Part shown: positions 1 through 64,000 of the stretch, piece after piece
How the letters are laid out: every line of letters starts with the position of its first letter
How positions within the stretch are numbered: position 1 is the stretch's first letter
Assembly (NCBI GenBank): GCA_041661765.1
Contig: JBAZTV010000002.1
Location: 203,279-267,278 of the forward strand
Length of the DNA stretch: 64,000 nucleotides
Reading direction: 5' to 3'
Source of the DNA: Candidatus Shapirobacteria bacterium
GTDB taxonomy: Bacteria; Patescibacteriota; Microgenomatia; UBA12405
Program-made: the position numbers and the translations under genes
The notes under the pieces: generated by a model
Told to the model about the DNA's origin: nothing
Database searches by the model: none
The model's input: the letters and a program-made list of their open reading frames with translations, nothing else

Positions 1-1092
1 CTCATAAGCATCAATAGAACCAAGATTTGGACTTCCTAAATTAACAACATTTTCCAATCTCGAATCATTTTTATTATCTTCTGCCCAAATTCTCGAAACC
101 AAACCACCTAAACTATGCCCAATTAAAATAACTTTTTCATCATTTCCAACTTTTTCGTCAATAAAATTATCTAAATTAGTAACAATTTCACTCACCGGTC
201 TCCTCCAATCATAATTCCAAATATAAAAATCCACATCTTCCTCCAGACCGTTTTCTTTCAACGCACTTATCAAACCATCATAATTTTTAACAAACGGCGT
301 CATTTTCCATTGATCAGCATTTACCTCCTTATTATAAACAATCGCGTCTGTGTTCCAACTCGCCCCAAGACCAGGAAGAATTATTATTTTTGGCTTAACA
401 ATAGGAGTCTCAATATCATCATAAATAAAATCTCCAATAATTAAATTATCAAATAAATTTTTAGTTGATCTCTGATAATAATTACCACCCCAATTATAAA
501 AACCAAAACTCCCATTTAAAATCGGATCCGTTTCATCATTAATATTAATTATTAAAATTGAATCAAAATATACCTCTATATTAGAATTATTTGCTTCAAT
601 TATAATTTTATGAACTTCGTTTTGAGTTAATTTTATTTGACTAAGACTATTAAAAGTCGATAATCTTTTATATCCCACATTAGAATCATATTTCCATAAA
701 ACTATTTCTCCCCCATCTTGAGGCCATAAAGGATCTTTAAATCTTAAATTTAATAAATAGAATTTATTTCTATCTTCAGAAACTCTAAAAACAATATCTT
801 GATCAACGCCACTCTTATTTAAAGAATCAAATCTTATAGAATAATTAGATAAATTCCAAAAAGACTTGGCTAATAAAAAAGATGACCCTCCGTAAGTTAC
901 TTCACCAACAATTTGTTGATCAACAATTTTCCAACTTTCCTGACCAGAACTACCAGCAACAAAAATCCAATTATCTAAATTGTTTTGATCAAAATTATCA
1001 GAAAAATACGTGACTGCATTAGTCTCTTTTACACTAAATACAAATGATAAAATTAAAAAGAAAATAAAAAATATTTTTGTTTTAATACACAC
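1..1092 (-). CDS. Secreted alpha/beta-hydrolase, lipase-like. Partial: the C-terminus lies beyond the window edge.
   Basis: Absent from the ORF track because the minus-strand frame stays open from a GTG at 1092 (preceded by an in-frame TAA) to position 1. The N-terminus is hydrophobic and signal-like (CIKTKIFFIFFLILSFVFS). A GHSLGG (GxSxG nucleophile elbow) and a PGLGASW motif occur near the window edge. Confidence 0.5.
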   Translation of the reverse strand, partial: MCIKTKIFFIFFLILSFVFSVKETNAVTYFSDNFDQNNLDNWIFVAGSSGQESWKIVDQQIVGEVTYGGSSFLLAKSFWNLSNYSIRFDSLNKSGVDQDIVFRVSEDRNKFYLLNLRFKDPLWPQDGGEIVLWKYDSNVGYKRLSTFNSLSQIKLTQNEVHKIIIEANNSNIEVYFDSILIININDETDPILNGSFGFYNWGGNYYQRSTKNLFDNLIIGDFIYDDIETPIVKPKIIILPGLGASWNTDAIVYNKEVNADQWKMTPFVKNYDGLISALKENGLEEDVDFYIWNYDWRRPVSEIVTNLDNFIDEKVGNDEKVILIGHSLGGLVSRIWAEDNKNDSRLENVVNLGSPNLGSIDAYE

Positions 1093-1119
1093 AATTTAAA
1101 TGTAAATTATTTATCAAAT

Positions 1120-1980
1120 ATGTCAACCGGCAAAAACACAACCCTAATAATAGTAAATTACAATTCCTCCAAAAATACTAATAAACTTCTTTTATCGCTC
1201 AAAAAACATATTTATTTATATATAAACGAAATTATAATTATTGATAACAATTCTAAAGATATTAAAAATCTAAATATTAATGACCAAAAAATAGAACTAA
1301 TAAAAAATAATAAAAATTTTGGATTTGCTAAGGCTGTTAATCAAGGAATCGACAAATCAAAAAACGATATTTTAATTTTATTAAATCCAGATACCACTAT
1401 TATCAACAACAACATTCTAAAAACCATTAAATTAATTAACAGTGATAAAAACATTGGAATAATAGGAGGGAAAATAAAATATGAACATAAAAAAATATTT
1501 ACAGCCAATAATACTCCAACGTTTTTAACTGGCCTTTTTGAATTCACAAATCTTAAAAAAATATTTCCAAACAATAAATACACCTCAATTTTTTGGCCAG
1601 AAAAAAATCAAAAAATAACAAAACCAATAGAAGTATCAGGAATTTGTGGAGCCTATTTAATTTTTAGAAAATACGATAAAAAAGGCAAAATAAATTACCT
1701 TAATGAAGATTATTTTTTATATTTAGAAGATCTAGATTTTTGTTTAAATATGAAATCTAAAGGTTTTAAAATTATTTTTGATCCAAGATCAGAAGTGTTT
1801 CATATAGGTGGAGCCAGTAGTAAAAATAAATACAATATGGCCCTAAATCATTGGTATAAATCAAGAAAAATATTCTTTAAATCACATCTTAATAGAGTTG
1901 AAGGTATAATATTAAATACTATATTTACACTAGAAGAAATAATTTTAAAAATCCGTCTATTAACAATAAACCATGATTAA
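1120..1980 (+). CDS. Glycosyltransferase family 2
   Basis: The N-terminus IIVNYNSS...IIIDNNSKD...LLNPDT matches the GT2 Rossmann/DXD region. Size is 286 aa. Confidence 0.7.
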   Translation: MSTGKNTTLIIVNYNSSKNTNKLLLSLKKHIYLYINEIIIIDNNSKDIKNLNINDQKIELIKNNKNFGFAKAVNQGIDKSKNDILILLNPDTTIINNNILKTIKLINSDKNIGIIGGKIKYEHKKIFTANNTPTFLTGLFEFTNLKKIFPNNKYTSIFWPEKNQKITKPIEVSGICGAYLIFRKYDKKGKINYLNEDYFLYLEDLDFCLNMKSKGFKIIFDPRSEVFHIGGASSKNKYNMALNHWYKSRKIFFKSHLNRVEGIILNTIFTLEEIILKIRLLTINHD

Positions 1981-2746
1981 AAAACGTCACATCTCCATTC
2001 TTCTTCTCACCCACAACGAAGAATCAAACCTTCAAAAATACTGGACCTGGTTGGATAAATCTAAAACCATTAACGAAATAATCGTTATAGACGATAACTC
2101 TACCGACAAAACCACAGAAATTTTAAAAAAAATAGAAACAAAAAAAATCAAAGTTAAAATTTTTGAAAAGGAACTAGAAAATAATTTTTCCAATCAACGC
2201 AATTTTGGCATCACTAAAACTACTAACAATTGGATTCTCTGGCTCGACGCCGACGAAAAACCAAGCAAAAGTTTAATCCGATTTTTAAATCATATCGACA
2301 ATTTTCAATATAAAAATTATGCTTTCAAAAGAAAAGATGTCTTCATCGGTCATGAATTAAACCATGGTGAAAACACCAATCAATATTTTTTAAGGTTTTT
2401 CAATAAAAAATATGGCTGCTTTGCTGGCGCAGTCCATGAGATTTGGCAAACTCCAAAAGAAATCGAATATAAAAAATTACACATTCATCATTATCCACAT
2501 CAATCTTTAAAATCTTTTATCAAAAAAATAAATTTTTACACTGATATTCGTGCCCAAGAATTATACGATCAAAATCAAAAGAGTAATTTATTCCAAATAA
2601 TTTTTTATCCATTAGGCAAATTTATTCAAGACTATTTCTTTAAACTTGGGTTTCTAGACGCCACTCCTGGAATTATTATGGCTCTTGGTATGAGTTTCCA
2701 TTCATTTTTAGTCCGAGCTAAACTATGGCATTTGTCACACCAATAA
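1973..2746 (+). CDS. Glycosyltransferase family 2 (LPS-core-type)
   Basis: LLTHNEESNL...VIDDNSTDKTTEIL...WLDADE motifs. Overlaps the upstream GT2 gene by 8 nt, indicating an operon. Confidence 0.7.
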   Translation: MIKKRHISILLLTHNEESNLQKYWTWLDKSKTINEIIVIDDNSTDKTTEILKKIETKKIKVKIFEKELENNFSNQRNFGITKTTNNWILWLDADEKPSKSLIRFLNHIDNFQYKNYAFKRKDVFIGHELNHGENTNQYFLRFFNKKYGCFAGAVHEIWQTPKEIEYKKLHIHHYPHQSLKSFIKKINFYTDIRAQELYDQNQKSNLFQIIFYPLGKFIQDYFFKLGFLDATPGIIMALGMSFHSFLVRAKLWHLSHQ

Positions 2747-3801
2747 TTTATTTATCCACAATCATTGCCTTCTTTTTTGGTCAATTATTAAGAATCGATC
2801 TAAAAGGTATTTCATTTCCCTTAATAGATATCTTTATTGCCGCTATTTTTTGTTTAAATATTTTTCAAAAAATAAAAACCAAGGAATTTAAGATTAAAAA
2901 TAAATATTTACTTTATTTTCTAATTTTCGCTTGGCTCAATTTTGTTTTTAACTTCTTCAGATATCATTTTGATGTAATCAAGCCAATTTTATATTTATTT
3001 AGATTAACTTTTCTACTCTCATTTTTTATTTTTCCACCAAAAATAGACAAAAAAATAAAAAAAATTTTCTATTTAATTATTTTCAGCAATGTTATTTTTG
3101 GATTAATCCAGTATTTTTTCTGGCCAGATTTTACTAATTTCAAATATCTAAATTGGGACCCACATTTATATCGTTTAGTCAGTACTTTTTTTGATCCAAC
3201 TTTTACTGCTTTAATCTACCTATTTCTAATCATCATTGTTTTTTTAAACAAAAAAATTCCTTTTAGAAAAACTATTTTAGTAATTTCTTATTTATCCATG
3301 GCCTTAACTTATAGTCGTTCTAGCTATATTTCCTTTTTTATCGCTTTCATTTTTATTGCCTATCAAAAAAAGAGTTTTAAAATTTTTATTTTCAGTTCGA
3401 TTTTAATTTTTTCCACTATTTTTTTATTACCTCGTTTTGAAGGTGAGGGGACTAAGCTTGAGAGAATTTCCTCTATTTCGGCTAAAGTTGAAAACTACAA
3501 AGAAGGCTTCGATTTATTTTTAAAATCTCCTATTATTGGTCACGGCTACAATAATCTTTTATATGTTCGTCAAGTTAACAATCCCAATTCTCATGCCAAT
3601 TCAGGATTCGACGGATCACTAATGACCATTTTAACTAGTCTAGGTATTATTGGTTTAGTTCTTTTCACTCTAGGACTAAAAAATATATTCAATCAAGGCA
3701 GTTTAATAACAAAAACCATCCTCGTCTCTGTCTTCGTCCATTCTCTTTTTGCAAACTCACTTTTATACCCTTGGATCTTACTCTTCTTTATCTTTATTTA
3801 A
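2725..3801 (+). CDS. O-antigen ligase / Wzy-like polytopic membrane protein
   Basis: About 10 predicted TM helices. An LTYSRSSYISFF segment resembles the Wzy_C/O-antigen ligase loop. It sits in the same operon as the two GT2 genes. Confidence 0.5.
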   Translation: MAFVTPIIYLSTIIAFFFGQLLRIDLKGISFPLIDIFIAAIFCLNIFQKIKTKEFKIKNKYLLYFLIFAWLNFVFNFFRYHFDVIKPILYLFRLTFLLSFFIFPPKIDKKIKKIFYLIIFSNVIFGLIQYFFWPDFTNFKYLNWDPHLYRLVSTFFDPTFTALIYLFLIIIVFLNKKIPFRKTILVISYLSMALTYSRSSYISFFIAFIFIAYQKKSFKIFIFSSILIFSTIFLLPRFEGEGTKLERISSISAKVENYKEGFDLFLKSPIIGHGYNNLLYVRQVNNPNSHANSGFDGSLMTILTSLGIIGLVLFTLGLKNIFNQGSLITKTILVSVFVHSLFANSLLYPWILLFFIFI

Positions 3802-4514
3802 ATATCGTAAGTAATAGATATTGTTTTTTTAGTTTCATTTAAAGCTGTATCTTTAACCACTATTCCGATATCATTTTTACCAGAATTTAATTGTATTTTT
3901 AATTTAAAATTACCATCACTATCAACAATTGCTACCTTACCATTAACTGTCACATTCACCCCTTTCTCGCTTTTTCCAGTAATATCAAAATCAGCCGAAT
4001 CCACTGTTAGTGAATCTTCACTTGGATTAGACATCGTCAATTCTGGCGATACAATATCGAAAAGAACTGATACTATTTTTGAAACTTCACTACTTCCACC
4101 TATTTCTTTAGTTGCTTTTGCTGAAAAATTATTTTCACCTTCACTTAATTCAATATCTTCAAAAGAAAAATTTCCATCAACTGTAACATCAGTTTTACCA
4201 ATTGATTGATCATTATTAAACAATTCCACCACCGATTCAGCTTCAGCAAAACCATCAATTTTAATCTGACGACTACTAGTTGCTTCAAAAGGAACTATTA
4301 AACGAGGAGCCAATGGAGGAACAATATTTTCACTCGTAGTGTCTTTTTGGCTTTTAGTATTACCTAAAAGAATTGAGAATTTAATCAAAAGAGGTAATCC
4401 AAAAACAATAATCAACACAAAAACAAAAACTGTCAAAAACCCCAAAAAAACAGTCTTTTTGGTTATCTGTTCATCTTTTTTTCTTTCTAGTCTTGATCTT
4501 TTAAACTCTGGCAT
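3798..4514 (-). CDS. Membrane-anchored surface protein with Ig-like fold
   Basis: N-terminal TM anchor (FLGFLTVFVFVLIIVFGLPLL) followed by a beta-rich T/V/D/G/N-rich ectodomain. Confidence 0.45.
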   Translation of the reverse strand: MPEFKRSRLERKKDEQITKKTVFLGFLTVFVFVLIIVFGLPLLIKFSILLGNTKSQKDTTSENIVPPLAPRLIVPFEATSSRQIKIDGFAEAESVVELFNNDQSIGKTDVTVDGNFSFEDIELSEGENNFSAKATKEIGGSSEVSKIVSVLFDIVSPELTMSNPSEDSLTVDSADFDITGKSEKGVNVTVNGKVAIVDSDGNFKLKIQLNSGKNDIGIVVKDTALNETKKTISITYDI

Positions 4515-4717
4515 ATGTTTCTACATTATACATTATTAATATATTCTCTCCTTTTTCAAATGAGGAGAACCCTCAATTTATCGGAATAAACAGATTTTAA
4601 GAGCCGAAATAAAAAATAATCTGTTTGAATCAAATTTTACTTTAGGAACTGAAATAAAACAATATTTTTAATTTTAGTTTTTTACTATATTTTCAATTTA
4701 AAAAGTTTTTATTTCAG

Positions 4718-4790
4718 AGCCGAAGGGGAGAGTCGAACTCCCGACCCCAGCTTTACGAAAGCTATGCTCTACCAACTGAGCTACTCCGGC
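4718..4790 (-). tRNA. tRNA-Thr (anticodon CGT)
   Basis: Cloverleaf folded by hand. Acceptor GCCGGAG/CTTCGGC, D-arm TAGCTCAGTTGGTAGAGC, anticodon loop TTCGTAA, T-loop TTCGACT. Length 73 nt. Confidence 0.8.
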
Positions 4791-4795
4791 ACGAG

Positions 4796-4866
4796 AGCGG
4801 CTAGAGGGAATCGAACTCTCGACCTATCCTTGGGAAGGATATGTTTTACCACTAAACTATAGCCGC
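4796..4866 (-). tRNA. tRNA-Gly (anticodon CCC)
   Basis: Acceptor GCGGCTA/TAGCCGC, anticodon stem TATCC/GGATA, loop TTCCCAA, T-loop TTCGATT. Confidence 0.75.
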
Positions 4867-4887
4867 ATTCGCTTTATTTTACCACGC

Positions 4888-5469
4888 TTATAGTGTTGGA
4901 ATTTTAATTGTCATTCCAATTTCCAATAAACCAGCATGCGGAATTATTGCTTTATTCTCTTGCCAAATATTCACCCACTTATATCCATCTCCATAAGCTT
5001 TAACCGCAATTTTCCATAAATTATCGTTTTTAACTACTTTATAGTCGCTTCCTTGATCAATTTTATTATCAACTTTATCTGTTGAAGCAATAACAGCTTC
5101 TATTATTGGCATTTTTAATTTTTGACCCACATAAAGTATTGATGCATTTTTTAGATTATTTGCCTTTGCAATTTTTGACCAGGCATAACCATCGTTATAT
5201 TTCTTTTCTGCAATTTTCCATAAATTATCACCTTTAACCACAGTATAAGAATTTTCTTCTTCCTGTTTTTGTTTAATCGCTTCTTCCGACAAAGTAATAT
5301 CACTGGCTCCAGGAATTTCCACTGTACCATTCTTTCTTTGGATAAAATTAAAAATCAAAGACACTACTACCACCATAATCGCCAATCCCAACAACATACT
5401 TACAAACTCTTCTGAAGATTTAAAATATTTTTTACCTGCTTTAAACATATTTTTTATTATAAACAGCAA
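4888..5469 (-). CDS. LysM-domain peptidoglycan-binding protein, membrane anchored
   Basis: N-terminal TM helix, then two tandem LysM repeats (YTVVKGDNLWKIA...; YKVVKNDNLWKIA...). Confidence 0.7.
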   Translation of the reverse strand: MLFIIKNMFKAGKKYFKSSEEFVSMLLGLAIMVVVVSLIFNFIQRKNGTVEIPGASDITLSEEAIKQKQEEENSYTVVKGDNLWKIAEKKYNDGYAWSKIAKANNLKNASILYVGQKLKMPIIEAVIASTDKVDNKIDQGSDYKVVKNDNLWKIAVKAYGDGYKWVNIWQENKAIIPHAGLLEIGMTIKIPTL

Positions 5470-5532
5470 CTAATAATTTTTGCTGAACTTATAATAATGT
5501 ACAAAACAATTTTAAAATAGTCAATGCAGCTA

Positions 5533-5835
5533 TTATTTTCTTGTTCTAATTTCTATTTCAGAAAAATTATTTTCACCTAAATTTCCAATAAATTGTAATA
5601 TATTTCTGGTAAAAATTTTAAACGGTTCTATATTAAACCTATAAATTCTTTGTTTTCCCAAAATACGACTTTCCACCAACTTCGCTTTTCGTAAAATAGA
5701 CAAATGGTTAGACAGTGTTGCTTGAGTTATCTCAAAATTTTTCAACAACTCATTCACCGACATTTCTCCATTTCTCAATAGTGTTAAAATTTTTCTCCTA
5801 TTAATATCGGCCATCGCTTTAAATATTTTGTCCAT
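5533..5835 (-). CDS. ArsR-family HTH transcriptional regulator
   Basis: INRRKILTLL...MSVNELLKNFEITQATLSNHLSILRKAKLV matches the ArsR/SmtB winged helix. Confidence 0.6.
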   Translation of the reverse strand: MDKIFKAMADINRRKILTLLRNGEMSVNELLKNFEITQATLSNHLSILRKAKLVESRILGKQRIYRFNIEPFKIFTRNILQFIGNLGENNFSEIEIRTRK

Positions 5836-5885
5836 AATCGTATTATATCGACAAACATCAATATATTCAAAACAAGAATATCAAC

Positions 5886-6533
5886 TTGATTATTAAAAAC
5901 ATTTCAGAGAAAATACAGCATATGAAAAACTTTGATAATAAACAAGAACAAACTTTAGTTATTGTTAAACCAGACGGTGTCCAGAGAGGATTAATCGGCG
6001 AAGTCATAAAAAGATATGAAACTTGTGGCCTCAAATTAGTAGCCCTAAAAATGCTTATTCCTACTAAAGAATTAGCTCTTAAACATTATTCCACTGATCC
6101 AAACTGGGCCTTAAAAACCGGCACTAAGTCTTTTGAATCATACAAAAGTAAAGGCTTATCAACTCCAGGCAATGATCCAATCAAATTTGCTGAAACCATT
6201 AGGGAGAAAATAGTTGATTTTATAAGCAGTGGCCCAGTCGTTGCTATGATCTGGCAAGGCATGGGGGCAGTCGCCATTGTAAGAAAGATTACTGGTTCGA
6301 CTGAACCATTAGCCTCTGCCCCTGGAACCATTCGTGGTGATTACACTATCGATTCATATTCCTCGTCAGATATAGACAACCGTTCTGTTAGAAATATTAT
6401 TCACTCATCTGAGTCTGTTGATGAGGCTTCAAAAGAAATTCCAATTTGGTTTGATAAAAAAGAAATACTAAGTTTCAGACTCATCTCTGAAGAAATTATT
6501 TACGATGTCAATCTCGACGGCATTTTAGAGTAA
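5886..6533 (+). CDS. ndk: Nucleoside diphosphate kinase with internal insertion and C-terminal extension
   Basis: LVIVKPDGVQRGLIGEVIKRYE...NIIHSSES (active-site His retained). 215 aa against the usual ~140 aa. The true start may be the internal Met at 5922. Confidence 0.7.
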   Translation: MIIKNISEKIQHMKNFDNKQEQTLVIVKPDGVQRGLIGEVIKRYETCGLKLVALKMLIPTKELALKHYSTDPNWALKTGTKSFESYKSKGLSTPGNDPIKFAETIREKIVDFISSGPVVAMIWQGMGAVAIVRKITGSTEPLASAPGTIRGDYTIDSYSSSDIDNRSVRNIIHSSESVDEASKEIPIWFDKKEILSFRLISEEIIYDVNLDGILE

Positions 6534-6640
6534 ACCAAGTTTAAATATCTAAATCTTATTTCTGGTATAATAGCTAAGTATATTTATTCGGCCTCCTAAA
6601 TAATTCGCTTTTATTTTTTAACGATATCTACTTAAATTTT

Positions 6641-7153
6641 ATGACAGAAATTAAAAACACTTTTTCAATTGGTGATTACATTATTGATTTCGAAAATATT
6701 TATCAAATCACCAGTCAAAAAGATCAAAAAGACCTTTCAGATAAAACCATTTCCTATTTTTTTTACGAACCCATTGATGAGCTAAACAATAGAACTACTT
6801 ATTCAACTCCAATTGATAATATTTTTAAAAGCGGTCTACGACATTTAATTAATCAAGACATCGCTAAAAAGTTATATAAAGAAGCAGAAGAAAAAATTGA
6901 CCATGACACCATTCTGGATTATAAATCAATCAAAGAAACACTTTATCAAAATGACCCTGGAAAAGATCTCATCATATTAAAGCAATTATTTTTAGAAAAA
7001 GAAAAAACTCAAGAAAAATTCTCAAGAACCAACAAAGAAACCTTAGAGTCAATTTTAAAACACATTTCTAGTGAAATCGCCTTTGTTACTAAAAAACCAA
7101 TTGTTACCGTCCAAGAGAAACTCACTTCTTTAATCCAAAAAGCCATTAAATAA
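6641..7153 (+). CDS. Hypothetical protein
   Basis: ORF only; no recognisable motif. Confidence 0.4.
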   Translation: MTEIKNTFSIGDYIIDFENIYQITSQKDQKDLSDKTISYFFYEPIDELNNRTTYSTPIDNIFKSGLRHLINQDIAKKLYKEAEEKIDHDTILDYKSIKETLYQNDPGKDLIILKQLFLEKEKTQEKFSRTNKETLESILKHISSEIAFVTKKPIVTVQEKLTSLIQKAIK

Positions 7154-7183
7154 ATTTTTGCGGATTTATCCACATTAATAATT

Positions 7184-8332
7184 TTAATTAACCGTTTGAT
7201 TTTTAGTACGAACACTCAGTTCTTCAACAATTAGTCTAATAAGTTTTTTAGCTTTAATTTCGTTTTTTTTAATAGAAATATTCCAATCTAATCCTGGCCC
7301 AGTATTTCCTTCCAAAAAATAAGTATTGCCATTATTACTAATAATAAAATCCAAAGTAAAAAGAGAATGTTTTTTATTTAAAAGTTTGGCAATTAAATTT
7401 GATTTGGTTATTAATGATTGAGGAATTTTACTTAAGGATAAGTAAGTTAATAAACCACCTTGATGTTCATTACAACGAAATTCACCTGGTTTTGCCGTTC
7501 TAATATATGACTGAATAATTTTGCCATTAAGATAAATCATTCTAATATCAGTAGAAGCAAGACTATTTTTATAACTGAAACCTTTATCAAATTTAGCAAA
7601 AGGCTGAATAATATATGAAATATTATTATTTTTATTAATAACAGCCAACATCTCTTCTGCTTGGTCAATTTTAAACTTATGAATGTGACGTCCACCAGCT
7701 CCATATCGATTTTTCATAACAATATCATCACTAAAATCTGTCGAAGTCGGATGTTTAAAAGTCAATTCAGATAAATTTTTACAATCATTTTTAACACTTT
7801 TAAGAGAATCCCCATTTAACATAATGGTTGGAATTGAATGTTTTGACAATTCTTCGTAAGTTTTATGCTTATCAAAAAATAAACTAAATAAATTAGGATC
7901 ATTAAACGGTTTAATTTCAGATAAAGAAAATAATAATTGACGACGAGCCTTACCAATATTTCTTGTTGGAGAATATTTATCAAAAATTAAAGAGGAATAA
8001 CAATGAGAATTAACCTTGCTCCAAGTTTTGTTTTCAAATTGCCAATAACTACTACAATGCCCAGCTCCAATAATATCTGCTGAAGTTGTAAAAGCAGCAG
8101 TTAATTTAAACTTACTACAAATTTCTAAAAAGTAACCATAAACAAGATTATAGATGGCATTTGAAGAATTAAGAGGAAATGGAGTTTGTTTATCCACTGA
8201 AGTATTAGACGCACTAAAAGCCATCTTCTGGTTGTAGACAATAAGAACATCAAAACAAGTTAATTTGCTCATAAATTTTAAATAATGACTACCAATAACA
8301 GACACAAAAATCAGAGTATCAAAACAAAACAT
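7184..8332 (-). CDS. ATP-grasp family ligase (RimK/GshB-like)
   Basis: ATP-grasp C-terminal motifs: YIIQPF...DIRMIYLNGKIIQSYIRTA.PGEFRCNEHQGG...LDFIISNNGNTYFLEGNTGPGL. Confidence 0.5.
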   Translation of the reverse strand: MFCFDTLIFVSVIGSHYLKFMSKLTCFDVLIVYNQKMAFSASNTSVDKQTPFPLNSSNAIYNLVYGYFLEICSKFKLTAAFTTSADIIGAGHCSSYWQFENKTWSKVNSHCYSSLIFDKYSPTRNIGKARRQLLFSLSEIKPFNDPNLFSLFFDKHKTYEELSKHSIPTIMLNGDSLKSVKNDCKNLSELTFKHPTSTDFSDDIVMKNRYGAGGRHIHKFKIDQAEEMLAVINKNNNISYIIQPFAKFDKGFSYKNSLASTDIRMIYLNGKIIQSYIRTAKPGEFRCNEHQGGLLTYLSLSKIPQSLITKSNLIAKLLNKKHSLFTLDFIISNNGNTYFLEGNTGPGLDWNISIKKNEIKAKKLIRLIVEELSVRTKNQTVN

Positions 8333-8592
8333 TCCTTATTCGGTGAATAGATACATTATACCCTATTTTTAGCCAAAAAAAACAACTTATAGGATATATA
8401 AAATAAATCCTTAACAAAACAGTGGAGTGAACTTGGAAATTATTTAAATAAATAACTTTCAAAAATAAATTTATTCTTTTTTTTCAAGAATATTCATCAC
8501 TTTTAGTAAAATTATGTTAATATAATAACAATATTATTCAAATAATGAGTGATATAGAAGGTGTACTTTCAAAATAAGAAGGAGGGATTTTT

Positions 8593-8796
8593 ATGTCAGG
8601 TCCTGATCCTCGTGAACGCGATTACCCCATACCTGATGACAGATATACCGGCAATCTACAAGGTGGAGGTATTATGAAAAACTCCACTCATTGGGACGAC
8701 CAAGACGGTCACCATCGCGAATCATACAACTATGACCGTGAAGGAAACATGGAAAATCTTCATCATGACAATGAACCCGGACCGTGGAACCGTTAA
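8593..8796 (+). CDS. Small Asp/His/Gly/Pro-rich peptide (67 aa) with anomalous GC content
   Basis: Strong SD (AAGGAGGG, 6 nt before the ATG). GC content is about 45-47%, well above the ~30% background, with many C/G-ending codons. Confidence 0.4.
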   Translation: MSGPDPRERDYPIPDDRYTGNLQGGGIMKNSTHWDDQDGHHRESYNYDREGNMENLHHDNEPGPWNR

Positions 8797-8916
8797 GTTT
8801 CAATTCCAAGCATTTGAACACCTAATCAATCCACAACCCAAAACTCCAACATGATTGGAATAGATAAACTTCGCACCTTCAATATCTATTTCAATCATCC
8901 CTTATACTAAAAATAT

Positions 8917-9513
8917 ATGACAAGCAACAAATATTTTGAAATAGTCAAAAAAACAACTATTGATTTTAAAGAGAGAAGAATTGATGCAGAAGATTTTAAA
9001 AAAACTTTTGACAAACTTGATGAAATTGAAATATATGGGAATTTAGATAAAAATGGATATAAAGGAATCGCTAATTACATCTCCTATGTTATAGAACTAG
9101 ACGATCAAAATACTTTAGAGTCGCAAACTATAGTAAACATAATTGATTTATTTTATTGTTATTTTATTGATAACTACGATTATGTTTGTTCAAAAGATTT
9201 TTATAAATTTCTAAAAATTGGTTTAAGTAAAGAAAATAAAACTCCAATCCAAACATCTTTTAAACAAGCCGTTCAAGATTATTTAGATAAAAAAATCAGT
9301 GATTATTGTTTAGCTTATATCGCTTCTGAATTTTTAAATAATTTAAAGTTTTTTGAAAAAGAAATAAAAGAAGACAAAGAATTATCTAATGCATTAAATA
9401 TAGCTCCAAAACTAAAACCAACTAAATTACTAGAAGACTTAACTCCAAAAGAAATTGAAAACAAAAAAGATATAGACAAGAAACTGACAAAATATTTAAA
9501 AACAATTAAATAA
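8917..9513 (+). CDS. Hypothetical protein
   Basis: ORF only. A-ending codon usage differs from the core genes. Confidence 0.4.
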   Translation: MTSNKYFEIVKKTTIDFKERRIDAEDFKKTFDKLDEIEIYGNLDKNGYKGIANYISYVIELDDQNTLESQTIVNIIDLFYCYFIDNYDYVCSKDFYKFLKIGLSKENKTPIQTSFKQAVQDYLDKKISDYCLAYIASEFLNNLKFFEKEIKEDKELSNALNIAPKLKPTKLLEDLTPKEIENKKDIDKKLTKYLKTIK

Positions 9514-9564
9514 TATTTCACTTTGGAACATTAAAAAATCCCCTAAAATAGGGGATTAACATAC

Positions 9565-9641
9565 TGGCGGGCCCGATGGGATTCGAACCCACGATCTTCC
9601 GCGTGACAGGCGGATGTGCTAGACCGCTGCACCACGAGCCC
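9565..9641 (-). tRNA. tRNA-Asp (anticodon GTC), CCA encoded
   Basis: Acceptor GGGCTCG/CGGGCCC, anticodon stem-loop TCCGC-CTGTCAC-GCGGA, T-loop TTCGAAT, 3' GCCA. Confidence 0.85.
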
Positions 9642-9732
9642 ATTGGTCTAATTATCTTGATACTATACCAAAACTTCACCAAACAAACAATAAACTAATT
9701 ATTTATTTTATCTAATGTCATATAATTAACAT

Positions 9733-10770
9733 ATGAATAAAATTTATAGTAATACTGAAGTTGCTGAATATTTACAAAACATTGCTACTGCTTATGAAAT
9801 TAAACGAAAAAACATTTTCAAAACCGTTTCCTATCAAAACGCTGCCGACACCGTTGCCAATTATCCAAAATCTATTCAAGAAATTTGGCAAAAAAATCCA
9901 AAAGATTTAGACAATATTCCTAATATTGGACCAAATATTCTCGCCAAAATAGACTATTTATTTAGAAACAATCAACCTCATCCAGCCGTTATTAAATCTT
10001 TCAAAAACATACAACCTTGTGTTTTTACTTTCACTAAAATTAACGGTATCGGCCCAAAAATTGCTTATAAGCTAAGTAAAAATTTAAAATTTTCAACTGA
10101 TCCTGAAAAATCTTTAACCGAATTAATTATATACGCTCAAAATGAAAAAATAAGGAATATACCTAGATTAGGTCAAAAATCAGAACAATTAATTTTAACC
10201 CAGACCCTAAATTTTTTAGGTATTGGAAAACGAATGCCTTTAAAACAAGCCCAAAAAACTGCCCAAAAGATTATTGTTTATCTTCATCAACAATTTCCCG
10301 AAACTGAAATTATTCCATTAGGGAGTCTTCGTCGCCAAGTTGAAACAGTAGGGGACATCGATCTCGCTGCCAAAAGCAGTGACACCGAAAAAATATTAAA
10401 TCATTTCATTAAATATCCAGAAAAAATTCAAATCATTAATAGAGGTGATAAAAAAGCCTCGATTTTAATTGAAAATTATATTCGAGTCGATTTAATGGTT
10501 CAGCCATCAAAAAATTTCGCTTCTCTAATTCAACATTTTACCGGCTCTCGTCAACACAACATTAATCTGCGAAAATACGCCCTAAATTTAGGCCTTTCAA
10601 TTTCCGAATATGGAGTAAAAAACCTAAAAACAGGTAAAATTAACACATTTGATAATGAAGAAAAACTTTATAATTTCCTAAATCTTTGCTATATTGAACC
10701 CCAAAACAGAACCGGTGATAATGAAATTGAAATTGCTCAAAAATGTTATAATGAAAATGTTAAAGATTAA
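9733..10770 (+). CDS. DNA polymerase beta-like (family X) nucleotidyltransferase core, without PHP domain
   Basis: HhH motifs (NIGPNILAKI; INGIGPKIAYKL) and an NT-transferase motif (GSLRRQVETVGDIDL). At 345 aa, about the Pol-beta core only. Confidence 0.6.
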   Translation: MNKIYSNTEVAEYLQNIATAYEIKRKNIFKTVSYQNAADTVANYPKSIQEIWQKNPKDLDNIPNIGPNILAKIDYLFRNNQPHPAVIKSFKNIQPCVFTFTKINGIGPKIAYKLSKNLKFSTDPEKSLTELIIYAQNEKIRNIPRLGQKSEQLILTQTLNFLGIGKRMPLKQAQKTAQKIIVYLHQQFPETEIIPLGSLRRQVETVGDIDLAAKSSDTEKILNHFIKYPEKIQIINRGDKKASILIENYIRVDLMVQPSKNFASLIQHFTGSRQHNINLRKYALNLGLSISEYGVKNLKTGKINTFDNEEKLYNFLNLCYIEPQNRTGDNEIEIAQKCYNENVKD

Positions 10771-10778
10771 TTAAAAAA

Positions 10779-11357
10779 ATGATTTATATAATTATCCTTG
10801 TTTTAGCCATTGTTTTTCTATTTTTCAGTTTTTTCAATAAATTAAAAACTCTCCAAGTCAGAATTAAAGCATCCATTCAAGAAATTGGTAATCAATTAAA
10901 ACGTCAAGCCAATTTAATTCCCAATTTAGTCGATTCCGTTAAAGGCTACATGACCCATGAAAAAGGAATTTTTGACCAATTAACCGAAGCTCGACAATCA
11001 ATTGACCAAGCTGTTAAAACCAACGATCCAAAAGCCATGGATAAGTCTCAAGAATTAATTAATAAAGCTCTCGGCTCAATTAATGTGGTTATGGAAAGCA
11101 ATCCAGAAATTAAAGCTTCAAATTTAGTTTCTAATTTAATGAACGAACTTCGTGACACCGCCGACAAATTAATGTATGCAAGACGAACATTAATCGACCT
11201 TACCGCCGATTTCAATACCACTATTTCCACTATCCCAGGAATATGGATTGCTCCACTTTTTGGTTTTAAAGAAGAAAAAGGATTAAGCACACCAACCGAC
11301 ATGGATCAACTCGAAGTTTCAAAAGAAGAAACCAAAAATCCAGAAGTAAAATTATAA
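10779..11357 (+). CDS. lemA: LemA family protein
   Basis: N-terminal TM helix and a conserved LemA region (QLKRQANLIPNLVDSVKGYMTHEKGIFDQLTEAR). Confidence 0.65.
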   Translation: MIYIIILVLAIVFLFFSFFNKLKTLQVRIKASIQEIGNQLKRQANLIPNLVDSVKGYMTHEKGIFDQLTEARQSIDQAVKTNDPKAMDKSQELINKALGSINVVMESNPEIKASNLVSNLMNELRDTADKLMYARRTLIDLTADFNTTISTIPGIWIAPLFGFKEEKGLSTPTDMDQLEVSKEETKNPEVKL

Positions 11358-11367
11358 AAAGATTATT

Positions 11368-12252
11368 ATGATTAATGTTTACGAACAAGTCTCTATAAAC
11401 AAATTTAAGTCGAGTTTAATTATTAGCCTATTTATAGGTTTTATTTTAGGTGCCACTTATTTAATTTCCCAAGCTTTTGGTTTTGGTAATGAATTTATGA
11501 TTTTTGCTTTGATCATTTCTTTTGGCATGTCAGGCGTCAGTTATTTTTGGGGCGACCAAATCGTTGTTTCTTTAAACGGTGCCAAACCAGCCAATCGTAA
11601 AGATTTTTTTGATTTTTATACCGTCACTGAAAATTTGAGTATGGCCAATAGTACCCCTATGCCAAAAGTTTATGTCATCGATAGTCCAGCCATGAATGCT
11701 TTTGCTACTGGTCGCGACCCTAAACATTCTTTAATTTGTGCCACTAGCGGTCTTTTGCAAAAATTAAATCGTACTGAACTCGAAGCTGTCATTGGCCATG
11801 AACTATCTCATGTAAAAAATTATGACATCCGTTTAATGATGATCGTCAGTATTTTAATCGGCACACTTTCGATTGTCGTTAATTTTGCCACCAATTCTAT
11901 GTTTTTTGGCGGCCGTGACAACGATAATGACAACAACAACCCTCTTATTGCCATTCTCGGCTTAGTTTTAATTATTTTTGCTCCAATCATCGCCCAATTA
12001 ATTCAATTAGCAATTTCCCGCCGTCGCGAATTTTTAGCCGATGCTTCAGCTGTAAAATTAACTCGTCAACCTCAAGGATTAATTGACGCTCTTAAAAAAA
12101 TATCCACAGATTCAAATAAATTAGAAACAGCCTCAACGGCTACCGCCTCCCTTTATATTAGTAATCCATTTAAGGGTAATAAAGTTGCTAGCCTTTTTTC
12201 TACTCACCCCCCAATAGAAGATAGAATCGCCGCTTTGAATAAAATGCTTTAA
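11368..12252 (+). CDS. htpX: HtpX-like M48 zinc metalloprotease
   Basis: HExxH (HELSHV) with TM segments. Sits directly downstream of lemA, a common pairing. Confidence 0.7.
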   Translation: MINVYEQVSINKFKSSLIISLFIGFILGATYLISQAFGFGNEFMIFALIISFGMSGVSYFWGDQIVVSLNGAKPANRKDFFDFYTVTENLSMANSTPMPKVYVIDSPAMNAFATGRDPKHSLICATSGLLQKLNRTELEAVIGHELSHVKNYDIRLMMIVSILIGTLSIVVNFATNSMFFGGRDNDNDNNNPLIAILGLVLIIFAPIIAQLIQLAISRRREFLADASAVKLTRQPQGLIDALKKISTDSNKLETASTATASLYISNPFKGNKVASLFSTHPPIEDRIAALNKML

Positions 12253-12260
12253 AATAACTC

Positions 12261-15200
12261 ATGGCTAATTTTGTTCATCTTCATGTTCATACTGAATATT
12301 CTCTTCTTGATGGCCTCACCAAAATTAAAAAATTAATTCCCGCGATTAAAGAAATGGGGATGGATTCCATTGCCATCACTGATCACGGTAATATGTATGG
12401 TGCCATTGAATTCTATAAGGCTTGCAAAAAAAATAATATTAAGCCAATTATTGGCTGTGAAGTCTATTTAGCTCCTAATGGCCGACTCGATAAATCAGCG
12501 GCCAATCGCCGCAATCACCATTTAATTTTATTAGCCAAAAACGACCAAGGCTATCGAAATTTAATGAAATTAGTCAGTATTGGAAACATTGAAGGTTATT
12601 ATTATAAACCTCGAATTGATTGGGAAATTTTACAACAATATAAAGATGGATTAATTTGTAATAGCGCCTGCATTGAGGGAGAAATTTCAAAATTAATTTT
12701 AGACGACAATTACGAAAAAGCTAAAAAAAGAGCCAAAGATTTTCAAGATCTTTTTGGAGAAGATTATTATTTAGAAATTCAACGACATCCAGGCTTAAAA
12801 GATCAAGATCGAGCCAACGAAGGAATCGTTAAAATTAGTCGAGAATTAGGCATTCCACTGATTGCCGCCAACGACGCCCACTACCTCAAAAAAAGTGATG
12901 CCTTTGCTCAAGATGTTTTAATGATGATTAATACTCAAACAACTCTCAACGACTCAAAAAGATTAAGTATGTTTGACATCCCCGATTTTTACATCAAATC
13001 ACCAGAAGAAATGGCAGAGCAGTTTTCCGATATTCCAGATGCTCTAGAAAACACTATAAAAATTGCCAAAAAATGTAATTTAGAAATTGAATTAGGCAAC
13101 TGGTATTTTCCTAAATTTAAACTACCAGAAAATAAAAATGCTGAAGAAACTTTAAAAGAATTAGTTTATAAATGCGCCGAAGAACATTACGGCAAATTAA
13201 ATCACGAAATAATTGATCGTCTCGAATATGAACTAGAAGTCATTAATCCAAAAGGTTACGCTGCTTACTTTTTGATCATGTACGATTTTATTCGTTGGAC
13301 TGAGGAGAATGATACTCCCACTAATACTAGGGGTTCTGCTGGCGGTTGTTTAGTTGCTTTCGTTTTAGGTATAACCTCCGTTGATCCTTTAATCTATCAA
13401 TTACCTTTCGAAAGATTTTTAAATAAAGATCGTCCTTCGCCACCAGATATCGATTTAGACATCGCCGACGACAAGCGACAAGGAATGCTTTATCATATCG
13501 TCGAACAATATGGTAAAGACGCTGTTGCTCAAATTTGTACTTTTGGTCGAATGATGGCCAAAGGTGCTGTCCGCGACACTGCTCGCGTTCTGGGTTATGA
13601 ATATACTATTGGAGACAAAATAAGTAAATTAATCCCCATGGGAGCTCAAGGCTTCCCCATGTCTATCGACAAAGCTATTGATACCACCCCTGAATTAAAA
13701 AATCTTTACGAAACCGACCCTGATTCCAAAAAAATTATTGAAGCCGCCAAACAAATCGAAGGTTGTGCTCGTCATATTAGTGTTCATGCCTGTGCTATTG
13801 TCATTTCTCCAACTGCCATCACCGATTTCTCTCCAGTTCAAACAGAAACTGGTGGCGACAAAACTATCACTCAATATGAAATGCATGCCTGTGAGGATGT
13901 CGGTTTAATTAAATATGATATTTTAGGGATTCGAAATTTGTCCTTTTTGGGACAATCAGTTTTAAATGTTCGTAAATATAAAAATATTGACATCAATCTA
14001 AGAAAAATTCCTCTCGATGATAAAAAAACTTTTGAGATGCTTTCTCGTGGTAATACTATGGGTGTCTTTCAACTAGCAGGCGAGGGAATGACAAAATGGA
14101 TTAAAGAACTTAAACCAAATCGAGTTGAAGATTTAATGGCCATGGTGGCTCTTTATCGTCCCGGTCCAATGGCTATTATTCCAGAATATATTGCCCGTAA
14201 AAACGATCCGTCTAAAACCAGCTATATCGATCCTAAAATGGAAAAATTTTTAGATAAATCATATGGTCTTTTGGTTTACCAAGATGACTGTTTATACACT
14301 GCCATTGAGCTCGCTGGTTACAATTGGACCGAAGTCGATAAATTTAGAAAAGCTATTGGTAAAAAAATTCCCGAAGAAATGGCTATTCAAAAAGAAAAAT
14401 TTATCAATGGATGTATTAAAAATGGTTACACTGAGGAAAAAGCTAAAGAAATTTTTAGTTACATTGAACCATTCACTTCATACGGTTTCAATAAAGCTCA
14501 CGCTGCCTCCTATGGAATGCTTGCCTATCGCACTGCCTACATGAAAGCCAATTATCCAGTTGAATACATGTGTGCCCTTCTAACCGCCGAATCTGGTGAC
14601 TCTGAAAAAATAACCGATGGTGTTAGTGAATGTCGTCATTTAGGTATAATTGTCGGACCTCCTAATATTAATAAATCATTAAGTGGTTTTGAAATAGAAG
14701 AAAATTCCGAATCACTCGAAAAACTCGCTATTCGTTTTGGTTTAAGTGCTATTAAAAATGTCGGCGAGGCCGCTATTGAAAACATTATTAACGAACGAAA
14801 CACTAATGGTCCATTTATTAGTTTTAATGATTTTTGCCTTCGTGTCGATTCTCAAAAAATTAATAAAAGAGTTTTAGAAAGTTTAATCAAAGTCGGTGCC
14901 ATGGATAAGTTTGGCGAAAGAAACGCCATTTTAGCCTCACTTGAAAAAATTAGAATCGATTGTGACAAGTTAAATGCAAAAAAAAGTAATGGACAATTCA
15001 GTCTTTTTGATGCTCCTACCGATGATAATACTAAGATAATTGCTCCACCAGATATTTTTATTCAAACCACTCCTATGACCGAACATGACCGTTTAGCCCT
15101 GGAAAAAGAACTTCTCGGAATCTTTATCACTGAAAATCCCGTTAGTAAAATTCTCCTTCCCTTTCAAACTCTAGGCCTTCCTAAAATATCTGAAATTATT

Positions 15201-15683
15201 CAAAAAGACACCAACATTCCAGTTAAAATGGCCGCCTCTTTAACCAAAATCAAAATGATTCGCACTAAGAAAAATAATGCCAAAATGGCTTTCCTCTCTT
15301 TTGAAGACGAAACCGGAAAAATCGAAGCTGTCGTTTTTCCTAAAACTTTTGATGAAATCGAAAATATCCTAGCCGAAAATAAGGCATTTTATATTGAAGG
15401 TAAGACTAACATAAGAGAAGGTGCTCTATCAATTTTAATTGATAATATTAGCTTAGATCCTCCCAAAAATTCCTCAAAATATGATTTTGTCATTACCGTT
15501 CCCAAAAACGCCAGTCAAAATCAATTAATGAACTTAAATACCCTACTTAAACAAAACCCCAATGGACATCGCGGTTTAATAATTCTTCCAAATGGAAAAA
15601 ATATTCCACTCAATTACGGAGTAAACTATAATGAAAACCTTCAGCAACAAATTGACAATATCTTCTTGTCAAATAAAAATTAG
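12261..15683 (+). CDS. dnaE: DNA polymerase III alpha subunit
   Basis: N-terminal PHP domain (HLHVHTEYSLLDG) and the pol III alpha core. Length 1140 aa. Confidence 0.9.
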   Translation: MANFVHLHVHTEYSLLDGLTKIKKLIPAIKEMGMDSIAITDHGNMYGAIEFYKACKKNNIKPIIGCEVYLAPNGRLDKSAANRRNHHLILLAKNDQGYRNLMKLVSIGNIEGYYYKPRIDWEILQQYKDGLICNSACIEGEISKLILDDNYEKAKKRAKDFQDLFGEDYYLEIQRHPGLKDQDRANEGIVKISRELGIPLIAANDAHYLKKSDAFAQDVLMMINTQTTLNDSKRLSMFDIPDFYIKSPEEMAEQFSDIPDALENTIKIAKKCNLEIELGNWYFPKFKLPENKNAEETLKELVYKCAEEHYGKLNHEIIDRLEYELEVINPKGYAAYFLIMYDFIRWTEENDTPTNTRGSAGGCLVAFVLGITSVDPLIYQLPFERFLNKDRPSPPDIDLDIADDKRQGMLYHIVEQYGKDAVAQICTFGRMMAKGAVRDTARVLGYEYTIGDKISKLIPMGAQGFPMSIDKAIDTTPELKNLYETDPDSKKIIEAAKQIEGCARHISVHACAIVISPTAITDFSPVQTETGGDKTITQYEMHACEDVGLIKYDILGIRNLSFLGQSVLNVRKYKNIDINLRKIPLDDKKTFEMLSRGNTMGVFQLAGEGMTKWIKELKPNRVEDLMAMVALYRPGPMAIIPEYIARKNDPSKTSYIDPKMEKFLDKSYGLLVYQDDCLYTAIELAGYNWTEVDKFRKAIGKKIPEEMAIQKEKFINGCIKNGYTEEKAKEIFSYIEPFTSYGFNKAHAASYGMLAYRTAYMKANYPVEYMCALLTAESGDSEKITDGVSECRHLGIIVGPPNINKSLSGFEIEENSESLEKLAIRFGLSAIKNVGEAAIENIINERNTNGPFISFNDFCLRVDSQKINKRVLESLIKVGAMDKFGERNAILASLEKIRIDCDKLNAKKSNGQFSLFDAPTDDNTKIIAPPDIFIQTTPMTEHDRLALEKELLGIFITENPVSKILLPFQTLGLPKISEIIQKDTNIPVKMAASLTKIKMIRTKKNNAKMAFLSFEDETGKIEAVVFPKTFDEIENILAENKAFYIEGKTNIREGALSILIDNISLDPPKNSSKYDFVITVPKNASQNQLMNLNTLLKQNPNGHRGLIILPNGKNIPLNYGVNYNENLQQQIDNIFLSNKN

Positions 15684-15741
15684 ATTGCTAGACTACCAAG
15701 GCTTACTTTGATATAATTCAAAGCATCAATTTAATATAAAC

Positions 15742-16056
15742 ATGTCCTTAAAAATCACTTATAAAGAACAAGACTTTTTCGTTGGTGACTCCGTCAAAGT
15801 CAATTATAAAATCAAAGAAAAAGATAAAGAAAGAGTACAAGCTTTCGATGGTGTTATTTTAGCTGTCAAAGGAATGGGTGAAAATAAAAATTTCATCGTT
15901 CAAAAGGTTGCCTCAAATGCCGTCAAAGTTGAAAGAACTTTTCCAGTCAATTCACCTTGGATTGATAGTATTATTAAATTAAGAGCACCAAAAAGTAAAA
16001 TTCGACGAGCTAAACTGTACTATTTGCGTGCCGATAAAGTTCGTAAAACAGCTTAA
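15742..16056 (+). CDS. rplS: 50S ribosomal protein L19
   Basis: 104 aa; ...VERTFPVNSPWIDSIIKLRAPKSKIRRAKLYYLR. Confidence 0.85.
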   Translation: MSLKITYKEQDFFVGDSVKVNYKIKEKDKERVQAFDGVILAVKGMGENKNFIVQKVASNAVKVERTFPVNSPWIDSIIKLRAPKSKIRRAKLYYLRADKVRKTA

Positions 16057-16062
16057 TAATCT

Positions 16063-16135
16063 GGGTCTTTAGCTCAGTCGGTAGAGCAGTTGCCTTTTAA
16101 GCAATTGGTCGCGGGTTCGAATCCCGCAGGACCCA
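16063..16135 (+). tRNA. tRNA-Lys (anticodon TTT)
   Basis: GGGTCTTTAGCTCAGTCGGTAGAGC..., anticodon loop CTTTTAA, T-loop TTCGAAT. Confidence 0.85.
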
Positions 16136-16138
16136 CAC

Positions 16139-16786
16139 ATGCACATCTACGGTCTAATCCTAGGAATCTGTTTTGTCGTCAGCATCACGTATTTCCAAAA
16201 AAATAATAAAATTATTCCCAAAAATAAAGAAAATATTTTCCTTATTTTTCTCCTAATTTTCGGTATAATTGGCGCTCGAATTTATTCCATTATTCAAAAT
16301 TGGCATTATTTTTCTCAAAACCCCATCCAAATTTTAAATCTTCCCGGTGGTGGATTTGGAATTTATGGTGGCTTAATTTTTGGAATTTTCTTTATTTTTC
16401 TTTTTTCTCAAAAAAATAAAATTAATTTTTTAAAAATCACCAACACTCTTGCTCCTATTGTTCCTCTTTGCCAAAGTCTGGGTCGCTTCGGGAATTTTTT
16501 TAATCATGAAATTTACGGCATTAATAATCAACCAGTTTGGTTTTATGAATCCATTTTATTATTTATCTTATTTTTAATTTTTCAAAAAATGAAAACCCAT
16601 CAAACCGCCATTTACCTAATTTACTATGGAACTATCAGATTTTTCCTCGAATTCATTCGACTCGACACTATTCCCGTTTATTTTTTAACATTTGCTCAAA
16701 TTTTAAGCCTTTCTTTTATTTTAATTGGCTTTATAATAATCATTTATGAAAACACTAGTAATAAACCCAGGGTCAACCAGCACTAA
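16139..16786 (+). CDS. lgt: Prolipoprotein diacylglyceryl transferase
   Basis: Polytopic membrane protein carrying the Lgt signature GRFGNFFNHE. Confidence 0.75.
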   Translation: MHIYGLILGICFVVSITYFQKNNKIIPKNKENIFLIFLLIFGIIGARIYSIIQNWHYFSQNPIQILNLPGGGFGIYGGLIFGIFFIFLFSQKNKINFLKITNTLAPIVPLCQSLGRFGNFFNHEIYGINNQPVWFYESILLFILFLIFQKMKTHQTAIYLIYYGTIRFFLEFIRLDTIPVYFLTFAQILSLSFILIGFIIIIYENTSNKPRVNQH

Positions 16787-17828
16787 AATAGCTGTCTTTG
16801 AAGATAAGGAACTTATTTTTGAATCCAAAATGGATCATACTAAGGATCAAGAATTCCAAGAAAAATTTAGTAAACCAGGAAATATTTTTAGACAATTTGA
16901 TTATCGACTTCAACATATCTCCGACACCTTAAAAGAAAACGATATTACTCAACTTGATGCCATTGTTGGTCGTGGTGGAATGCTTCCTCCTCTTACTTCT
17001 GGCACTTATATAGTTAACGAAAGAATGGTTGATGATTTAAAAGATCGTCCCCAAGCCAATCATGCCTCAAATCTTGGCGCTCCAATTGCTCTAGAATTAG
17101 CCAAAAAATTCAACATCACTGATAAAGTTTTTATTGCTGATTCTGTCACCACCGACGAAATTAAATTAAAACACAAAATCACTGGTATTCCCGAAATCAA
17201 TCGATATTCTGGTTGGCACGCTTTAAATCAAAAAGCTGTTTCCCGAGAATATGCTCAATCAATCGGTAAAAAATATGAAGATTTGAATTTAATTGTTGCT
17301 CATCTTGGTGGTGGATTTTCTTTCGGTGCCCACAAAAAAGGAGTTACTATTAATGTCACCAATGCTCTTGCTGGTGAAGGTCCAATGAGTCCAGAAAAAT
17401 CTGGTCAAGTTCATGCACAAGGATTAATTAATCTTTGTTTTTCCGGTAAATACACCAAAGAAGAAATTATGAATAAAATTCTTGGTGGCGGCGGTATTTT
17501 TGCCCATCTCGGCACCAAAGACACAATGGAACTCGAAAAAAGATATCCAACAATGAGTGATCAAGATAAAGACGTTGTTGATGAAATGATTGCTGGAGTT
17601 TCTCGATCAATTTGTGCTTTAATTCCCGATTTTGAAGGTGAAGAAATCGATCAAATTCTTTTGACTGGTGGAGTCTCTTATTGGAGATTGTTAACCGACA
17701 AAGTTAAACAAGATGTTTTTGCCACTAAAATAGGTGTTTCTGTTTATCCAGGTGAAAAAGAACTTGAAGCTCTTCGCGACGCTGCCATCAGAGTATTAAA
17801 TCACGAAGAATCTGCCAAAGAATATTAA
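16746..17828 (+). CDS. buk: Butyrate kinase (acetate/butyrate kinase family)
   Basis: MKTLVINPGSTSTKIAVF N-terminus; size about 360 aa. Confidence 0.7.
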   Translation: MKTLVINPGSTSTKIAVFEDKELIFESKMDHTKDQEFQEKFSKPGNIFRQFDYRLQHISDTLKENDITQLDAIVGRGGMLPPLTSGTYIVNERMVDDLKDRPQANHASNLGAPIALELAKKFNITDKVFIADSVTTDEIKLKHKITGIPEINRYSGWHALNQKAVSREYAQSIGKKYEDLNLIVAHLGGGFSFGAHKKGVTINVTNALAGEGPMSPEKSGQVHAQGLINLCFSGKYTKEEIMNKILGGGGIFAHLGTKDTMELEKRYPTMSDQDKDVVDEMIAGVSRSICALIPDFEGEEIDQILLTGGVSYWRLLTDKVKQDVFATKIGVSVYPGEKELEALRDAAIRVLNHEESAKEY

Positions 17829-17829
17829 C

Positions 17830-18495
17830 CTACCAAATTATTGGTTCTTTATCATTAAAAATCAAATAAGAATTTGTTTGGGAAAATGGTTTTGACCCAA
17901 AAAATCCATTATAAGCCGAAAGAGGGGAAGGGTGAACTGATTTAATCACTAAATGTTTTGACTCATCAATTATATTTCCTTTTTTTTGAGCGTAACCACC
18001 CCATAAAATAAAAACTAAATTTTCCTTTTGTTCCGACAAAATTTTAATCACTGCATCAGTAAATCTTTCCCAACCCTTGTTTTGATGCGAGCCAGCCATG
18101 TGTGCTTGTACAGTTAACGTTGCGTTTAACATCAACACACCTTGCTTAGCCCAATTCTCCAAATTTCCATTTTTATTAATCGTTTTCTTTCCTAAATCGC
18201 TTTCAATTTCTTTATAAATATTTACCAACGATGGCGGTGTCACCACTTCATCGTTCACCGAAAATGCCAATCCATTAGCCTGATTTACCCCATGATACGG
18301 ATCTTGTCCTAAAATTATCACCTTAACTTTATCAAAAGGCGTTAATTCAAATGCATTAAAAATAAATTTTGCTGGTGGATAAACCGTTGTTTTTTTATAT
18401 TCCGATTTTATAAATTCCACTAATTTAGAAAAATATTCCTCACTAAATTCTTTTTGCAAAACTTCTTTCCAACTTGATTCAATTTTTACTTCCAT
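17830..18495 (-). CDS. ung: Uracil-DNA glycosylase (family 1)
   Basis: ILGQDPYHG...GLAFSV...HPSPLSA motifs. Confidence 0.8.
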   Translation of the reverse strand: MEVKIESSWKEVLQKEFSEEYFSKLVEFIKSEYKKTTVYPPAKFIFNAFELTPFDKVKVIILGQDPYHGVNQANGLAFSVNDEVVTPPSLVNIYKEIESDLGKKTINKNGNLENWAKQGVLMLNATLTVQAHMAGSHQNKGWERFTDAVIKILSEQKENLVFILWGGYAQKKGNIIDESKHLVIKSVHPSPLSAYNGFFGSKPFSQTNSYLIFNDKEPIIW

Positions 18496-18595
18496 AAATA
18501 CATAATAAACACATTAAAGATAAAAAAAAGACCGCAGATTCTTATACACATTACTGTGCAAAAAAAACTACAGTCTTAATCTGAAATTTTTAAAA

Positions 18596-19159
18596 TTATT
18601 TTTCCTTCAAAGACTTTTGTAAGATATTTCTATTTTTAAAAAAATAATCAAACATCCCCAAAATAGAAATTATTGTAGATAAATACATCACTAACTGTCC
18701 AAAATACAACAATTCACTAAAACCACCAGCCACTAAAAAAAGAACAATTAAACCAATAAGTTGTGTAAATGTTTTAGTTTTACCCAACCAACTAGCAGAA
18801 ACTACTTTTCCTTTTTGATTACTAACAATCAAACGAATACCGTCCACGATATAATCCCTACAGACAATAACTCCTGTCACCCAAAGTGGAAGCTCCCCGA
18901 TCCAATTAAGTACCAATAAAGCCACCACAACCGTAAATTTATCGGCAATTGGATCCATTATTGCCCCAAAGACAGTTGTTTCTTTTCGACTACGAGCCAA
19001 ATAACCATCCAACCAGTCAGTTAAAGCAGCTAAACTAAAAATAAATATCACTCCGTACCAATAAAAATTACAATTTATTTTTTTCGCCACTACGGCTAAG
19101 ACTAAGAAAAACAAAACTAAACCGATACGTGAAATCGTCAATTTGTTAGGAATATTCAC
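18596..19159 (-). CDS. pgsA: CDP-alcohol phosphatidyltransferase (PgsA-like)
   Basis: DWLDGYLAR...G...DPIADK signature with TM helices. Confidence 0.75.
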   Translation of the reverse strand: MNIPNKLTISRIGLVLFFLVLAVVAKKINCNFYWYGVIFIFSLAALTDWLDGYLARSRKETTVFGAIMDPIADKFTVVVALLVLNWIGELPLWVTGVIVCRDYIVDGIRLIVSNQKGKVVSASWLGKTKTFTQLIGLIVLFLVAGGFSELLYFGQLVMYLSTIISILGMFDYFFKNRNILQKSLKEK

Positions 19160-19309
19160 AATCCATCTCCTCCTCTTAATTTAAAAAAATCAGATTATCA
19201 AAGAACCACTGTACCAATTTGATCTAGTGTAGTACTAGTAAATCAATATAGTAGGCAATTTTAACACAACAAAAAGTAACATTCCCAAATCTGAAATTTC
19301 AAAACTTTT

Positions 19310-19361
19310 GTGAGCTGAGTATCCAAATTTCGAACACCTGATCAAATATATTTGAAATTTA
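19310..19361 (+). repeat. Direct repeat copy 1 (~52 bp; GTGAGCTGAGTATCCAAATTTCGAACACC...)
   Basis: About 80% identical to 20447..20497 in the same orientation. Both copies lie about 150-220 bp upstream of minus-strand gene starts. Confidence 0.6.
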
Positions 19362-19512
19362 TAGAATCGCAATTGTCGATAAATAATTTTATTCGGCCAA
19401 TGTAATCGAATCTATTCTTACCGCAGCTCCTTTTATAACTCCTTTCGGTTTTGAAAATCAAAAGCCTCTTCAAAAAGATCATTATTACTGTTCAAACTTT
19501 CAACATTTTCTT

Positions 19513-19899
19513 TTAATATTTCTGTAAACATCTTTTTTTTGATGACCTTCTTGAAGGTATAGCACGACAAACATCTAATAATCTCTCAACCTTATAACGA
19601 TCTTCACTTCCGTCATCACTCACTCTACCAAAGAAAGAATACTGACTAGCACCATCCGATAAACCTTTAGAAAGATAATTAAACGTATCAAAATCATTCC
19701 AATCTACTTTTTTCACCATTTCAGTAGCTTCAATATTACTTATTTTAGAGTCAAAAAAAACAAGTAAAGTATATATTTTAAGACAATTCTGATAATTAGA
19801 AAACCAAATCATTAATGAACTTAAGCTCTGTCCAATTACTCCTGTATAGGGAATAGAACTAGATAATAATTTAAAATTTTGAAAAAAATAAGGCCTCAA
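19513..19899 (-). CDS. Hypothetical protein, possibly a gene fragment
   Basis: ORF only. Low local coding density. A-ending codon bias. Confidence 0.3.
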   Translation of the reverse strand: MRPYFFQNFKLLSSSIPYTGVIGQSLSSLMIWFSNYQNCLKIYTLLVFFDSKISNIEATEMVKKVDWNDFDTFNYLSKGLSDGASQYSFFGRVSDDGSEDRYKVERLLDVCRAIPSRRSSKKRCLQKY

Positions 19900-20024
19900 G
19901 TATTGTTATAAACAATAGGTTTTTACCTATAATCTATAATATTACTCAAAGCCTTTGTTTTATTACCCTTTGGATAATACTATTTACACAATAATCATTA
20001 AGGGTTCCTTGCTCTGCCGATTTT

Positions 20025-20282
20025 CTAAAAGTTTTCTAAGGCGAAAGGATAGCTTGAAATCTTCTTTTCGTAAAAAACTATATAAAAAATATCGTGCTCA
20101 TTGCCAATTAACCTTTTGGCCTCAATCATTCTTTCTTTTTCAGAAACATCATTAATAAGCTTTTTCGCTATTAAATTTTTATTGTTAGAAGCTTCGGCTA
20201 AAGACATCATCGCACCACCTGTTTCAACATAATCCACATAAATCAAATACCAACCTGGTCCTTCTTTGAACGTTTTGTTCAT
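20025..20282 (-). CDS. Hypothetical protein, possibly a gene fragment
   Basis: ORF only. Same strand as 19513..19899 and only 125 nt upstream of it. Confidence 0.3.
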   Translation of the reverse strand: MNKTFKEGPGWYLIYVDYVETGGAMMSLAEASNNKNLIAKKLINDVSEKERMIEAKRLIGNEHDIFYIVFYEKKISSYPFALENF

Positions 20283-20446
20283 TTTTTCATACCACCTTTA
20301 TATTTTTTTTCTTTTCAATAATTCTGGTCAACCCAATTTTGAATGTGCAATAACAAAGTGATTATAACACAATTATTATAAGATATAAATGTGATACAAA
20401 AATGCATTCAGTAAAGACTTAATAGGTTGCATTAAATTGTTTGGCC

Positions 20447-20497
20447 GTGAGCCGAGTATCTCAAATTTCGAATACTTAATTAAATATTTAAATAAAC
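20447..20497 (+). repeat. Direct repeat copy 2 (GTGAGCCGAGTATCTCAAATTTCGAATAC...)
   Basis: See copy 1. Confidence 0.6.
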
Positions 20498-20553
20498 TGA
20501 AATCAGTTTTTGACTCATTCAATATACAAAGTCTAAAACCCTAACAAAAAAAA

Positions 20554-21066
20554 TTATTCTTCAGTTTCAATATTAGACACTAAATCACCATGATGATATT
20601 CTGCACCATTACGGCTAAGTTCAAACACACTATATCCAATTCTAGGTGTAAAAGTTATTGGTGTTTGTAAAATCATCTCTGGATCATTTTTACCATCAGT
20701 TTCAAAAGTGAGTAAATCAAAATCATCATTTACATTAAGAATTTCATCTCGACTACTTACCATCTTTTTACCATTACCATCTTCATCAAACTCCATTATC
20801 ATAAAAAAAATTTGTTTTTTAGCCATCTTTGACATACTTAGTTTGACTTTTGCCATCTGTAAATCTTTGTCGCCTTCTTTATCTGTAAACATTGTCCACT
20901 CCATTGGCTCATACTCTGTTCCATCATATTTGTGTCGTCGAAATGTTCCATCTAATAACTTTTTATAGATAGAGCCCTGGTCAGTTTGAAAACTTGTTAC
21001 ATTAGGACAAAAATCAATTGATTCTCTGTGTTGTTCAAGATTTGGTATATTCTCAGAATTTTCCAT
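20554..21066 (-). CDS. Hypothetical acidic protein (171 aa)
   Basis: The track ORF 20554..21129 was trimmed to Met at 21066. The first 20 codons of the track ORF are a read-through of the tRNA-Glu gene. Confidence 0.45.
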   Translation of the reverse strand: MENSENIPNLEQHRESIDFCPNVTSFQTDQGSIYKKLLDGTFRRHKYDGTEYEPMEWTMFTDKEGDKDLQMAKVKLSMSKMAKKQIFFMIMEFDEDGNGKKMVSSRDEILNVNDDFDLLTFETDGKNDPEMILQTPITFTPRIGYSVFELSRNGAEYHHGDLVSNIETEE

Positions 21067-21070
21067 ATTG

Positions 21071-21143
21071 TGACTCCAGTGGGAGTCGAACCCACGATTG
21101 CCTGGATGAAAACCAGGAGTCCTAACCACTAGACGATGGAGCC
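21071..21143 (-). tRNA. tRNA-Glu (anticodon TTC)
   Basis: Acceptor GGCTCCA/TGGAGTC, anticodon stem-loop CCTGG-TTTTCAT-CCAGG, T-loop TTCGACT. Confidence 0.8.
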
Positions 21144-21222
21144 ATTTAGTGACAAAGGTATTTTACCAAAACATATCGAATTTTTCATCAAATAAATTGT
21201 TTTGTTTTGATAAACTACTTTA

Positions 21223-21843
21223 ATGATTTATATTTTCCATGGCGACAATCAACTAGAAAGCCGCCGATCATTTAGCGATTTTTTAGACAAAAACAAAAAT
21301 ACCGACATTCTTCGTCTAGACTCTAAAAATATTACCGTTGATAAAGTAAATCTTTTTCTTCAAGAATCATCTCTTTTTAATACTAAAAAAACTCTGAGTA
21401 TTAGTAACTTATTTTCCACCAACAAATTAATCCTCGATCAAATTAATAAACTAATTAACCAAATCGAGAATATCGATGTTGTTATTTGGCAAGATAAAAC
21501 TCTAACTCCAACTCAAATTAAAACCTTTAAAACTGCTCAAATTAAAAACTTTCCTCTCGATAATAAATTATTTACCTGTCTTAACTCCATTAAACCCAAA
21601 AATTTAACCAAAGTTATTCCACTTTATCACCAAATAATAGACCTTGGTCTTTATGATCTTTTTCTTTATTTTTTAAAAAATAATTTTCGAAAACAATTAA
21701 CCTCTTATCCAAAGTTTGAACCACAAATTATCAAACGAATCTATTTGCAATTAATCGAATTGGATTTTAAAAACAAGACAGGGGATTTAACCATTCCCAA
21801 AGAATTAGCGTTAGAACGCCTTTTGACTAATTTAACTAAATAA
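21223..21843 (+). CDS. DNA polymerase III delta subunit-like (short)
   Basis: The N-terminus IYIFHGDN..L resembles HolA. Only 206 aa. Confidence 0.35.
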   Translation: MIYIFHGDNQLESRRSFSDFLDKNKNTDILRLDSKNITVDKVNLFLQESSLFNTKKTLSISNLFSTNKLILDQINKLINQIENIDVVIWQDKTLTPTQIKTFKTAQIKNFPLDNKLFTCLNSIKPKNLTKVIPLYHQIIDLGLYDLFLYFLKNNFRKQLTSYPKFEPQIIKRIYLQLIELDFKNKTGDLTIPKELALERLLTNLTK

Positions 21844-22028
21844 AATATAAGCTAGTTTGATTTATTTTAGAATACTTTGATATTGTTTATATCTATAATA
21901 TATAGTCTATATTTACCCTTAAATTAGGTAATTTTAAAAAATTAACTTAATTAGCAATAGAAAAGTCAGACTGCTAAATATATAAATGTCTCTTCCTTTT
22001 TATTTAATAAATCTGTATTATTTTATAT

Positions 22029-24299
22029 ATGAAGGATCAAGATATTTTATGGTTTAAAGAAATTGGTTTTGATGATGTGAATCTAGTTGGAGGTAAAGGT
22101 GCAAATCTAGGTGAAATGTATAACCTAGGAATCCCAGTTCCCAATGGTTTTGTTGTCCCTGCTAATGTTTATTTTCAATTCATTAAGGAAAATAATCTTA
22201 AACCAAAAATTGAAAATATTTTAAAAACTACCGATATCGATCAACCAGATCAGCTTTTAACTGCTTCTAAACAAATAAAAACTATAATTAAAAAAAGTCC
22301 CATCAATCATCAAACCGCCATTAAGATTATGGCGGCTTATAAAAAACTTTCTGATTTTGGTGGATTAAAAGATACTCCTGTTGCTGTTCGCACTTCAGCT
22401 ACTGCTGAAGATACTGCCGATGCTTCTTTTGCTGGTCAGGGAGAAACTTTTTTAAATGTAATTGGCGAAACCAATGTTCTCCACCGTGTTCGTGATTGTT
22501 GGGCCAGTCTTTTTACCCCTAGATCAATTTTTTATCAAGTCAAAAAACACTACGATCATTTCAAAATTGGCGTCGCTGTTCCCGTTCAAAAATTAATTCA
22601 ATCAGAAGTTTCCGGAATCGTTTTCACTGTTAACCCTGTCACCAATGAAAAAAACCAAATCATCGTCGAAACTATTTGGGGTCTCGGTGAATATATTGTC
22701 CAAGGAATAGTTTCTCCGGATCAATATGTAATTGATAAAAACAATTGGACTGTTATTTCCGAAAATCATGTCGAACAAAAAACTCAATTACTCAGATCAG
22801 AACACGAAACCAAAGAAGTTTCAGTTCCTAAATCCAAACAAAAGAAAGTTAAAATTACCGGAACCGCTGCTATTAAAATTGCCAAAATTAGTCAAAAACT
22901 TCATAGCCATTACGGTAAACCCCAAGACATTGAATTTGCCATAGACAATAAAGGTAAACTTTTTATTGTTCAAACTCGTCCAATCACCACTGTTATTTCA
23001 AATCAAAAAACTCTTGATAATCAATCAAAAATAAATCAAAAACCAGACCTCACTGGTGAACAGGCTAGTCCTGGAACTGCCACAGGCACCGTTATTATTA
23101 TTAATAACCCAAAAGAAATTGATCGTGTTCAAAAAGGTCAAATTTTAGTTACCACTATGACCACTCCTGATTTTGTTCCGGCTATGAAAAAAGTCAACGG
23201 TATTATCACTGACAAAGGTGGGCAAACTTCTCATGCTGCCATTGTCAGCCGCGAACTAGGAGTCCCGTGTGTAGTTGGTACTAAAACCGCCACCAAATTT
23301 TTAAAAGAAGGAGATATTGTAACTTTAAACGGAACTACTGGTGAAATTTGGAAAGGAAATTTAATTGATAAAAACGCTCCAATAATTAAAAAACAACCAT
23401 CCACTGCTAAAACAGCCACTAAAATTTATGTTAATTTAGGTGAACCAGACTTGGCTGAAATGATTTCTAAAAGAAATGTTGATGGCATTGGTCTTTTGCG
23501 GGCCGAATTTATGTTGGCCAACATCGGCATTCATCCAAAAAGAATTATTGCCGAAGGAAAGGAAAAAGCATATATCAATAAACTCGCCAAAGAAATGGTT
23601 AAATTTTGTAAAAGTTTTAATCCTCGACCAGTTATTTATCGCGCCACCGATTTCAAAACCAACGAATATCGCTCTTTAAAATGGGGGAAATTATATGAAC
23701 CAGAAGAACCAAACCCATTAATGGGTTTCCGTGGCGCTGCTCGTTATATAAGTTCTCCAGATGTTTTTTATATGGAACTCGAAGCCATCAAGCAAGTCAG
23801 AACTAAATACGGCTACAAAAATATCTGGCTAATGATCCCTTTTGTTCGAACTCCACATGAATTGGCCGAAGTCAAAAAAATAGTTACTAGTGCTGGACTT
23901 TTGCGTTCACCCTCATTCAAATTTTTAATGATGGCCGAAATTCCCAGTAATGTTATTCTTTTAGATAAATTTATTGATGTCGGTATTGATGGTATTTCTA
24001 TTGGTAGTAATGATTTAACCATGCTCACCCTTGGTATTGATCGCGACAACAACGAAGTTGCTAAATCCTTCAATGAAATGGATCCAGCTGTTCTTTGGTC
24101 ACTTAAAAGACTAGTCACTAAATCCAAAAAACGCGGTATCACCTGTTCAATTTGTGGACAAGCTCCAAGTAACTATCCTGAATTAGTTGAAAAATTAGTT
24201 AGGTGGGGAGCCACCAGCATTTCTGTCAGTCCCGACGCCATCGATGCCACCCGTGATGTTGTTGCCTGGGCTGAAAAAAGAAATATTAGTAAAAAATAA
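22029..24299 (+). CDS. ppsA: Phosphoenolpyruvate synthase (pyruvate, water dikinase)
   Basis: N-terminus ILWFKEIGFDDVNLVGGKGANLGEM, phosphohistidine domain GGQTSHAAIVSRELGVPCVVG, and a C-terminal PEP-utilising TIM barrel. Confidence 0.8.
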   Translation: MKDQDILWFKEIGFDDVNLVGGKGANLGEMYNLGIPVPNGFVVPANVYFQFIKENNLKPKIENILKTTDIDQPDQLLTASKQIKTIIKKSPINHQTAIKIMAAYKKLSDFGGLKDTPVAVRTSATAEDTADASFAGQGETFLNVIGETNVLHRVRDCWASLFTPRSIFYQVKKHYDHFKIGVAVPVQKLIQSEVSGIVFTVNPVTNEKNQIIVETIWGLGEYIVQGIVSPDQYVIDKNNWTVISENHVEQKTQLLRSEHETKEVSVPKSKQKKVKITGTAAIKIAKISQKLHSHYGKPQDIEFAIDNKGKLFIVQTRPITTVISNQKTLDNQSKINQKPDLTGEQASPGTATGTVIIINNPKEIDRVQKGQILVTTMTTPDFVPAMKKVNGIITDKGGQTSHAAIVSRELGVPCVVGTKTATKFLKEGDIVTLNGTTGEIWKGNLIDKNAPIIKKQPSTAKTATKIYVNLGEPDLAEMISKRNVDGIGLLRAEFMLANIGIHPKRIIAEGKEKAYINKLAKEMVKFCKSFNPRPVIYRATDFKTNEYRSLKWGKLYEPEEPNPLMGFRGAARYISSPDVFYMELEAIKQVRTKYGYKNIWLMIPFVRTPHELAEVKKIVTSAGLLRSPSFKFLMMAEIPSNVILLDKFIDVGIDGISIGSNDLTMLTLGIDRDNNEVAKSFNEMDPAVLWSLKRLVTKSKKRGITCSICGQAPSNYPELVEKLVRWGATSISVSPDAIDATRDVVAWAEKRNISKK

Positions 24300-24924
24300 C
24301 AGTCATTTCACCTTTTAATTCTTTATTGACAGTCGGTAAAATTTCTTCAAATTTTTTTGTCATTTCTCGAATGATCGCAATTTGAACATCATTTCCGTAA
24401 ATTTTTTTAACCTGTTCTTCTAATTTTTTAACTCTAAAAGGGGATTCGTAAACAATTTTAGCCCCATCAAACTCTTTATATTTTTCCAATATTTTTAACC
24501 TCTCACCATCTTTTTTGGGTAAAAATCCTAAAAACATAAATCTTCCCGACGGAATTCCCGATAATACTAAAGCATTAATTGCCGCACAGGCTCCCGGCAA
24601 AGAAGTATAAGGAATACCTGAATTACGGCATTTTTTAATTAATTTCCACCCCGGATCAGAAATAATCGGTGTTCCCGCATCAGTCACTAAAGCCATTTCA
24701 TTCCCATCTTGTAATAATTTAATCACCTCCGGAATTTTTTGTTCTTCAACTTCATCGTAAAAAGAAATTAATTTAGGTTTATTTTTAATTTTCAAATTTA
24801 CCAATAACAACCCAGTGTTTCGGGTATCTTCACAAAGTAGATACTCCACTTTCTCTAAAGTTTCTAAAGCCCTAACCGTAATATCTCCCAAATTCCCAAT
24901 CGGTGTTGCAATAATATATAGCAT
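24286..24924 (-). CDS. rsmI: 16S rRNA (cytidine1402-2'-O)-methyltransferase
   Basis: MLYIIATPIGNLGDIT...LLCEDTR tetrapyrrole-methylase fold. Confidence 0.8.
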   Translation of the reverse strand: MLYIIATPIGNLGDITVRALETLEKVEYLLCEDTRNTGLLLVNLKIKNKPKLISFYDEVEEQKIPEVIKLLQDGNEMALVTDAGTPIISDPGWKLIKKCRNSGIPYTSLPGACAAINALVLSGIPSGRFMFLGFLPKKDGERLKILEKYKEFDGAKIVYESPFRVKKLEEQVKKIYGNDVQIAIIREMTKKFEEILPTVNKELKGEMTVIFY

Positions 24925-24940
24925 CGCCTATTTTACCTCA

Positions 24941-24969
24941 TTGTAGCACTGTAACAGTACTGTTATTAT
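24941..24969 (+). promoter_or_regulatory. Candidate promoter TTGTAG-N17-TATTAT whose spacer is an overlapping palindrome ACTGTAACAGTACTGT (operator-like)
   Basis: The -35 lies at 24941-46 and the -10 at 24964-69. The palindrome at 24948-24963 fills the spacer. The downstream ATG at 24979 implies a near-leaderless mRNA. Confidence 0.35.
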
Positions 24970-24978
24970 GTTAATAAT

Positions 24979-26259
24979 ATGACAAACGAAATTTACAGAC
25001 TTTACACTGTTTCAGAAATAGAATCATTGCTTGGTAAAAATTATTTTTATAAACAAAGAATATATCGATTAGCAAGTTCCAAAAAAATCGTTGAATTTAG
25101 TCGAAAAGGAATTGCTGTATATATGGCATCACATGTAATAGGTACGTTTATTAAAGAATTAGAACTCCGTATTCAAGATAAATTTCCAGAATTGGATGTA
25201 GCCAAACTTCGAATTTTTTACGACATTACCAAAGAAAAACGTATTGTTGTTGATGGATTATTTGGACGAGGCATTTCAGTTAATACTGACGAAGAAAATG
25301 AAGAAGATTTAATAAAAAAGATAAAAAGTATTATTGAATGGTTAGGTGATAATTACGAAATTCCAATTGAATCAATAGAGGCAGAAGAAGAACAATTAAT
25401 TGATTCTGCAAAAGAAACAAAAGATGAATTAGCTAAAGTATTACCCGAAGAAGTTTTTTGGGTACGATTAGACACTGGAATTATAGAGGGAATTGAAATT
25501 AAAAGTAATATTTTAATTAGTCTTCCATCTATTGCTCAATTTGTAGGGATAAGAACTAATAAATTGATTGAATGGATTAGCCGAACAACTTTTTCAAATT
25601 TCGTTTTAAGCGCACACTACAGACAAATTCAAGGTGCCGGAAAACCGGTACCTTGGAAAAAAGGCATAGCTACTGGACTTACTCCATTTATTCCCTTTGA
25701 ACTTTTACCTGAAATCATTGTTGCTTTAAAACAAAGCCGAAACACTCCATCCTATCCTGAAAAAGCTGAAATGCTATATGAATTAGCTCAAAAAACATTA
25801 AGTGCTGTTGGTTTAGCTGTTTCTGGAAACAAAGATAAAGCCGCTGAAGAACTTGCCAAAATAGGACAAGGATTAGGTTTGTCAGCTGCAGATCAAATAA
25901 TTGGACTTTTTAAACAATATGAATCAAGAGACTTTCAAGTCCAAACGACAAAAGAATTTAATAGCAAAATAAAATCATTAAATTTAGATTATGTAACAAC
26001 TATTGGCAAGTTAACCTTCGGTATAACCGGCAGATATCCATCGCAATGGAAGTTATTAGGAACAGTCAGAAATTTACCTAAAATTGTCACCAATTCTAGT
26101 CGTGAAGTTATGAGAAAATTAGAACCAAGTGACAGTGTCGGTATGGCTTTTGGTGAAAAATCATTTACTAAAGATCCTGATATTAATGAAGCTGTAGAGA
26201 CTGGAAAACAAGGTAAAAATTTCTATGAAAGATTAAAAAAAGTCGGATTATTAGATTAA
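24979..26259 (+). CDS. Hypothetical protein (426 aa), compositionally atypical
   Basis: ORF only. A-ending codon preference differs from the core genes. Convergent with lexA and overlapping it by 4 nt. Confidence 0.45.
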   Translation: MTNEIYRLYTVSEIESLLGKNYFYKQRIYRLASSKKIVEFSRKGIAVYMASHVIGTFIKELELRIQDKFPELDVAKLRIFYDITKEKRIVVDGLFGRGISVNTDEENEEDLIKKIKSIIEWLGDNYEIPIESIEAEEEQLIDSAKETKDELAKVLPEEVFWVRLDTGIIEGIEIKSNILISLPSIAQFVGIRTNKLIEWISRTTFSNFVLSAHYRQIQGAGKPVPWKKGIATGLTPFIPFELLPEIIVALKQSRNTPSYPEKAEMLYELAQKTLSAVGLAVSGNKDKAAEELAKIGQGLGLSAADQIIGLFKQYESRDFQVQTTKEFNSKIKSLNLDYVTTIGKLTFGITGRYPSQWKLLGTVRNLPKIVTNSSREVMRKLEPSDSVGMAFGEKSFTKDPDINEAVETGKQGKNFYERLKKVGLLD

Positions 26260-26894
26260 TTGAATTGTCTAATTACCGCCACCACCTTTCCTCTAATTTC
26301 CACATCTGTCACATAAATAGGAGACATGGTTGTATTTGCCGGCTGTAATCGAATCCGACTAGCTTCTCGATAATATCGTTTCAAAGTAGCAAATCCATTT
26401 TTTAAAACCGCCACTACAATATCACCATTATTAGCATTTTTTTGTTCTCTAACCACCACATAATCACCACTCAAAATCCCATCATCAATCATCGAATCTC
26501 CTTTAGCCTGCAAAACAAAAGATTGATCTCCTGGTTTTACTAAATTTGAATTTACTCCAATTGTTGCGTTTGGATCAGTGTATGGCTCAATCGGCTCACC
26601 ACAAGCAATGAACCCCAAAACCGGCAATTCAATAAATCCTGAAATTTTATCCATCAAATTCTGCTTTGTAGAACTTGCAGAATCTAAAACTTCTATCCCT
26701 CTAACCGCTCCGCGATATCTTCTAATTAATCCTTTTTTTTCTAAAACCGCCAAATGCTCATGCACTGTTGCAAGTGAAGAAAGACCTAAGTGCTGGGCCA
26801 TTTCTGTCAATGTCGGTGCATATCCATATTTCGAAATAGTTTGTTCAATATAATCTAAAATTTGTTTTTGTCTTTTATACAAAATTGTTGCCAT
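26256..26894 (-). CDS. lexA: LexA repressor (S24 peptidase)
   Basis: N-terminal winged helix (KRQKQILDYIEQTISKYGYAPTLTEMAQHLGLSSLATVHEHLAVLEKKGLI) and C-terminal S24 domain (GDSM...K). Start moved to the ATG at 26894; the track begins at an upstream TTG. Confidence 0.8.
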   Translation of the reverse strand: MATILYKRQKQILDYIEQTISKYGYAPTLTEMAQHLGLSSLATVHEHLAVLEKKGLIRRYRGAVRGIEVLDSASSTKQNLMDKISGFIELPVLGFIACGEPIEPYTDPNATIGVNSNLVKPGDQSFVLQAKGDSMIDDGILSGDYVVVREQKNANNGDIVVAVLKNGFATLKRYYREASRIRLQPANTTMSPIYVTDVEIRGKVVAVIRQFN

Positions 26895-26915
26895 AGACAA
26901 ATGATACGCGAACAA

Positions 26916-26960
26916 TACCCGAAGTCAATGATGTAAATCGAAAACACTAATAAAATCTAT
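26916..26960 (-). promoter_or_regulatory. lexA upstream region: TTGACT-N16-TATCAT promoter candidate with a CTTC-N7-GTTC direct repeat in the spacer
   Basis: On the lexA coding strand the sequence reads ..CATTGACTTCGGGTATTGTTCGCGTATCATTTG.. The repeat is only similar in form to the alphaproteobacterial LexA box (GTTC-N7-GTTC). Confidence 0.3.
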
Positions 26961-27080
26961 CCCATAATTTGACAAATGGCCATTTTCTCAGTAAAATTTC
27001 TAACTTTTATTAAATAATTAAAAGCTGATTAATTTAGTAAATTTGTCCCTTAAAAATCAATAAAACTCATTTTGTATTCT

Positions 27081-27136
27081 TTGCAATATATTTTTACAGA
27101 TCATTTTTGGTCTTTAGAGATATATTGCAAAAGCAA
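27081..27136 (+). promoter_or_regulatory. Inverted repeat TTGCAATATAT-N28-ATATATTGCAA plus nested TTGCAAAAGCAA, upstream of ORF 27169
   Basis: Perfect 11-bp arms at 27081-27091 and 27120-27130, in the lexA/27169 divergent intergenic region. Confidence 0.4.
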
Positions 27137-27168
27137 TATAAATAAAAAAAAGAGGTGTATATATATAA

Positions 27169-27474
27169 ATGACCATTGAAACAATTTTCAACGAATGTTT
27201 ACTTAAGAAAAATGAACCTACCACCGATATTGTCAAAGCCGAAGGCATAATCACAACAGTATTTTTAAAAGAATCCAGCCTACAAAAAAACAAAAATGAA
27301 ATTGAAAAATTATTAAAAAAAATTCCAGATAATTTTCAAATATCCATTAAAGACACTAAGTGGACTAGCTCACATCAAAAATTAGAAAAGTTATTCCAAC
27401 TAGGTATCGGTATAGGTACGATTAACGTAATCAGAGTAAACGGAGAGCTATATCATATTATTAATAATCAATAA
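27169..27474 (+). CDS. Hypothetical protein (101 aa)
   Basis: ORF with an AGAGGTG RBS, followed by a hairpin terminator. Confidence 0.45.
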   Translation: MTIETIFNECLLKKNEPTTDIVKAEGIITTVFLKESSLQKNKNEIEKLLKKIPDNFQISIKDTKWTSSHQKLEKLFQLGIGIGTINVIRVNGELYHIINNQ

Positions 27475-27511
27475 AAAACCTCTATTCCTTTGAGTTTTAT
27501 TATTTCCCTTA

Positions 27512-27556
27512 ATACCGACAGGTTTGTGTAAAAACAAATTTGCCGGTATTTTCTTG
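27512..27556 (+). terminator. Hairpin terminator-like element (ATACCGACAGG...TGCCGGTAT + T-rich)
   Basis: A 9-bp stem with 1 mismatch, an inner TTTGT/ACAAA hairpin, then TTTTCTT. Related in sequence to the terminator at 59413. Confidence 0.5.
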
Positions 27557-27598
27557 TCAAAAAAATAAATCTATCAAATGTTATATTAGACTATCTTT

Positions 27599-29365
27599 AT
27601 GTTTCTATTTTTTTTAATTTCCTTTTTATTTTTTTCTGTAAATTCCGCCAATGCTGCTGATGAATTTAAAACCCAACAAAAAATAAATTACCAAATTGAT
27701 AATCAAGGCAATACCATAGTCAATCAAGAAATTCAATTAATTAATAATTTTTCCGAAATTTACCCTACTGTCTATCAATTAATTTTATCAGGCCCAGCTC
27801 TGGAAAATATCACCGGCACCGACAGTCAGGGAAATATTATCCAAAAAATAAATCATCAAGACGACCTTAATACTATTGATATCAAATTCAATAATAATAA
27901 TCTCGGTAAAGACAAAATCACTAAATTTAATTTAAACTACACCATCCCCAAATTAGCCACTCAAAAAGGGAACATTTGGGAAGTTTCCGTTCCAGAAAAC
28001 AAAAATATAAAACCCAATGATATTAACGAAATAAATATATTAGTTCCCAGCTCCTTTGGTAATCTTTCTTTTGCCTCATCAAATCCGAAAAATTCAATTC
28101 CCTTAAATAATCAGACCCAAATACTTTTTAATAACCCTAATCAAAAAATATTTTTAATTTTTGGTAACTATCAGCTTTTTGATTTCCATTTCAAATATTT
28201 TTTAGAAAATACCACCAATCAATCCCAAATTTTAGAAATTGCTATCCCTCCAGAAACCGATAATCAAAAAATAATTTATAAAGAAATATCACCCCCACCT
28301 TTAAATATTAGAATTGATGGCGATGGTAATTGGTTAGCTCAATACAAATTGACCAGTAATCAGGAATTAGAAATCAACATTTCCGGTCAAGCCAAAATTA
28401 TTCCCAATAATATTAAAGCTTTAATTAATGAAGACGATTATTTAAAAGAACAAAATTTTTGGCCCATCAATGACCCTTCCATAAAACAAATTACCAACTC
28501 TCTTAAAACTATTAAAGATATTTACAATTACACTGTTGATACTCTTAATTACAATTATGACTCAATTAATGCCTCCGAACGTAAAGGTGCTCTTAACACT
28601 TTAATTTCACCAAACTCATCAATTTGTACCGATTTTACCGATCTTTTTATAACTCTCTCCCGATCCAAAGGAATTCCTGCTCGTGAAGTTGAGGGTTTTG
28701 CTTACACTAATAATTCTAAAATAAAACCAATCAATATCAATGCCGACATTCTCCATGCCTGGCCTCAATACTACGACCAAGATAAACAATCATGGGTTTC
28801 TGTAGACCCCACCTGGGAAAAAACCACCAATGGTGTTGACTATTTTAAAGACCTTGATCCAAATCATTTTGCTTTTGTTTTTCATGGTCTCGACAGCGAA
28901 AATCCACTTCCACCCGGCGGTTACAAAAACAATCACAATATTAAAACCATCGAAGTTGAATTCGCCACTCAAGAACTACAGGCTAGTTACGAAAATCTTA
29001 AAATAACTTCCCTAAATAAAAAAATTTACCAACCAATAAAAATTAAAATTTCTAATCAAAATAATAATTCTATATCCGATTTAAAAATTAACATTCCCAA
29101 TTTAAATTGGCAACAGAAAATTCCTGTATTAACACCATTTTCATCTATCGAGATAACTTTGCCAAATTATCCATTTTTAAAATCTCTAAACCCTATCAAC
29201 AGGAATATAAATATTAAAGTCGAATCGTTAAACACCACTTCTAATCAAATCTCCATTTCTAACCCTAAATACTATCTAAATTTAATTATTTTTATTGGCG
29301 CAGCTATCACTTTTTTAGGTTTCAGCGGTATAATACTAAATAGTAGTAAAAAACATAAAAAATGA
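27599..29365 (+). CDS. Transglutaminase-like domain protein, secreted with C-terminal TM
   Basis: Signal peptide, then the Cys-His-Asp core (CTDFTDLF...HAWPQYY...VSVDPTW), then a C-terminal TM helix. Confidence 0.6.
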   Translation: MFLFFLISFLFFSVNSANAADEFKTQQKINYQIDNQGNTIVNQEIQLINNFSEIYPTVYQLILSGPALENITGTDSQGNIIQKINHQDDLNTIDIKFNNNNLGKDKITKFNLNYTIPKLATQKGNIWEVSVPENKNIKPNDINEINILVPSSFGNLSFASSNPKNSIPLNNQTQILFNNPNQKIFLIFGNYQLFDFHFKYFLENTTNQSQILEIAIPPETDNQKIIYKEISPPPLNIRIDGDGNWLAQYKLTSNQELEINISGQAKIIPNNIKALINEDDYLKEQNFWPINDPSIKQITNSLKTIKDIYNYTVDTLNYNYDSINASERKGALNTLISPNSSICTDFTDLFITLSRSKGIPAREVEGFAYTNNSKIKPININADILHAWPQYYDQDKQSWVSVDPTWEKTTNGVDYFKDLDPNHFAFVFHGLDSENPLPPGGYKNNHNIKTIEVEFATQELQASYENLKITSLNKKIYQPIKIKISNQNNNSISDLKINIPNLNWQQKIPVLTPFSSIEITLPNYPFLKSLNPINRNINIKVESLNTTSNQISISNPKYYLNLIIFIGAAITFLGFSGIILNSSKKHKK

Positions 29366-29757
29366 AAAAAATACTTAGATATATTATTCTTTTTACCTTT
29401 TCCATCGTCACCGCCAATCAAATCTGGCATAATTTTTATTTTCAACAAATTCCTTGGACTATTATTAAAGTCGCCATAATCTTAACCATTTTTGAACTTC
29501 TTTTAAAACCCATCATTAAAATTCTCTTGATTCCAATTAATATCCTAACTTTAGGATTGTTTCGAATCGTAATTGACACTCTTGGTCTATATTTAGCTGT
29601 TTTCTTTATTGTCGATTTTCAAATAGGAAATATATACATCTCCCAGTATAATTATAATGTCAATAATTTTTGGGCTTATTTACTAAGCTCATTTACTGTC
29701 GGTACAATTTTATATATTTATAATTCAATTTTGCGCAAGAGCAAACCAAAAAAATGA
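29362..29757 (+). CDS. Small integral membrane protein
   Basis: Four hydrophobic helices. Confidence 0.4.
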   Translation: MKKILRYIILFTFSIVTANQIWHNFYFQQIPWTIIKVAIILTIFELLLKPIIKILLIPINILTLGLFRIVIDTLGLYLAVFFIVDFQIGNIYISQYNYNVNNFWAYLLSSFTVGTILYIYNSILRKSKPKK

Positions 29758-29966
29758 AAACCACTCTAATTATTATTCAAATATTTTTATCAATTCTTTT
29801 AAGTGCCTTAATTTTTCTTCAATCAAATGGTGAAACTGAATCACAGTCAAACATTCTTTCTACTACCACAGTTAAAAAAAGAGGATGGGAAAAAATTATG
29901 TTTAATTTTACAATTTTCATCATCTTTCTTTTTCTAATTTCATCAATTATTCAAACTCTTCTATAA
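29754..29966 (+). CDS. SecG-like preprotein translocase subunit (tentative)
   Basis: 70 aa with two TM segments. LIFLQSNGE resembles the SecG loop. Confidence 0.35.
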   Translation: MKTTLIIIQIFLSILLSALIFLQSNGETESQSNILSTTTVKKRGWEKIMFNFTIFIIFLFLISSIIQTLL

Positions 29967-29972
29967 ATCATC

Positions 29973-31313
29973 TTGTTTAACAAACTTCATTTTAAAATTG
30001 CTTATTTTATTTCTTTCATCAAAAGAAAGATTTTGTTTATTCTAATAATAATTGCCGTCATTTTTTGTGCCATTTTTTTTAGAAAAGAAATTATCAATTT
30101 TATTAATCTTCCTATTTTTAAGAAAGAATCCATCGGTATTGAAGGCCTTTATACCTTAAAAAATCTTCCCGAAAACATTGCCAATCAGATTAGTTATGGT
30201 CTAACTATCAATTCTAAAAATGATAAAGCCGTTATTTCACCTATAATTGAATCATTAAACGTTGAAAATGAAAATAAAGATTATATTTTTACAATTAAAG
30301 ACAATATTTTTTGGCATAATGGAAAAAAATTAATCGCCAGTGACATCGATTATTCATCCATTTCCGGAATTAAAATTAGCATTTTAGACGAAAATAAGAT
30401 TAAAATTAGTCTTGAAAAAGAATTTTCTCCCATTCTATCAGTTTTAAATAAGCCCTTATTTAAAAAAAATACTATTGGTTTAGGTCAATATAAAATTAAA
30501 AAATATTCCCTTCAAGAAGGCTATTTAAAAACTCTTTATCTTACTCCAACTAAAGACAATCTTTCCAAAATAGTCTATCATTTTTATCAAGATGAAGCCG
30601 ATTTAATTAATGCCTACAAATTGGGCGACGTTGACCAAATAAAAATCAGTTCTCTTTCAGAAGAATTATCAAAATGGAATAATAGTAAAATAACTCAAAA
30701 AATAGAAACCAATGAAAAATATTCTGCCATTTTTTTTAATACTCAAAAAATTAACAACAAACAACTCCGTCAAGCCATAGCGTATGCCACTCCCAAAACT
30801 AAAGACCAAAACGAACGATGTCTTGGCCCAATTTCCCCTGAATCATGGGCATATAATCCCAGCGTTAAAGAATATAACTTCGATGCCACTCGAGCCAAAG
30901 AGCTATTTCAAAACAATAAAATCGACTCCATTAATTTAATTGTCGGTGATCGAAGATTATTATCAGTTGCTGAAGATATTAAAAAATCTTGGGAAAGCAT
31001 CATTGGCCTAAAAACCAATATTTCCATCATCAATCAAATAGACACTGAAAATTTTGATGTCATTTTAACTTATGGCAGTATTCCCCATGATCCAGATCAA
31101 TATCTTTTCTGGCATTCAACTCAAATCGGAAAAAGTAATTTAACCAAACTCAACGATTCTCGCATTGATAAACTTTTAGAAGACGGTAGGTTTGCTATTG
31201 ACCAAATAGAAAGAAAAGCAATTTATCAAGATTTTCAAAAATATCTTTTAGAAGAATCTCCCGCCATTTTTCTAGCTTACCCTAATACTTATACAATTAC
31301 TCGAGTAAAATAG
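29973..31313 (+). CDS. Extracellular solute-binding protein, family 5-like (peptide/nickel type), membrane anchored
   Basis: N-terminal TM segment; SBP_bac_5-like length and composition; weak motifs only. Confidence 0.45.
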   Translation: MFNKLHFKIAYFISFIKRKILFILIIIAVIFCAIFFRKEIINFINLPIFKKESIGIEGLYTLKNLPENIANQISYGLTINSKNDKAVISPIIESLNVENENKDYIFTIKDNIFWHNGKKLIASDIDYSSISGIKISILDENKIKISLEKEFSPILSVLNKPLFKKNTIGLGQYKIKKYSLQEGYLKTLYLTPTKDNLSKIVYHFYQDEADLINAYKLGDVDQIKISSLSEELSKWNNSKITQKIETNEKYSAIFFNTQKINNKQLRQAIAYATPKTKDQNERCLGPISPESWAYNPSVKEYNFDATRAKELFQNNKIDSINLIVGDRRLLSVAEDIKKSWESIIGLKTNISIINQIDTENFDVILTYGSIPHDPDQYLFWHSTQIGKSNLTKLNDSRIDKLLEDGRFAIDQIERKAIYQDFQKYLLEESPAIFLAYPNTYTITRVK

Positions 31314-31324
31314 TAAAATAAAAT

Positions 31325-31573
31325 ATGATAGAAGAAAATAAAAAACCAGATTATATTGGAAATACTATTGTTTTTGTTTTGCTCGGATTACTATTATATG
31401 CTGGTTTTTTATCTTATAAAAGCATTGACTGGAACGTTTTAAATAGACTTGAATCAGAAAATCTAATTCTTCCTACCCCAATCCCTACCAATTCTGCCTT
31501 GCAAAATGCCACCTCATCAGCTATCACAGCTACTAGATCAGCAACTTCAACCTCTTCAACCACTAAAAAATAA
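31325..31573 (+). CDS. Small membrane protein
   Basis: ORF with one TM helix and an S/T-rich tail. Confidence 0.3.
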   Translation: MIEENKKPDYIGNTIVFVLLGLLLYAGFLSYKSIDWNVLNRLESENLILPTPIPTNSALQNATSSAITATRSATSTSSTTKK

Positions 31574-31576
31574 ATT

Positions 31577-32056
31577 CTATTTCTTTGGTGGTCTTTCCAA
31601 CTTCCCTAAAGTTTTTATTTCTAATTTACAAACAAAATTATAAATTTTATCAATTTCTCTTCTGATAAAATCAACATCTTCACCTTCGCTTTTTAATTCT
31701 CCTAAGACTAATTTAATTGATTTATTATAATCATTTTTAAATTTTTTATTAATATCTTCCCAAGAAATATTCTGCAAAATTTCTAATAATTTTTGTTCAT
31801 AGGGGATTTTGCCAATTAGTATTAAAAAAGCAATCATTGGATAACTTAAAGAATAAGTATAATAAGCCGCATTATCATTTGACATCATAGCACCAATATT
31901 AGGGTCATATTTAACATCATAAAATTTATCATTAGACGACAAATAACATCTAGCCTTATTACCATCTATTTCCATTCTGTCATCAGCAACCACCGTCAAT
32001 GCTTCATAAATTTTTGAGATATGTGGTTTTTTCCAAATCATAATCCTATTCGTCAA
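31577..32056 (-). CDS. Hypothetical protein
   Basis: ORF only. Confidence 0.4.
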   Translation of the reverse strand: MTNRIMIWKKPHISKIYEALTVVADDRMEIDGNKARCYLSSNDKFYDVKYDPNIGAMMSNDNAAYYTYSLSYPMIAFLILIGKIPYEQKLLEILQNISWEDINKKFKNDYNKSIKLVLGELKSEGEDVDFIRREIDKIYNFVCKLEIKTLGKLERPPKK

Positions 32057-32864
32057 AAGTTATTTCCTTAACCGATATCGGCTGCTGCGACTTAAAATGT
32101 TCTAATAATTGTGGCGGCTCCTGTGGCGGACCTCTTCTTTTTGATTTAATTTTCTCTATAATTTTCGGAACAAAAACTGGCCCAACAAACATTATTAAAC
32201 CAAGAATTACTAAAATAATTGGCAAATAATCTTTAAATGATTTTGATTCTTTAAAAGAATCATCAGAAGACTCTGTTGTACCCACAACTATTGGCACTAC
32301 TGTCGGCTCTAAAATCGCTGTTGGTTCAATAATCGGAGCCAAAGTCGGTGTCGGAGTAAGAGAAATAGTTGGAGTCAAAGCCGTAGTTAAAGTTGGTGTG
32401 AGAGTAAGAGTTGGTGTTGTAGTAGGAGTTGGAGTAATCGGATCGTTGATTTTAATAGTCCGAGAAACACTAGTTAAATTTAATTCTGGAACATAAGCAT
32501 ACAAATAATAAGTCCCCGAAGATGATGTAGCACCCACCCGTAAACTCACGGTTTTTACATAATTATCATCACCAGAAACATAAGGCATCACACTAGTATC
32601 AGTACCACAACCACTTAACCAATTACCATTATACAAATTATCCACTAAACATGACTTATCGGTCGAACTTTCGATTTGACCACCATAAATTCTAATATGA
32701 TAAGTAGTTCCTACCGAAACATTATCTAATTTAACATTAACATCAAATTGCTCTCCTCTTCTTGCCTCAGTTGACCCCCAACTATCCCAAGAAATACTCG
32801 GACTATCAGCCAAAGCAACCGGTCTAAAAATAAAAAACATCCAAAAAAGAAAACCAAAAAACAT
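32046..32864 (-). CDS. Secreted surface protein with T/P-rich linker and C-terminal TM anchor
   Basis: Signal peptide, a TPTPT repeat linker, a C-terminal hydrophobic helix and a basic tail. Confidence 0.5.
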   Translation of the reverse strand: MFFGFLFWMFFIFRPVALADSPSISWDSWGSTEARRGEQFDVNVKLDNVSVGTTYHIRIYGGQIESSTDKSCLVDNLYNGNWLSGCGTDTSVMPYVSGDDNYVKTVSLRVGATSSSGTYYLYAYVPELNLTSVSRTIKINDPITPTPTTTPTLTLTPTLTTALTPTISLTPTPTLAPIIEPTAILEPTVVPIVVGTTESSDDSFKESKSFKDYLPIILVILGLIMFVGPVFVPKIIEKIKSKRRGPPQEPPQLLEHFKSQQPISVKEITFDE

Positions 32865-32867
32865 AAG

Positions 32868-33578
32868 CTATTTTAAATCACTTCTAGTTCCATGTCTAAT
32901 CTCAATTTTTCCTTTTTTTAAAACCTCTAATAATTTCGTCGGATCATCTAATTTCACCATATTAAATCTATTTCCAATTCTATTTTTAATATGTGCATCA
33001 CTATTAGAATAAGCTGGAATTTCTAATTTTAATACAAATTTTTTAGCTAAATTATGCCAAATACGATAAAGTTTTCTCTTAAATTTTTTCTCTATATCAT
33101 CATTATGAATCTCCGCCCCATGAACTAAACCTTCTTTATAAAGATCTGCTAAAAAATTCCCTTTTAAAGACATCATTCCTGTTGGTATTTTAGGATGAGC
33201 CGCTATAACCAATGCCCCATTATCCACAAAATATCTTAATATTTTTATAATTGTTTTTTTTCTAGCAATAACTCCAGAAGATTTTTTTGTAACATTATGT
33301 TCTTTTAGCTTTTTTTCTACCAATTCCGAATCTAATCCCAACACTAATAAATGACCTGATAAAAATGATAATTCGCATCCAGAAATAACATAAATGCCAT
33401 ATTTTTCCCTTATTTTTTCAGGATTAAATTTATTTGGAATATTATGATCAGTTATTGCTAACACATCTAAGCCTCTTCTTTTTGCCACTCTCAACATTTC
33501 CTTAACACTATTCTTTCCATCGCTCCCAATTGTATGCATATGCAAATCAAATTTAAGCCATTTTTTTTTAGACACCAT
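32868..33578 (-). CDS. PHP-domain metal-dependent phosphoesterase
   Basis: LKFDLHMHTIGSDGK...LAITDHN matches PHP motifs I and II. Confidence 0.6.
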   Translation of the reverse strand: MVSKKKWLKFDLHMHTIGSDGKNSVKEMLRVAKRRGLDVLAITDHNIPNKFNPEKIREKYGIYVISGCELSFLSGHLLVLGLDSELVEKKLKEHNVTKKSSGVIARKKTIIKILRYFVDNGALVIAAHPKIPTGMMSLKGNFLADLYKEGLVHGAEIHNDDIEKKFKRKLYRIWHNLAKKFVLKLEIPAYSNSDAHIKNRIGNRFNMVKLDDPTKLLEVLKKGKIEIRHGTRSDLK

Positions 33579-33588
33579 GCTTTATATT

Positions 33589-34920
33589 TTACACCCTATG
33601 TTCTTTATCTTTACTATTCTTTTTCCTTCTCTTCACCAACCCAATAATCCAAGAAATTAAGATTAATATGATTCCACCTCCAATAATAATCATCAATGGT
33701 TTGTTCTCCAAGAAATTAGTTGCAGTGGAGGAAGTAAAATCTCCAACTTCAAAATTTTGTTTAAATTCATCTTTAATATTAGTGTTGTAAAGTGTGTTTA
33801 AAACTAATGTGTATTTACCTTTATCTAATAACAATCCTTCAAATGTTTTATTAAATACTCCTTCAGTTTGTATAGAGGTATTATCAATTGATCTATAATA
33901 TTCTTTTCCATTTGCATCAACTATCGTAAATGTCATTTCTACTGGAGTATCTTCTTTTCCAAAACTTACAAATGTTACCCTAGCAGTTAATTCAGATGCT
34001 TTAGTTATTTGTGTTTTATCTACAATTAGGGCGATATCGAGAAGTCGATTGCTAATTTCTGAAGCAGGAACAAAACCCTCAGCAACAGTAACCACGGCTC
34101 TTGTTCCACCAATAGGAATACTTGACACCTCATTCGACCAATCACCTGGAATACAATCATTAATTGCTTTTATCTTGAAGTAATATCTAGTTCCACCAGA
34201 TAATCCTTTGATTGTATAACTAGTGGTATCAGCATTTCCTACATTTGGATTACCAAATTCAATTGATCCAGAAGAAGTTCCATAAGCTATTAAATATTTA
34301 GTTACTGGATTACTTGCTTTTGACCAAGTTAAAGTCACACTATTATCTCCATTAATTGTATTAGTAATAATTGGTGTCCCTCCTGGTTTAGTTGCACTAC
34401 ATGCTGGTGCTGCCCAACCAGTACTAGTTGAAGATGTAGTAGTAGTTGTTGTTGAAGTAGAAGGTGAGGAGGTTGGGGTGACGCATGATGACCGCCAATC
34501 TGTTTCCACATTACAATTTGCACAATCAAAACTAATTCTTCCCACTGTCGAGCCAAACATTCCGGCCGTACCTATAAATTTTCCACTAGAATTTATTGTC
34601 ACCCCCGTAAAGCTAATCCATCCCAATGTTTCAGACCAAGCATATCCACCCAATATTCCAGAACAATTATTAGTCACACCGCTAGTTGATGGAGATAAAT
34701 TAATCCATCCATAATTAGAATTCCAAGCATACCCAGTTATATTTGAATCAGAAACAGAAACATTTCCTCCATTGGCCAAAAAATTGACCCATCCCATATT
34801 TTCTCCCCAAGCATAAGCACTACTTCCAATAATAGTTCCCGTAGTCGCTAAAACTTCAACCAAACCAAAATTTAAAAAAAAACCAAAAACTAAAAATATT
34901 AATACTAATAATTTTTTCAT
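33589..34920 (-). CDS. Secreted surface protein with a fibronectin-III-like domain, S/T-rich linker and C-terminal TM anchor
   Basis: Signal peptide, a TSTTTTTTSSTST linker, an FN3-like segment (TPIITNTINGDNSVTLTWSKASNPVTKYLIAYG), and a C-terminal TM helix with a KRRKK tail. Confidence 0.5.
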   Translation of the reverse strand: MKKLLVLIFLVFGFFLNFGLVEVLATTGTIIGSSAYAWGENMGWVNFLANGGNVSVSDSNITGYAWNSNYGWINLSPSTSGVTNNCSGILGGYAWSETLGWISFTGVTINSSGKFIGTAGMFGSTVGRISFDCANCNVETDWRSSCVTPTSSPSTSTTTTTTSSTSTGWAAPACSATKPGGTPIITNTINGDNSVTLTWSKASNPVTKYLIAYGTSSGSIEFGNPNVGNADTTSYTIKGLSGGTRYYFKIKAINDCIPGDWSNEVSSIPIGGTRAVVTVAEGFVPASEISNRLLDIALIVDKTQITKASELTARVTFVSFGKEDTPVEMTFTIVDANGKEYYRSIDNTSIQTEGVFNKTFEGLLLDKGKYTLVLNTLYNTNIKDEFKQNFEVGDFTSSTATNFLENKPLMIIIGGGIILILISWIIGLVKRRKKNSKDKEHRV

Positions 34921-34922
34921 AT

Positions 34923-35375
34923 CTAATTTTCTGGTGTTTCAGTGGGTGTTTTTGTTGGCGTCTCAATTAGTGTTTCAGCAGGTGTCTCAGTTGGTGTAGT
35001 ATTTTGACTACCACTACCAATCAATAGGGGAGCAACTTCTATAACTTTTTGAGTTGATGGACGATATAAAATTGCTTTTTTTGTATTAGCATAAATTAAT
35101 ATTTTATCTCCATTTTCTGATTTCTTAAAAAAATCCTGGTCTTTTAATTTTTCTTTATCTGTTACCGTCGCCAATGTTGGTGTTTCATCTGCTGGCAAAT
35201 CCATAAATTTACCAATTACTGTAGTAAGTGATTTGATTTCATCGATTGAAATTTTATTCGGATTATCTTTAATTTCTTTATATTGCTTATAAAAATACCC
35301 TGCCGCTCCAAGAGAACCCACAATTATTACTACAATTAAGATTTTGACACTGATTTTAATTATTTTTTTATACAT
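34923..35375 (-). CDS. Membrane-anchored protein with TPTETP repeat tail
   Basis: The track ORF was trimmed to Met 35375. The upstream extension of the track ORF overlaps tRNA-Gln. Confidence 0.45.
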   Translation of the reverse strand: MYKKIIKISVKILIVVIIVGSLGAAGYFYKQYKEIKDNPNKISIDEIKSLTTVIGKFMDLPADETPTLATVTDKEKLKDQDFFKKSENGDKILIYANTKKAILYRPSTQKVIEVAPLLIGSGSQNTTPTETPAETLIETPTKTPTETPEN

Positions 35376-35429
35376 GAATATATAAGAACATGTATAAATT
35401 AAAAAAATATTAAAAATCAACCCTTGCTG

Positions 35430-35500
35430 TTGCCCTGCATGGATTCGAACCACAATACTCAGCTCCAAAGGCTGATGTCCTACCATTAGACGACGGGGCA
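35430..35500 (-). tRNA. tRNA-Gln (anticodon TTG)
   Basis: U1:A72 start, anticodon stem-loop TCAGC-CTTTGGA-GCTGA, T-loop TTCGAAT. One acceptor mismatch. Confidence 0.7.
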
Positions 35501-35545
35501 TTAAAGACTTCGCTATTTTATCCTATTCTTAAACTCAATTCAACA

Positions 35546-36271
35546 CTATTTCACTATTACATTCTTAAAATATTTTTTAAAAATATTTTCTGCTCTAGAA
35601 ATTGTTTTTTTGTCGGGCGAGGGAACATTTGAAATTTTATATTCCATTCCCAACTCTTTATATTTATAAACCCCAAGCGTATGATAGGGAAGGATTTCCA
35701 CCCTTTCCACTGTTTTATAATTTTTAAAATATTCACCCCATTTATTTAAAAATCCTTCACTATCATTCCATCCTGGCACCAAAACATAACGAAGCCACAT
35801 TGATTTCCCCAATTCTTCCCTAAATTTAGCCATTTCTAAAACATTTTTATTACTAACTCCAGTCAATCGTTTGTGCCATTTTTCATCAATATGCTTCACA
35901 TCTAAAAGCAAAAAATCCGTTTCTCGATAAAGTTTTTTAATCTGATTATTTATAATCGTTCCATTTGTATCCAAAGCCGTATTAATACCAATCCTTCGAG
36001 CTTCTTTAAATAATTTATAAACCTCCGCCGCTTGCAAAGTAGGCTCTCCCCCAGACACTGTAATTCCACCATTATCTGAAAAATATTCCTTTTCATTTTT
36101 AGCCATCTCAATAATTTCTCCAATTTTCATTTCTTTACCACTTTTTAAATCAAACAAATCTGGATTATGACAATAAAGACAACGAATATTACAACCTTGA
36201 AGAAAAATAACTAATCGTATTCCTGGACCTTCATGTGTCCCAAATGTTTCAATCGAATGCACTCTTAACAT
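35546..36271 (-). CDS. pflA: Pyruvate formate-lyase activating enzyme (radical SAM)
   Basis: GCNIRCLYCHNPD cluster motif; sits directly downstream of pflB. Confidence 0.8.
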   Translation of the reverse strand: MLRVHSIETFGTHEGPGIRLVIFLQGCNIRCLYCHNPDLFDLKSGKEMKIGEIIEMAKNEKEYFSDNGGITVSGGEPTLQAAEVYKLFKEARRIGINTALDTNGTIINNQIKKLYRETDFLLLDVKHIDEKWHKRLTGVSNKNVLEMAKFREELGKSMWLRYVLVPGWNDSEGFLNKWGEYFKNYKTVERVEILPYHTLGVYKYKELGMEYKISNVPSPDKKTISRAENIFKKYFKNVIVK

Positions 36272-36273
36272 AA

Positions 36274-38475
36274 TTACATTGTCTCAAAAAAAGTTCTCGC
36301 CAACACTTCTTGTTGTTGTTCTCGTGTTAATTTAATAAAATTCACAGCATAACCAGAAACTCTAATTGTCAATTGTGGATACAATTCTGGATGTTCCATT
36401 GCTTTAATCAAAGTCTCTCGATCCATAATATTTACATTAAGATGATGACCATTCTTTTTAAAATATCCATCTAAAAGGTGAATTAAGTTTCTAATTTGTT
36501 CAGCTTCGGTTCCACCTAAAGTTTTCGTCGTAGTTGAAAAAGTGTTAGAAATTCCATCTCGAGCATTTCTATAATCCAATTTAGCCACTGAATTAAGCGA
36601 AGCAATGGCCCCACCAATATCTCGACCATGCATCGGATTAGCTCCTGGCGCAAATGGCATTCCTAATTTTCTTCCATCTGGAGTCGAACCAGTCTTTTTT
36701 CCATAAACAACATTTGAAGTAATAGTCAAAATTGATAATGTTGGTTTAGCATCCCGATAAATATGGTGTTTTTGCAATTCTTTATTAAAGAAGTCCATAA
36801 TTTCTTTTGCCATTAAATCAACAACCTTTTCGTCATTTCCATATTTAGGAAAATTTCCATTAACTTCAAAATCAGTCGTAATTCCTTGTTCATTTCTAAT
36901 TGGCTGGACCTTAGCAAATTTAATTGCTGAAAGTGAATCAGCTGCTACCGACAAGCCAGCCAACCCAAAAGCCATCACTCGTTTCACTTCAGTATCTAAA
37001 AGAGCCATTTGAGCACGTTCATAATAATATTTATCGTGCATATAATGAATCACATTCATAGTATTTACATAATTTTCAGCTAAAAATGACATCGTTTTTT
37101 TAAACCGTTTTAATACTTCTCCATAATTCAAATATTTACCCTCCAACGGCTTAACTCCATCTATGACTTTAATATTATTTATTTCATCTATACCCTCATT
37201 TATTGCCAAAAGTAAGGCTTTAGCAATATTACATCTAGCTCCAAAAAATTGCATTTGTTTTCCAGTTTCAAGAAGTGATACACAACAACTAATCCCATAA
37301 TCATCAGTTTTAGCAACAGTTCTCATTAAATCATCATTTTCATATTGAATTGAAGATGTATCAATTGAAACTTTAGTACAAAATTCTTTAAAGAATTCAG
37401 GTAATTTTTGTGACCAAAGAATAGTTAAATTAGGTTCTGGTGATGGTCCTAAATTATAAAGTGTTTGTAAAAATCTGTAAGTTGTTTTAGTTACTTTATG
37501 TTTTCCATTAATCCAAGCTCCACCTAAAGATTCAGTAATCCAGGTTGGATCACCAGCAAACAAATTATTATATTCTGTAGTTCTCAAATGTCGAACTAGT
37601 CTTAACTTAATAATAAATTGATCAACTAATTCTTGAGCCTGTTCTTCAGTCATTGTTCCATCTCTTATTTCCTTTTCGATATAAATATCAAAAAAACTAC
37701 TCACATTACCCAAACTCATTGCTGCTCCATCGTGTTCTTTAATTGCCGAAAGATAACCAAAATAAGTCCATTGAATAGCTTCTTGAGCATTTAAAGCCGG
37801 TCTACCAATATCAAATCCATAACCATCAGCCATTTTCTTCATTAATTCTAATGCGTCTATTTGTTCCATTACCTCCTCTCTAAGTCGAATCATTTCATCA
37901 GTCATCGTTCCAACCAATTTTTTTCTGTCTTCCTTTTTAACTTCAATTATTTTATCGACCCCATACAAAGCCACTCTTCTATAATCTCCAATAATTCTTC
38001 CCCGAGCATAAGCATCCGGTAAACCAGTTAAAATACCAGTTTTTCTCAACCTTAACATTTCTTCAGTATATGCATCAAAAACACCATCGTTATGGGTTTT
38101 TCTATATTTAGTAAAAATTTCCACCACTCCCTTATCTAATTCTTTACCATTTTCTTCACAAGCATGAATTACCGTTCTAATACCTCCAGCTGGTTTAATA
38201 GATCTTTTTAATGGTTCATCAGTCTGTAAACCAACAATCATTTCTAATTCTTTTTCAATATATCCTGGTTTATGACTAATAATATTTGAAACAGTTTTTG
38301 TATCAATGTCTAAAACCCCACCATTATCAGTTTCCTTCTTCAAAAGCTTCTTGCACTTCTCCCAAAGTTTTTTAGTTTTTTCGCTTGGCCCCACCAAAAA
38401 AGACGCATCACCATCATATGGTGTAATATTTTGAAAAACAAAATCCCTAACATTAATTGGATAGTTTTCTTTCAT
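36274..38475 (-). CDS. pflB: Formate C-acetyltransferase (pyruvate formate-lyase), glycyl radical enzyme
   Basis: 733 aa. C-terminal glycyl-radical motif RVSGYAVNF. Catalytic Cys-Cys region. Confidence 0.85.
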
Positions 38476-38502
38476 ACTTAATCTAAATTACTAACAAATT
38501 AG

Positions 38503-38584
38503 TGCCGATGGAGGGACTTGAACCCCCACGTCTTGCGACATACGCACCTCAAGCGTACGTGTATACCAATTTCACCACATCGGC
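38503..38584 (-). tRNA. tRNA-Leu (anticodon GAG)
   Basis: Type II tRNA, 82 nt. Anticodon stem-loop TACGC-TTGAGGT-GCGTA, long variable arm. Confidence 0.8.
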
Positions 38585-38591
38585 ATTTTAG

Positions 38592-38664
38592 TGGCCACTG
38601 AGGGACTCGGACCCCCGACATCTTCGATGTAAACGAAGCGCTCTACCAACTGAGCTAAGTGGCC
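38592..38664 (-). tRNA. tRNA-Val (anticodon TAC)
   Basis: GGCCACT acceptor, D-arm TAGCTCAGTTGGTAGAGC, anticodon stem-loop CTTCG-TTTACAT-CGAAG. Confidence 0.8.
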
Positions 38665-38684
38665 CTCAGGGTCTGAAATAAATG

Positions 38685-38757
38685 AGCGAGAGACGGGATT
38701 CGGACCCGCGACCTTCTCCTTGGCAAGGAGACGCTCCACCAATTGAGCTACTCTCGC
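38685..38757 (-). tRNA. tRNA-Gly (anticodon GCC)
   Basis: GCGAGAG acceptor, anticodon stem-loop TCTCC-TTGCCAA-GGAGA, T-loop TCCGAAT. Confidence 0.8.
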
Positions 38758-38777
38758 ATATATATTATTATAAAATG

Positions 38778-38850
38778 TGCCGAAGGTAGGACTCGAACCT
38801 ACATCCCAGGTTTTTCAGACCAGTGCCTTGACCATCTTGGCTACTTCGGC
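38778..38850 (-). tRNA. tRNA-Phe (anticodon GAA), atypical D-arm
   Basis: GCCGAAG acceptor, loop CTGAAAA, T-arm GTAGG-TTCGAGT-CCTAC. A U-U mismatch in the anticodon stem and a weak D-stem. Confidence 0.6.
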
Positions 38851-38964
38851 TAGAAGTGTTTTTATTATATCAATTTTCTTTAAAATTTTACTTATTAGTT
38901 CTAAAAAGAAAAATAGCGGTACTTTAATACTAAATAAAGTATCAATATAATACCGCTATTAAAA

Positions 38965-40068
38965 TTATCTAATGTTTAAGGATGATCCCAAAAACTCAAC
39001 ATTTAAAGGGTTGATTATTACTCTCTTTTGTCCTGTCTGAGCTTCTTTAATATTACCGGCACAAATTGCTTCCATTCCTAAACCAGATGCAATATCAATC
39101 ACTTTGAGAACATCTTTTTGATCAACATACAAAGCAAAACCAGCTCCCATATTGAAATTACCATACATCTCCTGGATATCAACATTCCCATATTTTTGAA
39201 TAAATTTAAAAACCGGCTGCGGTTCAAAAATCTGGTTTATCATATAATCAAAGTTTTGATTAACCCGCATTAATTTTCTCCAACCATGCCCCGTGATATT
39301 TACAGCATAATGAATTTTTATTCCAGACTCCAAACAATCATCAACCAATGGAACATAAATTATTGTTGGATCCAATAATGCCTCTCCAAAATTTCGACCG
39401 TCTTCCATTTTTGCCAAAAAACCATCATCTAGTCCTCCCGCAATCGATCTCGCCATTGTTAAACCATTCGCATGGATACCTGAACTTTTAATCAAAACAA
39501 TTGCATCCCCAGCTCTAATATTTTTTGGATTAATTAACCTATCTTTAGGCATAATTATTCCTTCAGCCGAACCAGCTAAATCCACTGTCTCTGAATTAAC
39601 AATTACTCTTAATGTCGGTGTTTCTCCAGGACCCCAAACACATCTCGAAAAATCACATGCTTTTTTCCATCCGTTTATTAAATCTTGATATCGAATCTCA
39701 TCTTCAAACCAATCTGAATCTCCAGCCGCCAAATACATTGCAACAGACAATGGCATTACCCCTAATGTAATCATGTCATTTACAATCATGGCCACACAAT
39801 CCTGAGCAACTTGCTCATAATAACTTTTTCCAGTTAATAAATACATTTCATCTGCCACCAAATTTTTCGTTCCCAATCCCTCAATCACATGACCTCGATA
39901 AGAATCCGTCTCTTCAACCAAAAAAACACTTTCCCCTCGACTCCATTCAACCACTTTAAAACCATATTTTGGGTTAATTGAAGTTTTTCTGGCTACATCT
40001 TGAGCCGCTCTTTTAAATTTATCCATTGGACCATAATCAACACCAGAGTCCTTATAAGTATTTCCCAC
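38965..40068 (-). CDS. purM: Phosphoribosylformylglycinamidine cyclo-ligase-like (AIR synthase family)
   Basis: YKDSGVD...EGLGTK...VAMIVNDMITLGVMPL...GDAIVLIKSSGIHANG...HYAVNITGHGW...QEMYGNFNMGAGF. These align motif by motif with PurM. Confidence 0.7.
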   Translation of the reverse strand: MGNTYKDSGVDYGPMDKFKRAAQDVARKTSINPKYGFKVVEWSRGESVFLVEETDSYRGHVIEGLGTKNLVADEMYLLTGKSYYEQVAQDCVAMIVNDMITLGVMPLSVAMYLAAGDSDWFEDEIRYQDLINGWKKACDFSRCVWGPGETPTLRVIVNSETVDLAGSAEGIIMPKDRLINPKNIRAGDAIVLIKSSGIHANGLTMARSIAGGLDDGFLAKMEDGRNFGEALLDPTIIYVPLVDDCLESGIKIHYAVNITGHGWRKLMRVNQNFDYMINQIFEPQPVFKFIQKYGNVDIQEMYGNFNMGAGFALYVDQKDVLKVIDIASGLGMEAICAGNIKEAQTGQKRVIINPLNVEFLGSSLNIR

Positions 40069-40174
40069 TCAAATCACTCCTTAAATTATTTGTAAATGTA
40101 CAAACTGCAATACTAATTTGTATTCACAATAAGTATTTTACATGGAATTTATCGAAAAACAATACAACATCAAG

Positions 40175-40255
40175 TGCCAAGGGTGGGACTTGAACCCACA
40201 TGTCTTGCGACACACCGTTCTGAGCGATGCTTGTATACCATTTCAACACCTTGGC
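40175..40255 (-). tRNA. tRNA-Leu (anticodon CAG)
   Basis: Type II tRNA, 81 nt. Anticodon stem-loop CATCG-CTCAGAA-CGGTG. Confidence 0.75.
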
Positions 40256-40304
40256 AAAGTAAAGTATTCTACCATTTTAAGGCCATTTAATTGTAAAATC
40301 AGAC

Positions 40305-40760
40305 ATGAAACAAGCAACCCTATTATTTTTAACAAAAGACAATCAAATTCTTTTGGCCATGAAAAAACGTGGTTTTGGACAAGGCCGTTGGAATGGTGTC
40401 GGTGGCAAACCAGAAGAAAACGAGAATATATTGGACACCGCCGTTCGTGAAACTCAAGAAGAAATTGGCGTCACCCCAAAAAATATTTCTCAAGTCGCTA
40501 CCATTGATTTTTATTTTCAAAATAAATCAGAATGGAACCAACAGGTTTTGGTTTTTATCACCAACGAGTGGGAAGGGGAACCATCTGAATCAGAAGAAAT
40601 GAAACCCCAATGGTTCAACATCAACCAGCTTCCTTTTGAATCCATGTGGCCCGACGATCAATTTTGGCTACCACAAGTTTTATCCGGTAAAATAATCCAA
40701 GCCGAATTCACCTTTGGTGATAACGATATTATTTTGGATCAAAAAATAAATGAAATCTAA
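40305..40760 (+). CDS. NUDIX hydrolase
   Basis: Nudix box GVGGKPEENENILDTAVRETQEEIGV. Confidence 0.7.
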   Translation: MKQATLLFLTKDNQILLAMKKRGFGQGRWNGVGGKPEENENILDTAVRETQEEIGVTPKNISQVATIDFYFQNKSEWNQQVLVFITNEWEGEPSESEEMKPQWFNINQLPFESMWPDDQFWLPQVLSGKIIQAEFTFGDNDIILDQKINEI

Positions 40761-41559
40761 TATTTCCAAAAAAGACATCGAATCAGGTAAAGAAATAATT
40801 GAAAAATTATCCAAATTAAATCCTAAACTCTTACCCCATTTTTTAAAAGACATTGTTCCCGATTACAAAAAATTTTTACCTCATCCTCATAAATATGGCC
40901 TTTGGTCATCCACCAAAACAAAAAATCTAAAATTCAACCAAAAGTACGACAAAATTTTATTATTGATTTCGGGAATCACTGCCAGCGGTAAAGATGCTCT
41001 CCATCAAGAAATGAAAAAAAAGGCTCCAAATTTATTTTCCAAATCAGTCACCGCCACCTCTCGTCCACCCCGAAAAGACGAAATCCATAAACAGGATTAT
41101 TATTTTTATGAAAACCACCAAGTTTTTCGTCAATCAATTAAAAATGGTGAATTCTTAGAATTTATCAAAAGGGGAGAAACTTATTACGGTCTTCCCAAAA
41201 AAAGTTTAGAAAATTCAATTAATCACCCTAATCCGGTAATTTTTTCCCAAATTGAAATGAGTGGCTGGGCCAAAACCGAAAGACATATTTCCAAAGTCAA
41301 TCCAAATATTTTTGTCCTTAAAATATTCATCCTCCCTGAAATGAATTTTTCCGATTACAAAAAATGGTTAGTGGAAAAAAGAAGCGACAATGATCTAGAA
41401 TCTCGTCTTAAAAAAACCGGTTGGGAAATTAAAAAAGCACCAAAAAAAGCCGACTTTATTATTACTAATCGAATTGAAGAAAATACTAATTCTCTCAATC
41501 TCACTGCCCAAACCATTATTAATCAAATAACTGATTTATTAAAAGATTCTGTTAAATAA
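40750..41559 (+). CDS. Guanylate kinase-like nucleotide kinase with N-terminal extension and atypical P-loop
   Basis: Core SVTATSRPPRKDEIHKQDYYFYENHQVFRQSIKNGEFLEFIKRGETYYGLPKKS matches the GMK signature region. The P-loop reads SGITASGKD instead of GPSGxGKST. 269 aa. Confidence 0.5.
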   Translation: MKSNISKKDIESGKEIIEKLSKLNPKLLPHFLKDIVPDYKKFLPHPHKYGLWSSTKTKNLKFNQKYDKILLLISGITASGKDALHQEMKKKAPNLFSKSVTATSRPPRKDEIHKQDYYFYENHQVFRQSIKNGEFLEFIKRGETYYGLPKKSLENSINHPNPVIFSQIEMSGWAKTERHISKVNPNIFVLKIFILPEMNFSDYKKWLVEKRSDNDLESRLKKTGWEIKKAPKKADFIITNRIEENTNSLNLTAQTIINQITDLLKDSVK

Positions 41560-42006
41560 TTATTTACTTTGTTTATTGTGTTCAATCAAAGCTTCTATTC
41601 TTTGCCAAGTATAATTAGGCAATTCATTTTTCATTTTTACCATTTCATCTAAAGTTAACCATCTAATTTCTTCCTGGTCTTCCAATGGTTGTGCCTCACC
41701 TGATTTGTAATAACACAGAAAAGTCATCATAATTACATGGTGACCACTAACTCGGATAAAACCATCGTTATAAATAAACTCAACATAATCTTCTATTTCT
41801 AATCCAACCTCTTCTATTATTTCCCGTTTTAAGGCATTTTCAATAATATCTTTTCCAACTTCATCGTCCAATTTTCCACCAGGAAAACTCCATTGGCCTC
41901 CAGCCTGAGGATCATCAAAACTTCTTCTCGCTAATAAATATTTATCACCCCTTTTAACTATCCCCGTAACCGCAACCACATGTGTCTTAATATCATTTTC
42001 TTCCAT
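41560..42006 (-). CDS. NUDIX hydrolase
   Basis: Nudix box GGKLDDEVGKDIIENALKREIIEEVGL. Confidence 0.7.
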   Translation of the reverse strand: MEENDIKTHVVAVTGIVKRGDKYLLARRSFDDPQAGGQWSFPGGKLDDEVGKDIIENALKREIIEEVGLEIEDYVEFIYNDGFIRVSGHHVIMMTFLCYYKSGEAQPLEDQEEIRWLTLDEMVKMKNELPNYTWQRIEALIEHNKQSK

Positions 42007-42008
42007 TG

Positions 42009-42079
42009 AGCGGGTAGGGGGAATCGGACCCCCGCCGAAAGATTGGAAATCTCTCGTTCTACCACTAAACTATACCCGC
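42009..42079 (-). tRNA. tRNA-Gly (anticodon TCC)
   Basis: GCGGGTA acceptor, anticodon loop TTTCCAA, T-arm GGGGG-TCCGATT-CCCCC. Confidence 0.75.
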
Positions 42080-42147
42080 ATTCAAACTCAATTTTACACC
42101 ATACTACGGGTACCTTCAATCTTTTATTAAGTGGAGTAAAATGAATT

Positions 42148-42432
42148 ATGGCAAAAAATATTATTTTTGGTCTGCTTTTTATTTTTACTGGTTATGTTTC
42201 CGGAAGAATCGGTCATTTAATTGGAGGAACATCTCTTAGTCCCCACCATTGGATCTATGGATTGATAATAATGATAATTGGATTTATCTTACATCGAAAA
42301 TACCACAAATTATATTTTTTAATCGGTTTTTTTGGAATAGGTGTTTTTATTAGCGATCTTAATGATTTTTTAAATCTTCAATTTTATGGTGTCGATACCG
42401 TTAGTAAGTTTACTTTTTGGAATATAGATTAA
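42148..42432 (+). CDS. Small membrane protein
   Basis: ORF with three hydrophobic helices. Confidence 0.35.
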   Translation: MAKNIIFGLLFIFTGYVSGRIGHLIGGTSLSPHHWIYGLIIMIIGFILHRKYHKLYFLIGFFGIGVFISDLNDFLNLQFYGVDTVSKFTFWNID

Positions 42433-42435
42433 ATT

Positions 42436-43125
42436 ATGTTCAATAAGATTCTTACGATAATAAATATTTGTCTTCTTGGTTTTTTTATCTACATTTACTC
42501 AAAGTCTAACTTAATTTCTTACTTTCGACCCACCACCACTTCTTCTTATTTTATAGAGAAGCAAACTCTTTTTGATAATTTACCCCAATCCACAAATTCT
42601 ATTTATTTTTTAGGTGACAGTCTCACTGATGGTTGTGAATGGAACGAATTATTATCAAACCCAAAAATAAAAAACAGAGGAATAATGGGCGATTCCACCC
42701 AAGGAATATTAAATCGACTCAACCAAATAACCCAATCAAAACCCCAAAAAATATTTATTATGGTCGGAATAAATGATTTACTCAATAATATTGAAACAAT
42801 AAAAATTTTAAATAATTATCAAAAAATCATTACAACTATTAGAGCCGACTCTCCAAAAACTAAAATTTATATAGAAAGTGTTTTACCAATAAATTTTGAA
42901 ATAGATAAAACAAAATATGGAATTAATAATCAGAATATTTCCGATTTTAATAAAAACTTAAAGAATTTAGCCGATAATTCCAATATTTTTTATATCGACC
43001 TTTATCCCTCTTTTTTAGACTCATCTAATCAACTAGACAAACAATATACTCTAGATGGTATTCATTTAAACGGACAAGGTTATTTAATTTGGAAAAAAGA
43101 AGTCTCTAAATATATTGATAAATAA
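42436..43125 (+). CDS. SGNH/GDSL hydrolase (lipase/acylesterase)
   Basis: GDSL block FLGDSLTDG and block V DGIHLN. N-terminal TM or signal segment. Confidence 0.7.
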   Translation: MFNKILTIINICLLGFFIYIYSKSNLISYFRPTTTSSYFIEKQTLFDNLPQSTNSIYFLGDSLTDGCEWNELLSNPKIKNRGIMGDSTQGILNRLNQITQSKPQKIFIMVGINDLLNNIETIKILNNYQKIITTIRADSPKTKIYIESVLPINFEIDKTKYGINNQNISDFNKNLKNLADNSNIFYIDLYPSFLDSSNQLDKQYTLDGIHLNGQGYLIWKKEVSKYIDK

Positions 43126-43127
43126 AG

Positions 43128-43201
43128 TCGGGGATACAGGATTCGAACCTGCAACCTCATGGTCCCAAACCATGCACGCTAGCCAATTGCGCCAATCCCC
43201 G
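43128..43201 (-). tRNA. tRNA-Pro (anticodon TGG)
   Basis: CGGGGAT acceptor, anticodon stem-loop CATGG-TTTGGGA-CCATG, T-loop TTCGAAT. Confidence 0.8.
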
Positions 43202-43220
43202 TTTAAACTATTAGAAGCCG

Positions 43221-43264
43221 CCCTGTCAAGGGAGGTGGCCCCGCGGCGCGGGGCCGGAGGGTTT
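43221..43264 (+). repeat. GC-rich palindromic element, family 1 copy E (intergenic, between tRNA-Pro and tRNA-Leu)
   Basis: CCCT-GTCA-AGGG hairpin, then a perfect 9-bp GC hairpin GGCCCCGCG-G-CGCGGGGCC (43237-43255), then a GGAGGGTTTGTG tail. Compare copies A-D and F. Confidence 0.6.
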
Positions 43265-43265
43265 G

Positions 43266-43350
43266 TGCCGCTGGCGGGGGTCGAACCCACACGCTTTTTG
43301 AGAGCACAAGATTTTAAGTCTTGCGTGTATACCAATTTCACCACAGCGGC
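43266..43350 (-). tRNA. tRNA-Leu (anticodon TAA)
   Basis: Type II tRNA, 85 nt. Anticodon stem-loop CAAGA-CTTAAAA-TCTTG. GCCGCTG acceptor. Confidence 0.7.
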
Positions 43351-43422
43351 TAAATGTGCTCTTATTATCTCACGAACATTTAAAAAAAATAAGTACTCTT
43401 TTTAATATTTAAAAATATGACT

Positions 43423-43480
43423 TCTCCCTTTTTTAAGGGGAGATGATCCCGCCGCGTCGGGATCAGAGAGGTTTTGTTTG
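43423..43480 (+). repeat. GC-rich palindromic element, family 1 copy F (intergenic, upstream of tgt)
   Basis: CTCCCTTTTTTAAGGGGAG hairpin, then the GATCCCG-CCGCGT-CGGGATC hairpin (43444-43463), then an AGAGAGGTTTTG tail. Same architecture as copies C and E. Confidence 0.5.
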
Positions 43481-43493
43481 TTATAATTACCCC

Positions 43494-44588
43494 ATGCTCA
43501 ACCAGCCCACCTTTATTCCAGTTGGCACTCAAGCCACCGTTAAATCATTAACCCCCGAAGAACTTGAAGCTATTGGCGTTGAAATATTTTTTTGCAACAC
43601 CTATCATCTCTATCTTCGCCCTGGAGACAAAGCCATTAAAAAATTCGGTGGACTTCATAAATTTACCCGATGGAACGGCCAATTAATCACTGACTCTGGT
43701 GGTTTTCAAGTTTTTTCTCTCGGCAAAGATCATCAAGGTGCCGGTTCTTTAATTAAAATTACCGAAGATGGTGTTGAATTTCGCTCTCACCTCGACGGTT
43801 CACTCCATTTTTTTACTCCTGAAAAATCAATTCAAATTCAACACAATTTAGCCGCCGAAAATATAATTGCCTTTGATGAATGTACTCCATATCCAGCAAC
43901 CAAAGAATATGCTCAAAAAGCTCTTGACCGCACTCATCGTTGGGCCACCAGATCTTTAATCGAACATAAAAAATTAAATAAAAAACTCAACCAAGATATA
44001 AAACTATACGGTGTTATTCAAGGCAGTTATTATAAAGATTTACGCCAACAATCGGCAGAATTTATTTGTTCTCAAGATTTTGATGGCATCGCCATCGGCG
44101 GAGTTTCTGTTGGTGAACCCAAAGATCAAATGCGAAAAGCTGTCAGTTGGGTTTTACCCACCATTTTAAAAACCAACAAACCAATTCACTTACTCGGTGT
44201 AGGTGAAGTTGATGATCTTTTTGAATTTTTTGGGCAGGGGATTACCTCAATGGACTGCACCCTTCCCACTCGAATGGCTCGCGGCGGTCAATTTTTACAT
44301 CGCACTGGTAATACTAAGTATGATTTAAAAAACAAATTTAAAAGTCAAATAATGCAATCAAAATACAAACTCGACCAAACTCAGCTCGACAAAGATTGTC
44401 AATGCCCCACCTGCCAAAAATATGACAAAGCTTACATCCATCATCTTTTTAAAACTCAAGAATTACTCGGCTATCGCTTAATGACTCTTCATAATATTTA
44501 TTTTATGACTCACACCACTCAACTCATTCGCGATGCTTTAAAAAATGGCACATTTGAAAAATTAAAAAAAGACTGGCTCGGAAGATAA
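43494..44588 (+). CDS. tgt: Queuine tRNA-ribosyltransferase
   Basis: LITDSGGFQVFSL and zinc site CQCPTCQKY...H. Start trimmed to the Met at 43494. Confidence 0.8.
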   Translation: MLNQPTFIPVGTQATVKSLTPEELEAIGVEIFFCNTYHLYLRPGDKAIKKFGGLHKFTRWNGQLITDSGGFQVFSLGKDHQGAGSLIKITEDGVEFRSHLDGSLHFFTPEKSIQIQHNLAAENIIAFDECTPYPATKEYAQKALDRTHRWATRSLIEHKKLNKKLNQDIKLYGVIQGSYYKDLRQQSAEFICSQDFDGIAIGGVSVGEPKDQMRKAVSWVLPTILKTNKPIHLLGVGEVDDLFEFFGQGITSMDCTLPTRMARGGQFLHRTGNTKYDLKNKFKSQIMQSKYKLDQTQLDKDCQCPTCQKYDKAYIHHLFKTQELLGYRLMTLHNIYFMTHTTQLIRDALKNGTFEKLKKDWLGR

Positions 44589-45482
44589 TTGTATAATACA
44601 TTTATGTCTAGAACAATTTTAGTTACTGGTGGCGCCGGTCACGTCGGCTCCCATATTATTGAACAACTCATTCAAAAAAACCCTCAAGATAAAATAATTT
44701 CCTTAGATAATTATTTTAATGGCAGTAAAGAAAATCACATTATTGGAGCTGAATATCGAGAAGGTCATACTAAAGATATTGATAAATTAATTCCTGAAAC
44801 ACCAGATATAGTGTTCCACTTAGGCGAATATGCCCGAGTTTCTCCATCTTTTAATGAACCAGAAAAAGTTTACGACATGAATATTGTCGGCACCTTTGCC
44901 GTAGTTGAATTTTGTCGCCAACGCAAAGTCGGTAAATTAGTTTATGCTGCATCTTCTACTAAATTTGCTATTGAAGGCGATGGGCGTCATCAAAATCCAT
45001 ATTCTTTTACTAAAGCCACCAATGTCGATCTTATCAACGATTATGGTCGTTGGTATAATTTACCCTACACCATTTGTTATTTTTACAATGCTTTTGGACC
45101 CAGGGAAAAAGGAGTTGGAACTTACGCAACTTTAATTGCTAAATTCGAACAGATTTATTTTAATGGAGAAGAATTTACTGTAGTAAAACCTGGAACTCAA
45201 AAACGTAATTTCACTTATGTGGGTGATTTAGCTAAAGGAATTATTTTAACCGCCGAAAAAGGCCATGGCGATGGTTATACATTAAAAAATACCAAAGAAT
45301 ATTCTATTATTGAAATTGCCGAAGCTTTTGGTGGACCAATAAAATATATAGATGGTTATCCAGGTCGAGCTGAATCAGGAGAAGCACCCAATAAAACACG
45401 TGAAGAACTTGGTTGGGAAACTACTGTCGATATAATTGACTATATCAAGGACTTTGTGGCCAAACATCCACGTCAAAAATGA
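44589..45482 (+). CDS. NAD-dependent epimerase/dehydratase (SDR family)
   Basis: ILVTGGAGHVGSHI Rossmann motif with an extended SDR fold. Confidence 0.65.
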   Translation: MYNTFMSRTILVTGGAGHVGSHIIEQLIQKNPQDKIISLDNYFNGSKENHIIGAEYREGHTKDIDKLIPETPDIVFHLGEYARVSPSFNEPEKVYDMNIVGTFAVVEFCRQRKVGKLVYAASSTKFAIEGDGRHQNPYSFTKATNVDLINDYGRWYNLPYTICYFYNAFGPREKGVGTYATLIAKFEQIYFNGEEFTVVKPGTQKRNFTYVGDLAKGIILTAEKGHGDGYTLKNTKEYSIIEIAEAFGGPIKYIDGYPGRAESGEAPNKTREELGWETTVDIIDYIKDFVAKHPRQK

Positions 45483-45588
45483 TATGATTACAATCATTTT
45501 AAAATAGTTTTATACAGTAAATATCTGTTAGCAGACACATAAATAGACTGCTAACAATCGCCATTAAAAAACTTTTACCTAAATTTCC

Positions 45589-46623
45589 ATGAAAAATAGC
45601 TCAAAAACATTCTTAAGTATCAACTTTGGCTGTCGTGTTAATTCAGCTGAAACTAATCAATGGTCCCAAATTCTAATTAATCAAGGACATACCCCTCTTG
45701 TCAAAGAGGGGCAGGGGAGATTGGATTTAATCTTAGTTAATACCTGTTCCATCACCAAAAAAGGAGATTTAGAATCACTTGGCAAAGTCCGATTCCTTCA
45801 TCAAAAATACCCACAGGCTAAAATTTTAGTTACTGGTTGTGCAAATCTTGAAAAAATAAAAAACATTCCCAATGTCTTTATTTATCAAAATAATCAAAAA
45901 GAAGAATTATTAAAAGACTTAAATTCTTCTTATACTCCAAAAATAAAAGACAAATTTAGCCACACCAATCGTTTTTTATTAAAAATTCAATCAGGTTGCA
46001 CTCAATTTTGCTCCTATTGTATCGTCCCTTTTAGGCGCCAAAATTTATGGTCTCTAGAAATAAATAAAGCAGTTGAAACTGTTCAAAAAGCAATTAAAGA
46101 TGGCTATCAAGAAATTATTATTACCGGAGTTAATATTGATCAATACCAATATAATTTTTCTGATCTAATTAAAAACATATTAGAACAAACTGATGTAAAA
46201 TTAATTAGTTTTGGATCTATTCCTTTAAATTGCATTGACCAAAAATTTATTAATTTACTTAAAAAATACCCCAACAGAATTTCCAATTTTCTCCACATTC
46301 CCATTCAATCCAGCTCCAACAAAATCCTCAAACTCATGAACCGCCCTTATGACTCCAAAAAAATTATAAATACTTTTAATAAACTAAAAAAATTACCTCT
46401 CTCCTTCGGAACCGACATCATTGTTGGCTTTCCTACTGAAACTGAAGATGATTTTCAAAATACTCTTAAAGTTTGTAAAAACATTGGTTTTTCCAAAATT
46501 CACACTTTTAAATATTCACCTCGTCCCAACACTAAAGCTAAAATTATCCACAACACCAATCCTAAAATTTCCAAAGAGACATTAAAATCTCGTTCCCAAC
46601 AAATCCGAGATCTCATAAAATAA
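45589..46623 (+). CDS. Radical SAM methylthiotransferase, MiaB/MtaB-like (no obvious TRAM domain)
   Basis: UPF0004 N-terminus (INFGCRVNSAETNQW...LILVNTC) and radical SAM CxxxCxxC (SGCTQFCSYC). Contains family 1 element copy A in-frame. Confidence 0.65.
   Translation: MKNSSKTFLSINFGCRVNSAETNQWSQILINQGHTPLVKEGQGRLDLILVNTCSITKKGDLESLGKVRFLHQKYPQAKILVTGCANLEKIKNIPNVFIYQNNQKEELLKDLNSSYTPKIKDKFSHTNRFLLKIQSGCTQFCSYCIVPFRRQNLWSLEINKAVETVQKAIKDGYQEIIITGVNIDQYQYNFSDLIKNILEQTDVKLISFGSIPLNCIDQKFINLLKKYPNRISNFLHIPIQSSSNKILKLMNRPYDSKKIINTFNKLKKLPLSFGTDIIVGFPTETEDDFQNTLKVCKNIGFSKIHTFKYSPRPNTKAKIIHNTNPKISKETLKSRSQQIRDLIK
45692..45728 (+). repeat. GC-rich palindromic element, family 1 copy A (in-frame in the miaB-like gene; encodes PLVKEGQGRLD)
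   Basis: CCCCTCTT-GTCA-AAGAGGGG followed by CAGGGGAGATTGGATTT. Confidence 0.65.
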
Positions 46624-46676
46624 AAAATTTCTGATAAACTAGCTCCAATTAGTAATTTTCACCAATTTTTATAACT

Positions 46677-46979
46677 ATGTCTTTGGAAATTGAATATAAT
46701 CAAAAAAAATACCAGGCTACTATTAAAGAACCTATAATTTTTGATGATCCATTCAATGGAGTCCATTTAAGAGCTTTTGGGCATAAAAACGGCGGTTATA
46801 TCAGCATATCTAATGCCAAACCAGAGGGTCAAAAAAATGGACCCAAATATTGTGAAGTTGGTTTTTATGCAAAAACCCAAAATAATAATCCAACTAATTT
46901 CATTGAAGAATTTATGGGTCGAGAAAAACCTTTTATCATAAAAATAGAAGCCACATATCAAAAACCCAAAAAAAAATAA
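46677..46979 (+). CDS. Hypothetical protein
   Basis: ORF only. Confidence 0.4.
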   Translation: MSLEIEYNQKKYQATIKEPIIFDDPFNGVHLRAFGHKNGGYISISNAKPEGQKNGPKYCEVGFYAKTQNNNPTNFIEEFMGREKPFIIKIEATYQKPKKK

Positions 46980-47105
46980 ATAATTTAAATAACCCGGTTT
47001 ACAAATCTATTTTATAGAACTAAAATACGCTTACATTTTTCCACGTTTTTAATTTAGATAAGAAACATGGTTAATTATTTATTTGTTTTTAAAATAATTA
47101 AAACT

Positions 47106-47393
47106 ATGGCCCCAATTTCTATTCAAATAGAAGGTATATATGGTTTAGAAAACCATATCATTAAACTCAATAACGGAGAAACAATTGTTAGAAACGTGAA
47201 ACGTACCAACTTAGACTTTGCAGGTAAAAATGAAAACGACAGTGGTCGCTTATTAGCTATAACTGATTTTAAAAAACCCACAGAAAATAAAATAGATCTA
47301 ACTGTAAATAGGGGAGAGACACAATCAGGTGAAATTGATTATCGTCAAGACAATACAATCAAAAGAGCAAAAATTACAATTACTAGTATCTAG
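47106..47393 (+). CDS. Small hypothetical protein, paralog 1 (N-terminus MAPI...)
   Basis: Trimmed to the Met at 47106. Shares an MAPI N-terminus and a VNRGETQSGEI / VNPGETVEKTS segment with the next ORF. Confidence 0.35.
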   Translation: MAPISIQIEGIYGLENHIIKLNNGETIVRNVKRTNLDFAGKNENDSGRLLAITDFKKPTENKIDLTVNRGETQSGEIDYRQDNTIKRAKITITSI

Positions 47394-47397
47394 AATT

Positions 47398-47667
47398 ATG
47401 GCCCCAATAGAAGGATTCATTTCATCTCCAACATTTCAAAAAAAAATATTAGCCGAAAACAATCAACAAAAACATCTTCGTATTTACGACTTAGATGTCA
47501 ATTTTAAAGGTAATGAAATTGGTGGAGATGCATATATTAAATACGGTTCTCAGTCAAAACCAAAAAGGATTCACGTCAACCCAGGTGAAACTGTCGAAAA
47601 AACCTCTAAAATTGTCGCTAAAAAAGGTATCATACAAGAAGTCAAAATGCGATTTACAGGCAAATAA
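47398..47667 (+). CDS. Small hypothetical protein, paralog 2 (N-terminus MAPI...)
   Basis: Starts 5 nt after the stop of paralog 1; both begin ATGGCCCCAAT. Confidence 0.35.
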   Translation: MAPIEGFISSPTFQKKILAENNQQKHLRIYDLDVNFKGNEIGGDAYIKYGSQSKPKRIHVNPGETVEKTSKIVAKKGIIQEVKMRFTGK

Positions 47668-48765
47668 TTATCTCCCAAAATACACTTCCATCTCATCAAA
47701 CACTTGAAAAGTAAATGAAACTTCCTGTCCCGGAAATCTTGCATTTTTACCCCAAATATAGGATTTATTAACATCATCTCTCATTTGATTTGAAATTCTT
47801 TTTAAAACATCATCCAATGTACAATTATTTTTAAAAATTAATGGATCTTTATAATCTGCCTCTGCTGACCTTTCTTCTTTTAAATAAACTCTTACTAACC
47901 CTAACCCTTTCCATATTTTTTCTTTAAAATCATCAACTCCCACCCCTCTATTTGCATTCATTAACACCAAGTCCCTCTTGTCAAAGAGGGATTTAGGGAG
48001 ATTTTTAATTAAATCAATTTTTGTCACTACTTCCACTGACGGCATATATTTTATTGACTTTGACATAGCATCAACCAATTTATCAATTCCTTCGACTTTT
48101 TCACCTATTTGAATAATTGCATTACCTAAACCCATTTCTTTAGCAACTTCTGTCACTGTTTCTTTTTCAAAAGATTTATATGGATCAATTACCTGAATTG
48201 ACCCTTTATGTGTCCTGTGAATTGAAATTTTAGATGGCCTGGTATTTAACCTCATTCCTGATCTATAAAGCTCATCTTCCACTTGTTTCAACCATTGAAT
48301 CCTTTTAATATCAGTCATTAAAACTACTAAATCACTAGCTCTTATAACTGATAAAACTTTTTTTCCAAAACCTTTATTTTTAGCTGCACCTTCAATAATT
48401 CCCGGCAAATCCAAAATCTGAATTTTAACTCCCTTATATTCCATCATTCCCGGTACCACTCCCAAGGTTGTAAAGTCATAATTTCCAACTCTCGACTCAG
48501 CATTTGTCACCGCATTCAATAAAGTCGATTTACCCACACTTGGCAACCCCACCAACACCACTGAAGCATCACCTGAATGTTTAATTGCATATCCAACACC
48601 ACCGCCACCACCTTTTAAATTACCACCATTTAACTCATCATTAAGTTTGGCTAATCTAGCTTTCATTATTCCATGGTGATGTTCCGTCCCTTTATGGTAC
48701 GGCAAATCCCGAACTTCCTTCTCTATTCGAGAAATCTGCATTTTAATAATTTCTTCCTTAGTCAT
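47668..48765 (-). CDS. Obg/DRG-family GTPase with C-terminal TGS-like domain
   Basis: G1 LVGLPSVGKSTLLN, G3 DLPGIIEGA, and a C-terminal RVYLK TGS-like region. Contains family 1 element copy B in-frame, in reverse orientation. Confidence 0.65.
   Translation of the reverse strand: MTKEEIIKMQISRIEKEVRDLPYHKGTEHHHGIMKARLAKLNDELNGGNLKGGGGGVGYAIKHSGDASVVLVGLPSVGKSTLLNAVTNAESRVGNYDFTTLGVVPGMMEYKGVKIQILDLPGIIEGAAKNKGFGKKVLSVIRASDLVVLMTDIKRIQWLKQVEDELYRSGMRLNTRPSKISIHRTHKGSIQVIDPYKSFEKETVTEVAKEMGLGNAIIQIGEKVEGIDKLVDAMSKSIKYMPSVEVVTKIDLIKNLPKSLFDKRDLVLMNANRGVGVDDFKEKIWKGLGLVRVYLKEERSAEADYKDPLIFKNNCTLDDVLKRISNQMRDDVNKSYIWGKNARFPGQEVSFTFQVFDEMEVYFGR
47973..48006 (+). repeat. GC-rich palindromic element, family 1 copy B (in-frame within the minus-strand GTPase gene; encodes KSLFDKRD)
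   Basis: CCCTCTT-GTCA-AAGAGGG followed by ATTTAGGGAGATTTTT. The 18-mer is identical to copy A. Confidence 0.65.
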
Positions 48766-48789
48766 TTGTTAGAATAAGAGCTATAAACT

Positions 48790-49776
48790 ATGTTTTTAAT
48801 ACTTTTATTAGTTTTTAGTCTTTTTTTTAATAGCCCTATTTTAGCATCTGATAACACCTTTGGTCTTCATCTCTCTCAAACAGAAGATATCCATTCTGCC
48901 ACCAAAATTATCAATTCCCAAAACGGTGATTGGGGCTGGGCAACTGTCGTTATTCAAACAAACAATTTAAATAAAAATACCTGGCAAGATTTTTTCGATA
49001 ATTGCCGAAAATACCATATAATTCCCATTATCAGAATCACTACTATCGGTGAAGATGAAAATTGGAAAATTCCAGATTATTCCGATATTGACCACATCGT
49101 TTCCTTTTTAAATTCTCTAAATTGGCCAACCCAGGAACAACATGTTGTCTTATTTAATGAAATAAATCATGGATCAGAATGGGGAGGGGAAGTTAATATA
49201 AAAGATTTTGTCGATAAAAGTTCCTATATTGCCAAAAAATTTAAAGAGGCTAATTCAAATTTTTTTATTCTTTCTTGCGGTCTGGATCTAGTTGCCCCAG
49301 AAGAACCACCAAAATACAAATCAGCCGAAAATGTTTATAGAGAAATTGTTTCCTTTAATCCAAGTTATTTTGACAACATTGATGGATTAGCCTCCCATTC
49401 CTACCCTAACGATGGTTTTGTTGGTACTCCCAATGATACCGGTCAACACAGTATTCGTGGTTATCAATGGGAATTAGATTTATTAAAACAACTTGGTGTT
49501 AATAAAGATTTACCAGTATTTATCACCGAAACTGGCTGGCCCCATCGAGAAGGAATCGAGAACCAAAATAATTTTTATACCACCAAAACCACTGCCAATT
49601 TTTTAATCGAAGCCATTACTAATGTTTGGTCTCCAGATTCTAGAATTAAAGCCATAACTCCTTTTATTTACAATTACTCTCAAGAACCATTCGATCATTT
49701 TTCCTGGCTCGATGAAAATAATAATCTTTATTCTGAGTATCAACAACTAATAGACTTACAAAAAAAAACAAAATGA
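48790..49776 (+). CDS. Secreted glycoside hydrolase, clan GH-A (GH5-like)
   Basis: Signal peptide. NEINHGSEW (acid/base NE) and FITETGWPH (nucleophile TETGW). Confidence 0.5.
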   Translation: MFLILLLVFSLFFNSPILASDNTFGLHLSQTEDIHSATKIINSQNGDWGWATVVIQTNNLNKNTWQDFFDNCRKYHIIPIIRITTIGEDENWKIPDYSDIDHIVSFLNSLNWPTQEQHVVLFNEINHGSEWGGEVNIKDFVDKSSYIAKKFKEANSNFFILSCGLDLVAPEEPPKYKSAENVYREIVSFNPSYFDNIDGLASHSYPNDGFVGTPNDTGQHSIRGYQWELDLLKQLGVNKDLPVFITETGWPHREGIENQNNFYTTKTTANFLIEAITNVWSPDSRIKAITPFIYNYSQEPFDHFSWLDENNNLYSEYQQLIDLQKKTK

Positions 49777-50221
49777 ACCAAAACAAATATTAAGTTATCA
49801 ACTTGAAAAAATAAATCTACCTCTCTTAATTCTCGAAAAAAAAACTTACGACGGCGAAATTATTTTAAAAAATACCGGTCAATCAATTTGGGGTGAAAAA
49901 AGATTTTGTCTAATTTCAAAATCCAGCCCAAATATCACCACTTCAGAAATTTGTAGTGACAATAATCTCACTCTTCCTGGTCAATATAAAATCTTCAAAT
50001 TTAAATTTATTATTAATACAGTTGATAATTATGAGGGCCAAACCTATCTCTCCTGGGGTGATTTAAATAATTTTGAAATTCAAAAATTCACTAAAGAATC
50101 TATACTTTATCATCCAAAAGAAAACTTCTTCCAAAAAATTATAAACTCATTCAAAGCATTTGTAGTCCACGCCATTGAGCAAAAGTAGATTAGTATTAAA
50201 ATAAAAAAATTCTTTAATTAA

Positions 50222-50303
50222 GTGCCGCAGAGAGGACTTGAACCTCCATGGGTTTCCCCACACGGTCCTAAGCCGTGCTTGTATACCAATTTCAACACTG
50301 CGG
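50222..50303 (-). tRNA. tRNA-Leu (anticodon TAG)
   Basis: Type II tRNA, 82 nt. Anticodon stem-loop CACGG-CTTAGGA-CCGTG. Confidence 0.8.
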
Positions 50304-50308
50304 CAAAA

Positions 50309-50380
50309 GTACGCCTAGAGGGAATCGAACCCCCATCAATAGTTCCGAAGACTACTACTCTATCCATTGAGCTATAGGCG
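50309..50380 (-). tRNA. tRNA-Arg (anticodon TCG)
   Basis: GCGCCTA acceptor, anticodon stem-loop GTAGT-CTTCGGA-ACTAT, T-loop TTCGATT. Confidence 0.7.
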
Positions 50381-50386
50381 CGCATT

Positions 50387-50462
50387 ATGGTGGGTCCGGC
50401 GGGACTCGAACCCGCGACCAATCGCTTAAGAGGCGACCGCTCTACCAACTGAGCTACAGACC
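50387..50462 (-). tRNA. tRNA-Lys (anticodon CTT), CCA encoded
   Basis: GGGTCTG acceptor, loop CTCTTAA, T-loop TTCGAGT, 3' ACCA. Confidence 0.8.
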
Positions 50463-50467
50463 CTTTC

Positions 50468-50541
50468 GTATCCTCAGTAGGGATCGAACCTACGACCTCT
50501 TCCTTAGAAGGGAAGCGCTCTATCCAACTGAGCTATGAGGA
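50468..50541 (-). tRNA. tRNA-Arg (anticodon TCT)
   Basis: GTCCTCA acceptor, anticodon stem-loop CTTCC-CTTCTAA-GGAAG, T-loop TTCGATC. Confidence 0.75.
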
Positions 50542-50623
50542 CAAATAATTACCTTGTATTTTACCAAATTATCCAAAAAAAATACCCATTATTCTTTTTT
50601 AAATAAAGATAACGGGTATACCA

Positions 50624-51289
50624 CTAAATTTTTATTGTCAAATAAGCTACCAACACAGAGATTTGAATTATTATTAATAATACAAAAATCCAAATTTGTA
50701 TTGGTATCAAAAATGCCAACAATAGAACCATTAATTCCAATAAAGATGCAGTTTTTGCAAACCATCGAGCACTCCCAATGCTGCGATAACCACAAATCAC
50801 ACCGGAAAATAATTCTTTGACTATTGATACAGTCAAGAACCAAACTGGAATAAAACCAAAAAAAACAGCAATCAAAATTATACTAAGGTGACAGATCTTA
50901 TCCGCAATCGGATCTAAAAACATTCCCAATACTGAAACTGTTCCTGTTTGACGAGCAATTGGACCATCAATTAAATCCAACGACATCAACATTAAATAAA
51001 TAATTAAATAAAACCATTTATTTACTCCAATCACAAATCCAATAATAAAGGCAACCAAAACAGCTATCAATCTAAACAGAGACAAAAGGTTGGGGATCAT
51101 CAATATTGTGTGCGGATCTGTATTTATTTTCCCTTGAAAAATTTTTTTAAAAAAAACACTAAACAAACCAACACTTTTAAATCCTTCTAGTCTCCATAAC
51201 CAATTTTGAAATCTATTTATTCTCAAAATAACATCGGGGGAAAACTTTATCACTTGATTAAAAAATTTAGTCAGTTCAAACTTCACCAT
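50624..51289 (-). CDS. CDP-alcohol phosphatidyltransferase family protein (second paralog)
   Basis: DLIDGPIARQTG...G...DPIADK signature. The start codon is uncertain (possible internal Met near 51126). Confidence 0.55.
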   Translation of the reverse strand: MVKFELTKFFNQVIKFSPDVILRINRFQNWLWRLEGFKSVGLFSVFFKKIFQGKINTDPHTILMIPNLLSLFRLIAVLVAFIIGFVIGVNKWFYLIIYLMLMSLDLIDGPIARQTGTVSVLGMFLDPIADKICHLSIILIAVFFGFIPVWFLTVSIVKELFSGVICGYRSIGSARWFAKTASLLELMVLLLAFLIPIQIWIFVLLIIIQISVLVAYLTIKI

Positions 51290-51404
51290 AAAAATCTCTC
51301 CCTTCGTTTTTTTTCATTATAACTAACTATAAAAGTGCAACAAACGAAAAAATTATACTATATCACCGCCAAATTTACAATCTAAACAGTTAAGCCAGTA
51401 AAAA

Positions 51405-51971
51405 TTAATTCTTTCGTGATAAATAAGCTCCAGTTTCCGTATTTACTAAAATTTCTTCACCTACTTTAATAAACAAAGGCACCTGAACCGTCATTCCCGT
51501 ATCTAAGATTGCCTGTTTTGTGGCATTAGTTACCGTATCACCCTTAACCGAACTTTCAGATTCAACAACTTTAAAAGCAATCGTTTTAGGCAAACTAATA
51601 CCAATTGGTTTATCGTCATAAAATTTAATCCTATACAAAAGCCCTTCCTTCAAATAAACCTTATCATCACCAATAATTTCTACCGGCACCATATATTGTT
51701 CAAAATTTCTTGGCTCAATGAAAACATAATTAGATCCATCAAAATAAGAATATTCAGCCTCGTGTGTTTCCACTAATACTTCTTCAACTTTTTCTCCCGA
51801 TTTATAAGTATATTCCACAATTCTTCCAGAATAAAGATTTTTAAATTTAGTTCTATAAAAAGCTGAACCTTTACCAGGACTAACAAATGCAATATCTACC
51901 ACCATATGCGGTTCGTCTTGAAAAAGAATATAAATACCTTTTTTAAATTGTGATGTTGATATAACTCCCAT
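51405..51971 (-). CDS. efp: Elongation factor P
   Basis: 188 aa with the KOW-like N-terminus SPGKGSAFYRTKFKNL. Confidence 0.85.
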   Translation of the reverse strand: MGVISTSQFKKGIYILFQDEPHMVVDIAFVSPGKGSAFYRTKFKNLYSGRIVEYTYKSGEKVEEVLVETHEAEYSYFDGSNYVFIEPRNFEQYMVPVEIIGDDKVYLKEGLLYRIKFYDDKPIGISLPKTIAFKVVESESSVKGDTVTNATKQAILDTGMTVQVPLFIKVGEEILVNTETGAYLSRKN

Positions 51972-52081
51972 AGGCCGATTTTAACACAAAAAAAATCCCA
52001 GAGTAACTTTTTAGAGGAGCCACCCCGGGATCTGATTCAGACTATATCAAAATATTATAGACAAATCAAGATACAACTCTA

Positions 52082-52693
52082 TTACTTATCAAAACTCCCA
52101 CTTTTAAGTTCTTCAATAAATTGATTGACACCATTTGCCCAGGAACCATTTGAACTCGGACAATATTTTTTCATTATCAATTCTGGAGTATTTAGTCCTT
52201 TATCAAAATATTCTCTTTTTAAGTATTCTGCATAACTCTTAATAGCTATCTCATAATTATCAAATTTAAGCGTTCCCTTTTTATGAATCCCATACCCCCA
52301 ACAATTATGTGAATCTTCCGGTGCCTTTTTACACAAATTAGATTCCTGTTGGGCAATCGCTACAATCCAATAATATTCAAAACCATAGTCTTCTGATATT
52401 TGAAAAATCAAATCGGAATATGGAGCCATAGGTGAATTATATTTTTCTAAATAATTTTTTATTAACATTGGTCTCGCATCAGCTCCACTTACAGTTGCAT
52501 CCACAAAAATATTTTTATTATCTTCCGCTGCAGATTCAATGATCACTTTTTCATTACCAATTCCCAATACCACATTATTATGATTCGTTTCTGACAAATA
52601 GATTAATTCACCAAAACCAATAGTCAAAACTAAAACCAAAAAAACTGGTATTAATAACAATCGTTTAATACTAAATAATGGTTTCTCAATCAT
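52082..52693 (-). CDS. Membrane-anchored protein, possible lysozyme-like/glucosaminidase fold
   Basis: N-terminal TM helix. The AIAQQESN segment is reminiscent of muramidase catalytic Glu context. Weak evidence. Confidence 0.3.
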   Translation of the reverse strand: MIEKPLFSIKRLLLIPVFLVLVLTIGFGELIYLSETNHNNVVLGIGNEKVIIESAAEDNKNIFVDATVSGADARPMLIKNYLEKYNSPMAPYSDLIFQISEDYGFEYYWIVAIAQQESNLCKKAPEDSHNCWGYGIHKKGTLKFDNYEIAIKSYAEYLKREYFDKGLNTPELIMKKYCPSSNGSWANGVNQFIEELKSGSFDK

Positions 52694-52708
52694 TATTCTT
52701 ATGTTATC

Positions 52709-53536
52709 ATGGTGGCACTTATGAAAACAAATTCCACCGATCTAAAAAAACAAAACAATAAAGTTTTTACTTTGAATATCGAGGTTAAAGTTGCTGATAT
52801 TAAAAAAGAACATCAGAAACATTTAAAACAATTCCAAGCTAATTTCGAAACTAAAGGTTTTAGAAAAGGCAAAGCTCCTTTAGATGTTGTCCAACAAAAT
52901 ATTTCTGAAGAAAAATTATTTGAAGAAATTGCTTCTCATATAATCTCCCATGCTTACGGTGAAAAAATTAAAGAATATTGCTTAAAACCCATTATTCAAC
53001 CTCAAGTCAAATTTATTAATAAAGATGTCGATTTTGATCATGATTGGCAACTAGAAATCACCAGTTGCGAACTACCAGAAATCAAACTAAATGAAAAATA
53101 TCTAATCGAAATTAAAAAAGTAAATTCTAATAAAACTATCACAGAAGAAAATCAAAAAATTGAAAAAATTATTGAAGCTTTAACTAAAAACGGCCAAGTT
53201 GATCTACCTGAAATATTAATTGAATCTGATATTCAAAATCAATTATCTCAATTAATAGATCAATCTCGACAAGCCGGAATCAGTGTTGCTGATTATCTTA
53301 AAAACAAAGGTTTAACTCTCGAAAAATACAAAGAAGATTTAAAAACTCAAATAATTAAAGAATGGACCCTTAATCTAGCCATTAGTCAAATCGCCAAAGA
53401 GCAAAAAATTGAAGTTTCTGAAAAAGAAGTTACTGACATTACTAATTCTAATCCATCTATTGGCCAAAACGTAAATTTCATTTATTACATCTTAACTCAA
53501 CAAAAAGTCTTCGATTTTTTAAAAAAATTGATATAA
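52709..53536 (+). CDS. tig: Trigger factor-like chaperone (short; no PPIase domain evident)
   Basis: N-terminal ribosome-binding signature GFRKGKAPLDVV. 275 aa against ~430 typical. Confidence 0.5.
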   Translation: MVALMKTNSTDLKKQNNKVFTLNIEVKVADIKKEHQKHLKQFQANFETKGFRKGKAPLDVVQQNISEEKLFEEIASHIISHAYGEKIKEYCLKPIIQPQVKFINKDVDFDHDWQLEITSCELPEIKLNEKYLIEIKKVNSNKTITEENQKIEKIIEALTKNGQVDLPEILIESDIQNQLSQLIDQSRQAGISVADYLKNKGLTLEKYKEDLKTQIIKEWTLNLAISQIAKEQKIEVSEKEVTDITNSNPSIGQNVNFIYYILTQQKVFDFLKKLI

Positions 53537-53545
53537 TAGGCCACT

Positions 53546-54091
53546 ATGGCAGGTAGCTACGGATTCAAACAGGATCCTAAAAGAAAATTAGTCAGTAATA
53601 ATAATAACGAAGTTTTAAAAGAATTCTCCGATCCTTTTCGTGGCGTTCTTTTCCCTGGTCAAAGCATTGACTTAAATAAAAAAGAAACCACAAGTATTAA
53701 TTGGAATCGAGATTTTTTAGTTAAATCAACTACTCAAGAACAGGCAATTTTTATTAATCATCATTCTCAAGAAATCAAAAAAACTATTAATGATCTTCGC
53801 CTTGAAATTAAAAGTCTAATTAAAACTACTGAAAATCTTAATCAAGAAATAAAACAATCAGTCGAACAAAATGTGGCCGAAATCAGCGAATATCAATTAA
53901 ATTTCTTTAATAGAATTAAAATATTTATCATTAATTTTCGCCAAGACATTAATGAAGCTCATATTTGGCTAGAAAGTTTTAACCATAAAAAATCAAAGAA
54001 AAATGCTTTTTGGAATAAGGCTAAAAGTAAAAACGGTGGCGAACAATATTTAATGAGCAGTGAACACAGTGCTTCCCGGTCCGCAAACTAA
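53546..54091 (+). CDS. Hypothetical protein
   Basis: ORF only. Confidence 0.4.
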   Translation: MAGSYGFKQDPKRKLVSNNNNEVLKEFSDPFRGVLFPGQSIDLNKKETTSINWNRDFLVKSTTQEQAIFINHHSQEIKKTINDLRLEIKSLIKTTENLNQEIKQSVEQNVAEISEYQLNFFNRIKIFIINFRQDINEAHIWLESFNHKKSKKNAFWNKAKSKNGGEQYLMSSEHSASRSAN

Positions 54092-54136
54092 ATCTTTTTT
54101 TCAATCAATTTTTAAGTTATAATCCTGGTTGTCCGA

Positions 54137-54210
54137 GAGTCTATAGCTCAGTTGGTTAGAGCGCTTCGTTGACATCGAAGAGGTCAGAGGTTCGAGTCCT
54201 CTTAGACTCA
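54137..54210 (+). tRNA. tRNA-Val (anticodon GAC)
   Basis: GAGTCTA/TAGACTC acceptor, anticodon stem-loop CTTCG-TTGACAT-CGAAG, T-arm AGAGG-TTCGAGT-CCTCT. Confidence 0.85.
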
Positions 54211-54213
54211 CAA

Positions 54214-55014
54214 TTATTTTTCAGAAAAACAGTCTTCCATAAATTTAATTTCTGCTTTCATTACAGAAACCCAATCGTCAGTATCATGTCCAGCCATTTG
54301 CCTATTACTCTTAAAATCTACCATTTTAACATTAGTAAATGACCTTTTTAATACTCCTTCAGTAGATTTATAATCAATAAGTTTATCGTTATCAAATCTA
54401 ATCAATAATGTTGGAGTTTCTATTTTTGGGTTTATTTCGATATTTGTCTCTAATGCTGAACCCATTTCCTGTTTCCACTTTTCAGAATCTTGAACAAATT
54501 TTCCAATCAATTTATCTAAATGATTTACACTCATTCTTAATAATAAAGAACTATTTTCTTTATTAATTAGTGGTACCTGAAAAATAACCCCTTTCACTGG
54601 AAATTCTTTTAAAACACTTCCATTGTTTAACAAATCCCAAGTCGCCACACCACCTTGAGAATAGGCATGAAGAATAATTGCTTTAGATTTTGGAATTTCA
54701 TTTCCAATATTAGACAACATTCCATAAACACTTTTAGTCACAGTTTCTGGAACATATGGTTTTGGATTTGAAAAAGTAATTACATTAAAAAATGGTCCTG
54801 AATCAAACGCTTCTGAAAAATATTTTAAGTCTTTCAATCCATTATCTCCAACTCCCGGAATATTTACCACTAAATTAGGCGATTCTCTATTTAGAATATT
54901 AATCCAATAATCAATTTTTAAACCATCAATTTCAATTTGTTTTTTAATTGATAGACAATCTTTAATTTTAACAGAATCAATTTTTCCAGACCAATTCTTT
55001 TTTTTTAAATCCAT
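54214..55014 (-). CDS. Alpha/beta hydrolase (esterase/lipase-like)
   Basis: GxSxG nucleophile elbow HAYSQGG. Confidence 0.5.
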   Translation of the reverse strand: MDLKKKNWSGKIDSVKIKDCLSIKKQIEIDGLKIDYWINILNRESPNLVVNIPGVGDNGLKDLKYFSEAFDSGPFFNVITFSNPKPYVPETVTKSVYGMLSNIGNEIPKSKAIILHAYSQGGVATWDLLNNGSVLKEFPVKGVIFQVPLINKENSSLLLRMSVNHLDKLIGKFVQDSEKWKQEMGSALETNIEINPKIETPTLLIRFDNDKLIDYKSTEGVLKRSFTNVKMVDFKSNRQMAGHDTDDWVSVMKAEIKFMEDCFSEK

Positions 55015-55036
55015 AAAATACTATTAGACTCACAAC

Positions 55037-55342
55037 TTAAATAAACTTTTCCTTCTCAAGTAATTTTTTGATCTCCTTAAATTGAATTTCCACTTCTCTT
55101 AACTTAGATAAAATCGAAGTTTCAATAGTTTCCTCCAAAAAAAAACTCAATGGTTGATCAGTAACTTTAGAAATTTTTTCAATAACACTTAACGGAGGAT
55201 TAGCCCGATCAGATTCATAAGCAGAAATTGATTTATCACTAACTCCCATTGCATTAGCCAACTCCTCTTGAGTAATTCGCCTAATTTTACGAGCTGCCTT
55301 AATTTTTTGACCAATTTTTAACATTTCCTTATTGACATCCAA
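55037..55342 (-). CDS. XRE-family HTH transcriptional regulator
   Basis: IGQKIKAARKIRRITQEELANAMGVSDKSISAYESDRANP HTH_3. Confidence 0.65.
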   Translation of the reverse strand: MDVNKEMLKIGQKIKAARKIRRITQEELANAMGVSDKSISAYESDRANPPLSVIEKISKVTDQPLSFFLEETIETSILSKLREVEIQFKEIKKLLEKEKFI

Positions 55343-55373
55343 ACTCTAACATGATTAGATTTTTATATAACAA

Positions 55374-55724
55374 ATGAAGAATATTCTCCTCATTATCACT
55401 GATAATAAAACTAGACAATTATATCACGAGATTCTCCTTTCTAAAGGCGTTGAGGTCATTCCCATAGCCGATCTATCGACCGCCATAATGCTTTTAAGTC
55501 TAAACCAATTTAATTTAGCAGTTTTAGACGCCGACCAAAATCCAACAGAAGTTGAGGTTTTTCTAAGACTTCGTCAAAAACATCACCGTCTTTCCAAGAC
55601 TAAATTTATAATTTTATCTCAAAATAACGATTTCAATCCAAAAATAACAAAGATGGATTTCGTTATTCACATTTCCCAAACACCCATCAAAGATATCATT
55701 AATCAAATCGAACAATCAATGTAA
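55374..55724 (+). CDS. Stand-alone response-regulator receiver-like domain protein
   Basis: CheY-like pattern ILLIITDN...LAVLDAD...K. Divergent from the XRE regulator. Confidence 0.45.
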   Translation: MKNILLIITDNKTRQLYHEILLSKGVEVIPIADLSTAIMLLSLNQFNLAVLDADQNPTEVEVFLRLRQKHHRLSKTKFIILSQNNDFNPKITKMDFVIHISQTPIKDIINQIEQSM

Positions 55725-55740
55725 TTTTTAGTACAATTTA

Positions 55741-56382
55741 TTGATGAGGAAGATTAAGTCACTGCCAATAAATCTTAGACCACGAGAAAGATTAATGAAA
55801 TATGGAGCTGATATTTTAAATCTTGAAGAACTATTAGCCGTAATTCTAATTACCGGCAATAAACTCTTACCACTCTCACAAATCAGCACTAAAATTTCCA
55901 ATATAATCAAGAAAAATAATAATCCAAAAGATGAATTATTAAAATTAAAAATTGGCCAAAGTAAAACCGCTCAAATTTTAGCCACCCTAGAAATCGGAAA
56001 AAGATTATTTAGCCAAAATATAACAACCATAAAGTCAGACAAACAAGTATTTGGACTCTCTTATGAAATTATTAACAAAGAGAAAGAATCCGTCCTTTGT
56101 TTTTATTTAAACGGTAGAGGAGAACTTCTTCAAAAAGAATTAATCGCCATTGGCTCACTCAATAAAGCTAACCTTTTACCTCGAGATATTTTTACTCTAA
56201 TCAAAAATTTACCCATAGTTTCAATAATTTTGGTCCACAATCATCCATCTGGAAACTTAGACCCTTCAAAAGAAGATCTAATTTTTACTCGACGAATTAA
56301 ATTAGCCGGCGATCTTATCGGTATTAAATTGCTCAATCATTACATCATTTCCCAAAACGGCTGGAATAAAATCATTTTTTAA
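55741..56382 (+). CDS. radC: RadC-like JAB/MPN domain protein
   Basis: C-terminal JAMM motif HNHPSG...D, with an N-terminal HhH-like region. Confidence 0.75.
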   Translation: MMRKIKSLPINLRPRERLMKYGADILNLEELLAVILITGNKLLPLSQISTKISNIIKKNNNPKDELLKLKIGQSKTAQILATLEIGKRLFSQNITTIKSDKQVFGLSYEIINKEKESVLCFYLNGRGELLQKELIAIGSLNKANLLPRDIFTLIKNLPIVSIILVHNHPSGNLDPSKEDLIFTRRIKLAGDLIGIKLLNHYIISQNGWNKIIF

Positions 56383-56508
56383 TATAAAATACCCATCAGA
56401 AATGAAAAATTTTGTTTACAGTACTAACAAAACTACATCGCCCAACAGGGCATAACCTTTTTGCTTTGATTGGGCTTTCCACTTTCTTGTTAAAATACTT
56501 ATATAACA

Positions 56509-56536
56509 TGTAGAGACGCATCATGATGCGTCTCCC
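56509..56536 (+). repeat. GC-rich palindrome, family 2 copy 1 (TGTAGAGACGCATCATGATGCGTCTC), 13 nt upstream of the thrS ATG
   Basis: Perfect 22-nt palindrome at 56513-56534. It shares the 11-mer TGTAGAGACGC with the copy at 58314. Confidence 0.65.
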
Positions 56537-56548
56537 AATAAAAAAATT

Positions 56549-58306
56549 ATGTCACAAAACAATCAAAATTCAGAACTTCAAAATATCCGTCATTCAGCCG
56601 AACATGTCTTAACTCAAGCCATGCAACGACTTTTTCCCAATAAATTTTTAATGGCCATGGGACCAGCCACCGACGATGGTTTTTATTTTGATTTCGAACC
56701 AGTAGAGGATTTTAAAGTTAGCGAAAATGATTTTCCTCAAATCGAAGCCGAAATGGCCAAAATTATCAAAGAAAATTTACCCATAATTAAGGAAGAAATT
56801 AAATTAGAAGACGCTAAAAAATTATTCGCCGACAATCCTTATAAAATGGAATGGCTAAACTCTATCAAAAATAGGGGAGAGGTAATTACTATTTACAAAA
56901 CTGGCGATGAATTTACTGATCTCTGCGCCGGTCCTCACGTCCGCTACACCAAACAAATCAAAGCTTTTAAACTTTTATCCATCGCTGGCGCCTATTGGCA
57001 TGGTGATGAAAAAAATAAAATGTTAACCCGTATCTACGGCACCGCTTTTGAATCAAAAGAAGAATTAGAAAAATATTTAATCAATATTGAAGAAGCCAAA
57101 AAACGCGACCATCGCAAATTAGGCCCACAATTAGGCATTTTCTTTATTGATGAAACAGCCCCTGGCATGCCCTATTGGCTTCCCAAGGGAACTATTATTA
57201 TCAACGAATTACTTAAATTTTGGCGCTCTGAACATCAAAAAAGAGGCTATCAGGAAACTATCACTCCTCAATTAAACAAAAAACAGCTCTACGAAACTTC
57301 CGGACACTGGGATCACTATAAAGAAAATATGTTTATTTGTGACATGGGTGAAAATGAAATTTATTGTCTCAAACCAATGAATTGTCCCAATGCTATGACT
57401 ATTTTTAAACAGGGAATTCATAGTTACCGGGAACTTCCTCTTCGTCTTTCAGACTGCGATGCTCTCCATCGTCATGAAAAATCCGGTGAGTTAAGTGGCT
57501 TACTCCGTGTTCAAAAATTTTCTCAAGACGATGCTCATATTTTTGTTGCCGAAGATCAAATTGGCGAAGAATACAAAAGAATTTTAGAAATTGCCAAACT
57601 TTTTTACTCTATTTTTGGAATAGAATTTAAAATCCGTCTCGGCACCCGACCAGACGATTTTATGGGTGATATTGAAACTTGGAACCGTGCCGAAAAAGAG
57701 TTGGAACAGATTTTAATTGATAATAAATTTGATTATTTCATTGGTGAAGGCGAAGGTGCTTTTTATGGTCCAAAATTAGACATTCTCATGGATGATTGTC
57801 TCGGTCGCCAATGGCAAACCGGCACCATTCAATTAGATTTTCAACTTCCTCGTAATTTCGAATTAAAATATACCGACAAAGATGGCCAAGAAAAAACCCC
57901 AGTTGTTATTCACCGAGTTATCTACGGTTCTCTCGAAAGATTTATGGGTATTTTAATTGAACAATTCGCTGGTGCCTTTCCAATTTGGATTTCCCCAGTT
58001 CAAGTCAAAATAATACCCATTACTGATGGTCAATTAGAATATGCCCAAAAAATAGGCGAATCTTTAAGAGAAAATGACATCCGAGTCGAAGTCGACGATA
58101 AATCTGAAACCATGCAAAATAAAATAAGAAATGCTGCCGGCGAAAAAATTCCCTACATGATTATTGTTGGTGGTCGCGAAGCCGAAAATCAAACTATTTC
58201 CATCCGCCAACGCGATGGCCAAGATCTCGGAACTATGGATTTAAAAGATTTTATTTCAAAAATAAAAGACCAAGTCGCTTCCAAATCTTTAAATTTAATC
58301 AAATAA
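56549..58306 (+). CDS. thrS: Threonyl-tRNA synthetase (no N-terminal TGS domain)
   Basis: N2/editing-domain start (RHSAEHVLTQAMQ), class II core, C-terminal anticodon-binding domain. 585 aa. Confidence 0.85.
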   Translation: MSQNNQNSELQNIRHSAEHVLTQAMQRLFPNKFLMAMGPATDDGFYFDFEPVEDFKVSENDFPQIEAEMAKIIKENLPIIKEEIKLEDAKKLFADNPYKMEWLNSIKNRGEVITIYKTGDEFTDLCAGPHVRYTKQIKAFKLLSIAGAYWHGDEKNKMLTRIYGTAFESKEELEKYLINIEEAKKRDHRKLGPQLGIFFIDETAPGMPYWLPKGTIIINELLKFWRSEHQKRGYQETITPQLNKKQLYETSGHWDHYKENMFICDMGENEIYCLKPMNCPNAMTIFKQGIHSYRELPLRLSDCDALHRHEKSGELSGLLRVQKFSQDDAHIFVAEDQIGEEYKRILEIAKLFYSIFGIEFKIRLGTRPDDFMGDIETWNRAEKELEQILIDNKFDYFIGEGEGAFYGPKLDILMDDCLGRQWQTGTIQLDFQLPRNFELKYTDKDGQEKTPVVIHRVIYGSLERFMGILIEQFAGAFPIWISPVQVKIIPITDGQLEYAQKIGESLRENDIRVEVDDKSETMQNKIRNAAGEKIPYMIIVGGREAENQTISIRQRDGQDLGTMDLKDFISKIKDQVASKSLNLIK

Positions 58307-58314
58307 TTTAATCT

Positions 58315-58342
58315 GTAGAGACGCCATGCATGGCGTCTCTAC
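58315..58342 (+). repeat. GC-rich palindrome, family 2 copy 2 (GTAGAGACGCCATGCATGGCGTCTCTAC), 9 nt after the thrS stop
   Basis: Perfect 28-nt palindrome. Not followed by a T-run. Confidence 0.65.
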
Positions 58343-58368
58343 TCTAAACCCCATCTTATTCTTAAAAC

Positions 58369-58397
58369 TTGACTTTTTACTAGTTATGTCCTATAAT
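58369..58397 (+). promoter_or_regulatory. Consensus sigma70-type promoter TTGACT-N17-TATAAT
   Basis: The -35 lies at 58369-74 and the -10 at 58392-97. It drives ORF 58576 through a roughly 175-nt leader containing a GCAGCTGC palindrome and a GAGGTG RBS. Confidence 0.55.
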
Positions 58398-58575
58398 GTG
58401 CTAAGTAGTTTATAAAATTAGCTTTAATAAACTATTTGTTCTTTAAAAAATTAATCCTATAAAACTTTAAAATCGCTTGTTTCTGCTGTGCTATCTTGTA
58501 TATCAAATAAATTATCGATGTACAGGCTAGCGCAGCTGCATCGCAATGCGACTTTAATGTTATGAGGTGTTTAGT

Positions 58576-59406
58576 ATGTTTAAAAAGGGTTTAATGGGTT
58601 TATTGGTTCTATGTATGGTGTTTGGCTTATCAAGTATTGCTTTTGCAAGTAATGGAAATTCCGTTAATTGGAAAACCAATACAGTGTCACTGTCAGCAGA
58701 CGATTTTTATATCACTGTTGATGGAACAAGTTATGTCCCTAACGCTACCACAATAATCAATTCCGACCCTGGCGATCCAGAATACACCACTTTTGAAACC
58801 ACTTGGTTCCAAAATGGAGTTGAAATGAGAATGAATCTGTATTTTATGGCTAATTCTCAAAATTATTGGATCTCAGAAGCCAGAATTTACGACGGAAAAA
58901 ACCCAGTTAATTGGATAGTTCTTGATAATATCAAACTATTTCAATCACCACTGGAAAAGACCGTTAGTAAAGATTTCTTTTCTGTCAGCTTTAGTAATAG
59001 TGCCACGATTAATTTTAAAAATTTAAAATTAGAAGTGTTTCCCAAGGTTAAAAAACTAGTAGAAGAAAACGAAATTTCAATCTGCTCTGAATTATTTCTT
59101 GAAAAAGGAACCATTATTAGAGCATCAACCATTGCTTTTCTGACTTGTCCCGAAGGCGACGGCAAAACAACCCCAAAATACACTACATTGTTTTCTTCCG
59201 ATAAAAACAACATTATTGTCGTTTTGGATGAAGACATGCAAGTCTATTTAACCGAAGGAGGATATGTCTGTACTATTTTTGATGATGTCGATGAATATTT
59301 ATCAACACTTAAAAACCGATGCGACATCACTCCTAAAGCGGTTGTCCATATGGATAATCAAAAATCCCAGTTCATTCAACTTGTACTATCTCTTCTCCAG
59401 GATTAA
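58576..59406 (+). CDS. Secreted hypothetical protein, compositionally atypical
   Basis: Start moved to the ATG at 58576 (RBS GAGGTG 5 nt upstream); the track starts at a GTG at 58567. Signal peptide. A-ending codon bias. Confidence 0.5.
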   Translation: MFKKGLMGLLVLCMVFGLSSIAFASNGNSVNWKTNTVSLSADDFYITVDGTSYVPNATTIINSDPGDPEYTTFETTWFQNGVEMRMNLYFMANSQNYWISEARIYDGKNPVNWIVLDNIKLFQSPLEKTVSKDFFSVSFSNSATINFKNLKLEVFPKVKKLVEENEISICSELFLEKGTIIRASTIAFLTCPEGDGKTTPKYTTLFSSDKNNIIVVLDEDMQVYLTEGGYVCTIFDDVDEYLSTLKNRCDITPKAVVHMDNQKSQFIQLVLSLLQD

Positions 59407-59412
59407 TCTCTA

Positions 59413-59470
59413 AAACCGGCAGGTATTTGCGAACATTTTGTTCAAAAATATTTCTGCCGGTTTTTTCTTT
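59413..59470 (+). terminator. Rho-independent terminator (AAACCGGCAG ... CTGCCGGTTT + TTTTTT)
   Basis: 10-bp perfect stem, a 31-nt loop containing GAACATTTTGTTC, and a T-run. Confidence 0.7.
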
Positions 59471-59586
59471 TCTTTAGGTGAAATTTTAAACGAAGTGATA
59501 AAATTTTCCTAAAGACAAGACTCCGATTTATCGGAGCTATATTTTAATGATTTTCTCCTTCATTTCTGGTAAAATAGACAAATTAT

Positions 59587-60141
59587 ATGAGTAGTTTCAA
59601 AACTAATACCAATCGCAAATTTTACAAAATCAATCAGTACATTAATGCGCCAACTATTCGTCTTCTTAGTGACGACGGTAAACAAATTGGTATTGTCGCT
59701 CTTGAAGAAGCCCGAAAACAATCTTTTGAAACTGGCTTAGATTTAGTCGAAATTAACGGTAAAGCTGTTCCACCAGTCGTTAAACTAATTAGCTTTACCA
59801 AATTCAAATATCAAGAATCTAAAAAACTTCAAGCTGAAAAGAAAGGTATTAAGGGGGGAGACCTAAAAGAAATTCAAATGAGCCCATTTATTGGTGCTGG
59901 TGACTATGAAACTAGAATTAAAAAATCTCAAAAATTTTTAACTAGTGGAAATAAGATTAAATTAAGTGTAAAATTCCAAGGTCGCCAAATGAATCATCCG
60001 GAATTTGGCCACAATCTAATTGCTAAGGTTAAAACCGATTTACAAGATTTTGGAACTCCCGAAGGTGAGGCCAAATTAATCGGAAAAAGGTTAATGCTTA
60101 CATTCACACCTTCTAAAAAAAGCGGAGGAGTAAAAAAATGA
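59587..60141 (+). CDS. infC: Translation initiation factor IF-3
   Basis: INQYINAPTIRLLSDDGKQIGIV N-terminal domain and a C-terminal domain. The true start may be a non-ATG codon upstream. Confidence 0.8.
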   Translation: MSSFKTNTNRKFYKINQYINAPTIRLLSDDGKQIGIVALEEARKQSFETGLDLVEINGKAVPPVVKLISFTKFKYQESKKLQAEKKGIKGGDLKEIQMSPFIGAGDYETRIKKSQKFLTSGNKIKLSVKFQGRQMNHPEFGHNLIAKVKTDLQDFGTPEGEAKLIGKRLMLTFTPSKKSGGVKK

Positions 60142-60347
60142 AAAAACAGAGTAAAAAAATGAAAATCAAGAAATCTGTTTCTAACAGATTTGAAGTAACC
60201 AAAACTGGTAAAGTTTTGCGTATGTCATCTTTCAATCGACATTTACGTCGAAAGAAAAGTAAAAAACAATTACGCCGACTTAAAGGCAAACACCCAATTG
60301 CTAACGCATTGGCTATTAAAGTTAAAAAATTATTAGGTAGACTATAA
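60138..60347 (+). CDS. rpmI: 50S ribosomal protein L35
   Basis: Basic 60-69 aa protein, MKIKKSVSNRFEVTKTGKVLR, in infC-rpmI-rplT order. Confidence 0.8.
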   Translation: MKKQSKKMKIKKSVSNRFEVTKTGKVLRMSSFNRHLRRKKSKKQLRRLKGKHPIANALAIKVKKLLGRL

Positions 60348-60353
60348 AATATT

Positions 60354-60698
60354 ATGAGAGTTAAAACTGGAACAGTTCGACGAGCTGCACATAAAAAAAT
60401 CTTAAAAGCCGCTAAGGGTTTTTGGATGACTCGTCACAAAAGATTTAAAGTTGCTAACGAAGCAGTTATGCACGCTGGTCAATACGCTTTTGTCGGCCGA
60501 CGTATTCGCCGCCGAGATATACGTCAATTATGGATCACTCGTTTAAATGCTGCTTTAAAACCATTCGAAATTAAATATTCTGCTTTCATTAATATGATGA
60601 AGGGTAAAAATGTCGAATTAAACCGAAAAATGTTATCCGAAATTGCCATTAATGATAATGCCACTTTTAAGTCCATCGTTGATTTTATGAAAAAATAA
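60354..60698 (+). CDS. rplT: 50S ribosomal protein L20
   Basis: MRVKTGTVRRAAHKKILKAAKGFW. Confidence 0.85.
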   Translation: MRVKTGTVRRAAHKKILKAAKGFWMTRHKRFKVANEAVMHAGQYAFVGRRIRRRDIRQLWITRLNAALKPFEIKYSAFINMMKGKNVELNRKMLSEIAINDNATFKSIVDFMKK

Positions 60699-60720
60699 GG
60701 GGACTTTTTTAAAAAAAATT

Positions 60721-60746
60721 AAAAGCCCCTGAGAAGGGGCTTTTTT
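60721..60746 (+). terminator. Rho-independent terminator after rplT (GCCCCT-GAGA-AGGGGC + TTTTTT)
   Basis: Perfect 6-bp GC stem, 4-nt loop, then six Ts. Confidence 0.85.
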
Positions 60747-60763
60747 AGTAAAATAAACCAACT

Positions 60764-61789
60764 ATGAATCAAAACTTGGAAGAAATTAAAAATCAATACC
60801 AAGCCAAAATTACCGACCTCAAAACCGACAAAGGATTAGAATCTTTAAGAATTGAATTATTTGGCCGCAACGGTTTGATTAATGATTTATTTTCCAAAAT
60901 TAAAGAAATTCCTAATGAAGGAAAAAAACAATACGGCGCCGATCTTAATCAATTAAAAACCGAACTAGAAGAATTATTTGTAGAGAAGCGCCGCCGGCAC
61001 GTCTCTACATCAAACCAAACGTCTCTACCTACAAAAGAAAACAAAAATATTTTTTCTTTACCAAAAATCGGCCATCTTCATCCTATTACCCAAACTGAAC
61101 GCGAGTTAAACGAAGTTTTTCGAAAACTTGGTTTCTCTGTTTACAATAGCCCCGAAATTGTCACTGACGAATTTAATTTCGAACGACTTAATGTTCCTCA
61201 AAATCATCCTGCCCGCGACATGCAAGACAGTATTTATATCAAAGAGCCAGAATACTTACTTCGTACCCAAACATCCACTATCGAATCATATTTATTAAAA
61301 GCCAAAAGCCAAGACCTGCCTATTCGTGCCGCTTTTCCAGGATCTGTTTTTCGAAATGAAAAAGTTAACCGTAGTAACCATTTCGTCTTTCATCAATATC
61401 AAGCTGTTGTCGTTGATAAAAATGTCACTATGAAAGATTTAATCGGTACCATGGATTTAATGTTTAAAACTCTCTATAGTTCTGACGTTGTCGTTCGTTA
61501 TCGCTGTAAATATTATCCTGAAGTCGAACCAGGTGTCGGTCCCGACATGCAATGTTTCAGTTGTCATGGAAAAGGTTGTCCACTGTGCAAATATGCTGGT
61601 TGGATTGAAATGGGCGGCAGTGGCATGATTCATCCTAAAGTTTTAGAAGCCGCCGGCATCGACTCTAAAATTTGGTCCGGGTTCGCTTTTGGCATGGGTC
61701 TCGACCGTTGGACCATGGCCCAAAAAAATATTAAAGACATTAGAACATTAATGGGTGGAAATTTAGCCTATAAACCCAACGAATTATGA
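60764..61789 (+). CDS. pheS: Phenylalanyl-tRNA synthetase alpha subunit
   Basis: Class II motifs in the C-terminal half (FRNE..., GMGLDRW). Contains family 2 element copy 3 in-frame. Confidence 0.85.
   Translation: MNQNLEEIKNQYQAKITDLKTDKGLESLRIELFGRNGLINDLFSKIKEIPNEGKKQYGADLNQLKTELEELFVEKRRRHVSTSNQTSLPTKENKNIFSLPKIGHLHPITQTERELNEVFRKLGFSVYNSPEIVTDEFNFERLNVPQNHPARDMQDSIYIKEPEYLLRTQTSTIESYLLKAKSQDLPIRAAFPGSVFRNEKVNRSNHFVFHQYQAVVVDKNVTMKDLIGTMDLMFKTLYSSDVVVRYRCKYYPEVEPGVGPDMQCFSCHGKGCPLCKYAGWIEMGGSGMIHPKVLEAAGIDSKIWSGFAFGMGLDRWTMAQKNIKDIRTLMGGNLAYKPNEL
60980..61030 (+). repeat. Palindrome, family 2 copy 3 (GTAGAGAAGCGCCGCCGGCACGTCTCTAC plus a second ACGTCTCTAC), in-frame in pheS (encodes VEKRRRHVSTSNQTSLPT)
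   Basis: Imperfect 28-nt palindrome (12/14 arm matches) with a 10-nt direct repeat 11 nt downstream. Confidence 0.55.
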
Positions 61790-63600
61790 AATTAATCTAT
61801 TCTCAACTTCAAAAATTCTTACCCGATCTAAAAATCGAACCACAACAACTCCGCGACGACTTAACCATGATCGGCCATTTTACTAATTTTTTTGAAGAAA
61901 TCGACAGTGAAATCGTTTTTGATCTAGACATTAAAGTCAACAGGGGAGACTGTCTCGGCTATTACGGCCTCGCCAAAGATTTATCCGTTTTTTACAACAT
62001 AAAATTAATTTCTCCCTTTCGTCAAAGGGAGATGCCCGAAGGGCAGAGGGATTTAGAAATTCTTCCAATCCAAATAACTACTGACAACGTCAAACGAGTC
62101 ATGGCTGTCAAAATTTCAAATTTTAAAAATAACTCTTCTCCTCAATGGCTCCAAACATTTTTAAAATGTCACAACACTAAATCCATCAATACTCTTGTTG
62201 ATTTAACCAACTACATCATGTTTTTATATGGCATTCCAAATCATGCCTTTGATACGGCCAAATCAACTGACAATTTAATTTGGGAAATGAATTCCAAATT
62301 CAAAGAATTCATCAGCCTCGACGGTTCCAAACTTTTTTTAGACAATAAAATTTTAATGATTAACAATCCCGACAAAACCCTCAGTCTTAGTTTTTGGGGA
62401 GGGGAGTCTTGTGCTATTGACTTAACCACTACTGAAACTATTATTGAATTAGCTATCTATGATCGCACTACTGTTCGCCAAAACAGCCGTCAATTAAAAT
62501 CCGTCACCGAAGCCAGTATTCGTCTTGAAAAAGATCTTGACTGCGAATTAATTCCCACCGCCTTTAATCACTTAGTTAATTTAATTTTAGAGAATTGTGG
62601 CGGCCAAATTAATTCTCAAATTTTTGATCATTATCCTCAAAAAACGAATTTACCTCAAATCGAATTTGACCCTAAAAAACCGTCCCTAGTTTCCGGCATC
62701 GACATCTCCACCAATTTTTCCCTCGACTGTTTAAAAAGATTAGACTGTCAAATAAACGGTTCAACTATAACTCCTCCAAGTCTCCGCAAAGACATTACTA
62801 TTGAAGCCGACCTAATCGAAGAAGTCATCCGTTTTTGGGGTTACCAAAAAATCCCTACCAATCAACCCTTAACTTTTAAAGAAATTTCCGACATTACTCC
62901 TAAAGAAATTTATTTAATCGAAAATCTCAAAGATCAATTAATTCAGCTCGGCTACGACGAAGTTTTAACCTGGCCTTTAATTACCAATTCAATTGATGAA
63001 AAAACTGTTATTAAAACCCAAAACAGTATTAATTCCGAGGCCGTCTATCTTCGTCAATCTTTAATTCCATCTCTAGTCCAACAACTCGACCAATATAATC
63101 GTTTTAAGTTACCAGAACCACAGTTTTTTGAAATCGGCAAAGTCTTTTTCAAAGATGGAAATAATTTTATTGAAAAAACCGCCTTAGGAATTTATAATTA
63201 TGATTCAGAAAAATTACAATTAGACATAAAAAATCTTAACCTCCCCCTTGTCAAAGGGGGACCGAGGGGGATTGATAACTTTGTCGAAATAATTTTAGAC
63301 GAATTACTTAAACCAGAAAAATATATCCCTAATCAGCAACAAAATAACGCCATCGAACTTACTTCACAAATAATTACTCTTGATGCCAATATTACTCTCG
63401 ACAACAAAGAAGATCCAATAAAATTAATTTTAAAATATTCTCAAATCATTAGTTCTAAATATCTTTGGAAATTAATCATCACTGATATTTATCAAGATCT
63501 TAAGACCAATAAATATCGCTATACTTTCCAAGCCTCTTATTTTAATTTGGATGACAAAACCGCCAAATCAATTCACCTAAAAACTTTTGATTTAATTTGA
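61786..63600 (+). CDS. pheT: Phenylalanyl-tRNA synthetase beta subunit (short form)
   Basis: B3/B4 and B5 region with a C-terminal anticodon-binding-like domain. 604 aa. Overlaps pheS by 4 nt. Contains family 1 copies C and D in-frame. Confidence 0.8.
   Translation: MKLIYSQLQKFLPDLKIEPQQLRDDLTMIGHFTNFFEEIDSEIVFDLDIKVNRGDCLGYYGLAKDLSVFYNIKLISPFRQREMPEGQRDLEILPIQITTDNVKRVMAVKISNFKNNSSPQWLQTFLKCHNTKSINTLVDLTNYIMFLYGIPNHAFDTAKSTDNLIWEMNSKFKEFISLDGSKLFLDNKILMINNPDKTLSLSFWGGESCAIDLTTTETIIELAIYDRTTVRQNSRQLKSVTEASIRLEKDLDCELIPTAFNHLVNLILENCGGQINSQIFDHYPQKTNLPQIEFDPKKPSLVSGIDISTNFSLDCLKRLDCQINGSTITPPSLRKDITIEADLIEEVIRFWGYQKIPTNQPLTFKEISDITPKEIYLIENLKDQLIQLGYDEVLTWPLITNSIDEKTVIKTQNSINSEAVYLRQSLIPSLVQQLDQYNRFKLPEPQFFEIGKVFFKDGNNFIEKTALGIYNYDSEKLQLDIKNLNLPLVKGGPRGIDNFVEIILDELLKPEKYIPNQQQNNAIELTSQIITLDANITLDNKEDPIKLILKYSQIISSKYLWKLIITDIYQDLKTNKYRYTFQASYFNLDDKTAKSIHLKTFDLI
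62012..62056 (+). repeat. GC-rich palindromic element, family 1 copy C (in-frame in pheT; encodes SPFRQREMPEGQRDL)
   Basis: CTCCCTTT-CGTC-AAAGGGAG, then TGCCCGAAGGGCA hairpin, then GAGGGATTTAG. Confidence 0.6.
63243..63279 (+). repeat. GC-rich palindromic element, family 1 copy D (in-frame in pheT; encodes PLVKGGPRGID)
   Basis: CCCCCTT-GTCA-AAGGGGG followed by ACCGAGGGGGATTGATAAC. Confidence 0.6.
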
Positions 63601-63709
63601 TTTTAACCAAACCAAACCTTTTTATTTTGTAAATATACACACATAATGCGTATTAGCAAACAACACTATTATCTGCTAAACATCTACAAATTTCTATATT
63701 AGCCTATCT

Positions 63710-64000
63710 TTAGGGAATAGTTATTCCTGTTGACGAAGTAGTTATACCAGTTGATACCACTGTTGTAGTTGGTATATAATCCCAAGCAGTATTAATTCCA
63801 ATTCGTGATTCTTTTTCAGTGCTATTTCCATCTTTATCTGTTGCCTTAAATTTAAGCACATGTGAACCATCCGATAAATCGTTTATAGAAGTTTCATAAG
63901 GTTTCTCTGTCCAAGTTTTTCTTTCCACCCCATCCACCCACATTTTTACTTCCGTAATTTTTTTAGTCGAGGTTGTTGTAACTCTAATATTAAATTCCTT
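63710..64000 (-). CDS. Secreted Ig-like (Big-type) domain protein. Partial: the N-terminus lies beyond the window edge.
   Basis: The minus-strand frame stays open to the window end, upstream of the track's Met. DGSHVLKFKATDKDGN is typical of bacterial Ig-like domains. T/S-rich tail. Confidence 0.45.
   Translation of the reverse strand, partial: KEFNIRVTTTSTKKITEVKMWVDGVERKTWTEKPYETSINDLSDGSHVLKFKATDKDGNSTEKESRIGINTAWDYIPTTTVVSTGITTSSTGITIP

Follow-up and report, generated by a model that had tools for sequence, protein, structure and literature searches.

Three palindromes in the thrS–pheT region

The stretch of DNA discussed here, 64 kb in length and referred to as the window (G+C content 32%), comes from Candidatus Shapirobacteria and carries thrS, infC, rpmI, rplT, pheS and pheT, whose identities were confirmed with NCBIfam. 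Sequence reading and a hairpin scan locate three palindromes in this region, a perfect one of 22 nt before thrS, a perfect one of 28 nt after it and an imperfect one of 29 nt within pheS, as a preliminary description had recognised. All three lie within 4.5 kb of the 64 kb, with neighbours 1.8 kb and 2.6 kb apart. They are listed as REP copies 1 to 3, a designation that anticipates the class assignment made below, together with the features around them (L numbers denote loci used for comparison).

56488..56496, + strand: extended -10-like TGtTAAAAT, putative thrS promoter, conserved in L128 and L129
56510..56537, no strand: REP copy 1, in the thrS leader (sequence reading, hairpin scan, RNA fold)
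56510..56548, + strand: window-only segment of ~39 nt, REP plus CCAATAAAAAAATT (comparison with L128 and L129; boundaries approximate)
56549..58306, + strand: thrS, threonine--tRNA ligase, 585 aa (TIGR00418, 695 bits)
58315..58342, no strand: REP copy 2, perfect 28-nt double-foot palindrome (sequence reading, hairpin scan, RNA fold)
58369..58397, + strand: promoter-like TTGACT-17-TATAAT, 11/12 matches (promoter scan)
60764..61789, + strand: pheS, phenylalanine--tRNA ligase alpha subunit, 341 aa (NCBIfam)
60980..61008, + strand: REP copy 3, imperfect 29-nt double-foot palindrome, in frame in pheS
61019..61028, + strand: duplicated right arm ACGTCTCTAC beside copy 3 (comparison with relatives)

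The perfect palindrome of copy 1, GAGACGCATCATGATGCGTCTC (22 nt, 56513–56534), is preceded by GTA, which creates a 5' foot GTAG at 56510–56513, while its 3' foot is degenerate, with CTCCCA in place of CTCTAC; its end is separated from the thrS ATG (56549) by 14 nt, one more than previously given. Copy 2, GTAGAGACGCCATGCATGGCGTCTCTAC, has the layout GTAG-AGACGC-CATGCATG-GCGTCT-CTAC and follows the thrS stop codon (58304–58306) after 8 nt, thus starting at the 9th base after the stop, and has TGTAGAGACGC in common with copy 1, the latter as originally reported. The sequence of copy 3 is GTAGAGAAGCGCCGCCGGCACGTCTCTAC; in the pheS frame it encodes VEKRRRHVSTSNQTSLPT, contributing the peptide VEKRRRHVST to a linker of PheS, and the second ACGTCTCTAC arm beside it was also noted before. 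GTAG/CTAC feet are present on both sides of copies 2 and 3, and only the 5' foot is found in copy 1. According to the hairpin scan, the stems comprise 11, 14 and 12/14 pairs, and the RNA folds of copies 1, 2 and 3 reach -13.7 kcal/mol (z -4.8), -21.6 kcal/mol (z -7.3) and -15.4 kcal/mol (z -2.9), respectively.

The arm motif is enriched in the window, where GAGACGC occurs 6 times versus 1.0 expected, a count reached by 0 of 100 shuffles, and GTAGAGACGC with at most one mismatch occurs 7 times versus 0.49 expected. The earlier remark on BsmBI holds as regards sequence, GAGACG being the complement of CGTCTC, but nothing points to restriction-modification. A T-run is absent after all three copies, and the terminator scan lists none of them, which rules out intrinsic (rho-independent) terminators, in agreement with the earlier view. 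Also ruled out were REPINs (two inverted REPs with a short spacer), all three copies being single palindromes, and Rickettsia palindromic elements or MITEs (~70–300 bp, with TIRs or a CGTC tag), the copies being 28–29 nt long and GTAG-footed.

Recurrence of the palindrome family in other genomes

The family was searched with the pattern GTAGAGACG[CT]-N6-10-[AG]CGTCTCTAC in three scans, namely of genomes, metagenomes and viral contigs, each of which returned at least 120 loci; in the genome scan, this compares with an estimated ~7 chance matches. The genome-scan hosts include Bacteroidota, Cyanobacteria, Chloroflexota, five CPR genomes, Acidobacteriota, Planctomycetota, Proteobacteria and others. 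The 10-nt arms are the same in many phyla. Among the copies listed, the inner 8 nt are represented by 41–51 different sequences per scan (51 in the genome scan), and of the 28-nt copies listed in the respective scans, 79/112, 84/109 and 58/134 have a perfectly self-complementary centre; random re-pairing of left and right halves gives 8–13 self-complementary centres (8.4 for the 79/112 set).

Elsewhere, about one third of the copies overlap the 3' terminus of a long open frame or lie within 40 nt past it. This placement, together with stable stems whose pairing is maintained, would suit RNA hairpins made by the host, i.e., terminators lacking a U-tract or mRNA stabilisers, each having evolved separately at its own site through selection for RNA structure. 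Such an origin is nevertheless very unlikely, as it leaves unexplained the identical 10-nt arms across phyla, the GTAG/CTAC feet, the in-frame genic copies and the link to a Y1 transposase described in the following section; moreover, none of the three copies in the window carries a T-run.

Association with Y1 (RAYT) transposases

In 10/120 genome loci and 9/120 independent metagenome loci listed (~8%), the locus contains a related ORF, which overlaps or adjoins the palindrome in the inspected cases and in some holds it in frame. The linked gene encodes an IS200-like Y1 (HUH) transposase with the motifs NH[LFIV]H ... WQ ... YIxNNP; two representative ORFs were tested and both matched Pfam Y1_Tnp (PF01797). 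The association is statistical, pertaining to ~8% of the loci listed.

According to Quentin et al. 2018 (PMC6006769), the TnpA_REP subclass 2.4 is defined by the motifs NH[IFV]H/WQ/YIxNNP, its REPs are of the “double foot” type (5' GT[AG]G ... C[TC]AC 3') and are inserted in frame inside tnpA_REP, and its hosts comprise Cyanobacteria, Bacteroidetes and various other phyla. We checked this signature in nine ORFs from loci L008–L101. HUH is present in 9/9, with five showing NHLH, a variant that the published NH[IFV]H does not cover; WQ is present in 7/9 and YIxNN[PV]/YIxxNP in 8/9, L076 having been missed by the script, with YIINNP seen by eye. An in-frame REP peptide is located between HUH and Y in most of the nine. 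Overall, the associated proteins thus carry the subclass 2.4 signature (NH[IFV]H, WQ, YIxNNP, REP between HUH and Y).

No RAYT/Y1_Tnp homolog was detected by tblastn in the 64-kb window or in ~150 kb of the relatives L121–L130 (L371–L373 were outside this search), nor was a RAYT present in the five CPR loci holding the palindrome or in any of the 120 viral contigs listed with it. The cognate enzyme may be absent from this genome.

Comparison with related Shapirobacteria loci

Both copies flanking thrS are missing in all six thrS-containing Shapirobacteria loci compared (L121, L128, L129, L371, L372 and L373). The ~39-nt segment of the window is placed between a conserved thrS leader and the ATG; L128 and L129 share the upstream leader, in which ...cttgtta(a/g)aata... 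reaches the ATG within ~14–17 nt, and the segment is also missing in L121, L371, L372 and L373. Judging from these alignments, the two thrS-flanking copies are probably recent, lineage-specific insertions.

The copy in pheS has a different history. Its in-frame position, as initially described, is confirmed, but its place is the linker after the N-terminal coiled-coil domain, which is variable and otherwise unconserved among homologs. A REP-encoded peptide (VETxxxASL and similar) is found in 18/120 PheS homologs of at least 77% identity, the protein of the window (P0001) included. Relatives carry REPs at two different positions within this linker. The duplicated ACGTCTCTAC arm is common to L123 and L121 in decayed form and is, therefore, older than the split from these relatives; arm duplications adjoin ~10% of the copies listed elsewhere. 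By this comparison, the pheS copy has probably been in frame in the variable linker for longer than the other two copies have flanked thrS.

Further copies occur between rplT and pheS (L125, L126, L371) and, in frame at one site, in pheT (L121, L125, L127, L128, L130), so that each 3–21 kb locus of the relatives holds 0 to 3 copies, the sites differing in part. Where copies in pheS or pheT are orthologous, their flanks are the same and their centres differ but are still palindromic. In pheT, TTCTGCAGAA stands at the orthologous site in place of TTTTGCAAAA, with both sides changed, and in one orthologous pair GTT TTG CAA AAC corresponds to GTT CTG CAG AAC, a change that is both compensatory and synonymous (both VLQN). 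Since filled and empty alleles at the orthologous pheS and pheT sites are similar in length, simple cut-and-paste insertion is not demonstrated.

These observations bear on the possibility that the copies are orphan REPs, i.e., left over from a RAYT invasion that was old or transient, or brought in by horizontal transfer, and no longer mobilised in this genome. Decay and deletion would then account for the differences between relatives, along with gene conversion from copy to copy and a hairpin-templated repair (template switching) by which the arms stay symmetric. Consistent with this are the lack of a RAYT in the window and L121–L130, the low copy number, the similar allele lengths, and orthologous copies that vary in the centre while keeping flanks and duplicated arm, as conversion or template switching predicts. 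On the other hand, relatives whose PheS is 85–90% identical have copies at different sites (thrS flanks, rplT–pheS, two pheS positions, pheT), which calls for repeated gain, and, of this genome, the enzyme search covered the window, which is a small part. We regard orphan REPs as a somewhat unlikely alternative.

Signals around thrS

The preliminary description had considered that the upstream copy acts on thrS translation. In the corresponding model, the 5' hairpin is a translational operator, in the role of the E. coli thrS operator or a T-box, and the 3' hairpin ends the transcript. A stable hairpin (-13.7 kcal/mol) ending 14 nt before the ATG and a second one beginning 8 nt past the stop codon are in line with it, as is an effect in E. 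coli, where a REP near a stop codon reportedly lowers expression. However, neither copy accompanies thrS in any of the six relatives, two of which (L128 and L129) share the leader but have no hairpin in it, and hundreds of unrelated genomes contain the same element, which also occurs within the ORFs of pheS and pheT. There is also no resemblance to the tRNA-Thr anticodon arm, and Rfam over 55500–64000 (E ≤ 1) returned no T-box or Thr leader, with four unrelated hits all below threshold. A Shine-Dalgarno sequence is missing before thrS, as stated earlier, but this is uninformative and no sign of hairpin control, because a Shine-Dalgarno-like motif precedes only 7/53 long ORFs here. Dedicated regulation of thrS is, hence, extremely improbable, and this part of the earlier proposal is abandoned.

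Any effect of the copies on thrS would rather be a by-product. From the putative promoter TGtTAAAAT, which is not called by the consensus promoter scan because it has no well-spaced -35, hairpin 1 would fall at ~+8 to +32 of the mRNA; the 5' copy appears to add a hairpin to a leader that is very short in relatives. The 3' copy could protect the 3' end of the mRNA or, 8 nt past the stop codon, cause stalling. Directly 3' of copy 2, the TTGACT-17-TATAAT site lies upstream of a lineage-specific ORF of 279 aa (58567–59406); in relatives, the thrS–infC spacer measures only 9–461 nt.

Probable double-foot REPs: classification and possible mechanism

The most convincing explanation, which we hold with good confidence, is that the three palindromes are double-foot GTAG REPs of the TnpA_REP subclass 2.4/RAYT group 4 class that landed by thrS and in pheS. 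The alternative of a selfish palindromic element, already raised in the preliminary description, is thereby borne out. The copies agree with the double-foot REPs of Quentin, Siguier, Chandler and Fichant (2018), which correspond to RAYT group 4, in their GTAG/CTAC feet, long perfect stem, variable complementary centre, low copy number, scatter over many phyla and in-frame copies in genes, and in that the same arms lie, in other genomes, within or next to a Y1 gene carrying NHxH/WQ/YIxNNP. Bertels et al. 2017 (PMC5581495) found RAYT group 4 in 17 bacterial classes, the flanking 16-mers being low in copy number. Differences concern the CPR host, a group named neither in Quentin 2018 nor in Bertels 2017, the lack of a cognate transposase in the window and L121–L130, and one copy without a 3' foot. 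Among the best matches of a literature search, none treats REPs together with CPR/Patescibacteria.

Several other hairpin systems invite comparison. Classical REPs of E. coli and Pseudomonas have one unpaired GTAG foot and an imperfect stem and occur in hundreds of copies per genome, often as inverted pairs (REPINs/BIMEs), whereas the present elements have a foot paired on each side and copies that are single and few (three in 64 kb). Subterminal hairpins of IS200/IS605 similarly combine a hairpin with a short adjacent guide motif for a Y1 HUH enzyme acting on single-stranded DNA, but they bound an element with its own transposase, while here the hairpin is the whole element. Rickettsia palindromic elements (RPEs), roughly 100–150 bp long, are likewise selfish palindromes surviving in frame in essential protein-coding genes; they are not known to have a linked transposase. 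The present elements differ in being 28–29 nt long, GTAG-footed and, elsewhere, linked to a Y1 transposase; RPEs carry a CGTC tag (PMC3733652). Closer is the GTAG REP super-family of Di Nocera, De Gregorio and Rocco (2013), with its GTAG tag, hairpin, sites after coding regions, proposed RAYT mobilisation and occasional in-frame copies inside genes, tRNA synthetase genes included (Di Nocera et al. 2013, PMC3733652).

By analogy with E. coli TnpA_REP and IS200/IS605, the ~28-nt hairpin former, with its 5' GTAG foot and complementary 3' CTAC foot, would fold in single-stranded DNA, e.g., on the lagging-strand template, where the cognate enzyme of the class in other bacteria, an IS200-like HUH/Y1 protein (TnpA_REP subclass 2.4/RAYT group 4), would recognise stem and GTAG foot and cut and rejoin the strand, a chemistry surmised from these two systems. 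The predicted subclass 2.4 substrate is single-stranded GTAGAGACGC...GCGTCTCTAC. A double-foot element has no orientation, because both strands present the same substrate. Cutting and rejoining might seed new copies, which would persist only at harmless sites, namely between genes, just past stop codons and in frame in flexible protein linkers; one reading frame per strand is barred, because GTAG contains the stop codon TAG.

A further-reaching proposal, which we consider unlikely, is that the hairpins are actively maintained in this ultra-small CPR genome and are not inert relics. A hairpin-specific process would then work even inside essential genes, either a Y1 enzyme exchanging the hairpin between its two feet or repair templated by the hairpin. 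This would fit the fixed pheS and pheT sites, which keep their flanks and have differing palindromic centres. As a further part of this proposal, the thrS mRNA, near-leaderless before, may have acquired a structured leader through one of the insertions; if true, the effect of such insertions on expression could be followed in a natural experiment.

Implications

Naming the element removes the riboregulator reading of thrS, extends double-foot REPs to CPR bacteria and documents them within linkers of aminoacyl-tRNA synthetases, where they are read in frame. In annotation, VETxxxASL, RRDxxxxVST and similar peptides mark the DNA element and not a protein motif. Many Shapirobacteria metagenomes contain orthologous copies in pheS and pheT, which together constitute a data set on hairpin gain, symmetry upkeep and loss.

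Three Related Palindromes around thrS and within pheS

The part of the window around thrS and pheS was read directly and scanned for perfect stems. Both confirmed that three related palindromes lie by thrS and in pheS, as the preliminary description had reported, and an NCBIfam search confirmed radC, thrS, infC, rpmI, rplT, pheS and pheT. By the names given to identical proteins, the window belongs to Candidatus Shapirobacteria (Patescibacteria/CPR).

Palindromic copies in the window
56513-56534: copy 1, GTA-GAGACGCATCA/TGATGCGTCTC, a perfect 22-nt palindrome, with its GTAG foot from 56510
58315-58342: copy 2, GTAGAGACGCCATGCATGGCGTCTCTAC, a perfect 28-mer
60980-61008: copy 3, GTAGAGAAGCGCCGCCGGCACGTCTCTAC, with 12 of 14 pairs
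61019-61028: second ACGTCTCTAC arm near copy 3

Copy 1 ends 14 nt from the thrS ATG at 56549, 8 nt lie between the thrS stop codon and copy 2, and copy 3 is translated in frame within pheS to VEKRRRHVSTSNQTSLPT. At a G+C content of 32%, the window contains the core 7-mer six times, versus 1.0 expected, and the 10-mer, allowing one mismatch at most, seven times, versus 0.49 expected. The RNA folds of copies 1, 2 and 3 have energies of -13.7, -21.6 and -15.4 kcal/mol (z-scores -4.8, -7.3 and -2.9, respectively). A T-run is absent 3' of all three palindromes and none of them was called terminator-like in a terminator scan of the window, so that the earlier view that they are no simple terminators holds.

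Distribution and Shape of the Family

Scanning of genomes, one per species, with the pattern GTAGAGACGC-N0-12-GCGTCTCTAC yielded at least 120 loci, with about 7 chance matches estimated. Among the matches listed, the hosts comprise Bacteroidota, Cyanobacteria, Chloroflexota, Acidobacteriota, Planctomycetota, Proteobacteria, Spirochaetota and Zixibacteria, together with five CPR genomes (loci L039, L056, L077, L088 and L120). The ACGT-arm variant, which is the one present in pheS, occurs at no fewer than 120 loci in metagenome contigs, and a mixed pattern at 120 or more loci in IMG/VR viral contigs. These viral stretches (L251-L370) stem from approximately 110 distinct contigs classed as viral, frequently with several palindromes per contig. 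Shapirobacteria-like loci were sought among 240 metagenome and viral loci and none was found. It is unlikely that the element is an artefact of sequencing or assembly, given that it occurs in the isolate genomes of Calothrix PCC 7716, Hymenobacter perfusus and Flavobacterium spp., and that it lies in frame in the same genes in JGI, ENA and NCBI assemblies.

In all three scans, the usual copy length is 28 nt. Among the matches listed, the inner 8 nt are represented by 41-51 distinct sequences per scan and are perfectly self-complementary in 79/112, 84/109 and 58/134 copies, while random re-pairing of left and right halves gave 8-13 self-complementary centres. Conserved arms around a co-varying centre are the signature of a hairpin, not of a double-stranded binding site. 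By a rough count of the matches listed, roughly one third of the copies reside inside long open frames, one third lie up to 40 nt past, or overlap, the 3' end of a long frame, and the remaining ones are otherwise intergenic; all three positions in the window are thus typical of the family. An additional half-arm lies no more than 40 nt away from about 10% of the copies (35/344 versus 9/344 control windows), the duplicated arm in pheS being one example. A literature search with the 10-mer arm returned primer sequences only, and the motif is absent from the supplement to Di Nocera 2013.

Association with an IS200-Like Transposase

When the ORFs of all 120 listed genome loci were clustered across loci, the biggest cluster was formed by a protein encoded by a gene that overlaps the palindrome or lies next to it. 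By tblastn, this protein was found at 10 of the 120 genome loci listed, at 9 of 120 independent metagenome loci listed, and at none of the 120 viral loci listed. Two representative ORFs matched Y1_Tnp, the Pfam family of IS200-like transposases. Nine ORFs were inspected for motifs: NH[LFIV]H, WQ and YIxNNP follow each other in this order, with a REP-encoded peptide (VETHGRASL, RRDAMHRVST and similar) between the first two in most ORFs.

TnpA_REP subclass 2.4 is defined by the motifs NH[IFV]H, WQ and YIxNNP and by REPs with 5' GT[AG]G and 3' C[TC]AC, the "double foot", and its hosts are Cyanobacteria, Bacteroidetes and members of various phyla (Quentin et al. 2018, PMC6006769). The same group was named RAYT group 4 by Bertels et al. 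2017 (PMC5581495), who described it as rare in Proteobacteria, spread over 17 bacterial classes and accompanied by low-copy flanking 16-mers. The GTAG-tagged REP super-family had been defined earlier by Di Nocera et al. 2013 (PMC3733652), who also listed REPs inside genes, including tRNA synthetase genes. Motifs and double feet found here agree with the description of subclass 2.4; the window element is a double-foot GTAG REP, belonging to a described class linked to this transposase subclass. Genome loci L078 (4587-5771) and L038 (863-1603) also show the variable insertion region described for subclass 2.4. Since the element often lies within the transposase gene, transfer of the gene would bring the element along, which could account for identical arms in distant phyla.

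Elements in pheS and pheT of Related Genomes

Related Shapirobacteria loci were collected via PheS homologs (ten loci, 85-90% identity) and ThrS homologs (three loci, 89-90%). The REP-encoded peptide is found in the PheS linker of 18 of the best 120 homologs listed, the window's own counted; apart from this peptide, the linker is unconserved. Within pheS, the element occupies position A (...TTATTT/GTAGAG) in the window, L121 and L123, which have the flanks and a decayed duplicated arm in common, and position B, four codons downstream, in L125, L127 and L130. At position A, the centres differ outright, being AGCGCCGCCGGCAC in the window versus CGTTGCATGCAACG in L123. In pheT, an in-frame element (RRDxxxxVST) is present at a single site in L121, L125, L127, L128 and L130, with four different centres, all palindromic, in these five relatives; TTTTGCAAAA versus TTCTGCAGAA is a synonymous change affecting both sides. 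The pheT element is absent in the window, L123 and L129, and a further copy lies in the rplT-pheS spacer of L125, L126 and L371.

These differences in site and centre imply that elements have been acquired, lost or reshaped over the time in which these genomes diverged; filled and empty alleles are of similar length, so the insertion chemistry is not readable from these data. Neither the 64-kb window nor the related loci searched contain a Y1 transposase gene. The elements may be active in this genome; that they are orphan REPs whose symmetry is maintained by conversion or template switching is considered rather unlikely. The occurrence of the palindrome in many phyla, the otherwise unconserved PheS linker and the association with a Y1 gene bear out the proposal that the palindromes are a selfish element. 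A restriction-modification (BsmBI-like) explanation found no support.

Further palindromes were observed in this lineage. In L123, whose PheS is 90% identical to that of the window, the palindrome TAGGGGCCAGGCATGCCTGGCCCCTA (8041-8066) with possible GTAG/CTAC feet lies between recG and rpmF; its stem is different, hence the lineage may harbour several families of this kind. A second family in the window, (T/C)CCYCTTGTCAAAGRGGG(A/G), is probably the "family 1" of the preliminary description, and all of its copies are within long ORFs:

45692-45711: palindrome of the second family
47972-47991: palindrome of the second family
62011-62032: palindrome of the second family
63242-63261: palindrome of the second family, a few codons from the pheT GTAG REP site of the relatives

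The two copies in pheT encode SPFRQRE and PLVKGGP, where residues of the window's PheT are extra or divergent relative to seven relatives.

The thrS Flanks and the ThrS Mosaic

In all six related loci containing thrS (L121, L128, L129, L371, L372 and L373), both sides of the gene are free of REPs. The leader ...gcccaacagggcata...tttgctttgattgggct...cttgttaaaata... is common to the window, L128 and L129. In the latter two, the ATG follows approximately 14-17 nt past a conserved TGtTA(A/G)AAT, and the window has about 39 nt extra at this point, corresponding to the REP plus CCAATAAAAAAATT. The thrS-infC spacer (58307-59586) is 1280 nt long in the window, against 9-11 nt in four of the relatives and 85 and 461 nt in two others. 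3' of copy 2, it contains a strong promoter-like TTGACT-17-TATAAT, followed by a lineage-specific 279-aa ORF (58567-59406), which has a hydrophobic, signal-like N-terminus and gave no NCBIfam match. The L128 spacer holds a different small ORF.

ThrS is only 64% identical to that of three relatives, which raised the question of whether thrS is a replaced cassette bounded by two REPs. This was rejected, as only the catalytic core is divergent, as it is in each pairing of the four genomes, and the gene ends adjoining the REPs are 75-96% identical.

Coordinates of the ThrS mosaic
Window: 57150-58050 (core)
L121: 6975-8750
L128: 6576-8357
L129: 6930-8693

Overall ThrS identity is 61-64% in every pair. 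In the three pairs compared, identity amounts to 63-96% over the N-terminal ~200 aa and the C-terminal ~100 aa (75-96% between window and L128) and to only 21-62% over the catalytic core; the neighbouring InfC, RplT, PheS and PheT reach 77-95%. ThrS proteins of 89-90% identity that have the window's core type occur in other metagenomes. From these alignments, the core domain looks as if it had been exchanged between lineages.

Implications for thrS Expression and for CPR Bacteria

The alternative proposal that the upstream copy regulates thrS is not supported, considering the lack of flanking REPs at the six related thrS loci and of any relevant family match in an Rfam search at a permissive threshold. 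The missing Shine-Dalgarno sequence, initially taken as a sign of thrS control, does not serve as such, because just 7 of the window's 53 long ORFs have a motif of this kind. Many of the long ORFs have a -10-like hexamer (TAAAAT/TATAAT-like) 8-14 nt 5' of the start codon, which suggests that leaderless or very short-leader mRNAs are the norm in window genes. Judged from its position, copy 1 would possibly add a hairpin, from about +8 to +32, to a thrS leader that relatives nearly lack. Copy 2 could protect the 3' end of the thrS mRNA or cause ribosome stalling, being 8 nt past the stop codon; stalling by E. coli REPs was reportedly described by Liang et al. in 2015.

Among the top hits listed in a literature search, no paper joins REPs with CPR/Patescibacteria. 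New here are the double-foot REP in a CPR host and its repeated occurrence, in frame, within pheS and pheT.

Follow-up and report, generated by a model that had tools for sequence, protein, structure and literature searches.

The window, that is the whole 64-kb stretch of DNA analysed here, comes from an AT-rich, gene-dense host genome of ~32% G+C and carries six copies, A to F, of a G+C-rich repeat (family 1; 31-44 nt in copies A-D). Two of them, C and D, lie 1.23 kb apart inside the essential gene pheT, on the same strand and in the coding orientation, as an initial annotation of this DNA had reported. The genes and repeats concerned are as follows.

61786..63600, + strand: pheT, encoding the PheRS beta subunit (ORF, 604 aa), host of copies C and D
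62011..62054, + strand: copy C, long form, encoding SPFRQREMPEGQRDL (aa 76-90 of PheT); arm Y TCTCCCTTT at 62011-62019, loop CGTC at 62020-62023, arm R AAAGGGAGA at 62024-62032, inserted hairpin TGCCCGAAGGGCA at 62033-62045, mirror arm R' (A)GAGGGATTT at 62046-62054
63242..63275, + strand: copy D, short form, encoding PLVKGGPRGID (aa 486-496 of PheT); arm Y TCCCCCTT at 63242-63249, loop GTCA at 63250-63253, arm R AAGGGGGA at 63254-63261, loop 2 CCG at 63262-63264, mirror arm R' AGGGGGATT at 63265-63273, GA at 63274-63275
45692..45722, + strand: copy A, short form, CCCCTCTT-GTCA-AAGAGGGG-CA-GGGGAGATT; sense in an MtaB/MiaB-like radical-SAM gene (45589-46623), encoding PLVKEGQGRL
47972..48003, + strand: copy B, short form, TCCCTCTT-GTCA-AAGAGGGA-TTT-AGGGAGATT; antisense in a DRG/Obg-like GTPase gene (47668-48765, - strand), read as LPKSLFDKRD
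43218..43264, + strand: copy E, imperfect long form, intergenic between tRNA-Pro and tRNA-Leu; CCGCCCT-GTCA-AGGGAGG-T-[GGCCCCGCGGCGCGGGGCC]-GGAGGGTTT
43423..43475, + strand: copy F, imperfect long form, intergenic upstream of tgt; GTCA loop absent, mirror arm GAGAGGTTT with one mismatch
60980..61008, + strand: copy of a second repeat family in pheS, GTAG...CTAC palindrome GTAGAGAAGCGCCGCCGGCACGTCTCTAC, peptide VEKRRRHVST

The identity of PheT is reflected in 120 orthologs that carry the name Candidatus Shapirobacteria PheT and in a structural match to the PheRS beta subunit of S. haemolyticus (Foldseek, E=2.6e-26). A Pfam search placed the domains B3_4 at residues 103-272, B5 at 292-353 and PheRS-beta CLM at 376-475; the B2 domain that solved bacterial PheT structures show is missing. 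The initial annotation also called pheT unusually short, but the orthologs measure 594-638 aa with a mode of 596 aa, which is the modal element-free length, and 604 aa is thus normal for the lineage. The 8 aa by which the window protein exceeds the mode are due to a net gain of 4 aa from each of copies C and D.

Both copies fall in predicted loops. In the AlphaFold model, whose moderate quality (mean pLDDT 63.7) confines its use to telling loops from secondary structure, copy C lies in the B1-B3/4 linker, within a coil at residues 70-101 with pLDDT <50, and copy D lies between a helix at 474-484 and a strand at 499-503, with pLDDT <50 at 490-495. Across the 120 orthologs both positions are hypervariable, and neither copy aligns to conserved PheT core residues. 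These results support the earlier suggestion that the encoded peptides are tolerated as surface loops, here as predicted ones.

The core pattern CCCYYTTGTCAAARRGGG, with up to two mismatches allowed, matched four times in the 64-kb window (A at 45693, B at 47973, C at 62014 and D at 63243), against an expectation of 0.04 matches from 100 dinucleotide shuffles. A sequence-agnostic finder, defined as pyrimidine stem, loop, complementary purine stem, loop and mirror purine stem, returned exactly copies A-D, all on the + strand, while 200 shuffles gave a mean of 0.01 and a maximum of 1. The repeats are not an assembly artefact, since both copies recur in the same pheT of an independent ENA assembly (L003, ERZ27249449), and since copy D is 100% identical in L145, whose pheT is only 69% identical overall. 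In L003, the G5 run of copy D is one G short. Taken together, these results confirm that the repeat family in pheT is real. A general repeat search of the window did not report family 1, as its copies are too short and too divergent, and Rfam in E-value mode gave no family for the element at seven element-bearing loci. The sole Rfam match at the gathering score in these seven loci was a group I intron in L075. A full-text literature search with the core sequence returned unrelated yeast and plant primers only, and a search on CPR and palindromic repeats returned nothing relevant.

Architecture of the repeat and related repeat classes

Copies A-D share one plan, in which a pyrimidine arm is followed by a GTC-containing loop, a complementary purine arm, a second loop or hairpin, and a mirror purine arm. 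The stems are 8 nt with a GTCA loop in A, B and D and 9 nt with a CGTC loop in C, within the limits of the triplex class (stems of 6-15 nt, first loop of 1-6 nt). The second loop is CA in A, TTT in B and CCG in D, and a hairpin of 13-22 nt stands in its place in C, E, F and the other long forms; the second-loop length of 1-6 nt in the ITxF definition fits A, B and D but not C, E, F and the other long forms. The mirror purine arm is perfect in A-D, with a C.G*G, T.A*A or T.A*T triad at every position, and copies E and F are imperfect two-hairpin copies. The DNA of copy C folds at -12.5 kcal/mol (z = -4.4) in folding models that treat duplex pairing only.

We then compared the third arm among 105 unique GTC-loop hairpins from all retrieved loci. 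A perfect mirror third arm was present within 70 nt in 78 of them; as controls, the direct orientation gave 6 and shuffled downstream sequence gave 2. Where the arms were interrupted by A (n=39), 25 were perfect mirror-wise compared to 2 in direct orientation. The triads comprised 469 C.G*G, 139 T.A*A and 97 T.A*T, with 16 invalid. Across phyla, the retrieved loci show covariation of third arm and hairpin, and the arm variants switch together (GAGGGG/GGGGAG, GGGAGA/AGAGGG and GGGAGG/GGAGGG). These switches alter the peptide (PLVKGG.RGI to PLVKEG.REI), the shared core is read in two frames (CGT CAA AGG in C, GTC AAA GGG in D) and copy B is antisense, which indicates that selection acts on the DNA and not on the peptide. 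The family is defined by nucleic-acid structure, not by the encoded peptide. Judged by their sequence, copies A-D have the architecture of a class II (purine-motif) intrastrand DNA triplex of the BoxC/PIT/TM class, and we infer that the triplex may form in single-stranded DNA in vivo.

Repeats of the BoxC/PIT (potential intrastrand triplex)/TM class were recognised decades ago, in E. coli as well as in further bacteria (Hoyne et al. 2000, cited in PMC4666352). Holder et al. 2015 gave TM_ECO as CCCTCNCCC-N3-6-GGGNGAGGG-N3-GGGNGAGGG with TTA or CCG as the second loop, and showed by CD and by NMR of imino protons that TM_ECO oligonucleotides form a stable triplex, with no DMS protection in vivo; the loci, reported as intergenic without exception in E. 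coli K-12, show hypervariability within 1-500 nt and have no associated transposase (PMC4666352). Family 1 resembles this class in its order of pyrimidine stem, loop, purine stem, short second loop and second purine stem and in its C.G*G and T.A*A/T triads. The CCG second loop of TM_ECO is also that of copy D, and its TTA is close to the TTT of copy B. Further likenesses are that the repeats are G+C-rich, multi-copy, highly conserved, sometimes in inverted pairs, without an associated transposase and set in locally hypervariable DNA. However, essential genes hold four of the six window copies, and dozens in orthologs, in frame; the stems measure 7-10 nt and, in place of the CCCTCNCCC consensus, go with a conserved first loop, GTCA, and a tail, GATTGA; the long forms hold a whole variable hairpin in the second loop; and the hosts are CPR bacteria. 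By these sequence features, family 1 belongs to the BoxC/PIT/TM class but not to the TM_ECO/BoxC family sensu stricto, and what is new is the in-frame, intragenic form of a known triplex repeat class, here translated inside essential genes of a candidate-phyla-radiation bacterium.

An in-frame habit is reportedly also found in the Rickettsia palindromic elements (RPE), which Ogata et al. are said to have described in 2000 as selfish repeats in frame in protein-coding genes, essential ones included. RPEs are ~100-150 bp long and are tolerated as protein surface segments in a reduced genome. Family 1 is like them in being selfish and palindromic, in frame within (essential) genes of a reduced genome and tolerated as surface segments. 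RPEs, in contrast, are longer, lack a triplex-type mirror arm and add a whole peptide segment where family 1 replaces a loop; the two are unrelated in sequence and belong to different phyla (Rickettsia vs Candidatus Shapirobacteria). Family 1 was rejected as an RPE, with elements of 31-44 nt, a Shapirobacteria host and the in-frame habit as the sole common trait.

Among the matches listed, family 1 occurs across many phyla and in viral contigs; the scan of the contig collection required a GTCA loop, and range and copy numbers hold among these matches. The initial annotation had missed this wide occurrence and also the mirror-repeat third arm, and hence the BoxC/PIT/TM class. Modules paired in inverted orientation bracket ~150 nt in one betaproteobacterial MAG, like REPIN/MITE ends.

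Occupied and empty sites in related genomes

A triplex-type segment was present in 33 of 117 full-length PheT orthologs, at five sites and with a patchy distribution on the tree, and 66 of the 117 lacked triplex-type and REP-like segments alike. Close relatives have a PheT without copies C and D; copy C is absent from the closest orthologs and present in P0008, P0009, P0027, P0031, P0065 and P0117. The peptide PLVKxGxRxI recurs among PheT orthologs, some of which carry decayed copies (SLVKEESSEIE, SPFHKCEISKEQKNL). In 1.03 Mb of pheT-centred Shapirobacteria DNA, 17 of 26 family matches lay in or at pheT, a count that includes orthologous, non-independent copies. All the pheT copies in this DNA are in sense orientation. 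Stop-codon filtering was rejected as the cause, as two of three frames are open both ways. The six window copies all share the C-rich strand. A replication-strand bias was nevertheless dropped as unproven, because the orientation against GC skew outside pheT was 9 vs 4, short of significance, and the copies in pheT are non-independent.

Sliding-window identity and alignment delimited a cassette tract round each pheT copy.

61966..62055, + strand: cassette tract round copy C
63172..63290, + strand: cassette tract round copy D

The copy D tract is 85-90% identical to the element-bearing L145 (69% overall) and L124 (78% overall), whereas L165, which is the closest allele without the element (82% overall), reaches only 46-63% identity over this tract. 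Of 23 codons in the flank upstream, 7 differ from L124 and 17 from L165. The copy C tract is 85-95% identical to L124 and L173 and 78-89% to L138 (75-78% overall), but only 31-67% to L165. At pheT, ~55 nt of flank varies together with the presence of the element in distant lineages, and the elements replace native sequence with a net gain of 12 nt.

Copies A and B are absent from L203 (SRR22388067), which is 97.3% identical over 3.4 kb and has replaced patches instead; at the copy A site, a 39-nt patch replaces a 27-nt one. Copy A is 100% identical in L204 (84% identical). Neither L203 (96%) nor L204 (86%) has copy B, and over ~47935-48010 these two match one another and differ from the window, which indicates that copy B was gained on the window branch. 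The gain was accompanied by clustered flank changes, ~13 in 37 nt against a 97% background. Elsewhere, the copy B allele occurs only in the distant P0272 and P0273, whose flanks at this site are not obviously closer to that of the window. Comparison with the empty sites showed no target-site duplication and no terminal inverted repeat at A-D.

The shared ~55 nt flanks, together with the replaced patches in a 97%-identical genome, argue for short-patch recombination rather than simple insertion, and recombination would account for the shared flanks better than repeated site-specific insertion. The initial annotation had offered homology-independent insertion or gene conversion as the way of spread; for movement between lineages, replacement and shared flanks favour gene conversion or allelic recombination and speak against simple insertion. 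Part of the flank sharing at pheT site 3 may stem from the need for a certain target sequence or from co-adaptation of the helix that precedes it.

These genomes form a natural series of gain and loss, with a 97%-identical genome that lacks two of four window copies and dozens of orthologs in which other cassettes occupy these codons. It resolves the footprint of movement to the nucleotide, as replacement patches with shared flanks, and element movement is therefore directly testable with population metagenomes.

Movement of the repeat and competing explanations

We consider it probable that a triplex-class repeat is read through in permissive loops and moved between lineages as a short-patch recombination cassette. 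Copies C and D would then be members of a dispersed DNA repeat family of class II triplex architecture that may persist inside genes where an in-frame, stop-free copy meets a length-tolerant surface linker, with the ribosome presumably reading it through as 10-15 extra loop residues; PheT would offer at least five permissive positions. Between lineages, the element and ~40-100 nt of flank may move jointly as one cassette, through short-patch homologous recombination in the form of allelic gene conversion after DNA uptake, and such exchange would replace the resident loop-coding segment, giving both the patchy distribution and the replacement footprint. For the first entry into a new site, our best guess is template switching or ectopic conversion at structure-stalled forks. 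More tentatively, the cross-phylum GTCA-loop mini-elements, with their optional variable hairpin, might be a distinct kind of mobile or recombinogenic DNA, without an encoded or linked transposase, that drives loop turnover in essential proteins of CPR bacteria by structure-nucleated short-patch gene conversion. If so, loop segments of PheT, MtaB and the DRG-like GTPase would swap between species much faster than the surrounding gene diverges.

It is unlikely that family 1 is instead a non-autonomous transposable element (REP/REPIN- or MITE-like) inserted independently of homology by a trans-acting enzyme, such as a RAYT/IS200-IS605-type HUH nuclease acting on single-stranded hairpins, with identical sites in different lineages taken as target specificity. 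In favour of it, the copies carry hairpins and are dispersed yet highly similar, both within a phylum and between phyla and also in viral contigs, among the matches listed; the inverted module pairs in the betaproteobacterial MAG, the strand common to all six window copies and the GTAG-tagged REP-like family at the same sites would also fit. REP/REPIN elements are mobilised by RAYT (PMC3116915), and some REPs carry GTAG/CGTC tags (PMC3733652). The likeness extends to short G+C-rich hairpins that occasionally form inverted doublets, but family 1 differs in its third mirror arm, in lying inside genes, where REPs are extragenic by definition, and in carrying its CGTC/GTCA in the loop, not at the terminus as a REP tag. 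With target-site duplications, terminal inverted repeats and a conserved terminal GTAG tag all absent, and with native sequence replaced and flanks changing along with the elements, the data speak against such insertion, and family 1 was rejected as a MITE, since its empty sites show replacement and not insertion with duplication. The orientation against GC skew outside pheT is not significant either. An all-against-all BLASTP of 2066 ORFs found no gene family common to the 119 cross-phylum loci, near which no RAYT or transposase was seen, the recurrent neighbours being ordinary paralogs, histidine kinase/response regulator pairs, TctC and AMP-binding enzymes. No transposase or RAYT is among the 25 Pfam families listed for the 63 ORFs of the 64-kb window, which is weak evidence, and Holder et al. 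likewise saw no mobility genes near TM_ECO (PMC4666352).

Structure-driven instability (fork stalling, error-prone repair and slippage) is an improbable explanation of the whole, in which the flanks would be local hypermutation and the patchiness repeated loss or decay of an ancient insertion, not lateral exchange. The hypervariability of E. coli TM_ECO loci within 1-500 nt (PMC4666352), the G5 run of copy D that differs by 1 nt in L003 and the decayed copies in orthologs are in line with it. The flank of copy B, with its clustered changes and no clearly matching donor allele, fits as well: as the P0272 and P0273 flanks are not obviously closer to that of the window, this patch could stem from structure-induced local hypermutation instead of recombination. 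However, the flank haplotype at pheT sites 1 and 3 is common to distant element-bearing lineages and not random, copies D and A keep 100% identity between lineages whose overall identities are 69% and 84%, respectively, and the outgroup comparison makes copy B a gain, not a loss.

A function as RNA or peptide, whether as an mRNA hairpin tuning translation or stability or as a selected PheT loop, is most improbable even though hairpin 1 also folds as RNA (-14 to -19 kcal/mol), the pheT copies are all sense and PLVKxGxRxI recurs, because an RNA duplex leaves the mirror third arm unexplained, purine-motif triplexes do not form in RNA (PMC4666352), copy B is antisense, C and D encode unrelated peptides in different frames, compensatory DNA changes alter residues, intergenic copies exist, close relatives lack C and D, and 66 of 117 orthologs do without any triplex-type or REP-like segment.

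The odd G+C-rich CPR peptides PLVKGGxRGI, SPFxQREM, VETxxxxSL and RRDVxxxVST represent repeat read-through and not functional motifs, and this should be heeded in CPR annotation, alignment trimming, phylogenomics and structure prediction.

Other repeats at the same sites

Repeats other than family 1 occupy some of the same codons. Canonical family 2 copies, GTAGAGACGTTTTGCAAAACGTCTCTAC, are found at pheT sites 1 and 3 in orthologs, and family 2 (GTAGAGACG...CGTCTCTAC) resembles a GTAG-tagged REP. A heptamer tandem repeat, (ACGATCT)n, was found at the same PheT and MtaB sites. Heptameric repeats (STRR) are reportedly known from cyanobacteria, together with the small dispersed repeats (SDR) that Elhai et al. 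are said to have described in 2008. The (ACGATCT)n heptamer resembles STRRs, and family 1 resembles SDRs as very small (~20-30 nt) hairpin repeats that fill orthologous sites in some genomes only; no sequence relation to either was established. The pheS palindrome is outside family 1, yet it has the same in-frame habit. At the copy A site of MtaB, the orthologs alternate between TKTNP, LVKEGQGRL, ATIYDLP and CRDVLQNVST.

Two repeat copies in pheT and the protein that carries them

The pheT gene (61786-63600, 604 aa, Pfam domains B3_4, B5 and CLM) overlaps pheS (60764-61789) by ATGA. The window is AT-rich (G+C 26-37% per 2 kb), GC skew is negative throughout all 64 kb, and 19 tRNA genes lie at 4717-54211, with clusters at 38.5-38.9 kb and 50.2-50.5 kb. 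The best matches for PheT, MtaB and the GTPase come from MAGs named Candidatus Shapirobacteria (CPR/Microgenomates), and the GTPase is 100% identical to one of them (P0241, NCBI MAG). The copies of family 1, a triplex-type G+C-rich repeat, are as follows.

Copies of the family 1 element in the window
43218-43264 (E) and 43423-43475 (F): imperfect two-hairpin copies, intergenic
45692, + strand: copy A, sense in an MtaB/MiaB-like radical-SAM gene
47972, + strand: copy B, antisense in a DRG/Obg-like GTPase gene
62011-62054, + strand: copy C, sense in pheT, encodes SPFRQREMPEGQRDL
63242-63275, + strand: copy D, sense in pheT, encodes PLVKGGPRGID

C and D share a common core that is read in different frames. 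With up to 2 mismatches, the core CCCYYTTGTCAAARRGGG has 4 matches in the window compared to 0.04 expected, and an architecture-only finder (7-nt perfect stems) returned exactly A, B, C and D, all on the + strand (0.01 expected, 200 dinucleotide shuffles). Both C and D are present in pheT of an independent second assembly (L003), which shows that they are not assembly artefacts. The observation in the initial annotation of two same-family copies in pheT, both in sense orientation, is real. In L003 (ENA ERZ27249449, k141_1097422, 10001-11830), pheT equals that of the window over 1814 nt except that copy D has one G fewer in its G5 run (window 63256-63260), which causes a frameshift; the called protein (P0002) has 501 aa. 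The missing G reflects either a homopolymer error or genuine slippage within the repeat.

The initial annotation also described pheT as unusually short. However, 604 aa is normal for this lineage, in which 120 PheT orthologs range from 594 to 638 aa with a mode of 596, and is short only compared to E. coli PheT. Since each element allele adds 12 nt relative to the native one that it replaces, 604 aa corresponds to 596 + 4 + 4. The phmmer alignment of residues 43-460 to residues 158-587 of S. haemolyticus PheT (2rhq_B) indicates that the protein is without the B2 domain of ~115 residues. In this alignment, C lies in the poorly conserved B1-B3/4 linker. A moderate AlphaFold model of PheT (mean pLDDT 63.7; match to bacterial PheRS beta, E=2.6e-26) places C in a predicted coil at residues 70-101 with pLDDT below 50, and D between a predicted helix (474-484) and a predicted strand (499-503), with pLDDT below 50 at 490-495. 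In the alignment of the 120 orthologs, the positions of C and D are hypervariable, as is a third spot after residue 326, the rest being 78% conserved. The location of both copies in predicted low-pLDDT loops that are hypervariable across orthologs bears out the earlier proposal that the peptides are tolerated as loops.

Architecture of the element and its structural class

Each copy consists of a pyrimidine arm Y (e.g. CCCTCTT), a GTC-containing loop and the complementary purine arm R (AAGAGGG), followed by a second loop or extra hairpin, a second purine arm R' and TTGA. The first loop is GTCA in A, B and D and CGTC in C; the second is CA, TTT or CCG in the short forms, and a whole extra hairpin in C, E and F. 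Arm R' mirrors R rather than repeating it directly, with arm pairs GAGGGG -> GGGGAG (A, B and many CPR copies), GGGAGA -> AGAGGG (C and loci L163 and L175) and GGGAGG -> GGAGGG (Clostridia and Peribacteria copies). The fetched loci together yielded 105 unique GTC-loop hairpins, whose third arms we scored (G*G, A*A and T*A allowed, within 70 nt). The third arm was a perfect mirror in 78 of the 105, compared to 6 in the direct-orientation control and 2 with shuffled downstream sequence; for arms interrupted by A (n=39), 25 were perfect in mirror versus 2 in direct orientation. Triad counts were 469 for C.G*G, 139 for T.A*A, 97 for T.A*T and 16 invalid. As read from the sequence, the layout is that of a class II purine-motif intrastrand triplex.

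By this predicted layout, the element is a member of a known structural class of bacterial repeats; Rfam holds no family for the window element. The class, formerly BoxC and PIT elements, was described by Holder et al. 2015 (PMC4666352), whose TM_ECO is CCCTCNCCC-N3-6-GGGNGAGGG-N3-GGGNGAGGG, with a second loop of TTA (type A) or CCG (type B). TM_ECO was counted 3610 times across 262 proteobacterial genomes. In E. coli K-12 it lies exclusively between genes, at times in inverted pairs; it is never associated with transposases or integrases, and its loci are unusually variable within 1-500 nt (PMC4666352). Its triplex is stable by CD and NMR, no triplex was seen by in vivo DMS footprinting, and RNA does not form purine-motif triplexes (PMC4666352). 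The window copies resemble TM_ECO in architecture and even in second loops (CCG in D, TTT in B), but have other stem sequences and a conserved GTCA loop and, most importantly, lie within genes. What is new here is the class in frame in essential genes, in a CPR bacterium and with cassette-like turnover.

Alternation of repeats at the same codons

A DNA-level check showed that the same pheT codons encode different repeat-derived peptides in different orthologs.

Repeat-derived peptides at the same pheT codons
Short triplex elements: PLVK[EG]G.R[EG]I, LPALSREGLGKG
Long triplex elements: SPF.QREM..GQR.L, SLSSRGDV...TEGF, PFSREVRPQDGVGF
28-nt GTAG...CTAC palindrome, two frames: VETFCKTSL, RRDVLQNVST
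Heptamer tandem repeat (ACGATCT)n: TIYDLRS

Among full-length PheT orthologs, 33/117 carry a triplex-type segment, 25/117 a REP-like one and 66/117 neither. Of 26 family 1 matches across 1.03 Mb of Shapirobacteria loci centred on pheT, 17 are in or at pheT, an enrichment that is indicative only, because the copies are partly related by descent. These 17 are all sense and are spread over five positions, namely the pheS-pheT junction, the B1 domain and sites 1, 2 and 3. The MtaB site of copy A alternates likewise (TKTNP, LVKEGQGRL, ATIYDLP and CRDVLQNVST in orthologs). pheT is a recurrent sink for repeats.

At the junction, a triplex element lies directly upstream of the pheT ATG in several relatives (L126:778, L127:9965, L146:2090, L175:9961 and L178:19), unlike the window, where the genes overlap. 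Family 2, the GTAG...CTAC palindrome (GTAGAGACG...CGTCTCTAC), looks like a GTAG-tagged REP. It is in frame in the window pheS (60980-61008, peptide VEKRRRHVST), with further places at 61020-61028 and around thrS (56513-56534 and 58316-58341). Orthologs have canonical copies of it at pheT sites 1 and 3 and at the MtaB site. The heptamer (L130:4815-4860 and 6542-6590; L138:10957), read as (S)TIYDLRS, occupies the same permissive codons in MtaB and PheT orthologs, and we take it to be reminiscent of cyanobacterial STRR heptamer repeats.

Proposed movement between lineages, and range

A neighbour-joining PheT tree from which the variable sites had been excluded shows a patchy distribution of element states. 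The window clusters with P0001, P0003 and P0006, which carry another element at site 1 and the native sequence at site 3, and with P0004, P0007 and P0017, which are native at the two sites; its C and D alleles recur on branches much further away. Identity around D (63172-63290) is 85-90% with L145 (69% overall) and L124, both distant loci that bear the element, but only 46-63% with L165 (82% overall), the element-free locus closest to the window. Of the 23 codons that precede D, L124 differs from the window at 7 and L165 at 17, and L145 matches copy D at 100% identity. The same pattern is seen around C, where distant element-bearing alleles are closer than L165. The simplest reading of these alignments would be that element and flank move between lineages as a short cassette via homologous recombination. 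The copies have neither target duplications nor terminal inverted repeats, and a search around 119 loci and among the Pfam families listed for the window revealed no neighbouring gene in common and neither a transposase nor an HUH nuclease.

L203 and the window share 97.3% identity over 3.4 kb; L203 is without both A and B. At the A site, a 39-nt patch stands in place of a 27-nt one, and the 84-86% relative L204 has A with a 100% identical element. At the B site, L203 and L204 agree against the window over ~75 nt, which indicates that the window branch acquired B, along with clustered changes in the flanks; structure-induced local hypermutation possibly contributes, especially here. B-type alleles occur elsewhere only in orthologs of 76-77% identity.

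A hairpin-core scan in which each species was represented by one genome and the GTCA loop was forced gave at least 119 stretches, which show breadth and are not a census. The matches listed include Shapirobacteria, other Patescibacteria, Peribacteria, Betaproteobacteria, Geobacterales, Nitrospirota, Clostridia, Bacteroidota, Elusimicrobia and cyanobacteria, and nearly all have the same hairpin, an optional variable hairpin and a GGGGGATT tail. In the Betaproteobacteria MAG RH-23may17-1255 (L017, L020, L038, L078, L082), inverted module pairs enclose ~150 nt of partly conserved sequence in the manner of REPIN or MITE ends, and each module has a variable, compensatory second hairpin; the resulting MITE- or REPIN-like units of ~290 nt are present on many contigs. 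IMG/VR viral contigs gave 56 matches in 55 stretches (L205-L259), 28 with a full third arm, so phages or prophages carry the GTCA-loop element too. In Floridaenema flaviceps (L021:21-130), the hairpin unit (CCGCTTCCCCCCTTTGTCAAAAGGGGAATTTGAAT) forms a tandem array of 35-nt period at a contig end. A Candidatus Shapirobacteria UBA2283 contig with a long-form triplex element also has a group I intron (L075:7639-7898; Rfam gathering score, 50.5 bits, E=6e-10).
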